NCBI GenBank assembly: GCA_951406725.2
Contig: OX597815.1
Span: forward strand, 62,124,001-62,188,000
Direction: 5' to 3'
Length of the DNA: 64,000 nucleotides
Source of the DNA: Octopus vulgaris
Taxonomy: Eukaryota
The notes beneath the pieces are model-generated. The model ran no database searches. It was not told the DNA's origin and was given only the letters and a program-made list of their open reading frames with translations. Of this stretch, positions 1-64,000 are shown one piece after another; positions within the stretch are counted from its first letter, which is position 1; every line of letters starts with the position of its first letter. The position numbers were made by a program, and so were the translations under genes.

Positions 1-2697
1 CTGAAGTAGATATTTTTGCAGTCCTATGGTGGTTATTTTATAGTAGTTTTCCAGCTGTATAAGGCCTCTACCACCTTCTATACGTTGTATATATAGTCTT
101 TCTATGTCAGATTTTGGGTGATGCATCCTAGATCCTGTCATTATTTTTCTTGTTTTCCTGTCTATTTTGGTCAGTTCATTTCGTGTCCAGTTAAGGATAT
201 TGTAGCTGTAACTTATAACTGGGACAGCTAAAGTGTTGATACCTATTATCTTGTTTTTAGCATTGAGCTCTGTGTTTAGTATTGATCTAACTCGTCTATA
301 ATATTCTTTTTTATTTTCTCTTTCATTTGTGTGTGTTGTGTCTTATCTAGTTCATGGATTCCTAAGTATTTGTAAGTTTGGCTTTGGTCTAATTCTTTTA
401 TTTCATTTGCTTCATCTAGTGTGATGTTGTTACTCTTAACTAGTTTTCCTCTTTTCATGGTTACTTTGGCGCATTTTTCTAATCCAAATTTCATATCTAT
501 TTCTTTGGTAAATCCATGAACTGTCTTTAATAGTGTTTCCAGCTGTTTGTCATTTGCAGCGTATAGTTTTAGGTAATCCATATATAAAAGGTGGCTGATC
601 GTTTTGCCGTAACATTTATATCCGCATCCAGTTCTATTTAGCATATCAGATAGAGGTGACAGTGCCAAGCAGAAAAGGAGTGGAGAGAGCGTATCTCCCT
701 GGAATATTCCTCTTCTAATGGGGATGGCTTTGGTTTTCATGAGTCCCTCTTTTGTTTGGAGCTCTAGCACGGTTTGCCATTTATTCATAGAGTGCTCTAT
801 GAATTTTATGATTGTTGGTGCTACTTTGTTAATGGCTAGTGTTTCGAGGATCCATGTGTGGGGGATGCTATCAAACGCCTTTTTGTAGTCAATCCAGGCC
901 ATACTGAGGCCTTTCTTCTTTCTGTGGCTGTCTTCAGTTATGGCTTTATTAATCATTAGTTGATCTTTACAGCCATATGAGCCTTTGCGGCATCCTTTCT
1001 GCTCTTCTGGGAACAGTTTGTTTTCGTCCAGGTGCTTGTTCAGCCTTTGTGATATCACTGCAGTAAATGCCTTGAACATAGTAGGGAGGCAGGTTATTGG
1101 TCTGTAGTTTTCTGGTTTTTCTGTTTCATTTGATTTGGGAATTAAGATGGTTTTCCCCTTCGTGAGCCATTCAGGCATTGTCTCTGGCTCTGCTAGTACG
1201 TTGTTAAAGTTTTCAGCCAGCTTTTTGTGCATTCCTGTTAGATATTTCAACCAGAAGTTGGGGATCTTGTCATGCCCAGGTGCCTTCCAGTTGCTTAGTC
1301 TTTGCAGTGCCTGGGTGACCTCTTCAGTTGTTATGGGGGTCCAAGTTTGTTCAGATGCCGAGTTTGTTATTTTGATACTCCTTTTTTTTGGTGGTTCGTT
1401 CGCCGACCATATTTCTCCCCAGAATTCTTCCAATTCTTCTGCCGTTGGTGCTGCAGTGACTTCTATTTTATTTTTGCCCAGTTCTTGGTAGAACTTTTTG
1501 GGGTCGGAGTTGAACTTTTTGTTCTGTTCAAAGAAGCGTTGGCGTTTCTCGTACCGGCGGATCCTTTGAGCTTTGGCAAGGATATCTTGCTTCAGCTTTT
1601 CTTTTATCTCCGGCAAATCTTTTTCTGTGTTGTTATATTTGCGGAGTATTTTTGTTCTCTTTCTGTTGCTCAGTAGCGTTGCTTGTTTGCTGATTTCATT
1701 AAGAATCGACAGGTCTTTTCTAATTTTTTTAATTTTGTTTTGGATGTTATTTATCCACAGGGTTTGTTTGGGTGGTGGTACTCCTGTTCGGGCGGGTTTG
1801 GGTGAGTATCCAGCTTCTTTTGTGGCTGCAGTGGCTGCTGCGTATATCAAGTCATTTAGTTCGGTGATATCACTTTTTTTTGTTTCAGTGGCTAGTTCAG
1901 TGACGGCTAGGTTTATGTTGTTTATAATTGGTGTTGTTATTGCGTTTATTTTTATTCTTGGGAGGTATGGTCGGTGGTCCATTTTGAGCTCTGTGGTTTT
2001 TAGTTCTTTGATTATTTTATTTTTTATATTATCATAATCATTAGGCTCCCCTTCGTTGTTTACATCGTGTTTGTTGGGAATGTTGCGTTTGTCTTCGTGT
2101 TTTACAGTTTCAGTGTTTATATTATTGGGCATTGTTGTGTGGCTTCTATCTACATTTTCCTGGTGTATGTTTTCTTTTAGGTGTTCTATTTCTATTTCTG
2201 ATATTTTTTTTGTGTTGAGAATGTATCTTCGTACGTTAGCTAATTTATTAGGGTTCATTGCTGTATCCAAGTCTAAATCTCTATTATTTTCCTTCCATAA
2301 TTTATATGTATGTGTTGTTGTATTTTCATTTTTTGGGTAGAGTACTGCTGTGAAGTATGCGTGTAAGATAGAAATGTATTCCTCACGTGTCCATTTACGT
2401 CTTTTGGGTTTTATTTGCGGGACATGAGGTACAACGTCCGGCCCATTATTTTGACGGTCGTCATTTTCGTAGGGTACCGGTCCGTTTATTTCTGTTGTCA
2501 CATTATTTCGCACGTGTAGTTTTTCGTACATTTTTTGTTGTAGGTTTAATGTACGTACCGCTCGATTGTTATTCTTGGGTTGAATAGTATCGGTGGCATT
2601 TAATTTCTTCGTAGTTCCTTTGTACATGGTGTTTGGGGTCGGAGATGATCGTGATGTTTCACGCATGTTTACATGTGTTGCGTTAGAGGTGGAGATG
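1..2697 (-). mobile_element. R4/Dong-like non-LTR retrotransposon, copy A (5' UTR truncated; runs off the window at its 3' end)
   Basis: ORF 276..2666(-) has RT motifs KAPGHDKIPNFWLK, ENYRPITCL, DYKKAFDS, GIFQGDTLSP, YMDY, YKYLG. Downstream frames give the HHPKSDIERLY..GGRGL motif typical of the R4 clade. The 5' end abuts (TAA)n at 2698-2919. Frameshift near 300. Confidence 0.85.
276..2666 (-). pseudogene. Reverse transcriptase ORF of Dong-like copy A (796 aa; YMDY at the catalytic site; frameshifted at the C-terminus)
   Basis: Translation in the ORF track, with RT motifs in the expected order. Confidence 0.85.
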
Positions 2698-2919
<222 letters not shown>

Positions 2920-4149
2920 AGTTCTCGAGATGCAGAAGACTCCTTCCCCTTTATATTTGTTATAAATGTAGTTTATCATGTTTTGGGTGATGTATTCATT
3001 ACTTCATACTAATCAATCGTGTGGCCTTTTGTTGGATGTGGTCCTGGATTTCCCATTGCTTTTTGTATAGACTGTGAAAGATAAAATTAAATAATTTGTG
3101 TGTTATAAACTAATTGTTAAGTCAGACATTAATAATGACAAATGATTAAAGATGTATTAGCTAGGACCATCTTGTTTCATGTTGATTTCAGACACATTGT
3201 ATTTATGACATAACGTCCAATATATACTCACTTCGTTTTATAGAATAATGACTATGGTGAGGTATGAGGGGAACCTGACTGCTGTTTCTAAGAGAAGTAG
3301 TGATTTAGGCGCTTCCTCATGAAAGCGTTTCTAAAATGGTACCGAGTTTAAGGTAAACAACGGAAACGACTCTTCTTAATTATTTTACTATCTTCGGTCA
3401 TTGACACCATATTAAAGGGATTTTTGTTGATCATATCGACACTGACGCTTTATCGATTTATATTGATCGAATGACTAAGTTTGTGGGAAGAGGCGTAATT
3501 CAATGCACCGTTTTTGTTTGTTATTGATGCACAAACATATTACACACACACATCGCATGACACTCATACACTTATACACACACAAATATATGCATACATA
3601 CATGCACATACATACATACATACATACATACATACATACATACATACATACATACATACATACATACATACATACATACATACATACATAATACACATAC
3701 ACACTCATATGATGGATTTCTACACAGACACCATTTACGAATTCTACTCACAAATTATTGGTGAACCTGGAGCTATATTAGAAGACACACAACTTTTATT
3801 CTTTTAACTTTTAAACGATATGTTTCTGCGAGTTTTAAGGTTCCACTCAAAAGCATTCGCCTTTTACTTTGCTTCTAAGAAGACGCCATCTGGTGATCAA
3901 TATTAATACTATCGATATTCCGATTAGGGTAGTTTTTTTACAGTAAAATAAATTAAAATAACTGAAACTAAAAAAAGAAAATATATATACGATTTGAATA
4001 AAAAATGTCCACCCTTCATTTTCCCACATGTGTGTGTGCGCGCGCGTGCGTATGTCTGTGTGTGTTTGTGCGTGTGTATATATATATATATATATGTATG
4101 TATGAATATAAAAGAGTTGGATAGAGGGAGAAAAAGAAAGTGGGAGGGA

Positions 4150-4290
4150 GAGATGGCAATCCGTCGGTTACGACGACGTGTATTCCAGCTGATCCGCTCA
4201 GCGAAACAATCTGTTAAAATGCAAGTGGCTGACCACTCCACAGACATGCGTACCCTTAACGTAAGTTCACAGGGAGATTCAGCACCACAT
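4150..4290. mobile_element. Fragment of an interspersed SINE-like repeat
   Basis: GC-richer block (gctgatccg..caagtggctgaccactccacagac..cccttaacgta) between microsatellites. It resembles an abundant cephalopod repeat, from memory. Confidence 0.4.
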
Positions 4291-4318
4291 AGTGTATATA
4301 TATATATATATATATACA

Positions 4319-4355
<37 letters not shown>

Positions 4356-4423
4356 GTATGTATATGTATACATGTATATTTATGTATATATATATATATA
4401 TGTGTGTGTGTGTATATGTATAC

Positions 4424-4532
<109 letters not shown>

Positions 4533-4842
4533 GTGTGTGTGTGTGTAGTAAAAATTTAGATTCAGATCAATATGATGTTTAAGTCGAGGCACCAGGTTTT
4601 AGTACGGTATTATCCATACAATTTCAAAATATGGTGATTAAAATCTGTTTTGTGCAGCTGAAGATTGCTCTACATTTTAAATTGATCTTATGATTGCATT
4701 GTTCAATTAAATGGAGTTGCATGATACGATCGTACTGCATTATCTCTGGATATCCTTGTTGCTTATTTTGATTTATATATATATGAATTTGTGCTGCAAG
4801 ATTCCTGATGTGAAACCGTGTGTTGAAACAGTTATTGTTATA

Positions 4843-5246
4843 CTCTTTTACTCTTTTACTTGTTTCAGTCATTTGACTGCGGTCATATTGGAGCACCGCC
4901 TTTAGTCGACCAAATCCACCCCGGGACTTATTCTTTGTAAGCCCAGTACTTAATCTATCGGTCTCTTTTGCCGAACCGCTAAGTGACGGGGACGTAAACA
5001 CACCAGCATCGGTTGTCAAACGATGTTGGGGTGACAAACACAGGCACACACACACACATATATATATATATATACATATATACGACAGGCTTCTTTCAGT
5101 TTCCGTCTACCAAATCCACTCACAAGGCATTGGTCGGCCCGGTGCTATAGCAGAAGACACTTGCCCAAGATGCCACGCCTTGGTACTAAACGCGGAACCA
5201 TGTGGTTGGTTAGCAAGCTATTTACCACACAGCCACTCCTGCGCCT
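4843..5246 (-). mobile_element. tRNA-derived SINE (family A) with an internal (CA)n/(TA)n tract
   Basis: The minus-strand head GGCGCAGGAGTGGCTGTGTGG has A-box- and B-box-like motifs. The same body recurs at 7565, 22445, 45400 and 55690. Confidence 0.85.
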
Positions 5247-6039
5247 ATTTGGGAATATATATTTGGGAATAGTAATTTTTGTTTTGCCAAATAAACACAC
5301 GCGCTATATATTCATTCATTCTTCACTCGTTTATTACTGTTCTTATTCTAACATCTATGACCTCATCAGCGATACTTTCCCTCTTCGTGTGTGCTCTTGC
5401 TCTGCTTATTCTATTTTCTTAAAGTTGGAGTATGGATTGTTCTTCCGAACCGATTGTTGTATCGCCATAGATGATTACTTTATTGGCCATTAGTGACGCG
5501 TTTGCCATATATATCCCATTAGTCTTATTCTGGTACCTCCGTTTTTCTTCCTGATGAATTTTACATTGTGCTTTATACCTAATCCATGCGAATTTTTTGT
5601 TAAGTGTTGATCGCATATGCGTCTCCTTGGTGTATGATGTCCATTAAAGTTGTTGGTGTGGTGATGTACTTTACCTCCCGCAATAACCCGCGTTTGCTTT
5701 TTTCTAGTTGCGTTTTTCTAAGTCTGTATAAATTCTCTTCTGTTAAACATTAGTCGTTTTTTCAGGCTTTCAACCTGCCCACTTGTTAGTTATAGTTTTT
5801 CCACCTTGTTAGTGACCATGTTAGTGTTTGTTCTGGAGAAGACACACAGTTTTACGAAGTGAATTTGTTGTGTTGCGATGATCTTCTTAAGACAACAAAA
5901 TATAGTGTTCTTCATCTTGCTAGCCTGGCTGAGGCTCGCGTCATTAAGTTTATGAATTTGTTTTGTATCGTGTAGTTTATTGCAATAACTCCTTGTAAAT
6001 GCATGGTGAATCGAAGAGATAGTATCCTACTTGAATGGC

Positions 6040-6466
6040 TAGGGGATATCCAAAAGGAACCGAAATTTTGCAATATTATTTTATTCACTTAGTTTTATAT
6101 GTTTATACTTTTATCGCCTTCAAAGTGTTCTCCATTTGAAGCAATGCACCAATCCAGACACGTTTTGTACAGTTCGAAGCAGTGCTGGAGCTCTTGCAAA
6201 GTGGTGCTTTTTAACGCCTCCGTCGATTTTTCATTTCATCTCTTCCACATCTGCAAATTCTGTAGCACCGTCTTTCGTCACACCAGTGATGAGTTTCGAA
6301 AAAAAAGTCCGGATCAATTTCCAACTGTTATTTGAGTTCACGACAAGCATTCAGTCCTGACTGCTTTCCATCTTCCGTGAACAAACGAGGCACATTTTTT
6401 TTTTACTTATGGCAGTGCCCTTGTAAGCTGTTTGAGGCATGACAACTGTTTGTGTACCCCCTCGTA
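6040..6466 (-). mobile_element. Mariner-derived deletion remnant
   Basis: Degenerate mariner-type termini (taggggatatcc.. / ..cccctcgta) and the typical mariner 3'-end sequence ccttcaaagt..ctccattt. Confidence 0.5.
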
Positions 6467-7564
6467 CAACTTTCACGTTATGGTATAAATTATAATGATC
6501 ATTAGTAGATTGTGGGTAAGGTTATATGCTTGTGATTTGTTATCGATAAGGTTTCTAATTTTATTCTGTTTGTAGACTCAACCTGTCTCCCGGTTTAACA
6601 CCATCACTGGCACCTTTGTTGTCTTTAGCGGAGCGTACTCTCTTGGAGAGGGCCAAGTTTGTGGTTTGAGGATTCTTTTCCCCCCTTCTTCCTACCAGCC
6701 TCGGTAAAACTGCAAACAGTCATGAGCACTATATTCCCTCTAGACTAAATTAGCTTGTTCAGTGTAATTCTAAACTGAATCTCATTTATGAAGCTTCATA
6801 ACCCATTGGCTTTGTCGTTGTGTAAATTGATATTAATCCTTGTAAAATATTCCTTTTTAATAACCATCGCAAATGAATTAGTTTCATAATTTTTACATAC
6901 TGGAACGGTAGCGATACTTTTTAAAATCCTCTTCAGAAATTACCTAAGCTAGGTATCAAATATTTGCTTATTGTGGTGTGAGTATTAATTTTGATTACAC
7001 CTACCTCGGAGTAAGTCTCGTAGATCATCGTTTATTTTTATAATGTGAGGTTTTCAATGGTTTGGAAGAGTAGTTGGATATCTAACTTAATCTTTGAATT
7101 CCTTTTGACGAAGGGAGATGCAGGTCTGAACTTTTCTGTTACAAACAAATTCCAAAGAACTCAGAAAAATACGTGCGAGAAAGCTGGGTTCAATTAAAAT
7201 AATTACACATACATCGCTTCCAGAGAAATTTCTAAATAAAAATTCAGTGTCTCTCATCTCTAGTTGTTGGGTGCCCGTTCATTCTTCTAAGTTCACTCGT
7301 CTTTTAATCGGGTTTGTTTACCATCCGTCAGGATTTCCAACAGAAACCACCCTCTTTACCAATCAGGCTTGGGATGGTTGCCGATTTGGTCACTTACGGC
7401 ATGGCCATGTGTAATGGGTTAAATGTTACCTGTAGCACTAAGTGTGACCGGACATATAAGCCATTGTATGTTCCAAGATTACTGAAAAAATCAAAAAGAA
7501 AACAGAAATAGTAATTTATCAATGATGGTCCCACTCCTCTAACGAGTCGACAGGCATCATATAT

Positions 7565-7744
7565 CTTGTTTCAGTCATTTGACTGTGGCCATGCTGGAGC
7601 GCCGCCTTGAAGGGTTTCCTTTTTAAGTCGAAGAAATCGACACCACGACATATTCTTTGTAAGCCGAGTACTTATTCTATCGGTCACTTTTGCCGAACTG
7701 CTAGATTACAGGGAGGTAAACACACTAGAACCATCGCAGACACA

Positions 7745-7800
<56 letters not shown>

Positions 7801-7846
7801 TACACACAGAGATATATATGCGTGTACATATATATATGTGTATGTG

Positions 7847-7880
<34 letters not shown>

Positions 7881-8030
7881 CGACGAGCTTCTTCCAGCTT
7901 CCGTCAACCAAATCTACTCGCAAGGCTTTTGTCAGCTCGAGGCTATAGTAGAAGACACTTGCCCAAGGTGCCATGAGGTGAGAGTGAACCCGGAACCATG
8001 TGGTTTGAAAGCAAGCTTCTTACCACGCAG
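7565..8030 (-). mobile_element. SINE family A copy
   Basis: Similar to 4843-5246, including the central microsatellite. Confidence 0.85.
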
Positions 8031-8129
8031 GCACGATCTTTCATCTTTTATTGATTTCAGTCAGAGGCTGAGGCCATGCTGGGGCACTGCCTTTCAATGT
8101 GAATGGGTTTCTTTTCTGAATTGTTACTA

Positions 8130-8540
8130 GTTACATAGTGAGTTAGACAGAGCTGTTTTTTGTGTCTTCAACCGCGATGTAGATTCATCTAGTATCTCAG
8201 AAAAAAAAATTTGTACAGACGCTCTTTGAAGACCTCCACAGCTACAACTTATAAATTTCTGAGGCTTTTTGGCAGAATGTTGAATAGTCGTGGACCCCTG
8301 AAACCCAAGATGTTACAGTACTGGATCCTTATTCTAGAGGGAGAAGACGCGAGCTTTGGTACTATACAGTGTCGTTCTGTTCGGTGGTTGGTATAGCTTT
8401 CAATCTAAAGTTAGGTGCTAAACCTTCCAGGAAAGTATCCATGTTTATACCGCTGCATATCTTTCACAAGTTCTTCCTAGGGTGTAGAGCTTTAATTCCT
8501 TTAACCCTGCCCAGTAGCTCATCAATGAGTCAATCCTTAT
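8130..8540 (-). mobile_element. CR1-like LINE 3' fragment
   Basis: The minus strand encodes RLKELKLYTL and GPRLFNILPKSLRN, characteristic of the C-terminus of CR1-group ORF2. Confidence 0.65.
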
Positions 8541-8627
8541 GGATTTCGTCAAGTTCAGTCAAGTTTGACGCTTTGTGGTGAGTGTGTGACTGTATGTATG
8601 AATGTATAAGCGTGAATCGGTGTGTGA

Positions 8628-8685
<58 letters not shown>

Positions 8686-8893
8686 CATAAACACACAAAT
8701 ACACAGACATACACATATATACATATACATATACATATACATATATATATATATATACATATATATGTATATGCATATATATTATATTAAATTAGAGACA
8801 AAACCACTATTAGGCAAATCAAACAATGAAAAACTTAAGCCAATACATATGATTAATTTATATTATTTAAATATATATTTAAATATTATTTAA

Positions 8894-8947
<54 letters not shown>

Positions 8948-9231
8948 GCATGTACTTACATGCACACACGTATATATATATATATACGCACTCACACACA
9001 CACCTACTGATTACACGTGTGCTTCAGATTAGAATACTCAGCTTATATAGAAACGTGTTATTTGTCACAGAGTGCTCAATGAATAATTAAAAATTAATTA
9101 GAGCAACACTGCTTACATACATATATATATGTATATACACATATATATGAATATACGCCCTTATGTATGTCTGTGTGTACATGTGATGTACGTATGTGAG
9201 AGTGTCTGCGCGCGCGTGTGTGTGTGAGTTT

Positions 9232-9271
<40 letters not shown>

Positions 9272-9516
9272 TGTATAATTCTGCTCAGTTAAAACCGTAC
9301 TAACAAAGTTTCCAGAAATGAACCTGATAACCTTCGATGAATCACTTTTCATTTTTAGTTGTTCGACTGTTTATTTACTTTGTAACAGTCCCAGAGCGAA
9401 CCCACCAGAACAAGGCAACAGCAGCAACAGGTGCAACAGCGAAGTCAATAACATCAGCAACAGCAATAATGGTGACGATCACATCAGGAGTTATATACTG
9501 GAAAGAGCCAAACGCA

Positions 9517-9582
<66 letters not shown>

Positions 9583-9718
9583 GTTGCTATCGCTGGTCCT
9601 GCTGCTGCTGCTACTACCAATTAAAACCTATTATTGATTCCACTTTTGAAAATCTTATATCATTTTCGTCTGTCTGTGTTTCTGAGTACACAACGACAGA
9701 TTGGGTTATATATATATA

Positions 9719-9782
<64 letters not shown>

Positions 9783-9849
9783 TATATACATATATTTGCT
9801 TAATGTATATACGTTTGCAGATATGGCACAGGACGTGACAAAACGTAAA

Positions 9850-10783
9850 CAACATGAAATACGAAATACAAAAACAAGGAATACGAACTCTTTTGCGATC
9901 AACGAATGAAGCAAATGGAAAACAAAACAAGCAACACAAAGAGCGATCCTTGATCAGTTGTCGGCTGTTTTTCGAATACGTATTTCTAACAATTCACGAC
10001 AAGATACGCCTTCGACAAAACAGTTGCTCCCGCAAAGCGAATTAAATAAAATTTGGGATTTTATGGAGGGTCAAAATTGGTAACAAAAACAGGACTGTGA
10101 AAACAAACAAGAAGGGCTGCTAAGCCTAAACGAAGTGAAGTGGCGAACGCTGGAGGAACAAGTTGCAGCAGGAGACAGACAAGAATGTTTTTGATCCTTG
10201 CAGCTGATCGGAAGGAAAGAAAGAAATTCAAGTTCGGAAAAAGAAGATGGCCGATTGTCACGCACGAGCAACGTGAGAGCAAAGGAAGAAAATTTACGAA
10301 GACAGGGACAGACAGAGAACGGCGAAGGGTAGAGGAAAAGAATTAGAGAAAAGATGAGAGGGAAAAAAACGAAAGGGGGAAAAGGGGAGATAAAAAGAAT
10401 TAGAGAAAGGAAGAGAGAGGAAACGAAAGGGGAAAGAGAAATAGAAATAGGAATAGGGATAGTAATAGAAATAGTGTCGCATCGAAATCATTAAGGTAAA
10501 ACTTACTTGGAAATGGATGCGTGGCGTTCAATCATATAATAATATAAATAATATATATATAGGGAGAGTTTACGAAAGAAACAAAAGACGAAGACAGGTG
10601 GTGTACGAAACAAACAGATGTATTCGTATGACGCTCAGGAATAGAAAAAAGTCTTTTACGTTTCGAGCCTACGCTCTTCTACAGAAAGGGACACAGAAAA
10701 AACAAGGAGAGAAACAAAGAGAGAAAAAAAGGAGAGAAAAATGTGTGTAGTGGCTAACGATCTATCATGGCGACAGGAAAATA

Positions 10784-10790
<7 letters not shown>
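9850..10790 (-). mobile_element. Degenerate Penelope-like fragment with a pLTR-type end
   Basis: 10562-10780(-) is homologous to the terminal region of the elements ending at 19861 and 32431. The peptide LFPNLNFFLSFRSAARIKNILV resembles LFPNRPLPSFKRAHNLRDLLV of the 29.5-kb element. Confidence 0.6.
10652..10689 (-). ncRNA. Minimal type I hammerhead ribozyme variant (Penelope pLTR)
   Basis: CUUU-CUGUAGAA-GAGC(GUAG)GCUC-GAAAC-GUA-AAAG. Confidence 0.7.
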
Positions 10791-10820
<30 letters not shown>

Positions 10821-10834
10821 TATACACATATATG

Positions 10835-10928
<94 letters not shown>

Positions 10929-10939
10929 CACAACTCTGT

Positions 10940-11290
10940 CCGCTCGGTGGTTTCTGTTTACGCTATAATGTAGTATACAAATGCCGGGTAATAACATTAC
11001 AGTGCCACCAAGCAAAGGTATACATTGTTGGCATTGTTGATGTCAAGCGCCGTTACTGGGTCGACGTAAATTCATTTTCAATTCGAGCCTCTAAATTCTC
11101 CACCTCCCTAGCAGCATATATGCAGAATCTCAAGGTCTGGAGACTGTTCTATAGTCTGTGCGGTTTCCCATACAATACTAACCTCTGTGTGTGTAAATTG
11201 TGTCTAAGGGAATCGCTCACTATCATTCACCACTGCAATCCCTCATTACTCAAAAGATTGTCTTATGTAATTTTTTCGTGTAAGCATAGA
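10940..11290 (+). pseudogene. GIY-YIG endonuclease remnant of a Naiad-like Penelope element
   Basis: NVVYKC..KVYIVG..KRRY..SF..STSLAAY..PYNT..CKLCLRESLTII..LL..SCKHR within ORF 10832..11497. Confidence 0.7.
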
Positions 11291-11769
11291 TATTATTCCT
11301 CGTCTGCCCATTACTTAAAGTTTCTAATTTATTCTAATTACGATTCAGTTAACTTATCAATTAGCTTTCTATTAGTCTCCTTGTACCTTTCTTTATGCTT
11401 CAGTGTACCTTCGACTGCCACTACCGCGCTCTCATTCCCCTTACCCTTTTCCTGCTTCTTTTTGGCTTCATCTATAACCACATCCCTAATTATTTAAAAA
11501 TTTTCTCCTCTCTCTCGTCCTTCTGAGTCACCACTTCCACTTCTATTCAACAATCCGGTTACTTACCTCTCCCTCCCTCTCCCCGCCTTGTATTTGTTAT
11601 CTCTGTTTGCCCTTCCTCTACTTTTCCACTCTCCCTCCCTAAGCTACCTACTTTCCCCTCTCCCTGCATTTTACTTCTCACTTTCTCTTCTTCCATTCAT
11701 CCTTTAAATCTCTCGCACCAAGGAAACCGGTACATACATGTATTCGCAGGCAGTATCTAGCTTGTTAAT

Positions 11770-11880
11770 ATCAGGAAGCGAATGGTTACATCGAAAAACG
11801 AAGCAGTGGCAATTTCTGCTATCACCAGAGACATTAACAGATCAAAGAGTGTTGTTTCAAGAATACTGAAGCTTTATGAA
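11770..11880 (+). mobile_element. Tc1-like transposase N-terminal HTH fragment
   Basis: Reads IRKRMVTSKNEAVAISAITRDINRSKSVVSRILKLYE. Confidence 0.5.
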
Positions 11881-11884
11881 GAAA

Positions 11885-13790
11885 GAAGCTCATTTCTGTC
11901 ATTAGAAAATTGGCATTTGCTGGATATAGTGTTGTAGAGACTCGCGTGTCTAAGTATGGACCATGTAAGGTCGTATTTTGTTTTTGCTTCCTTAAGTCGC
12001 CTGAAAAAATCGGCCAGTGATGCTACATGTCGTTTGAGGATATTTTGAAAGCTGGAGACGTGGTTGCGGTATCGATTTTTGAACAAAATCTGCTTATGCC
12101 CCGATATATACGTAGGGGCTTCCTCGAGTATTTATAGTGCACTTGTTTACGACTTTCTTAGTCATACATTGGTTATCCAAACGGCAATTGGATCTATCTC
12201 TGCATGAGCATAACGATTTGATTTTGGTGGCTCGTGTACATCGAGCGCTGGAAGGATTGGTTCTGTTCGGTATTTTGGTTGCTACTATTATCGTTTTATT
12301 ATCCTTAGGTGTTCTCAGTTCATTATTTAAATTGTTGCTGGTGTTGTTTTTAGGATGGTTATCATGGATATTGTAAGTATTGCTCTGTTGATTGGTAGTA
12401 TAATTTGAGTTATAAACGTTGTCTTTAGGCTGGTCGTATGAGTTATGGTTAATGTCAAGAAGGTTATTTTGAGTCTGACTAATCTCCGTCTCAGTTTACG
12501 GTTGTTAATCCTATGAATATGGTGCTCTAAGTTTGATGAATTTGCATAGGATAGTTTTATAGGATGACGGTTAAATATTTTGCTGTACACCCCATTTTTA
12601 GGGAAGCAGCAATTAAGTGCGATGAAAAATTGTTTCACGATATTAGATGAGATGTTGAAGTTCCAGATTGGGATATACCAAAGGACGTCATGGTTTTGGG
12701 TGGTTGGAGCAATAACTGAATTTTGTGGCAATAGTTGTTTAATTTGTCTATTATAAGTTTTCTTTAACTCATGGTTGATTCTAGTGTGTCTGGGTTTGGT
12801 TAGTCTTAACTTATGGTTTGGGATTCTATTATCCAGGTTTTTGATATTGTTTTTGTAGTTATTGTTGTGTTTGGCAAAGTTGTTATAATGAATGGTATTA
12901 TTACTAGTTGAGTTATAAGAGTTATTATTATTATTACTGTTGCTATTGGCATATTGTATCCGGCCTTCGCTAAGGCTGAGTTATAAATAAGGTGCCTGTA
13001 TGTTGAATATATTTCATTTGCGGATAACCTGTATATTCTAGCCGAGATGTTGTTAATAAGTCCCCTAATTATTGATGGTGGATGATTAGGTCCAGCATTG
13101 ATGTGTTTTAGGTTCTCATTAGGTTTATGGAACGGTTCGTGTAGACCAGTATCCAAGTCAAAAGTAGCATCTAAAAAGTTGACTCTACGGTATTCATTGA
13201 TTATAGTGAGAGAGAGTCCATTATTTATAAAAAAATTTAAATAAAGATTTTTGTACTTTTCGTGTACTTTGCTACATCTATGTAGGAAGAATTAGACGTC
13301 ATCTCTGTATAGGCCTCCATTCAATCCAGGAATAGATAATTGTATCTGGGATAGGATGTAAATTCCTACAATGTTAGTTACTTCTGAAGAATCAAATGAT
13401 CCCATAGCTATGTCAAACGCATCTGGAGTGTCAGACCTATTCCATAAATTGTTATCATAATCTAACAAGGTTCCTCGTGCAGCTAATTTCTAGCAAAGAT
13501 TAAAGCCTTATTTAACAGGATAGGGTTGATATTGGCATAATACCCTTCTATGTCTAGTTGAATGAATTTGCTTTGTTTGCTTCTTATTAAGTGGTTCAAC
13601 CATCCGATTATTGTTGGGTGTCGGACCATAGTGCTAGGGTATTTCTAGATCGAAGTTTGGGTATAATCCTATCTAATATTGTCTTACTTATACTCCCGAT
13701 ATCAGATTTTGAGGGACAGATTAATCTAACAGAGGCAGCGATACGGAAGTTTGGCTTGTGATCATTTAGTTGTATTCGAGGTTTGCGTGG
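11885..13790 (-). mobile_element. Degenerate Naiad-like Penelope element (RT + GIY-YIG, many stops and frameshifts)
   Basis: Fragments DHKPNF..VRLICPSKSDIGSISKTILDRI, PFHKPNENLKHINAGPNHPPSII, VLWYIP..FPKN..KIFNRHPIKLSY, FKNRYRNH..WSIL occur in collinear order. Confidence 0.8.
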
Positions 13791-14310
13791 TACATAAGGT
13801 TCATATATATGTGCGCGTGCTTGTGTGTATATGTATATACGTGTAGAGATATACATGTCTACATCCCTATCGGCGCGCACTTGCGTTGTTTATACGTATA
13901 TGTATATATTAATTTAAATTTGTGTATACGAGTGCATGGGCGAATGTTTATGTGTATACGCATACATATATTTATATGTGTGTGTGTATGTGTATATGTA
14001 TATGTGTGTATATATTTACTTATTTGTATACGCGAGTGTATTACCACGTGTGCGTATTTCAAACTTTGCACAGACGTCTGTATATTGCTTTACTTACGAA
14101 TATCTGCATATATTTATCTACGCTATGTGCGTATGTTTATGTATATATGCGCGTGTGTGCCTGTATATATTTGATCCTATACATATATGTATGTATGTAT
14201 TCGTCAATACGTGTGCGTATGCACGTGTATCATGTTGCACGTATACACCCATATATTTGGATGTGCGTGTGTGAGCGCGTATGTATAAGTGCGTATATAT
14301 ATATATGTAC

Positions 14311-14345
<35 letters not shown>

Positions 14346-14782
14346 TGTATGTATGTATGTATGTATATATATTTGTATATGTATATGTATCTGTGTATGT
14401 ATATGTGCATATGAACCCAACCCGAATACAAAAAAAAATTCGTCTTAGTATTATCTTCCTTTCTACTTCCTTTTCAACACCTATAGCTGATTACGTCATT
14501 TTCTCTCAACTAGAATTTTCACGTTTCTATTTGAATTTTTCGCGTTTCAACTTTTCTCTGTTTTTTACTCATTCCCAAAGTTGACGGACATTTAGCGACA
14601 AGTAAAACCGAATCACTAGTGAGACTTTTTATCTTTTTACCAATTTATGTTCCCGAAGAGACACAGAACTGGTCCAAACATGTGTCGTACTAAATAAATT
14701 TTTTTCCATCTATTTTATTAATAAATTTTATATATATATATACAAATATATATACATATATGCATACATACACATATATATG

Positions 14783-14824
<42 letters not shown>

Positions 14825-14953
14825 TGTGTATATATATGCATGTATATATATATACATATATGCATATATGCATGTATATATATATTTGTATATATATATA
14901 TGCATGTGTATATATATGCATGTATATATATATATACATATATGCATATATGC

Positions 14954-15032
<79 letters not shown>

Positions 15033-15033
<1 letters not shown>

Positions 15034-15683
15034 TAGCAGTATAACCCGGCCTTGCCGGGATTAAGTTACGGTTATTAAGCTAATCATGTTCTTTATTTCA
15101 ATTCAAACTAAGTAATATAGACGTCAAATTTGGGCGAAATCCGTTGAAATTATTTATATTATATATATTATATATATTATAGATATATAATATAATATAA
15201 ATATATATGGGCAACAGACACGAACACACATACACACACGTACGTACGTACACCTATTGCATGTTTTGTGCACGCATACATGTTCATAAACAGAAATGAA
15301 TGGAAATAATGTTAAATTTGTAGATCAACACTCACACGATTTTCACTAAAGTATGTATACTATGATCATAAAATATATTGTCTTTCAAAAACAAAAAACA
15401 AAACATTTTACATTTTATTTTTTATGAACGTCATAACTTACTCTCTCTCTCTCTCTCCCTCTCTCACTTTGTCTTTCCCGTGAAACTCTCTGCCTCCTTC
15501 TTCCACCTTTCTTTATCTTATTTTTTTGTTAGACGCTTGCAAAAAAGCTAAGGCTGATATTTTTCGTGGCTAAAAGCTATGTCTGAAAATAGATATTTAC
15601 GCTACCCACGGGTGTTGACAAATGTTCTAAAATTTGAGCGACATGCGTGCTAATTTGTGGACGTGCATAAATTACAATCACGT

Positions 15684-15714
<31 letters not shown>

Positions 15715-15737
15715 CATCCTCCCTTTTATAGACATGA
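15033..15737 (-). mobile_element. Non-autonomous Helitron (family H1), left copy
   Basis: Minus strand: 5' TCATGTCTATAAAA, then GC hairpin cccggcaaggccggg, then CTAG|T. Homologous to 15854-20038. Confidence 0.75.
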
Positions 15738-16162
15738 TATATATATCAGACGGGAAAGAATCATCTTCTGCTGTCAGTGGATTATGTTTTCGAACGTATG
15801 TGGCGTGTAACTATATTCTATACAGCTAAAGTCTGAAGTTACCTACCTTCTAATCATATCTATAAAAGAGAGGATGTGTGTGCGTGTGTGTGTGTACATG
15901 ATTGTAATTTATGCACGTTCACAAATTCGCATTTCGCTTAAATTTTAGGAGAACATTTGTCAACATCCTATCTGTGTTTTGTCAACTTATTTTTTCCCCG
16001 AGGCACCCGTGGGCAGGGAAAAAACTATTTTCAGACATAGCTTTTAGCCACAAAAAATATCGGCCTTAACTTTTTTGCCAGCGTCTAACAAAAAATAAAT
16101 AAGATAAAGAAAAGTGGAAGAAGGAGGCAGAGAGTTTCACGAGAAAGCCAAAGTGAGAGAGG

Positions 16163-16211
<49 letters not shown>

Positions 16212-16765
16212 AGTTATGACGTTCATAAAAATAAAATGTAAAATGTTTTGTTTTTTGTTTTTGAAAGACCATATTTTATAATCATAGTATACATACTTTC
16301 TCACACAACAATTACAATATATTTATTTAAAATCATTTATTTATTTTAAATCATTCATCTTTCTCCCCCCTCTCTCTCTCACACACATTACTTTGGGTGC
16401 GAAAGTGTTTTGCTTTTATTTTACGCCGAGTAAAAAGTGTTTTGCTGACAATCCATTTATTTAACAACAAAGAAACAAAGAGGTGAGTAATAATTTGTCA
16501 GTGAATTACACCCCACCACACCCCACTCCGTTTCACGGACCACAAAAAGGGTTTTAAGGCCAGAGTAGTTTATTCCACGCAAAGAAAAAACAATTTTTTT
16601 TTCTTAGTGAAAATCGTGTGAGTGTTAATCTACAAACTTAACAACATTTTTTCCATTTATTTCTGTTTATGAACATGTATGCGTGCACAAAACATGCAAT
16701 AGGTGTACGTACGTACGTGTGTGTATGTGTGTTTGTGTCTGTTGCCCATATATATTTATATTATA

Positions 16766-17165
16766 CTAGCAGTATCGCCCGGCGTTGCTCGGGTTTGTAA
16801 GGGAAATAACTATATAAGCATTTTTAGAGAGTTATAGCCAAAAAATAGCAAAAAAAATGCATTAAAAATGGAAAAAAAATTAAGGTAAAATTTTTTTTTA
16901 AATCGTTGACACATCGTAGATATTTTTAGAGAGTTACTTCCCTTATATAATAGCGAAAAAAATGCATTAAAATGGATAAATATGATGGTAAATGTTTTTT
17001 AAATCGTAGACTCATCGTAGACGCACGCTAATACCCAGAAGGGCTCGATATGAACCACGACTATAAGATATCCGGTTTTGGTTACACTGCACCGCAAAAT
17101 GTGGGAGTAGTTAGGAATATAAATCGTAGGAGACAGACACACAACTTCACTTTTATATATAAAGA
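16766..17165 (-). mobile_element. 400-bp non-autonomous Helitron nested in H1
   Basis: A|TCTTTATATATAAAA ... cccgagcaacgccggg hairpin ... CTAG|T, with no target-site duplication. Confidence 0.85.
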
Positions 17166-17439
17166 TATAAGCCACGTAGTTATATACACATACTTTGTTA
17201 TATACACATTCTTAAAAGAAAATGTTATTTTGAACACAACATTTATAAAGAATAAAATATTTTTTGGTTTTTCTTTTAAACGGATGCATACATTTATTAA
17301 TAACTATATATAAGTGTCGTCTGTTTATACATAAGCACTGTTTCATACTGCAATTATATATACATATATCTATATATAATATTATATAATAAAATATATA
17401 CAGAATATGTGTATATATTTATGTATGTGTAAATATATA

Positions 17440-18269
17440 CTGAAAGAAGCTCGGCTCGCCAATTAATACTACCAAAATTTAATGACAGAAAGTAAAATAA
17501 AAACCAATTTACCTTTTCTGTATTGTTATAGCAATTCGACCGTCCGTGTGTCTTTGCAAATGTGTTGGAATGAGGAGTTGTGTTTGGCGCCTTTTTTACT
17601 TATAACAAACACACACGTGTTTGTATGTAGTTGTTTGAAACGTTTGTGTTTGTCACTGTCATATATGTATGTGTATGCGTGTGTGTGAGGAATGACACAC
17701 ACACACACTCACGCACGCACACATGTACATCAATGCTTTCGGAGTGAAATGTTAAAATATTGAGTTTTCTCGAATTTTGTCTTAATTGGGGGTAAAATTG
17801 AAAGAAATTTTGTATGGCATGACCCAATGGAAGTACTTTGAAAAATCATGGGTAAACTCTAATTGAAGAAATTGTGTGAGGAGTAAATCGTTATGTATTT
17901 ATTTGTTTCTGTTTGCTGTGTTTTTTTTTTAGTAGTGGTTTAGTTTCACTTTAATCGTTGCAAACTTGCAAAGAGAAAGCCGTAGAAATTAGAGTGATAG
18001 CGTCAGTGAATCAGATCGCTCCCTTTTTGTGTGTGTGTGTGTGTGCGTGTGCTCTAGCCCACACTAAGAAAAGCACTTGACTTACACACCACAATGTGAG
18101 TTTTCTCTAAATTTTGCTTAATTGGGGTTGAAATTTTAAAAACTGGACCTGGCACGACCCGATGCATTCTACTCTTAAAAATGCTAGGTAAATTGTAATT
18201 GAAGAAATCCTATATTGTAGATTTCTATAAGAGACAAAGGGAGGCAGATATAAAATCTGCCTTTTATAG
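17440..18269 (-). mobile_element. Probable third Helitron-like element with an internal ~110-bp direct repeat
   Basis: The minus-strand start ctataaaaggcagattttatatctgcc resembles the other Helitron 5' ends. 17761-17870 is similar to 18097-18208. The 3' end is degenerate. Confidence 0.4.
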
Positions 18270-19860
18270 CCCTGTAGTCTCCCGCCTCCCTTTTCCCCTC
18301 ACTTACCACCCCACGACCCTACGTCTCCAACGCACCATTCTTCGAGCTTTCCGTCGTCTCCAGTCCGACCCGTCCACTTCACACCTCTTCCCTAACCGAC
18401 CCCTCCCCTCTTTCAAACGAGCCCACAACCTTCGAGACCTTTTGGTCCATAGCTCCTTCCCTGACCCTACCTCCCAACCCGGCTCGTTCCCCTGCTCCCG
18501 CCCACGTTGCCGCACTTGCCCTTACCTCTCCAACACCACCCGCCTCACTAGCACCTACCATCGACCCTATCCCATCATCCACTCCTTCACCTGCACCTCC
18601 AGCAATATTATCTATTGCATCTCTTGCTCTCTCTGCAATTCCTTGTACATCGGACAAACGGGACGCCGCTTGGCTGACCGGTTCGCGGAACACCTTCGTG
18701 ACATCCACCTTGCGAACGACACACCGGTCTCACGCCATTTCCGCTCCACCGGTCACTCCTTGCAACACCTATCTGTGTTCGGTTTGTCCTTACACAGAGG
18801 CCATCCGGATTCCCGTTTGCGCCGTGAACAGGAATTAATCTTCTCTCTTCGCTCTTATACGCCATTTGGTCTCAACTCTCCCCCCTCCTCATCTAACCCC
18901 CTCTCCCCCTCCTCACCTATCCTTTCTCCCCCCGACCCCCACTTCTTCAGTCCTTCATCCTTTCACCCCTACTCCCCTTCCCTTGTTCCCTCTTTCTCCC
19001 TCCCTCTTCCCCTTCCCTCTGCTCCCTCACTCCCTCTCTCCCCTTCTCTCTCCCCCTCTCCCTCTTTCCTCCTTCATCCCTCTCCTCCCCTTCCTTCTCC
19101 CCATCCTCTCCTCTTCACCCTCCCCTCCCCCTCTTCTTCCCCTCCCCTTCTCCCCCTCTTCTCCCCTCCCCCTCTTCTCCTCACTACACCACATGACTTT
19201 ACACATCACATCACATATGATGTGCCATACTAATACACACACCAACTAATACATACTAATACGTACTAATACATACTAGTACATACTAATACTTACACCA
19301 ACCCTATACATACACACGTCCAGACCCCGCATACGCACTTATACTCTCTCACACACACACACACACACACCTATACATACCAATACGTACTAATACATAC
19401 TAATACATACTAATACATACACCAACCCCATACATACGCACGTCCAGACCAATCCCACGCACTGATACTCTCTCATACACACACACACACACACACACAC
19501 ACCCTTATACATACTAATACATACACCAACCCTATACATACACATCCAGACCCCTCCCACGCACTTTTAGCTGGTCCCTCAACCCTATTATCTCCCCTTA
19601 TTTCGCTCTCGCGTCTCATGTTTGATCTTTGACCTCTGGCCGAAATCAGATCGCCATGTTGATTCGTTAGCTACTGCACGCATTTTTTTCTCTCCTTCTT
19701 TCTGTGTTTTTCTCTCTCTGTGTATCTTTCTGTTGAAGAGCGTAGGCTCGAAACGTTAAAGACTTGTTTTATTTATATTTCCTGAGCGCCATACTAATAC
19801 AATTGTTCGTTTGTTTTCCACCTGCCTTCGTCTTTTGTTTATTTTCATAAAGCTTCCCGT

Positions 19861-19861
<1 letters not shown>
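18270..19861 (+). mobile_element. 5'-truncated Neptune-like Penelope copy (GIY-YIG + 3' UTR/pLTR)
   Basis: Near-identical to 30862-32431 and ends in (TA)n. Confidence 0.92.
19725..19762 (+). ncRNA. Minimal type I hammerhead ribozyme variant
   Basis: UCUUU-CUGUUGAA-GAGC(GUAG)GCUC-GAAAC-GUU-AAAGA. Stem I is UCUUU/AAAGA; stem III is reduced to palindromic ACGU. Confidence 0.72.
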
Positions 19862-19891
<30 letters not shown>

Positions 19892-20379
19892 TATAACATA
19901 TATATAGATAATATAACTAATTTCAACGGATTTCGCCCAAATTTGACGTCTATATTACTTAGTTTGGTTTGAAAGAAAGAACTTGATTAGCTTAATAATC
20001 GTAACTTAATCCCGGGCAAGGCCGGGTTATACTGCTAGTCAACTTATATAATTCAGTGAATATAATCGTTTTCTTTTCGGCACCATCTTCTGTTATTTTC
20101 ATCGCCGTTCTGTTGCCAAAGTCTGAGATACAACGAATTTCTTTACAACTTAACAAGAGATCTCAAGATTTTGGCTGTAGTGAAAAGAATCGATTTCACG
20201 TTTCAGAAAATATCGCATCAATATGAGAATGAATAAAGTAGAAGAAATTTGGCGGCTTTGGATTCTTGGAATGTTTCTTTCATATTATTTTTTTATATTT
20301 CTGTAATTGTAAATTTACGGTTCAAGATCAGTTATCGTTTTAGGGAGAAAATCGATGTCAGTAGCTAGACCCACCAGAT

Positions 20380-22207
20380 GCTGTTACTAATATTTGTGAA
20401 CGAACAGTTTGTTTGACACACAAGCTAACAAAAATAGTTATACTGAGAAAGTGTGAAAGACTTGCAGGCAAACAAATCCAAAGAAATTCCCTAAACTAAA
20501 GGAATAGGCCTTTGTAGATTTAGAAAACACGAAAAGCGATTGGTTGTTTAGTTCTATGATGATGTATTGCAGATCGTCTTTGATAAATCCTTATATAGCG
20601 ATCACAAACATATCAAAGAAGAATGGATTTATTCATGAAGACCTGTGCTCATAATCATGGTGATTTTCTGTTAACAAACGAGCTAACCACTAATACTATT
20701 AATTTTAATCATTGCATCGTGTTTCTTTTTTTCTAAGTTCGCCAAAATTATATATCCCTTCCATTTCAACAACATTTTTGCAATGTATAAGTTTAAAAAG
20801 AATAGAAATTATGTTTTCACTATATTCTTCACTATAAAAGTAAAATTTCATTTCCAAAAGATTAATATGGATCAACTAACTGAGAAAAGGATAGAAAAAA
20901 AGTACAAAACTCCTATTTTGAATGTAGGAACTTAGAGAATCAAATGTAATGCAAAGCCAAGCAAAACACTGAGGGTCTTGAGTCCGTACAATGTTCTTTG
21001 ATTTTTAATCTTATTGAAAACTCTCAACGCAACATGTGTGCAATTTCTTGGAATAATTTCGCTGCTGCGGTGATATTTGATTTATTACCATTTGTTATAC
21101 GATGACAGTCAGAAAGGGAATTTATCGGCCCCTCTTGTGAGTTAGGTAACGAGAAACATTAATAACTTCTGTTCTTAAACTGCTTACTTATACTCAATAG
21201 CTCCTACAGCATTCACTTCTGGGGGTGCAGATTCTTTTGATGGCAAACTTTGAGACATATTATGCATTTTTCTAGTTATAGAAATATAATTATATACTTC
21301 TAGTTTTGTGGTTTATAGAGTGTTTGTCTATCATGTTCTGGTACAAACTTCAGCATCATTTATTATGGTTGGCACTGAAAATAGGGTTATAATACATCAG
21401 TCACTTTTGCTATTGAAATAAGGTTTTAACATTTAATATGGGTTCTCAAACTATTCATTTCTCATTCGTAGTGGCACAGTTTTTACACGACGCAAGTTTT
21501 CTTTCTCTTTTGATCATATAATGAAAAAAATTACAATTCACTAGATCCTATATTTTCTTGCTCCAACTAGTTGCAAATTATATTACTGACATGCCGTTCT
21601 ACCTTTTAGAAGTTTTTCAGTCCACATAACTTGTTAATATCTTTGAGAAACTGCTTGGCAAACCTGAAAAAGACAATCAGTTTGGATAGAATTTTTTGCA
21701 TATAATTTTAATGTATCCACAAAGAAGAGCTGGTGGGTGCTTCTGGTTCTTTTTTAAAAATTAAATTCAAATTATCTCTTTCTTAACTGATTCAAGACAA
21801 GAAGTACAATGGCTTTGTATTCAATCTCCCTGGAGATAATCTCCGGACAAAATCATGTAAATCGGAGCATAGGACTACAGGATAGATTGTTATCGGAAGA
21901 ATTGTTTGCCATTCTTTATTTTTCGTTTAAAGAAATTCACCATAATGTCATTAGTAGTGGTACGAAAAAATTCTCTTTGCATAATTTCGCATCACCCATT
22001 ACCATATTATTTATAAAGAACTGCCTCATTGTTCCACAGACTTGAGCAAGTTTTCTTCCACTTTACAGAAATAACATTTTTTATTTACAATTAGATGTTC
22101 AATCAAGTTGTTTAATAATATTTGAAGAGCAGTTAATAAATTATCGGTTGGCAAATCATGGGGCCGTAAATAGATAGGTCATATGTTTGTTCTCTCTAAG
22201 GGGTTAA
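20380..22207 (-). mobile_element. Highly decayed piggyBac-like remnant
   Basis: TTAA|CCC terminus at 22200-22207(-), plus faint transposase-like peptides (CGTMR; a KP..D.NK-like stretch). Confidence 0.3.
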
Positions 22208-22444
22208 AGATGTCCCGGTTAAAAGTCATGTAAGTACTTGATTTCTGTATAAGTCAGCAGGTTATTACAGACTGACGTTATCTGGTTTTGCAGAGCATCA
22301 ATTTATGACTGCACAAGAATTCCAGTGATGTCAAATCCTGCTGAGGTCTACTTTGCTTTCATTTTTTTGAGTTGATGTAATAAATTAAGTCATATTCCGG
22401 GTCCTTGACTGAGATGAGACATATTTCAGCAATTCTTTTATTCA

Positions 22445-22835
22445 TTCTTTTGTTTCAGTCATTTGACTGCAGCCATGCTGAGGCACCCCCTTTAGTCAAA
22501 GAAATCGACCCCAGAACTTATTCTTTGTAAGCCTAGTACTTATTCTATCGGCATCTTTTGCCGAACCACTAAGTTATGGGGACGTAAACACACCAACATC
22601 GGTTGTCAAGTGATGGTGAAGGGACAAACACAAACACAAAGACACACTCACATAAATGTATACATATACATGCATATACGACGGGTTTCCTTTACTTTCC
22701 GCCTACCAAATCCACTCACATGGCTTTGGTTGGCTCGAGGCAATATTAGAAGACATTTTTCCAATGTGCCACGCAGTGAGACTGAAGCCACAACCATATG
22801 GTTAGAAAGCAAGCTTCTTACCACACAGCCACATC
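22445..22835 (-). mobile_element. SINE family A copy
   Basis: Similar to 4843-5246. Confidence 0.8.
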
Positions 22836-22864
22836 TGCACTCGTTTCTTTCGCAAATTTTCTTT

Positions 22865-22895
<31 letters not shown>

Positions 22896-23511
22896 CTCTT
22901 TCTCTTTTTTCTCAGATTTGGATGAATTTTCTGTGTCAATTCGTTCCAACTAATTCGAAGAGAGGTGAGAAATTTCTATGTTTTTTTTATATTTGTCAAT
23001 TGCTCGAAAAAAAAAAAGACAAGCAAAAACAAAACAAAACAAAAAATAAACAAACAAGAGGCAACACTTTATTTTAACTTCACCCAACATTGAATGCTAA
23101 ATGCTCCGTCCACGCAAAGCAGCAGAAACCTTGAAAGCTGCACAGGAAACAATGAAAAAAGAAAATCGAGAAAAATGTTATAAAACAAAACACTAATATT
23201 TTGGAATAAAATTAAGGAAGATTTTGTGTTTTTTTAATACAAATGAAAGACTGGCGGATTGTCATGGAAACACGTTTGGTAGGGTGTGTTATGAGGGAGT
23301 TGTATCCTTGCTGAAGGAATATATTCATAATGGCAAGGCGAAAGTTGTCATATAAACATATGACAACTTGCCTGAAGAGGCAAAAAGAAATCACTTTTCT
23401 TATTGAAAAGATTAGGGAGCCGTTAGAGCAGCTGTAACTGAGGAACTTGAAATAGCATAGTGGGTAACTCTTCTATATCAAGAAATACACCGCAACACAC
23501 TCACTCACTCA

Positions 23512-23578
<67 letters not shown>

Positions 23579-24815
23579 GCGCGCGCGTGCACACACACAC
23601 ATTCAGAAATACATATATTGCAATCATACTACTGAAAAATCTTTTGATAGCATTTGCTTAATATTTCTTTTCTGTCTCCTGATTATCTTGTTTTCTCTTC
23701 CCATCTGGTCAAATAACTACCACACTGACCGCAGTAAAACTTCTAACATAAACATTTCCTCATTTTATTTCTAACACTCTTATTCGCTCCTTGTTTATTA
23801 TACCAGGCAGTGTGATCGACACCTTATCCTTCCACTCACTTCCATTTTACTTCTACTGTCTCTGACGCAGCCTCTATTTTTCATTTGATAGTTTCTTACA
23901 TCCACTGCACCTTATCAACCTGACAGCAAATAAACACATAATGCTAATTATTATATGTAAATGTTTGTCGAAAGCTTTTGCTTTGTGGATTTTGTCGCTT
24001 CTTGATAACAGAGAACATGACATCAACTACAAAGTGCCGTTTCTGAAACAAAGTTACATCAAATTCTAAGACTTCTTTTAGACAGGATATATTTTGTTAG
24101 AAAGGCAGTAGTTTAATCTTGGTGGATGTGACGAAATATAACATAGAGGTATTTCTCAAGGAAGAATATTATTGTAACCCATGAAAATAATTCCATACGT
24201 TTGTCATTGCTACTAGAATAACACAATCAGGTGAGAATAACGTTAATTCCTCAACTAAAGGCTGAATCACTAAAAAAGCATAAGTTGCACAGTCTCGGAC
24301 GGACTGTAAAAGCTATGGGCGCGGACCTATCCTTGAGGTGAAACTGATAAAGCAAGCATAGTGCATAGCACTGCAAAAATGCGCAGAGTTAGACACAGAA
24401 TAACTCAAATGCCATCATATTCACACGTACGTAATCATACAGATCAACACAAACACATATATAACCTAACACAACCACAAATACAGGCATTCATATACAC
24501 AACCATACACATACACAAACATATATCGCCACATGTAAAAGGAACAAATATTATACACGCACACATACTCACACGCAGATACACGCACATACACGCATAA
24601 ACACGGACATACACATACTATATCAAATATTTCTTCCCACAAAACTAACAACATAAAATGTACATCGATGGAATTTCACGTAAGATAGTTAGTCACGCTC
24701 GGTATAATAGTAGTACACATACAAACACACACGCATAAACACATACACACACACACAAGCACAGATACACATGCACACACACCGATGAGCAAACACATAC
24801 GTATGTACATATGTT

Positions 24816-24858
<43 letters not shown>

Positions 24859-25008
24859 CACACATATGTAGTAAGTATATACATGAGCATATCTAACCGT
24901 AAATATATATACGTATATGTATATGTATATATACATATGTACGAATATATATATGTATATTTGTACACTTACATACAAACATACGTATATACATACATAA
25001 ATACATAC

Positions 25009-25073
<65 letters not shown>

Positions 25074-25232
25074 TCTCATATACGTATGAATCAATCGATA
25101 AAGCACGTTGCTTCCAAAGAAAACTAAAACTAAAATACCCAAAAGCACACGCTAACCTACCCATGCACACACTCATGGTTGCATGGGTGTGTGGGTGTAT
25201 CTGTATATATATATAAATATATATATATATAC

Positions 25233-25294
<62 letters not shown>

Positions 25295-25523
25295 GTATGT
25301 ATGTATATATATGCATATATATATGCATATATACATATATGTATATATATATATATAAATATATATATATACGCATAAATACATATATGCATATATATAT
25401 ATATATGTGTGTGTATTTATGTGCTTGTGTTCATATATTTCTATATGCATACGTATGCATACATATATATGTGTGTGTATGCATTCATGTATGCATATGT
25501 ACGTATGTATGTTTGTTTATATG

Positions 25524-25584
<61 letters not shown>

Positions 25585-25728
25585 CATCGATATAAAAATG
25601 TATTTTCATAAATCTATACATTCATACGTACATGAATACACACAACGTATAGTGTGTGTGTGCGTATGTATATATATATATATATACACACACATGCACA
25701 CATATACATTTGCGTACATATGTATCTA

Positions 25729-25776
<48 letters not shown>

Positions 25777-25879
25777 GCCTGTATGGAATCTAACCGAAAA
25801 AGTGGAAAAACAAAACGAAAATACCGTAAACAATTTTATTAATAATAACGCGAGCTGAAGGAGACATCAAAGCAATTAA

Positions 25880-27260
25880 TAACAACACATTTATTATGGC
25901 GGCAGTGGAGGCGTCGATGGTGGTGGTGTTGACGGAGGTGGAGTGGAATGGAGTTGGTGGAGAGGAATGGAGGCGGTACAATTTCTAGAGTGAGTGCTGC
26001 TGCAAAAAGAATATAACAAAATCATCATCATCATCATCATCATCTTCATCATTACCACCACCTCCACCACCACCACCACCACCACCACCACCACCAATAC
26101 TACCACCACCACCATCATCAATATCATCATAACCAGCTTCTTGGTCGCTGTTATCCTTCTTACCAACGCGGACAAAGCCACCTCCCACCACTATCAGCAA
26201 CATCATTTTCGTGAGTGCTAACGAGAAGAACAACAATAGCAATAGCAAAAAAAACTTCAAGTGAAAGAACAACGACCAGCTGCAGCAACAGTAACTGGAA
26301 TAACAACTATATTAACAGTCACAGCAACAACAATAAACCGACTGGAACGGTATCCTCATCATCGCCACCACTATCTCAACGATCACTACTACCATCATGT
26401 CCACCACCATGTCCACCACCACCACCACCATCAGCAGTCCGATCACTGTCACTATCTCCCTTTTCACCACAACCAGCAACGAAATAATACATCTATAATG
26501 AAATATAACATCATCATCAACATCAGCAACAACAACAAGATGGACGCCGTTAAATACAATAAGGACAATAATAACTGCATTCGAAATAACAACAACGACA
26601 AGAACAAGAATAACAAAACAATAAGAGGAACAACAACAAAGAATAGGGCAATGTCAGCAACAATAAACGTAGCAACAGAAGAGCAACAATACAAATATAA
26701 CAAGTAGAAAATGATGATGATGATGATGATGATGATGATTGTGGTGGTGATGATGAAGAGAAAAGAGGAAGGGCTACAACAGTAACAACAACACCACTAC
26801 GTAGAGTAATAATGGCAACAATATTAAAGACAACATAAATAGCAGCAATATAACAACACTAACAACAGACAAGCAAGAAAAGACATCAATAAAATCAACG
26901 GAAACAACAACAAGAAAAAAAACAGCAACAACAACAACGAAGACAAGATTATAATCAACTGCATTAACGGCAACAACAACAACAACAACATTGACAATAA
27001 TGATGACAACAACTACAAAAGACAAACATCAATAGAAGAAACGGCAATAAAAACAACAATAACATCAAATTCATCAATAATAACAAAAACAATAACGATC
27101 ATACATACAACAAGACTAACCGCAACAAGAACAACAATAACAGACGTAACAAATACCATAACAACACCACCACCACCACAACAACAACGACGATGACTAT
27201 AAAAACAATACCAATAACAACAATATTAACAACAACAATCATCATAAAAACAAGATCATT
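25880..27260. repeat. Degenerate compound trinucleotide tract (CAC/CAT/AAC/GAT)
   Basis: Seen directly. Confidence 0.85.
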
Positions 27261-27397
27261 GAGTGACAGACAGAGGTTACTTTAGGATATAAAGAGGCAA
27301 TTAACTCTTTCTTTCCCTCTCTGCTTCTCACTCGTTCTTCTATCTCGCTCTCTCTCTCTCTATTCTCTCATTTCTATCTTTCCTTCATACACTCTGT

Positions 27398-27454
<57 letters not shown>

Positions 27455-28237
27455 TGTTTCTCCTTTCGTTTGTTTTTATTTTATTTATCTTCACGTTATT
27501 TTTTATTTATTAATATTATATATATGTCTATATATTTTTTTTTTTACTTATTTTAACCTAAAACTCTTTAAAAATAAATGGATTCCTGCAGAATAGTAAA
27601 AGTCGGAATGATGAAAGCAAAATAAGGTAAGCTGTGTCTGTGTGCGTGCGCGGGCGCGCGGTTGTTAGTGTGTATGCTTATGTGTGTGTATGATTGTGTG
27701 CATATGTGTGTGTGTGTATGTGTGTATGTGTGCGTGCGCCAGCGTGAGCAATTATAATTATACGTGAGTAAATATACGTGTGCATATATACATGAGGATC
27801 TCTCTCTCTCTTTCTCTGTCTGTCTGTCTGTCTGTCTGTCTCTCACTATATATATATATATATACACACGCATGTATATAAGAATTCATATATTGCATGT
27901 ATTTATATATGATGTATATATATATATATATATATGTATAGCTGTGTACTTGTGAATTTATGCATATGTATATACGAGCGTGCATAAATATACATATATA
28001 TACATACATACATACATACATAAATATAAATATAAATGCATGTGTGTGTGTGTGTATATATATAAAGAAGTGCTTGGTGCGTGTACACATTTACGCACAC
28101 ATAAACATATGCCATTTGGAAAGATGGTGAAAAGTTTACCCTAACATATTTCTATACATAAATACTCATGCACACACATATATGTATATGTGCATATATA
28201 TGTATATCAGTGTGTGTGTGTGCATCTGTACATATTA

Positions 28238-28305
<68 letters not shown>

Positions 28306-28310
28306 TTGTG

Positions 28311-28347
<37 letters not shown>

Positions 28348-28350
28348 TAT

Positions 28351-28393
<43 letters not shown>

Positions 28394-28396
28394 TAT

Positions 28397-28435
<39 letters not shown>

Positions 28436-28438
<3 letters not shown>

Positions 28439-29183
28439 CATAAGGGACATTAGCCAACTGAATATGGCTAGGGACAGGGCAGGGTGGTGGGGGTGTCACT
28501 GTTGCATTTAGCCCCAGGCGAACATCAACGTCACCAGATAGGCCGACGCCATCACGGCGTCCTCTATCTTGCAAAGGGAGATCATTACCCAAGAAGCGGA
28601 TGCCACATACGGACCTAGGTTTCAAGGTGTATTGCCTATTATCAACGTGCAAGATAGAGGACGCCGTGATGGCGTCGGCCTATCTGGTGACGTTGATGTT
28701 CGCCTGGGGCTAAATGCAACAGTGACACCCCCACCACCCTGCCCTGTCCCTAGCCATATTCAGTTGGCTAATGTCCCTTATGTTATGGAGCAGTCACTGT
28801 CTATATCTCATTTAGAGAATTATTATTGCTGTCGAACACATTTTCGAAATCAGTAAATGTATTTACTTGAAAATCTTTATATATATCTTGCACGGTGAGT
28901 TGTTCGTCGAGAAGCGGTGCCTACCATACGTTGATAATAGGCAATACACCTTGAAACCTAGGCCCGTATGTGGCATCCGCTTCTTGGGGAATGATCTCCC
29001 TTTGCAAGATAGAGGACGCCGTGATGGCGTCGGCCTATCTGGTGACGTTGATGTTCGCCTGGGGCTAAATGCAACAGTGACACCCCCACCACCCTGCCCT
29101 GTCCCTAGCCATATTCAGTTGGCTAATGTCCCTTATGTTATGGAGCAGTCACTGTCTATATCTCATTTAGAGAATTATTATTG

Positions 29184-29185
<2 letters not shown>
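28436..29185. mobile_element. Unclassified non-coding retrozyme-like element: 355-bp unit in ~1.5 tandem copies plus an inverted segment, within (TA)n
   Basis: 28648-28830 matches 29003-29185. 28436-28648 is the reverse complement of about 28929-29141. Confidence 0.7.
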
Positions 29186-29229
<44 letters not shown>

Positions 29230-29492
29230 GTTGAAACAATCGTAGTGGTTCTGAATAAAGAGTCTCGTGAATTCCGTTTACTATTTCTGACATGTTACAC
29301 ACATGCACTTGCGTGCGCGCGCACACACATACGTACGCGCGCATAGACACATATATATATATACATATGTGTGTGTGTGTGTGTGTGTATGTACTTAGGT
29401 TTCCCTATATATACACACATGAAAACATAAGGGCATGAAAGTAACGATATGTACATCTGTTTTCATACGATCCTCCGTACTGGAATGCGAAT

Positions 29493-29537
<45 letters not shown>

Positions 29538-29539
<2 letters not shown>

Positions 29540-31756
29540 GCCCCTGGCCAGATCCTAGCAGTGGATCTTTTCGCGGGCGCTTGTCAGCGTGCATTGGAGC
29601 GGTTCAACTTCTCCAGGCGCCAACGCCGCCTCAACATCTCCCCGGCTGAGCTCTTGGCTCTTCGTTCCCTCCAACGGTGCGCTGACATTATCATCAAACC
29701 GGCTGACAAGGGTGGAGCTGTAGTGGTGTGGCGCGCGGACCTCTATAGGGCCGAGGCTTTCCGCCAACTCAATGACACCTCCTTCTATTCCCCTCTGCCC
29801 TCTAACCCCACACGTAGCTACCAACAGACGGTATCCTCTACTGTCCAAGACCTCATCTCGTCCTCCCGTCTCCCCCGCACCGCATCCAACCTAATTGTGC
29901 GAACCCCACGTACCCCCACCATTTACTTCCTCCCCAAAATCCACAAACCCAACAACCCTGGCCGCCCCATCGTCTCCGCCTGTAACTGCCCCACGGAGCT
30001 CATCTCTAAATACCTCGACCGTGTCCTTGCCCCCCTAGTGGCATCTCTTCCCTCCCACATCCACGATACCAACCATGCTCTCCGGCTTTTCAACTCTTTC
30101 TCCTTTCCTCCCGGCTCCTCCAAAATCCTTTTTACTATGGACATCCAAAGCCTCTATACTGTTATCCCTCACCACGAAGGACTGCAGGCCCTTCGACACT
30201 TTCTTGACCTCCGCTCTAACCCTGTACCTGACACCTCCACACTCATTCGTCTGACCGAACTTGTCCTTACTCTGAACTGCTTCTCGTTCGCGGGCGAGTT
30301 CTACCATCAGGTCTCGGGAGTGGCCATGGGAACGCGAATGGGCCCCAACTATGCGAACCTGTTCGTTGGCTATGTTGAGGCCCAAATATTCTCTAATTTC
30401 ACTGGTCCCACTCCTGAACTATATGGTCGTTACATCGACGACATTATCGGTGCCACCTCACTCTCCCGCGAACATCTAGATTCCTTCCTCTCTTTCGTCC
30501 AATCTTTCCATCCAGCCCTCCACTTCACTTCCACTATCTCCAACACCTCTGTCTCCTTCCTCGACATTTCGGTTAGCATTCTTCACTCCACTCTTACCAC
30601 CTCCATTCACTACAAACACACAGACTCACACTCATACCTCAACTTCTCTTTCTCCCACCCAGAACACACCAAGCTTTCCATCCCCTATTCCCAATTCCTC
30701 CGTCTACATAGGCTCTGTAGTGACGACCATGACTTTGAGACTCAGTCTCAACGTATGGCTCACCACTTCACCCTACGTGGATACCCCCTCACCACTATCC
30801 ACACCGCCCTTGCCAGAGCAGGGTCCGTGGACCGTGTATCTGCTCTCTCTCCCCGAACCCACCCTGTAGTCTCCCGCCTCCCTTTTCCCCTCACTTACCA
30901 CCCCACGACCCTACGTCTCCAACGCACCATTCTTCGAGCTTTCCGTCATCTCCAGTCCGACCCGTCCACTTCACACCTCTTCCCTAACCGACCCCTCCCC
31001 TCTTTCAAACGAGCCCACAACCTTCGAGACCTTTTGGTCCATAGCTCCTTCCCTGACCCTACCTCCCAACTCGGCTCGTTCCCCTGCTCCCGCCCACGTT
31101 GCCGCACTTGCCCTTACCTCTCCAACACCACCCGCCTCACTAGCACCCACCATCGACCCTATCCCATCATCCACTCCTTCACCTGCACCTCCAGCAATAT
31201 TATCTATTGCATCTCTTGCTCTCTCTGCAATTCCTTGTACATCGGACAAACGGGACGCCGCTTGGCTGACCGGTTCGCGGAACACCTTCGTGACATCCAC
31301 CTTGCGAACGACACACCGGTCTCACGCCATTTCCGCTCCACCGGTCACTCCTTGCAACACCTATCTGTGTTCGGTTTGTCCTTACACAGAGGCCATCCGG
31401 ATTCCCGTTTGCGCCGTGAACAGGAATTAATCTTCTCTCTTCGCTCTTATACGCCATTTGGTCTCAACTCTCCCCCTCCTCATCTAACCCCCCTCTCCCC
31501 CTCCTCACCTATCCTTTCCCCCGACCCCTACTTCTTCAGTCCTTCATCCTTTCACCCCTACTCCCCTTCCCTTGTTCCCTCTTTCTCCCTCCCTCTTCCC
31601 CTTCCCTCTGCTCCCTCACTCCCTCTCTCCCCTTCTCTCTCCCCCTCTCCCTCTTTCCTCCTTCATCCCACTCCTCCCCTCCTCTCCTCTTCCCCCTCTC
31701 CTCCCCTCTTCTTCCCCTCCCCTTCTCCCCCCTCTTCTCCTCACTACACCACATGA
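29538..31756 (+). CDS. Penelope RT/GIY-YIG polyprotein, open frame lacking its native start
   Basis: ORF 29435..31756. The first ~34 aa are microsatellite flank, and the C-terminal Pro/Ser tail is read-through into the CT-rich UTR. Confidence 0.8.
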
Positions 31757-31789
31757 CTTTACACATCACATCACATATGATGTGCCATA

Positions 31790-32130
31790 CTAATACACAC
31801 ACCAACTAATACATACTAATACGTACTAATACATACTAGTACATACTAATACATACACCAACCCTATACATACACACGTCCAGACCCCGCATACGCACTT
31901 ATACTCTCTCATACACACACACACACACTTATACATACCAATACGTACTAATACATACTAATACATACTAATACATACACCAACCCCATACATACGCACG
32001 TCCAGACCAATCCTACGCACTAATACTCTCTCATACACACACACACACACACACACACCCTTATACATACTAATACATACACCAACCCTATACATACACA
32101 CATCCAGACCCCTCCTACGCACTATTAGCT
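31790..32130 (+). repeat. Minisatellite (~110-120-bp units, 3 copies) in the Penelope 3' UTR; also at 19230-19570
   Basis: Recurring caccaacccYatacatac..tccagacc units. Confidence 0.75.
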
Positions 32131-32294
32131 GGTCCCTCAACCCTTTTATCAACCCTATTATCTCCCCTTATTTCGCTCTCGCGTCTCATGTTTGATCTTT
32201 GACCTCTGGCCGAAATCAGATCGCCATGTTGATTCGTTAGCTACTGCACGCATTTTTTTCTCTCCTTCTTTCTGTGTTTTTCTCTCTCTGTGTA

Positions 32295-32332
32295 TCTTTC
32301 TGTTGAAGAGCGTAGGCTCGAAACGTTAAAGA
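32295..32332 (+). ncRNA. Minimal type I hammerhead ribozyme variant
   Basis: Identical to 19725-19762. Confidence 0.72.
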
Positions 32333-32429
32333 CTTGTCTTATTTATATTTCCTGAGCGCCATACTAATACAATTGTTCGTTTGTTTTCCACCTGCCTTCG
32401 TCTTTTGTTTATTTTCATAAAGCTTCCCG

Positions 32430-32469
<40 letters not shown>

Positions 32470-32472
32470 ACA

Positions 32473-32574
32473 GACGCAGGCGTAGCTGTGTGGTAAGAAG
32501 CTTGTTTCTCAAGCACATGTTTCCAGGTTCAGTGCCATTGCGCGGTACCTTGAGCAAATGTCTTCTACAAAGAC
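32473..32574 (+). mobile_element. SINE family A head, interrupted by a TIR element and resuming at ~33715-33745
   Basis: tagctgtgtggtaag..ggttcagtgcc head; continues as tgtgagtagatttcgtggacggaaactga. Confidence 0.65.
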
Positions 32575-33708
32575 GGGACCTTTTCATTTTTGAAGCCAGT
32601 TTTTTCAAATTTTTCCTACTGAACCAAACAATTTGAAACTTCGTATACTGGTAGAATGTGTCAAAAGTAAACTTAATTGTAAACCAGAATGAAAACGGAA
32701 TTGTAACTTCTAAGTTTAACATTGTTTAATAATTAGAATTTAACCAATGGTATTCCATCTTTCGGCTTCATATTATTTACTCCGTCTCGACCACCAATTT
32801 GGTGACGTAGTAAACATATGGTATGTAAACAAATGTAAACAAAACAATAACGATGAAATTTTTTACTCGGTGTATGTGTATATGTATGAATGTATGTATG
32901 TATGAATGTATGTATGTATGTGTGTATGTATCTATGTATGTGTGTGTGTGTGTGTGTATGTGTGTGTATGTATGTGTGTGTATGTATGTATGGCCGATTC
33001 GGTGTTTAGTTTTTTCGAGTGAATACTCGGTGTATGTGTATCTGTATGTATGTGTGTGCATGTGTGTGTGTGTGTATGTATCTATGTATGTGTGTGTGTA
33101 TGTGTGTGTATGTATGTGTGTGTGTGTATGTATGTATGTATGTATGTATGGCCGATTCAGTGTTTAGTTTTTTTCGAGTGAATACTCGGTGTATGTGTAT
33201 CTGTATGTATGTGTGTGTGTGTATGTATCTATGTATGTATGTGTGTGTATGTGTGTGTGTGTGTATGTATCTATGTATGTGTGTGTATGTATGTGTGTGT
33301 GTGTGTATATATGTGTGTGTGTGTGTGTCACACATGTATGTATGGCCGATTCAGTGTTTAGTTTTTTCGAGTGAATACTCGGTGTATGTGTATCTGTATG
33401 TATGTGTGTGTGTGTGTGTATGTATCTATGTATGTTAGCCTCAAATGTGCACAGTTGCCTACGTCACAAAACTGCTCTCTACGTCACACTAACAGAATGC
33501 AGTAACGTATTAAATATGAAAACAAGCAATCTCATTGGTTAAAATTCGCAGTTTTAATCTACGATTAAAGTCATAAAATAGATTTTTCTCAAATAAACTA
33601 GTTCCAACCTGTGTCTTGTTTTGAAACACTGTACCAGCATACGAAGTTTCAAATTATTTAGTTAAGTAGAAAGATCTGGGCTCCTGGCCACACAATTGAA
33701 AAGATCCC
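32575..33708. mobile_element. Non-autonomous TIR DNA transposon with a 6-bp TSD (AAAGAC)
   Basis: GGGACCTTTTCA../..TGAAAAGATCCC termini and the subterminal inverted block tttgaaacttcgtatactggta / taccagcatacgaagtttcaaa. AAAGAC at 32569-32574 and 33709-33714. Confidence 0.75.
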
Positions 33709-33879
33709 AAAGACGTGTGAGTAGATTTCGTGGACGGAAACTGATAGTACTCCATGCAAAGAGTCAATTGTGGCGATGTTATATTTCTAATTTCGCGCAT
33801 GCGCATGGTTTTATTTTAGATTTTATTTTAGCTGACACAGTATAACAGAGTCAGCTGGGTATCGTCTTTGAGAAAAACA

Positions 33880-34465
33880 GCACCATGACGCAATTCACTC
33901 TGTCAGAGATTTGGAAACGACGTGCTGTACTGCTTGGTATTCGCACCGGAAGGTCTAATACGAGCATTTCAGAGTGTTTGGGTGTCAACCTGGATAATTC
34001 CGAAAGAGTCGGATGAGTCTAATGGTGATTACGAAGTCAACATCACGGTGTTTGATGTGATCACTAGCGATAGCGATGTTATGCCTCCATTTATCTTCCA
34101 ACACGGCCTTAGACTAAACACGGCGGCCTACATTTAGTGCTTCGAGGAGGTAGTGGTGCCCTGGGTAAAGAGGGTGGCCACTGGAAGACACTATGACTGG
34201 CAACAAGATTTTGCACCATGCAACACAAGCAGGAAAACCCAGTCATGGCTGTCAGACAATTTCTGCGACTACACCACCACTAAAATCTGGCCACCTAACT
34301 CCCCAGACTGCAACCCCCATAATTATTATGTGTGGGGTGCAGTTGAACGAGAGACCTACAAAACTCCTTTTAACACCAAAGATGAACCAAAGGCAAAGAT
34401 TACAGCAGCATTCACTAACTTAAACAAGGAGAGCGTCTAGAAAAGTTGCTGGAGATTCAGAAGTC
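33880..34465 (+). pseudogene. Tc1/mariner transposase remnant with DD37D (maT-like) spacing
   Basis: MPPFIF..WQQDFAPC..WPPNSPDCNPHNYYVWG. There are 37 residues between the second D and the third catalytic position, which is N here. Confidence 0.8.
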
Positions 34466-34740
34466 CCGGGTTCAGTCCCACTGTGTGGTGACTTGGAATG
34501 TGTATTCTGCTATAGCCTCAGACCAACCAAAGCCTTGTCAGTGGATTTTGTAGACAGAAACTGAAAGAAATCAATCGTATATATATGTATGTATATATTT
34601 AAGTGTATGTGTATGACTTTGTTTCTGTATTTCATCCTCATCACTACTTCACAACTGCTTTTCGTTTATCTACATCCCCATAACTTACTGGTTTCACAAG
34701 AAGAAACTAATAGAATAAGTACCAGTCTTATCAACATAAA
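34466..34740 (+). mobile_element. SINE family A copy (decayed)
   Basis: gggttcagtcccactg..aaagccttgtcagtggattttgtagacagaaactgaaagaa. Confidence 0.6.
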
Positions 34741-34809
34741 AAAGCACTACGCTGTGTCTCATATTTTTGTTTGCCCACTCAGTTGTATCTGTCAATTTAT
34801 CTTTGTGTG

Positions 34810-34865
<56 letters not shown>

Positions 34866-34902
34866 CACATATATATATATACATGTATGTATATGTGTAC
34901 AT

Positions 34903-36277
34903 TCATATTTATTATATCAAAAACAATGTCTTTATGTGTTCGTGTATTATTTATACATTCGAAAACTGCTGCACCGATCATAATGAAATTTGGAACACAA
35001 AATCGAAGCCTAGGGAGAAGGGTAATGCTGTGTGTTTCATACGATTTCATGGACCAAAGTTACTGAATGGATCCTTATGATATTTGAAACCTAGATTCAA
35101 TGCATAAGGGCGGGTATAATGCCATATGTTTGGTTTGAATTTCAGATGGCTTAAAGGGGGCAGAACCCCCTACGAAAATTCAGAAATTGTTGATGAAATT
35201 TCAACCATGGGTAATTGACACACATCAAGAAGTATTCTCAAAGTTTCCACTTCACATGAGGATTCTAAGACACCCTAATGGGGGCCTTAACTCCCAAATT
35301 TTAGTGATTTCTTTTAGGATCCAAAACCAAGTCAAAAGTACTGAATGGATCATTACGAAATTTGGAAATTATATTCTATGCATAAGGGCCACAACCCCCA
35401 TGACAATTCATATATTTTTGCTGTTGATGAAACTTTAACCATACATATTAGATACAAATGAAGTCATATTTATAAAATTTCATCTTCTTACTAGTTAGAA
35501 AGACCCCTTCATGGGGAATTAACACCCACAATTTTGTCATTTTATCTAAGCAAAGACGAATAGTTGTACTCTTGGAAACTGTGGGGTCATCCGAGCATAG
35601 AAGATGAGCATTATTTGTAATTCAATGGTACAACAGTGTAAGAGTTTGCTTTGACATACACTTAGATTATGATTTCTGCAATGTGCTGCATAAATTTTCA
35701 AGTAAATGAGAGGCATCTTTGCCTCCACTGATTCAGCTGCAAAGTGTTGAGTAAAGTTATTTGATTGCTGACCTCCTTTCACTCTTTTTATTATCACTGG
35801 GTCATACATAGTCCCCAGATGGTAACATTGATTTCAAGGCCTTCCCAGATGAGTGACTGGTTATTCAAAGACATTTATAGATTGTAAATTTATTCTGTCC
35901 TGTTACGTATCAGTATAGTGGTCATTTGCAAACTCCAACTTTAATTTCTCCTTAGCCCTCACGTCACACAGTTGTTAATGTTTATTTCAGTTGGGTCACG
36001 CGCCCTTCCAATTGCTATAGTTTCGTAATGCATCTTACGGCTGTGCTTGTCACCTGCATGGTGAGGAATACTACATTGGGAGTGGTACCGACTAGGGTAC
36101 TGTAGCTGACTGCTTATTGTGATTATTCGTTTGGGTGTGTAAAGAGGGAAATAACCCTCATCTGCAATTTTGATGAAATTCGAAACATAGGTATTCCAGT
36201 TCATTACAGAAAATATAACAGAAAAGTCTAATTCTTCAATTGTATGTAACTCGAGCAACGCCGGGTAACTCTGCTAG
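34903..36277 (+). mobile_element. Non-autonomous Helitron (5' boundary uncertain)
   Basis: 3' hairpin ctcgagcaacgccggg and CTAG|T at 36250-36278, the same as the 16766 element. Internal atgaaattt repeats. Confidence 0.6.
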
Positions 36278-36355
<78 letters not shown>

Positions 36356-36663
36356 CATACATACATATATGCCTAAATATATACTTAATATATATATGTG
36401 CATATATACAGATTTATACACATATGTATGTATGTATATATATACATATATAAGTATACATACTTGTGCATATACCAATCTTTTTATATACATATAGACA
36501 TATATATGTGTGTACACAGAAGTATACGTATGCAGACATCCATGTACACATGCACGATCACATGCATACACACATATATTGGCTGTGTGACGGTAGAGTG
36601 ATAGATAGAGAGCTAAATTGATACCGATAGATATCAAAGTAAGTATATTATAGATAAAACTAT

Positions 36664-36715
<52 letters not shown>

Positions 36716-36751
36716 TATACATATACATACGTACACATGCATACATACAGC

Positions 36752-36850
<99 letters not shown>

Positions 36851-37080
36851 TTATATATACTGAAGATAATGGAAAAAATATTTAAAAAGAACGTGACATA
36901 CAAAATTGCGCTTGATTGTCTAGGCTGGAAATTGGCCAGACATTTTGTTTTTTTGTTTTCTCTCTTGTTCTAAATCTAAATGTCTGTCTCTAGAACATCC
37001 AATTTCTCATCTTTATTTCTTTCTCTTTTTACTCTCTTTCACTCACTCTCTAAAAACAATATACATATTTATCAATCTAT

Positions 37081-37182
<102 letters not shown>

Positions 37183-37499
37183 GTCTGTCTGTGTGTCTGC
37201 CTGCATTTCTGTTTGTCTGTCCGTCATCTTTATTTATTTTCCATGTATGTCGTTGAGCAAATTCACTCACGCGGTATTGCTCGGCCCGCATTTAAAATTG
37301 AAGGTACTTGCCCAAGGTGCTGCGGAGTTGGACTGAACACTGAACAACGTGATTGCAAAGTTTGCTTCTTAATCACTCAGGTATTCCTGCACCTTGAATA
37401 TAGTATTATATTTATGTCTATGTACATGTATATAAGTATGTAAGTATGTTTATATGCTTACATACATATAAACGTGTGTGTATGTATGTGTATATGTAT

Positions 37500-37550
<51 letters not shown>

Positions 37551-38106
37551 CAGAGAAAGAGAGTTATGTAAACATATGCATATGTATATTTTTATGTATA
37601 TGTATGTATGTGTATATTTATATATATGTGTACATATATGTGTAAATAGTTGAGGTATGTTCTGTTAAGAATGTATAAGAGAACAAATGGATGTAGTAGC
37701 ATGGAAATCTAGATTTGCTTACGGAGATAGCAACTGAGTATCTCCTGAGGGGATACATATAGATCTTCTTATACACGTAAATCATTAAATAATTTAATTT
37801 AAACTTAACATTAAATCCTGCATATACAAGGATCTGTATGTATCGAAACGTTTGCTGCGATTAAAAAGATGCCCAACCGTACTTACTCCTCTTTTTGACT
37901 CTTACTTTTTACTTTTCAATTTTTAGTTTTTATGTGTAAATATATAAATATGTAATCGTCACTAAATGTGACTGGGGTGTTATAAACACCTACATTGCTA
38001 GAAATAAGAGCTAAAATGCGCTAATGCTGTAGTGAAAGCACACAATTATATACATATATATTGACAGGACTGTAATCGTCCGAAAATACCGTTCGAGAAT
38101 TCTTTA

Positions 38107-38150
38107 CTTTGACGGTCAGTTTCGGTAACTCCCGTTGCCTCATCAGTAAG
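38107..38150 (-). ncRNA. Type I hammerhead ribozyme with canonical core
   Basis: CUUA-CUGAUGA-GGCAAC(GGGA)GUUACC-GAAA-C(UGACC)GUC-AAAG. Confidence 0.8.
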
Positions 38151-38911
38151 GACTGGCTCGATTTCGGCAGATTCCAGACTTAATTCTCTGTCAGTATATA
38201 TATTTTCCTCATAGAAATCCATGGTTGATTTAGCCAATCGCTAATGTGTATAAAGAAAATTAATGTAGACAGCAGTTTGCAAAGGAAAACTATAGTGACT
38301 TTTCGTGACGACCATAGTTTTCCTATGAGAAAGAGGTACTAATAGTTTCATGTTTCTAATTATAAAGCAGTTGAGTAAGATTTGAAGCCGATTCGGCTGC
38401 TATTTTTTTTTTACCAAATCGAGCCACGACACAGAGGCTAACCCTTAGCAGATACATGTTAAGAGTCATGCAGCCCGCTGCTCCTCTGTCTGTAGAAACT
38501 TATCACATTACTATTACAACTGTATGTAATGGTAGTATAAACAGCGGCAGCATTATAGTAGTAGTAGTAGTACTTTTGCTGTTGTTTTTGTTAATGTTGT
38601 AATAATGATTTCTCCCGTTGGCAGAGGTCCACAAGCCAGAGAATAATTTCATAGAGTAGAGAGAAAGTCAAAGTAAGAAAAATCTGAACCTAAGATGGGG
38701 TTGGTGTGTGGGATAAGGACCAGAAAAAAAACACGAAAAAACAACAAAGAAAAAGTAAATAAAAGGAAAGTAATCATCTTTTCTGGCTGGCCACCAGCCG
38801 CGCCCCTGTATCAACATTAGCTGCAACCATTAATACGATTCCTCTTGACACTATCGCTACCTGCAAGCATACATATATACATACATATATACATACATGC
38901 AAACATACACA

Positions 38912-38974
<63 letters not shown>

Positions 38975-39091
38975 TAGGTGAGTGGACACACGAAAGAAAG
39001 AAACACTCGACTTATTGAGTAGAAGTTACATATACTATTATTTGAAACAGTTTGATTCGGCTGCTTAAACTTTCGGGCTTAGGTAACCAAG

Positions 39092-39162
<71 letters not shown>

Positions 39163-40400
39163 GGGTATGCCATGGTTGATGATGCGCAGACACGCGCTGA
39201 GACTGCGACATCTCCGGCTCTATGTAGACGACGGTGAACAGGTGTGGTCGCCGTTTGTGAGGCACGCGTTCCCGCAGCTCGTCTCCATGACCGAACTGCA
39301 GTCGTGGATCAAAAAGAGGCCGAGGAAGGGCGAATGGCACCGCGATTGTCGCGTTGCTCTCAAGCAACTCTGCCGTCCCGGGTCGACCTTGAGTGACTTC
39401 AACACGACCAAAGCATTCTATAGGGGATTAGTGGAGGGGAGGTACGACGACGAACTTGGGGCAAACCTGGGCGTCGACGAGGAATACCTGACCCGCCTGT
39501 TCAGGACGACTTTCGGGCCGGGACCTATGGACAACTTCCAGAGATCCCTGGCCTGGTGGTGCTACCGAGAAGCGCTACCCGTTCGGGATAAGCTCTATAG
39601 GCATGGCTCGAGAAACGGGGCCGACCTGCCCGAGATGCGGGCAGAGCGACGAAACCGTTCTGCACGCAATCGTGCAGTGTCCAACAATCTCCGACCTGTG
39701 GGCATATGTCGAACAACTGCTGTCACGTGTGGGACGTGTCAGTTTATCAGCCGAGTCTGTCGTTAATATCGTCACGCCTCCTTCCTTCAAACGGGAAGGA
39801 AGAGCTATTTTTATCATCCTTGTGGCTATGGCGAAAGAATGTATCTGGTGGACGCGCTTGAAAAGATTAGAGACAAACACTTTCCTCTCTGGTCAATCTC
39901 TCATCAACTTCTTCAAGTATCACTTGAAGAGGAAAGTGAGAGTAGAGAGGCAGGTTTTGTCTAGTGAATGTTTTAAAAACTGATGGGTGAATGTAGCAAG
40001 GATGGCACGTATGAATGACGAAGCCACCTTGACTATGATTCTATGAACCGTAAAAATTAATACAGAGAGTTGCTTATTTGCAAAAAAAAAGAAATATAAC
40101 ATATGACTTCATTGACCGAGGTTACCGTGGTCTTTTCCGTAGGCTTTTCTTTCCACGGGTAAACCTCAACTGTCCTCCCCTTTACACTTCATATTGACAT
40201 TTCTGTGATAACGATCCCTATTGATCAAATTTTTTTCCTTCCCCCCACCTTTTTTTAAAAATTATATCCCCCCCTTATTTTGTCCTCTTTCTTTCCATTT
40301 ACGATCCCTTTTGATCGAAAACCAAACCCCCTTCTTTTACCTCCAAAAGAAAAGCTCCACCTTGTAATTTTGTCCTGTCTGTGTGCAGCCCTGTGTGGCA
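39163..40400 (+). mobile_element. 5'-truncated Tx1/L1-clade LINE copy within (TCTA)n
   Basis: Highly similar to 42930-43980; CCHC motif CPRC..ETVLHAIVQC. Confidence 0.9.
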
Positions 40401-40401
40401 A

Positions 40402-40493
<92 letters not shown>

Positions 40494-40498
40494 GTCTG

Positions 40499-43400
40499 TC
40501 TTCCGCGGGCCCTAAAGACCATGTTTGGCGGACAGTTCGACATTTATTTTTCCCCCTGTCTGCCGAGAATGGGCGGTAGTGGCACCGCGGTACTTTTTCA
40601 CAAGAGTCTGGATCTCAAAGTAAGGACAATATTCGTAGACCCGGAGGGTAGACTGGTCGTCCTGGATGTCGACGGCAGCAATGGGTGCGCTTTTCGACTC
40701 GTATCAGTCTACGCACCGCCCTTAACAGGTCGGGCGGATTTCTTTCAACGTCTAGAAGTATTCTTGGGAACGTCTCGTCCTTTACTCTTAGTGGGGGATT
40801 GGAATGCTACCTTGGACACGCATTTAGACTACGTGGGTAGAGATAGGAATAGACGGGGATGCAAATGCCTCAGAGACCTGCTCAGACGCTTTCAATTGTC
40901 TGACAGGTTCCGACTAGACCACCCGAATGCGCCAACATGGACATGGAGCAACAGCATCGGGTCGTCGAGATCGTATCTAGATAGGATACTGTGTAGGACA
41001 GTAGACAGAGATAGCATAGGATGTCCACAATTCCACATAGTCAGCTACACGGATCACAAACTTGTGACATGTACGCTAGACTTAGGTAAGACACTTAGGC
41101 AGGGTCCCGGATACTGGAAACTAAACGCGTCTTTCCCATCGAGACAGGTTTTCAGAGACCGGATTAGCACACTAGTAAAGAGGGCTTTGACGGAAGCCAT
41201 CATCAACAACAAATGGTGGTTTGCCCTCAAGAGAGCAGTAAAAGCAGAAGCGATTAGGTACAGCAAAGCACTAGCCATAGATAGAAATAGAGTAGAGGGT
41301 GAGCTAGTTAAGAAGCTAGAAGAGGCAATTAGAAGCGGCATCGCATCCGACGTTTTGGCGGCGAGGTTGGCCCTCGACCAACACTTCAACGCCAAACACG
41401 AAGGATGTGCTGTCAGAGCTAGGATGCGTGCTCTAAGGAACGAAGGTGTTGGAGCCGCGAGAGAGGCCCGGGTGGCAGAGGCGCAACAGGGCAACAAAGC
41501 CACCATTCGGTCCCTGGTAGATGAACAGGGGCGCGAATTGCTCGAGCCAAGTAAAATGTGTGAGGCCTTTCAGCAGCATTTTGCCCGACTGTTCGGAACG
41601 AGTGGAGGGCAAGAACGTAGGGTGGACTTCAGTGCCTACCTACATAGCCTACCACGACTCTCGACAAGAAAGGCAGGGTGCTGCGAAGGTGCCATCACGG
41701 CGGCGGAAGTGCAGGAAGCGATGGCAGAATGCTCGAGGGACAAATCACCGGGTTTGGATGGTCTACCCTACGAGCTTTACAATTGTATGCCAGACTTGTT
41801 TGGAGATCTCTTGGCGGCGGTGTACTGCAACTGGCAGCAAAACGGGAGCATTCCTGGTTTTGTGAGCCGAGGAGCCGTAACACTGCTGAAGAAAGATCTA
41901 AACAAGGGAAATGTAATAGATAACTTTAGGCCCATCACTCTGCTTAATGCAGACTTGAAAATTTTGGCCAAGGTGCTAGCCAAGAGGTTGGCGCTTGTCA
42001 TCGAGAAACTGGTCGACAAGGCGCAAACATGCGCCGTGCCAGGCCGGACCATCCATGACAACCTCCACCTGATGCGCTACATCATAGACAGGGTAGTTAA
42101 CGAACCTGGCATGGGTGGGGCGCTGATCAATTTGGATCAATCGAAAGCTTTCGATGGGGTGGACCATCGATACTTGGAGGCGGTCCTCGGAGCGGCTGGC
42201 TTCGGTCCCGTCTTCCGCGGCTGGATAGCTGCTTTGTACAGAGGCATCCGTTCGGTAATTCGCGTGAATGGACATCTATCGAGACCCTTCGACATCGCAC
42301 GTTCGGTCCGTCAGAGATGCCCCCTCTCGTCGCTTCTATACGTATTGACTCTCGCGCCATTATTGCGGAAGCTGGCAACCTTGAGAGGCATCCCGCGAGA
42401 ACTGGGATGCGGGACGAGCGTGTCTGCATACGCGGACGACGTCACCGTCATAGTGTCTAGCCACGAGCACATCGAGCAGGTCGGCGAGAAAACTGAAAAA
42501 CTACGAAGCGGTGACAGGAGCGAAAATCAACCGGGAAAAGTCAGTGGGCTTGCGACTAGGCACCTGGAGAAGCAAGCCCATGCCGTCCACCAGCGCCTCC
42601 GTCGTGGGACGCTGGACCGACGGCCCGGTTGAGTTGCTCGGGGTCTGGTTTGGTCCGGACCTCCAAGTGGAGAAGAACTGGAACGAGATAACGAGTAGGG
42701 TGGTCACTCTCGCCCGGCAATGGGCCGAGAGGAAACTGTCCCTAAAAGGTCGGTGGGAGGTGGCGAACACGTACATCGCGTCCGTCATCTACTACCGCCT
42801 GACCGTCGTACCTTGTCCCGACCCTACCATCACCAAACTACAACGCATTCTCTTTCGCTTCTCGTGGAAAGGATGCGTCCCGATGGTCAGGCGATCCATT
42901 TGCTGTCAACACCCGTTAAAAGGAGGGCTGGGCATGCCGTGGTTGATGATGCGCAGACACGCGCTGAGACTGCGACATCTCTGGCTCTATGTAGACGACG
43001 GTGAACAGGTGTGGTCGCCGTTTGTGAGGCACGCTTTCCCGCAGCTCGTCTCCATGACCGAACTGCAGTCGTGGATCAAAAAGAGGCCGAAGAAGGGCGA
43101 ATGGCACCGCGAGTGTCGCGTTGCTCTCAAGCAACTCTGCCGTCCCGGTTCGACCTTGAGTGACTTCAACACAACCAAAGCATTCTATAGGGGTTTAGTG
43201 GAGGGGAGGTACGACGACGAGCTCGGGGCGAACCTGGACGTCGACGAGGAGTACCTGACCCGCCTGTTCAGGACGACTTTCGGGTCAGGGCCCATGGACA
43301 ACTTCCAGAGATCCCTGGCCTGGCAGTGCTACCGAGAAGCGCTACCCGTTCGGGATAAGCTCTACAGACACGGCTCGCGAAACACGGGCCGACCTGCCCG

Positions 43401-43990
43401 AGATGCGGTCAGAGCGACGAAACCGTTCTGCACACACTCGTGCAGTGTCCAACAATTTCCGACCTGTGGGCTTATGTCGAACAACTGCTGTCGCGTGTGG
43501 GACGAGTCGGTTTATCAGCTGAGTCTATCGTCAATATTGTCACGCCTCCCTCCTTCAAACGGGAAGGAAGAGCTATTTTCATCATCCTTGTGGCTATGGC
43601 GAAAGAATGTATCTGGTGGACGCGTCTGAAAGGATTAGAGACAAACACTTTCCTCTCTGGTCAATCTCTCATCAACTTCTTCAAGTACCACTTGAAAAGG
43701 AAAGTGAGAGTAGAGAGGCAAGTTTTGTCTAGCGAATGTTTCAAAAAAAGATGGGTGAATGTAGCAAGAATGGCACGTATGAATGACGAAACCACCTTGA
43801 GCATGATCCTATGAACCCAGAAATTGAAAACAGAGAGTTGCTTATTCGCAAAAAAAAAAAAAAAGAAATATAACATGTGACTCCATTGACCGAGGTTACC
43901 GTGGTCTTTTCCGGTCTTTTCCTTCAAAAGAAAAGCTCTACCTTGTAATTTGTTCTATCTGTGTGCAGCCCTGTGTGGCTAATAAAGAAA
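40499..43990 (+). mobile_element. Tx1/L1-clade LINE ORF2 (APE endonuclease + RT + CCHC), two frameshifts, within (TCTA)n
   Basis: EN motifs: GTAVL, VSVYAP, VGDWN, YLDRI, TDH. Also GPGYWKLN. RT motifs: KSPGLDG, NFRPITLLN, DQSKAFD, RQRCPLS, YADD. Frameshifts near 42490 and 43390. Ends AATAAAGAAA. Confidence 0.92.
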
Positions 43991-43994
43991 CATA

Positions 43995-44074
<80 letters not shown>

Positions 44075-44090
44075 ACTATCTGTCTGTCTC

Positions 44091-44153
<63 letters not shown>

Positions 44154-45399
44154 GTCTACCTGTTTATTTTTCTTTTTTCGTTCTTTCTCTTTCTGTATAT
44201 ATATATATATTGAGAGAAGTGTATTCCCGCGCAATAAAGAATGTAGGAGAGTTGGTGTGTGTGTTTGTGTGTGGGGATGGGTAAAAATACGCGTGAGTCC
44301 TACCTAAGATGTGTTGTTTTAAAATTTTGTTACAAATTTATTAAAATACCGAGCCAGTTCCGACAGTTTTCTGTTCTTTAATGGTAAAAAAATGTCAAGT
44401 GAGTTTGAAGGAACAAGCAAAAATTCGGAAAAACATGCTTAAAAGATCACATGCTCGTACAAATTCCAATATTCAATAAGTTTCACAGAAATAGACAGTA
44501 ATTACAAATTCTAATGCTCAATGAATTTCCTAACAGTCATACATGATTGTAAGTTCAGTAACTTTGAGTGATATTAACAATTAGATCGATGAAGTTTTGA
44601 AAGAGTAAGATGGTTTTGCTGGTTTTAAACTAAAATTGCTTTGTATGTATAAATTTTTAAGGTAAAGGTTCATGCTTTGGTAAGTTGTAAATTTAATGAC
44701 GTCACTTGTTTTTGTCTGCCTGTGGTCTAGTATTTTTGGCTGAATATGTCACTTGTTTTTCGGATGTTCTGGTCACATATATTGGTTCGGCAGAAGTCCT
44801 ACGTTCTGATTGGTTGACTTCCTGGTGACGCAATTTGTTTATCGACTATTTTGACCAGTAGAGATCTGGCTGGTTGATTTTCTGCATCGTTTGTTTTTTG
44901 CCAAAGGTCTTGGCAACTTGCTTTTGTCATACTGTCGTCCAGCATTCCAGCTTATTGATCCCCCTAAGAAGCAACTGGTCTCGGTCAGCTCAATGTTTAT
45001 TTGTTTTTCCATGAGGGTCCGGTTTTAACTAGAAAAAATTTCTGACGGGAGCAAGTGGTGTTTGAGAAGGTGCAACATGTTATTGTACAGCAGTTTGGAG
45101 TCAACGTTTTGAATCCTCAAGAGAGCCCATCACTTAAACTTTTGGTTTATGTCTGCTGTTTCCAGTGGCTTTTCGTGAATAAATTGAATTTCTCATTCTC
45201 ATTTATCTTTTGAGCATGTTTTTCCCAATTTTCTCTTGTACTTTCAATCACCCCCAAAAGCTTTAGTTTTCCATTGAAAAACAAAAATGATCGAAACTGG
45301 TTTGGTATTTTAATAAATTGATTACAAACTAAAAAAAAACTACAACATGATTTAAGACTCAGTTGCACCGGCTAACCAGCTCTCCTATATTCGTTTGTT

Positions 45400-45805
45400 C
45401 TTTTACTTGTGTTATTCATTTGACTGCGGCTATGCTGGAGCACCAAGTCGAACAAATTGACTCCAGGAACTATTTTTGAAGCCTAGAACTTATTCTATCC
45501 GTCTGTTTTGCCGAACAACTAAGTTACGGGGACGCAAACACACCAACATCGGTCGTCAAGCGGTGATGGGGGTACAAACACAGACACAAAGAAACACATA
45601 CATAGATATATGCACACACACACACACACACACACACATACATACATACATACATGCATATACGACGGGCTTCTTTAAGTTTCCGTCTACCAAATCCACT
45701 CACAAAGCTTTGGTCGGCCCAAGGCAATAGGAGAAGACACTTGCCAAGGACTGAACCCGGTACCATGTGGTTGGGAAGTATTTTCTTACCACACAGTAAC
45801 GCCTG
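45400..45805 (-). mobile_element. SINE family A copy
   Basis: Similar to 4843-5246. Confidence 0.85.
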
Positions 45806-48564
45806 CCCCTTATACATTTTGGACACATGCACCCACACACATAAACACAAACATATAAGAGTTACTTCATTTACTTCCAGTTTTTTTTTTAAATATGCAA
45901 ATTAACTTAGCCGTAAATGTATTGCATGCTTTTTGTATAAATCTGTGCCCGTTGGCAACTGGAGATGAGTTAGGACAATTTTCTCGGTGCTAATATCTCT
46001 TTCTATGACTGTCCTCTTTAGTTTTCCATTGAAAAACAAAAATGATCGAAACTGGTTTGGTATTTTAATAAATTGATTACAAACTAAAAAAGTGAGTTTG
46101 TATAAATACAAGACTTTTTCCTGAACGGCATGCCAACTTTACAGAATTCTTGAGATTATTCCTCCTTCTCAAATGTAGATAGTCTTAATTGCCATTTCGT
46201 AATTATTGTACATCGTCTAGAGGCGGGGATAACTTTTAATAAATCAAGAATTTAAGTCGTATGGTATTTCATATACCTGCATCTTTGTATGTTGTTCAAA
46301 TACATGCCACTCACCACTCTGAGTTACTTCTCTTAATCCATTTATATCTACTTCATTCACACATATCGAAAGACAAGTATTATAGAGTAGAGTTAAAGTG
46401 GGATATACTGAATGTAGTCGTTAGTATATTCTTACTTTGTTGAATCCGAGGCAAATAACCTAATATTTTTTAAAGACAATTTGAAATGTATGAAACACTT
46501 GACATCTGTTTACTTTTAGTCACGCTGAGAAAAGTAAACAAGGAGCTGTTACATAGCAGGCTGGTTATATTTCTCGATGGCAAAGCAAAAGAGCTCGATC
46601 TGACTAGTTTTAGAACTATTAAACTGTGATTAGATATTGCTTCCTTATTTTTTGCTGTTGGCCAATTTATTTCTGTCTGAGTTTGTGTAGAATAAGCTAT
46701 GAATAGCAATCACTGTGGACAGAAAATAAGTGACGTAGTAGTTTAAAATTATTTGAAATAGATATATTTTTCTGGTTATAGAGAGAAAACCTTTCATGTC
46801 ACACTTAAAAAAATTATTTTGCAATGAAACGAAATTGTGTATCAACTAAAAACATACGCTGATTAGGTTTGATTTACAGTTCAAATCATCCTAAAATACA
46901 CTGTCTTATACTCCTAATAATTAATCAATGAATATTACACAAATTGGGTAGACCAATATCGTTTTGTCTAAGTTTGTGTACACTATAAATAGCTATGCAA
47001 TTTTATTTTCTCTGTGACCAGAAGATGAATATGCGAACTCTGATGAAACTTAAATAAAAGTTGAAACTAGTCAAATTGATCTCATGTTATAATTGAATAA
47101 TAATAATTTCTAACATAGGTACACGGACTCTGATTACGAGCGAGGAAAAGGAGGAATATTGTCGATTCATCTTTCATCTCGCATTAATCACTGGTCCTAG
47201 TTTTATAGTTTAAAGCAGGATGGGATGGGGTGGGGTGAGGCGAAGGGTCTACCAACTTAAAGAGATGTGGCTTAATGCCATAATAATATTGGGTTAATAA
47301 TAGAATTTCTTAAAAACAAAGCAGAACAAAAAGCAAAACAAAAGCAAAACAATAGTATCAACTTAATTACAATAAATGAATTAAAACGACGTCGCTTGAA
47401 GATGAAGATGACGACAACAACGATGATGATGATGAAGATGAGGACGATGCTGTTGCTGGTGCTGGTGCTGATTATCGTAATTATTGTTATTATTATTATT
47501 TTTCATTTTTTCCTCAGAAGGCAAAACACAGGTATATGATGCGGTAAGACCCAGAAAGCTAGAACTGTGCTAGTTAACTTATCCTGTGGTGTGATGGCAA
47601 CAGCAGAAAAGAAAAGAAAGAAAAGTGACAAATGTGTCGGTATTTGTATAACGCACAAAGAACACACACTTATCGCTATATTCACACATACATACATACA
47701 CACACACACATATTTTTGTGTTTGCTTCATAAAAATTTAGAATCTTCGAGAGATGTGAAAAGAATTCGTTTTTAACTGTATAATTCTAAGTCGATAAAGC
47801 AATAAAAAATAGCATATAGATATTTGGAAAGAAAAAAGTCGAAAGCTGCCCATGAGGTTTCAACTTATATTTTCTGTACACATGACAGACGTTCTATCAT
47901 TGGACCAAATAAATCTTTCGATTTTCTTCATTCACTTCAGATTTGTTCTTACCAACAAGAACTGTAACTGTTGACGTCATAAGATTTTACAATCTTTGAG
48001 AGATGTGAAATATTCCTATCGTTGGTAAGAACAAAAACTTACTGGTATAAAATAAAATAAAAAAAAACTCAATACTTGAAGAAGTGTGCTATATTCTTTC
48101 CTGTGATGGCCAATGCTATTTTAAATGTCCATCGATTCATTTTAGCTTTTGGGGAATGCACTGATAGATTCAAGCCGAAAACAAATGAGAAACTACGTTT
48201 TTGATATTCAGTGAATGTATGTGGTGGTGGCTACGGACTGCTCCCTTCAGTAACGTTGTTGCCAAATCTGTTCGGTTTCAACCAGTGACACTGTACCAGA
48301 GCTAACGCTTTGCTTTCATCTCTGAATCTGCTGCAAGTCACTCAAACAATCAAAGTTTTTGGCAGGAATGGGAGGAATCGCGTCTGATTCTCTGACTGTC
48401 TCTTTGTATGTGTGTATGTATGTATGTATGTATGTATGTATGTATGTATGTATGTATGTATGTATGTATGAAGGTATGTATGTATGTATGTATGTATGTA
48501 TGTATGTATGTATGTATGTATGTATGTATGTATGTATGTATGTATGCATGCATGTGTGTATATG

Positions 48565-48595
<31 letters not shown>

Positions 48596-48659
48596 CTGTG
48601 TATTTGTATTAGTATCATTAGTATCTCTCCCTCTCTCTTTCTCTCTTTCTCTCTTTCTT

Positions 48660-48702
<43 letters not shown>

Positions 48703-50624
48703 AACGCACACAATAATCGGATTTGTTTTTTTCAGGGTCATTTCTATAAACAATTGTTTAAATTTTTGTTCGTATGGATAATATCAATAAAATGGAATTT
48801 GGCTCGAATTACACAGAATCAATTTGGACGGCTAAATAGCTGAACCAGTGTGCCGTGTAAAGCGAGGGAGAAACCGTATTCACTTTTTATTTTGACTTAA
48901 GGTCAAGTGAGAAAAACTTGTGGGGCTAACTTTGTCCTCACCTATCATCTTGAAAATAGTCAGATGTCAACGAATGTACCTAATGACCAACGTCACTTAT
49001 AAAACAAAACAAAACGTAGTGTCTTGAAAAAGTAGTGTATAAAAAAAAAAGAAAATAACCTGCATAAAGAAGTATATAAAACTAAATGAAAATAAGCAAC
49101 AACAATAGTGGCAACAAGAACTTCAAATGTGAACATTTTTAGTTTCCAGGTAGAAATGTGAATGTACTTATTTGCCTTTCGGAAATCAGTTATAAAATAT
49201 CAGATGGCAATTGGTCGGTGATGTGAAATAGGATGAGAGGGATAGAAGGAGATCTAAAAAGAGAAAAGGGAAAGATAGAGTTAGAGAGCGAGGGAGGAGA
49301 CACCAAGAGATAGAAAAAAAGTAGTAGAAGGTGATCGACAAGATCCATTTTTATGTGAGAATGTTGGCATAGATTATAGAGGAGCTGTTTTTTCCAGAAC
49401 ATATTTGATTGAACAGACATACGATCAAAGGCAGTCCAGCCATGACCTTTCCATTTTTTATTTAGGCTTAGTTTATCTAGGACTTCAGCACTTCTTTACA
49501 TTTCTTAAGACGTTGGGATTGAGATGAAAAGGTTGGTTTGTCTGTTCTTTCTAACAGATCAAACAATCATATTGGGACTTTTAGAGCAATAATAAAACAT
49601 TCATACCATACGGCACCTCCATTAATGGGGGTAATGATTTTCTAAGTTTTGTATTTACTTTATTTTTGCTTTCTTGGTATCCATTGTTTAAGTCCCAGTT
49701 CGTCATCAGAATTTCCATTTATCTGAGAACTTTACAATACTGGTCCAGCATACGGCTTTAAACTATGTTCGATAGTGGAGCCTTTGTTAGGGAATCCCAG
49801 GGTTTCGAGGAATGTAGAATAACCTCTTAGCGACTATTGTTCTCACATCTACTCTGATTCTTTGTAGTGCCAATCAGGTACTGGTATGTCACTCACAGAC
49901 TTTTCAGCGGTCCAGGACAGCTGAGGCCATTTAGCGCTTTAGCTGCACATCTAAGATAAAGTAACTTCATACAAATCGTACTTTCTGATAACTTTTGAGC
50001 TCGTGGTACTTGTTGCACAAAGCCACACAAGTTTGAAGGACGGGCAAGTGAGACTGGCTCAGCACAAACCATGCTCAGTATAATAATATTCAATGTGTGG
50101 GTTGTTCGAGTAACCAGGACACCAGCACAATCAAATCACACTTTCTTCATAAGTCCAGTAGCAATAGGGAAAGAGATGACGAGAATAGGTAAATGACGCT
50201 ATTAGAAGTCAGCCTTAGACGTCTGTACACAGACGTCTATAGGGTGATCATTTCCCACAGGCCTGGCTGTCTGTTGTTGAACCATCATTCGTTGCAGCGA
50301 CGGGAAAGTCCGCCATCTTAAACAGACAAAAACATGTAACTGCTTATTGACTGCAAAAAAAAAAAAAAAAAAAAAAAAAAATCGAGCTGTTATTTCACTA
50401 GCATGTAAATTAACTGAGAAATTTGTTCTTGACTTTATAAAAAATGTCTCCCTTCCTTCTTGTGACCCACTAACAGTTACTATAGTCTTTTATATTTAGT
50501 TCAAGAAAACATAATTAAAAAATTGAGAATTCATCAGGGCAATTGTAATTTTCAGTGTTATATATAGGAATAGCTGTTGTTACAGGGCCGTGAACGACTG
50601 GTTTGATATTGGTAGCTGTTATTA

Positions 50625-50677
<53 letters not shown>

Positions 50678-50819
50678 GTTATTATTGTTGTTGTTGTTGT
50701 TGTTGCTGCTGCTGTTGTTGCTGTTGTTTTTGTTGTTGTTGTTGTTGTTGTTATATGTATATATGTATGCATGTATACAATATATATGTATACTTGCGAT
50801 ATATAAAAATAAATGCGCC

Positions 50820-51055
50820 CTTTTAAAGCGTAGCCAGGCTCATGAGCCCGGTTTCCTGGTTTCTATGGCGTATGTGTTCCCCCAGCTGGACGGGATCTAT
50901 TACAGCGTTACTCATTTTTGCCAGCTATGGAGACTGGAGCAACGTGAAATGAAGTGTTTTGCTCAAGAACACAACACGTCGCCCGGTCCAGGAATCGAAA
51001 CCACAATCTTACGATCATGGTGCTGACACCCTAACCACTAAGCCACACGCCTCCA
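50820..51055 (-). mobile_element. tRNA-derived SINE (family B)
   Basis: Minus-strand head GGAGGCGTGTGGCTTAGTGGTTAGGG..GGTTTCGATTCCTGG with A and B boxes. Confidence 0.75.
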
Positions 51056-51167
51056 CATACTAGCGATATACACATACATTTTCCAACTTATATATAACTT
51101 TACACAAAACAAACATTAATATTAATATGTGTATGTGTATGTGTGGGTAGATTATCATCATCATTAT

Positions 51168-51209
<42 letters not shown>

Positions 51210-51546
51210 TCTAGCTAGTCAGTATCATTATACAAAATCTACGAAAATATTATTCCGTCCCCCTTCCCCTACCGTTCAACTGTACCAAAGTGACCTAGTA
51301 AAGGTCACTTTGGTACAGTTGACAGGAAATGGATACAGGTTTGAAATGCCACTATCTTTTACGAAACGAAAGAAATGAAAACGTCATGAACTTCTCCTTC
51401 TCCACCTGCTCCCCTCCTCCTCCTACGACAAGAACAAAAACGACAACAACAATAACAATAACAAAGACAACAAAAATAGTGTCTTGTTTTCTAAAAACGT
51501 TTTTACTACAACTCATAACCACCAACGCATCCTTCACCAGTACAAA

Positions 51547-51577
<31 letters not shown>

Positions 51578-51802
51578 ACCACCACCACAACCACCACCAC
51601 CATTATCATCTCAACTGCAGCCGTCACTTCTGCTGCTGCTGCTACTCCTTCTCCTCCTCCTCCTCCTCCTCCTCCTCTTACTACTACTACTACTACTACT
51701 ACTACAATAATTTTCGCCAAAAATATCTATCCCTCTCCCCCGCCAATTATTGCAGTGACCACGGTGAACATGTCAGACCAGCACTATATCACTCTCACTA
51801 AG

Positions 51803-52010
51803 ACGGTGAGCTGGCAGAAACGTTAGCACGCCGGGCAAAATGCTTAGCAGTATTTCGCCTGCCGTTACGTTCTGATTTCAAATTCCGCCGAGGTCAAATT
51901 TCGGGGTCGATAAATTAAGTACTAGTTACGCACTGGGGTCGATATAATCGACTTAATCCGTTTGTCTGTCCTTGTTTGTCCTGTCTGTGTTTGTGGGTAG
52001 TAAAGAAATA
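51803..52010 (+). mobile_element. tRNA-derived SINE (family C) with a LINE-like tail
   Basis: Head gagctggcagaaacgttagc..gatttcaaattcc; body tcggggtcgataaattaagtac; tail tttgtcctgtctgtgt..taaagaaata. Confidence 0.75.
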
Positions 52011-52068
52011 ACTATATCACTCTCACTACCACCCCCAGCACTACCATTTCATCACCAGCCAGCATCGT

Positions 52069-52130
<62 letters not shown>

Positions 52131-52289
52131 GTACTACTACTACTACTACAATGACGACTATAACCACTTTCGCCGTCACCGCTAACCTTATCCACCGATT
52201 ACTACCACCATATCGACTACTACCACCACCGTCACCACGATCCTCTTCACCACTACCATCAACACCACGATGGCAAAAACGGTCCCACC

Positions 52290-52750
52290 TCCTGTTTTCT
52301 CTCGGTAGTTGCTATGGCGAAAGAAGTTGTATGGAAGACGAGAGCGAAAGGAATTGCAACAGGCATGTTTATCTCCAGTCTCGAGCTCATTGACTTTTTC
52401 GTTTTCCCCATGAAACGGAAAATAAGGCTAGAGAAGAAATGCCTGTCGCAAAGTGTGTTTCGTAAAAGATGGAAGTCTATAGCAAGTGTGTTGCGAGTGA
52501 AAGAACCTGTCTAAACGAGAATATGAAAAGGACAAAGCAAAGTCTTCAGTGTGAGTATGTGGTTTGTGGGGGTCGACCGCGTCCTCCGCTTCATTGTTTG
52601 TAAATCACTCATTCTCATTTAATTGTATATATTTTAATTGTTTGTTTATTCATACGTTTTGTTTCATTCGATACCCTGACACCAATGTTTGTTTTGTCTG
52701 TCCTCGTATCGTCCCCTCTTCTTCTCAAACTCATGGTTAATAAAGAAATT
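52290..52750 (+). mobile_element. 3' fragment of a diverged Tx1-like LINE subfamily
   Basis: VAMAKEVVWKTRAKG..KRKIRLEKKCLS..FRKRW aligns with VAMAKECIWWTRLKG..KRKVRVERQVLS..FKKRW. Ends aataaagaaa. Confidence 0.75.
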
Positions 52751-52835
52751 AACTGTATGGATATAAATGTCACTGGATTTACTTCAGAAATTCTTTCGTG
52801 TCCGTAGAGTTTATAAAATATTAAAGAAAATGTGA

Positions 52836-53955
52836 TTCACGAGATTCTTTATTATTCACTACAGTTGTTTCGACCCACCGTGCACCGGTCTCTCGCGGGT
52901 GAGATGCTATACAAACAACTGTTGTGCATCATTGGTGCAGATGTGTCTCATGAGGTGAGTTATCAAAACGTACCTCATTTTTTAATGTTTCCCTTTCTAC
53001 TAGAATAATTTTGGTTGTTGTGTTACTCTTTTGCGTGAGAAACACACTATACATGCACATTACATATTACACATACATACATATATATGTGGATGGATGT
53101 CTAATGTGTATATGGTTCCTTTAATTTGGGTAGACACCTTCTAGCATTACATTAAGTCTTCCTGTAAGGAAGGAGCTGGTTTCTAACAAAGATACACAGC
53201 CAAATTGTTGGAATGTAAATAGAAACAAATTCACATTTCGAACTTGAGAGAAGTCTTACATGGGAAGAGAAGTCTTTCCACTTACACATTGTATTTGTAA
53301 TGTTCGAGTTATCTGGTTGGTATCTCTCTCCTGAAAACCCTAGCTTTTCCAGTATTTGAGGTGCACTTTAGGATTTTGCTTTAACAGAAATACGTAGATC
53401 TTGGGGTTTGTCGATATCTGAATTTACTGGTTTCTGTATATTGCATATATGCATGTGTATATGTGTGTGTGTATGTGCGGTTAAACTTAAACTCGTGTAA
53501 CGGGTCTCCATATCACTTTAGTAAATAGGTCTGTATGCTTCATAACTGCTTATGTAATGTGTATGTATGTCTGGGTGTGTTCTATATGTATTTATGATTG
53601 TGTGCATCTGCTCAAACCATTAACAGCAAATGCAAAACTCCTCCATTGGTTTTACAAATTTTCACTGTAACTAACTGATTCTATTTGGAAAACACGAATG
53701 CTTTTTGGGCGAACTCCATCATTTCTTTGTTTTTATGTAAATTCGTTGTTACACAAACCAGTGCGCATGTGTGAATAGATAGAAATGAACATATATGGTC
53801 AGAGAAAATGTATGTATGAACGTCCATATAAGTATATATATATGAATATAAATACATAAGATGCACCACTACTATTTGTATAGCATCTCACCCATGTGCG
53901 ACCGGTGTACGCCGGGTCGAAACAATCGTAGTGAATAATAAATCATCTCGTGAAT
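52836..53955. repeat. ~80-bp inverted repeat pair (52836-52915 / 53875-53955), each arm with a hammerhead-like motif
   Basis: Both arms read tcac-[8-nt core]-gacc..ggtc-gaaac-aaNN-gta-gtgaataataaa. Confidence 0.65.
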
Positions 53956-54013
53956 TTCAATATATATATTGTATGCATGTACACACACACACGCGTACAT
54001 ATATATGTGTATG

Positions 54014-54045
<32 letters not shown>

Positions 54046-54111
54046 CATACATACATACATACATACATACATACATACATGCATACATACATACATACAT
54101 ACATACATACA

Positions 54112-54147
<36 letters not shown>

Positions 54148-54546
54148 TATATTATTCAAAGAAATTCCAACTCTGTTTTTTATGTTTTATTTATATTCTT
54201 TATAATATTAATATAGAATATAGAATATATAGTATAAGTAATATACATATATAGTAAAATGAAATATTGATTGTCTTATTGAATAGATGAAATATTGAAT
54301 ATAAAATATTAAGGGACTAGTATATACTTTCTTACTTTATAGCAGTCGGATCTTTTCCTTTTGAACGGCACATGTCAACATAATTTCTAGTTAACTAAAC
54401 ACTTTTAAACTTCGTATACTGGTAGAATGTGTTTATAAAACATATTTTCTTGGCTTTATTGAGAAAATTCTATAGCTTGTGAGATATTTCAACTTTAATT
54501 GGGTGGTTTAACTAAACAACTTTAAGGCAAATTTATAGACGCCACG

Positions 54547-54732
54547 AAAGTGACAGAGGGTATAATGTTGTACTGGTATTGCTAGAAATAAGAGTCAATA
54601 CGGCTCATTAGCCACTAAAGCACTATCAAGGGGGTCAAAGCTCCCTACGGAGATAGTGCACTTGTAAATAATGAGTTGTTTTGACTCTTATTTCTAGCAA
54701 TGCCGATACCACTTTGTATCCTCTGTAACTTT
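54547..54732. mobile_element. Palindromic MITE/foldback-like element
   Basis: aaagtgacagagg..attgctagaaataagagtcaa..gcactatc mirrored by gatagtgc..ttgactcttatttctagcaat..cctctgtaacttt. Confidence 0.7.
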
Positions 54733-54844
54733 AGTGACATCTCTCTCTATCCTTCCCCCTCTTTCCTTTTCCCCTTCTCTCTCTCTCTCTCTAGAGAGAG
54801 AGAGAGAGAACTCGTTTTCGTTCATTCTTTCTATTTCCTCTTAT

Positions 54845-54945
54845 TTTTTTTCTGCTGAAGAGCGTAGGCTTTCCTATTTTTCCCGAGCGTCAAACTATTA
54901 CACTTGCTTGTTGTTACTACACCTGTCTTCATCTATAATTTCGAA
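54845..54945 (+). mobile_element. Decayed Penelope pLTR fragment with a half hammerhead (CUGCUGAA core)
   Basis: ctgctgaagagcgtaggct followed by tcccgagcgtcaaacta..cacctgtcttc, as in the other pLTRs. Confidence 0.6.
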
Positions 54946-54975
54946 CAATATATACATATATATGCATACATTCAT

Positions 54976-55011
<36 letters not shown>

Positions 55012-55012
<1 letters not shown>

Positions 55013-55632
55013 CGAATATAAACAAGAAGGGTAGAAATATTAGTTACTACCAGGTGCCCAGCACAAAAGACGAATCAGTCATAAGACAAAATATTATTCG
55101 TATAGAAAAATATTATTCATGTAGTAATACAATTAAAGGCTCCTAAATTAGGATGCCGAGTGCTGGGAACACAAAAAGAAGATGAACTTATCGAGAGTGA
55201 AAATCAAAAAACATTTACCGATAACTTTACACCTCGGACTTATCAGTTTCTGCCTCTTTCTAGCAAAACACAGAATATGTTTGCTAAGGCTGGCTTTATC
55301 AACGAGTCGCCTAAATTGAATCGAGGTCTGCAGCGATGTGAGAACATGTGTTAGTCTCGACTACTAGCAGATCTTAACTTTTCAAATCTCTGCGCAGACG
55401 CAAAATCTACACGGCAGTATAGGGCATGCCGGGAAGAATTTTACGAATAAATCCATCATGTAAATATGCGAATATAAACAAGAAGGGTAGAAATATTAGT
55501 TACTACCAGGTGCCCAGCACAAAAGACGAATCAGTCATAAGATAAAATATTATTCGTATAGAAAAATATTATTCATGTAGTAATACAATTAAAGGCTCCT
55601 AAATTAGGATGCCGAGTGCTGGGAACACAAAA

Positions 55633-55635
<3 letters not shown>
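55012..55635. mobile_element. Unclassified non-coding element: 457-bp unit with a ~165-bp terminal direct repeat, within (TA)n
   Basis: 55013-55179 matches 55469-55635 with one mismatch seen. (TA)n lies on both sides. Confidence 0.7.
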
Positions 55636-55686
<51 letters not shown>

Positions 55687-55688
<2 letters not shown>

Positions 55689-56136
55689 TTTATCTTTTAC
55701 TTGTTTCAGCCAATAAAATGCGCCCATGCTGGGGTACCGCCATGAAATTTTAGTCGAATGTATCGACCCTGGGTCTTATGTTTTTTAAGGCTGTTACTTA
55801 CTCTATCGGTTGTCTTATACCGAACCGCTGAGTTACGGGTACGTAAGCTCATCAAAACAGGTTGTCAAGCAGTGGTAGAGGTACAAATACTGACAGAATG
55901 ACACACACACACACATGCACGCACATTACACACATATACACACAGAAAAAACAAACGCCCACCCACCGACACACACACACACACAAATACATATATACAT
56001 ACATACGATTGTCTTTCAGTTTCCATCTACCGAAGCTATAGTAGAAGACACTTGCCTAAGGTGATACACAGTGGAATTGAATACTGAATCATGTCGTTGG
56101 GAAGCAAGCTTCTAACCACAGAGCCACGCCTGCGCC
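55687..56136 (-). mobile_element. SINE family A copy
   Basis: Similar to 4843-5246. Confidence 0.8.
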
Positions 56137-56306
56137 AATGTATATAATTAATTAAAAAAACGGAGAAAAAAAAGACTAAAGAAAAATAACAACGTGAAGA
56201 CGTAGTACATGCAAAGAATTAATGAGATGCTCAGAGAAGGAAAGAAAGAAGAGTTTGTTTTACGTTTCGTGCATAGCTCTTCTTCGAAAACAGGAGAAAG
56301 AAAGAA

Positions 56307-56307
<1 letters not shown>

Positions 56308-56341
<34 letters not shown>

Positions 56342-56359
56342 CAACAACAACAACAACAA

Positions 56360-56425
<66 letters not shown>

Positions 56426-56435
56426 GCTGCTGCTG

Positions 56436-56479
<44 letters not shown>

Positions 56480-56495
56480 GCTACTACTACTGCTA

Positions 56496-56545
<50 letters not shown>

Positions 56546-56550
56546 ACTGC
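56308..56550. repeat. Compound (GCA)/(ACA)/(CTA)/(CTG) microsatellite
   Basis: Seen directly. Confidence 0.95.
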
Positions 56551-58762
56551 AGAAATGAAAAAGGAAATAGAAAACGATAACATAGGACTAAAATTAAGAG
56601 AAACCAGAGCAATTGTAGAAGCAACAAGAACTACAACAACAGTAACGAGGGTAGCAACAAATAAAATAAATATAAAAAATATGAAAGAATTGGAAGAAAT
56701 AGAGGCGGGGAAAATGTCAACTAACTGCAATAAGAACAACAATAACGGCGACGTCAACATCAACAATAACAGTACAAAAAAATAAGAAAAAACAAAATCG
56801 TCTTTAATTACTGCTATTAAGATATTACATAGTTAACATTATTAAATAACAACAATAATCACACACACACTCATACATACCCACATACATGCTTTCATAC
56901 ACACTTGCACACACACCTACAAACAAGAATGCATACATTTATACATGAATAAATACATACATACGTACACACACATACATTACATACTAACATGCATACA
57001 CACACATACATACGTATACATACCTGAATATCTAATAAATACATGTATACATACACACATACATACATGCATAAATACATACACATATATAGATATATGT
57101 AGATATATACATATATATACGTAGATATATACATATATTCATATAGACTTACATGCATATATGCATGCATACGCAAACACACAAACATACATACATGCAT
57201 ATATACACATACAAGCATACATATGTACCCATACATACATACGCACCATACATACACTCATGCATATTACATAACATTTATGATATATTTCAATATGAGA
57301 CAAACTATTACAAGTGCCGCTCCACGTTTGTATATACCTTACAAATGTTGTTATACACACAGATATTTTAATTTACGCCTGTTTCATTTGCATATATCCA
57401 TTTGATTCTAACCTAATCATTTACTGATTTTGCACAAATCAGCCAATGTTTTATTTACAGATTTCTATATCAGTATAAATATTTTCAGTTTAGTTTAGGA
57501 CGCCCAGCGTCCTCGTCACCGAAGAGCCAAAATCAGGTCGAAAACCTGTGTCTGGTGGCCACTAATATTTTGAGCGAAGCTTTATGTTGTTAACACGCAA
57601 GCCTCTTATGAGATGAATTACTACAACATAATTCCACTACATATGCCGCTCCACGTTTGTATAGATATATGTATTTATTTTAAGGCATATATTTATTTTA
57701 AGACATATATGCCAGTGCGAGTGAGTGAGTGTGTGAGTGAGTGAGTAAGTGAGTGAATGAGTGAATGGGTGAGTGAGCGTGTGTGCGTGCGTGTGTGTGC
57801 GTGCGTGTGTGTGCGTGTGTATAATCAAGGTACACAACTATGTTATCCAGTTGTCCTACACCCTTTCAATGTGAAATAACAATTCTTGTCATATCCACAA
57901 ATCTTCATTGTGTTCCATGAGATATATATTCACAGATATGGATGCAATAACGGCCAAACCCCTGGCAACGGCTTCCACAGGGTGGCTAAACCATGCTTGG
58001 GGAAACCAACGGCCTTAACCTTCGGTGAGCTAAGTGCTTTCTACTTTTCAACGGAAAAACTGAACCCAGTCGTCTGTGCGGAGGAACCCACGAAATTGGT
58101 TCAACGGGCAGGAACGCGGACCAGCAATGAGACACAAAGGACACTGTGGCCACTTACTATATACCGACCTATTTCTAGTCGTCTCAACTTCGCCCTGTTG
58201 CTAGAATCAAATAGGAAGAGGCAAGAGAGTGAGGCAGATGACATTGCGCAACTCTCCCTCACTTAAATCTATGTCACACGCAAGTCAAGACATCACACCA
58301 TCCAAGACCCACCTTCAAATCCTGTGACAATGGGGAAAATGCATATTCACACTATTTTCTTGGGCCTTCCATCTCTATTCCCTCATTCTCATATTATCCC
58401 TCATTCAATAAAATGTTTTTTTTTGTGGAATTCTCTCCAACAACTATGGAACATTTCTGACAACTGAAATTGTTTAAAACGGCCCTCAAATCTGTCCTCC
58501 ACATTTCCCGTGCCTTTGTTGAAGCCATTTTTCTTTAACTTGCTATACACTTCCTTCATATAAAACCTATACTTTTATCTTTATACATACTCTTCACTGC
58601 TGAAGTTCTTTATGTTTGCAATTTCAAAATATTATTGTTATATACCATTACAGAGTTTTTTATACCCACCATACACACACACACACACCTGAATATATAT
58701 GAATATACATACATACACACACACACCGATATATATATACATACATATATATATATATGTAT

Positions 58763-58823
<61 letters not shown>

Positions 58824-59561
58824 TGTATGTAAACATATGTATATACATATATATATAATATATATGTAAAGATGTTTGTGTGTCCGTGTGTGCGCGTGTG
58901 TGTGGATACATTTTTCTATTATGTGTGTGTATGTGTATGTGTGTATGTGTGTGTGTGTGCGCGCGCGTGCATGTGCGTATGTGTTTGTGTGTGTTTCGAC
59001 ACTGGCTCTGCTGTTACTTTATATCGTTTGTGTTTTGTTTTTCACTTCTGCCTTCATTAATTTCAACACCGAAATCTTCACTTATTACTTGAAATATGGC
59101 GGAAATTAGCTTATTTATATCGTTTCTATTTATTTCCCTTTCTTTCGTAGTAATTACTTTTAGTGCGTTGTTAGATTGTGCCATTAATGTTCAAGTTTTC
59201 AGTTTTATTAAACAAATAACAAAAAATCAAGGAAATAAAATATATATTATCTTCATTATTATGCTTTTTTGATTTTATTTTCTTCTCGTCATTATAGCGG
59301 TCGTTCTCACGACCAGAAGAATAATGATGATGTAAAAAATCATCATCATCATCATCATCATCATTATTATTGTTACCATTATTATTAGTAGTATTTAAGG
59401 TGGGCGAATGACAGAGAAAATTATCTGCGGTATTTTAATTACTTCCCTTTAAATTCTGAGCTGAAATCCCGTCTGAGTCAATCAGTACCAGGTAATATTA
59501 GGATCGATTAAATCGACTTCACTCCTACCTCCAAAATACGGGTATCTTGCCTATTTCAGAC

Positions 59562-62783
<3,222 letters not shown>

Positions 62784-62927
62784 TACAACTCTGCTGTTGA
62801 ATGCTCTCGTATTTTGTATTATGAGCTTTAAGCAATCTTCTTTTGTATGTCTGTCTGTCTCTCCCTCTCAATCAATCAATCACTCAATCAATGAATCAAG
62901 CAATTAATCAAGCAATGAAACGATTGG

Positions 62928-63010
<83 letters not shown>

Positions 63011-63542
63011 GTCTGTCTGTCTGTCTGTATGTATGTATGTCTGTCTGTCCGCTTGTCTGTCTGTCTATCCATCTCTCTGTCTCACCTCTTCTTTCTATGT
63101 CTGTCTCTCCCTCTTACTCTCTCTCTCTGTAGATATCTGCATGCTTTCATGCATGCGTTCACTCACGTGTGTGTGTGTATGTGTGTGTGTGTGTGTGTGT
63201 TTTACAGAACCTTTTCTGAATGAAAGCAGATTATTGATGTGTGTATGTGTGTATACGCGTGTGAATATAGGTGTACATAAATATATACGAGCGAGTGCGT
63301 GCGTATGAGTAGGTGCTTATGAGGCGGTTAACCATCAGGTGGCGCTTTTGTACTTCTAGCGTCATTAATGATGAATTAGGATTTAAAAAACTAATGGAAT
63401 TTTTCTCACTTGCTAAATTCCGTCATTACTCATTGCTCTTCCTTCTGTCTTCCTTCATTATAAATACCCAGACACGGAGATACAGACATGCACACACACA
63501 CGTACATACATACATACATACATACATACATACATACATACA

Positions 63543-63573
<31 letters not shown>

Positions 63574-63606
63574 GTGCATGCATGTACATGTATCCATGTG
63601 TATGTA

Positions 63607-63641
<35 letters not shown>

Positions 63642-64000
63642 GCACTCTTTTCTACTGTTTTCTTTGCTACTTCTTTCTTTCTTTCTTACTTTTTATTCTG
63701 TCTTTATTTCTACACTCATTACATGATTAAAACTCGAAGAAAAAAAATTTAGATGAAGACGGGGTTGTCATTTTCAAGATGTCACGTTGTTTAAAAATGT
63801 TCATCTTCGCTAGCACCACCAGCATCACAACAACCATCACCACCACAATCACAGCCACCACTATAATATTCTTCTTCTTCTTCTTCTTCTTCTTCTTCTT
63901 CTTCTTCTTCTTCTTCTTCTTCTTCTTCTTCTTCTTCTTCTTCTTCTTCCTCCTCCTCCCCCTCCTCTTCCTCACCATCATTATATTCTTCCTCCTACTT

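Follow-up and report, generated by a model that had tools for sequence, protein, structure and literature searches.

A dispersed 355-nt repeat of Octopus vulgaris with a hammerhead motif: a probable non-LTR retrozyme that a Penelope-like element likely inserts into (TA)n

A short structured repeat lies between two (TA)n runs of the Octopus vulgaris genome (assembly GCA_951406725.2, contig OX597815.1), partly in tandem and partly inverted. What kind of element is it, and how did it come to be copied there in two orientations? The stretch analysed (the window) comprises 64,000 nucleotides, positions 62,124,001 to 62,188,000 of the forward strand, and its own numbering is used below. An initial annotation had described the repeat as a viroid-like rod with no recognizable known ribozyme, copied in trans, plausibly by a Penelope-like element (PLE) just downstream.

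The tandem-plus-inverted layout inside (TA)n given in that annotation holds. Between the (TA)n runs there is an exact direct repeat of 183 nt with a spacing of 355 (28648-28830/29003-29185) and an inverted arm of 214 nt (28435-28648) with 99% identity and two mismatches (Table 1). The motifs quoted were found at their positions apart from CCGCTTCT, which is at 28977, the start of the compound motif being near 28972. The open reading frame listing of the window includes a 176-codon stop-free frame across 28816-29346. The unit is considered non-coding because unit lengths vary from 353 to 364 nt and frame-breaking indels separate the families. Both the hairpin at 29106-29125 and the short end site, 29141, lie inside the 8-bp stem of the conserved 3' module, a putative RT-recognition element. 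Every family retains a TATA-like run in front of the long arm, at 28876-28887 in the window (unit positions ~46-57). No terminal direct repeats besides the unit itself were seen at the retrozyme loci inspected.

Table 1. Features of the insertion, in window coordinates
Feature	Position	Strand	Remarks
(TA)n-rich left flank, target microsatellite	28238..28437	.	
Inverted arm, unit bases 98-311	28435..28648	-	short end site (311) at the outer 3' end
Hammerhead motif of the inverted arm	28606..28648	-	core and GUC site intact; exact core match 28612-28645
Upstream partial unit of the forward arm (bases 173-355)	28648..28830	+	
Complete 355-nt monomer, 45.6% G+C	28831..29185	+	forward arm stops at the long end site (355)
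Long covarying arm extending hammerhead stem I	28884..29011	+	28884-28892/29003-29011; 28910-28921/28972-28984
Type I hammerhead motif	28925..28970	+	motif and covariation
Conserved 3' module	29074..29155	+	8-bp stem 29074-29081/29148-29155
44-nt 'tail' separating end sites 311 and 355	29142..29185	+	
(TA)n right flank	29185..29227	.	

The repeat is neither a single genomic copy nor an assembly artefact. When the 2.8-Gb genome (227 contigs) was searched, at least 128 matches to the unit were obtained from 40 scored of 1279 candidates, and the 34-nt ribozyme core was present in 121 exact copies (reversed control, 0). A looser hammerhead pattern requiring G8 gave 2170 further motifs (reversed control, 0), which are those of sister families with units of 353-364 nt; full units of these families are 71-95% identical, and partial matches go down to about 62%. 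Arms of sister families reach about ten units (locus L132), and the families with C at core position 4 (CCGAYGA, CCGAAGA; loci L105, L109, L132, L136, L118, L119 and L141) include the longest and most uniform arrays observed. Dispersed tandem monomers within the ~170-400 nt range of metazoan non-LTR retrozymes, a G+C content under 50% and one type I hammerhead per unit agree with that class. The sister families were reached through unit-like pieces in contigs of four putative RNA runs (X1, X2, X5 and X10), which carry no weight on expression.

More distant relatives, ~70% identical to L142, occur at L263 (9021-9317), L301 (1334-1605) and L307 (6476-6716); that at L263 has a CUGAUGA core and a compensated 8-bp 3' stem. 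The 10,578 matches of the 3' hairpin were rejected as a count of retrozymes, since 14 of 20 fetched loci, all chosen from one variant, are another element. The latter (L151-L170; for example, L155 1224-1630, minus strand) is a dispersed element of ~400 bp that ends in a G+C hairpin and CTAG and, at the same 14 of 20 loci, includes ~70 bp of the conserved 3' module of a sister retrozyme. Its 3' end is presumably Helitron-like.

The initial annotation had matched no hammerhead core in either orientation. The plus strand nevertheless contains a type I hammerhead motif, with its core boxes (N3 U4 G5 A6 N7 N8 A9; G12 A13 A14; A15.1-U16.1; H17) in type I order. Stem I (28925-28930 paired with 28965-28970) leads into the core UUGAUAA at 28931-28937 (U3-A8), followed by stem II (28938-28952, with U-U at its base), GAAA (28953-28956) and a palindromic stem III (28956-28963); the predicted cut site is after 28964 (C17). 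Position 28963 (16.1) is C in this forward copy and U in the family. At loci retrieved by plain DNA search, without selection for the ribozyme, 59 of 61 segments have T at the corresponding unit base, 133, and the window's own inverted arm also has T at 16.1. The motif was missed because of the U3-A8 core and this rare U16.1-to-C change. In the inverted arm, the arm junction trims the 5' strand of stem I to 3 nt. As each arm has a single hammerhead, one mutated and one clipped, this copy would release no monomer.

Comparison of 23 aligned units shows that the motif is conserved as a structure. The 3-8 pair is C-G in nine units, U-G in seven and U-A in seven, with no broken row. Cells are paired at 100% in helix I, 95.6% in helix III and 82.6% in helix II, whose closing pair is unpaired in 16 of the 23 rows; the overall value is 94.2%, versus 21.6-55.7% for slid partners, a result that is no probability, the shuffles ignoring relatedness among the rows. 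Two of the six stem I pairs are changed on both sides, and the stem III palindrome is preserved through double changes. Sister families have the cores CUGAAGA, CUGACGA, UUGACGA, UUGAUGA and CCGAYGA, some of them fully canonical, and differ in their stem III palindromes. Intact cores number 116 of 120, a figure inflated by the choice of loci as best full-length or exact core matches. All 23 rows have a bulge after helix I and a loop 2 beginning with CAA, features that may resemble the schistosome hammerhead motif and that bear on a putative loop 1-loop 2 tertiary contact.

Rfam was silent, returning no hammerhead and only microsatellite noise from the window and no match at E 10 from an intact unit copy; the hammerhead call therefore rests on the motif and its covariation. 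Neither scan reported HDV, twister, pistol or hairpin ribozymes, and a motif descriptor found no hammerhead on the minus strand. The undescribed ribozyme or host processing suggested in the initial annotation is not required, because the type I motif covaries and its core variant has been published: both a U3-A8 core and action as a dimer via a palindromic helix III have been described (PMC4209133). In an isolated 73-nt piece, the active hammerhead fold is 6.2 kcal/mol weaker than the best fold (-18.4 versus -24.6). In the axolotl retrozyme HHR_Amex2, helix II likewise has a U-U base and helix III is 2 bp long (PMC7229834), and eight of nine predicted Xenopus retrozyme dimers were uncut in vitro (bioRxiv 10.64898/2026.07.22.740005).

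Folded as a circle, the unit is more stable than 100 dinucleotide shuffles on the plus strand (-112.0 kcal/mol, z -4.3) and also on the minus strand (-102.7 kcal/mol, z -3.3). The proposed rod with a central cruciform is borne out only in part. Six of its nine helices have mean pair probabilities of 0.96-1.0, whereas those of the other three (28833/29052, 28852/28861 and 29065/29164) are 0.00-0.01. The plus-strand fold is branched, with 61% of bases paired, and forcing the end-to-end rod with its cruciform costs 11.6 kcal/mol (-100.4 versus -112.0). Among the 23 units, the rod-closing helices 28833/29052 and 29065/29164 have double-sided changes at none of their six and seven pairs, respectively; such changes occur at 4/9 and 5/12 pairs of the long arm, 2/6 of the hammerhead stem and 3/6 of the hairpin 29015-29031. 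By this modelling, the element is not a viroid-like end-to-end rod.

Insertions of the family have a characteristic footprint. Seventy-six distinct loci were compared, of which 47 are two-armed and 29 have a single arm, ending at the short site in 21 and at the long site in 8; repeat retrievals of a locus and segments below 85% identity were left out. One end at 303-311 and one at 346-355, ranges that allow overlap with TA, were found in 43 of the 47 two-armed loci, and two short ends in none. L008, L022, L047 and L087 are the four exceptions. L008 is scored 355/355 after removal of an arm by the 85% cut-off: this inverted arm (957-1254) is 79% identical, is interspersed with other sequence and is likely an assembly error at a palindrome. 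Both end sites are reused by the diverged sister families, and 117 of 123 outer ends have at least five TA steps in the next 20 nt. Inner ends fall throughout the unit and do not cluster at the cut site, which is crossed by 107 of the 123 arms, a count that is inflated because sampling by best match or exact core favours long arms. At all multi-unit loci, the arms pass from unit base 1 back into base 355 and never into an ORF.

A tail, an inverted arm and (TA)n bias are features of PLEs (PMC8557442). An anole PLE, the protein of which is predicted to be a dimer, has been shown in vitro to start reverse transcription at two sites and to prime on both strands (PMC11167929). The two-ended, two-armed octopus footprint matches a PLE 'tail' insertion, as would be expected of a PLE passenger, and suggests that a Penelope-type enzyme likely makes two simultaneous copies of one RNA, each from its own fixed start.

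Both arms carry one haplotype, which is consistent with a single template RNA per insertion. Of 820 polymorphic site-locus pairs, 800 show agreement among the segments of a locus, where independence would give 444. Sixteen rare variants are common to segments within loci, 10 of them across opposite arms, and 169 variants are confined to one segment. Units (L008 excluded) differ by 1.16% within a locus, by 1.11% when taken from opposite arms and by 3.73% when taken from different loci; in a 360-nt sister family, the respective values are 0.26%, 0.10% and 2.16%, and the 12 segments of the sister locus L132 have identical substitutions. Gene conversion after insertion could add to the identity within loci. 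A linear cut monomer yields at most 177 or 221 nt per arm and most arms are longer, in a sample that favours long arms; the simplest explanation is that the template is likely an RNA circle.

We conclude, with good confidence, that the locus is a single insertion from a dispersed family of non-coding 355-nt repeats bearing a type I hammerhead motif. The repeat is likely a non-LTR retrozyme; its RNA is predicted to self-cleave and circularize, and a PLE likely copied this RNA into (TA)n. A tandem copy would be transcribed, two hammerheads would pair via the palindromic stem III to excise a monomer, and the monomer would be ligated to give a circle. The PLE RT-endonuclease would then cut both (TA)n strands, and each DNA end would prime reverse transcription on the same RNA, at 311 and 355. 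Each cDNA would circle for a variable distance before the inner ends were joined, giving the tandem-plus-inverted array. More tentatively, and short of an even chance in our estimation, a PLE dimer may reverse-transcribe a single RNA circle twice at once, starting at 311 and 355 and rolling into both (TA)n ends, with the carrier recruited by the conserved 3' stem module and not by pLTR homology. If this is true, the arrays are a genomic record of rolling-circle TPRT, which would account for the PLE tail and inversion together.

The same element and PLE carrier might do without a circle if the template were a linear multimer, left uncleaved and produced by read-through of a long tandem array, with a hammerhead that is weak or has another role. 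Long homogeneous sister arrays (L132, L136) could be sources, although the haplotype that each locus has to itself, in all units and both arms, would call for a separate uniform long source each time. In vitro, insertion by the anole PLE was unchanged by hammerhead mutants, and uncleaved RNA was its main substrate (PMC11167929). Most octopus arms cross the cut site, but unit-specific variants recurring in the same order were not seen across nine sister loci (by eye), and the conserved core and palindrome imply selection for cutting. A linear multimer is considered unlikely as template, and a circle copied by a PLE is retained as the preferred reading.

The PLE next to the unit is a 5'-truncated Neptune-type element (RVT_1) at about 29538-32432 (+), ~350 bp downstream. 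It was named as the plausible source in the initial annotation, of which the general idea still stands: a Penelope-like RT acting in trans on a small structured RNA, likely a circle. The adjacent Neptune as source is not supported. This Neptune is young, abundant and TA-targeted, with 3' ends 99-100% identical in 40 scored of 1301 candidates. It has no similarity to the unit (best E 0.44). Only one 3' end was found in its 30 best loci and an inverted arm of its own family in none of 20 wide loci (16/20 in the first pass; 3' end covered in all), counts in which a shorter second end may be under-sampled, the loci being best matches to the window's own end. Lacking homology and two-armed copies, it was rejected for now as the carrier. 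A second copy of the Neptune-type PLE lies at ~18200-19860 of the window, and the unit of this family is 4484 bp in L201; a minimal hammerhead-like motif with U3 and G8 was seen by eye near 32303.

Other PLE families also leave two-armed, two-ended insertions in (TA)n. The two ends are ~70 nt apart in the Hydra-clade L252 family (one of each in five of six two-armed loci), ~150 nt in the Hydra families L253/L263, ~40 nt in the Neptune-type L294 family (one of each in both two-armed loci) and ~30 nt in the L307 family (one locus). None of these has homology to the unit or the 44-nt tail in the fetched loci; all four groups are candidate carriers. Naiad elements were not among the families identified. 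Two of three Hydra-clade proteins have the CxCx5C linker motif. The family of L294 (L291-L306), the second of Neptune type, has an open frame of 781 codons at each of its 16 fetched loci. The Hydra clade is abundant in the genome (12350 candidates), with open frames of 722, 745 and 904 aa (L251-L270), and the terminal repeat of the L252 family contains a hammerhead-like motif. The window itself contains a broken Hydra-clade PLE at ~11900-13800 (-) and other retrotransposon-like RT frames at 276-2972 (-), 40368-43814 (+) and 59961-62907 (+).

The unit could also be a terminal repeat (pLTR) that has become detached from an autonomous PLE, the arrays being 5'-truncated copies of it, much as Xenopus retrozymes match pLTRs (bioRxiv 10.64898/2026.07.22.740005). 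At the loci examined, the unit was never the terminal repeat of a PLE ORF, and among the Neptune and Hydra loci fetched, from searches in which 150 of 12350 and 150 of 6136 candidates were scored, no autonomous PLE showed either terminal-repeat homology to the unit or the 44-nt tail. PLE fragments near retrozyme loci are separate from the units, and arms at multi-unit loci run from base 1 to base 355 and not into an ORF. In one case (L223, 2509-2690), an old retrozyme-related 3' piece does adjoin a Hydra-type ORF fragment on the same strand, a junction for which a template switch or an insertion with deletion is possible. We regard a detached pLTR as improbable, and a non-autonomous retrozyme carried by a PLE remains the favoured interpretation. 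The pair C1:1716087/1719667 was considered as a pLTR-ORF-pLTR arrangement and rejected, both being short fragments with no PLE ORF between them.

For all its stable circular fold, the silence of Rfam and a young, abundant, TA-targeted neighbour, a viroid-like rod that relies on host processing or on a ribozyme not yet described, with the adjacent Neptune as its carrier, is hardly credible given the covarying hammerhead motif, the unsupported rod-closing helices and a neighbour without homology or own-family inverted arms.

The element belongs to a known class, and the claims of a new ribozyme and of a viroid-like replicon therefore fall. The part worth experiment is the footprint of two ends and one template. 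How PLEs generate tailed, tandem-plus-inverted insertions and whether they carry retrozymes are posed as questions in PMC8557442, PMC7229834 and bioRxiv 10.64898/2026.07.22.740005. A protein-free substrate of 355 nt, with two mapped ends, near-strict pairing of these and a natural C-G/U-G/U-A series at 3-8, is a small and cheap test system for both. In literature searches of incomplete coverage, no work joining non-LTR retrozymes with PLE tails and inverted copies was found, nor, outside the supplement of PMC7229834, any such element in work on octopus hammerhead ribozymes or on mollusc retrozymes since 2021.

The octopus unit appears to have the features of a metazoan non-LTR retrozyme that can be tested in sequence. 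Those of mussel (350-390 bp) and axolotl (Rtz_353/HHR_Amex2), as described by Cervera and de la Pena (2020, PMC7229834), are alike in size, in G+C content under 50%, in tandem monomers, in a type I hammerhead with a short palindromic helix III and in a stable self-paired fold; HHR_Amex2 shares the U-U at the base of helix II, and PLEs were proposed there as the carriers. The octopus unit differs in its U3-A8 core, and its cutting and circles are predicted from sequence alone. Its inverted arms, two fixed ends and (TA)n targeting go unmentioned in the main text of that paper, as does octopus. Replacement of C3-G8 by U3-A8, together with a palindromic helix III, is shared with the hammerheads of the Schistosoma mansoni PLE Cercyon (Cervera and de la Pena 2014, PMC4209133); those are minimal motifs linked to a PLE, whereas in the octopus motif helix I is 6 bp long and greatly extended, and the 355-nt unit around it encodes no protein. 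Vertebrate retrozymes have been presented as non-autonomous PLE derivatives (bioRxiv 10.64898/2026.07.22.740005), the same proposed class of carrier, on the grounds of co-occurrence and pLTR homology; in octopus the link is insertion anatomy, with no pLTR homology found. With the PLE footprint described by Craig et al. (2021, PMC8557442) and Frangieh et al. (2024, PMC11167929), the unit shares partial tandems, an inverted truncated copy, a tail at one end, (TA)n bias and two RT starts, and it departs from it in having no ORF, a tail of 44 nt as against 30-40 (PMC8557442), arms of many units and a near-strict rule of one end of each kind.
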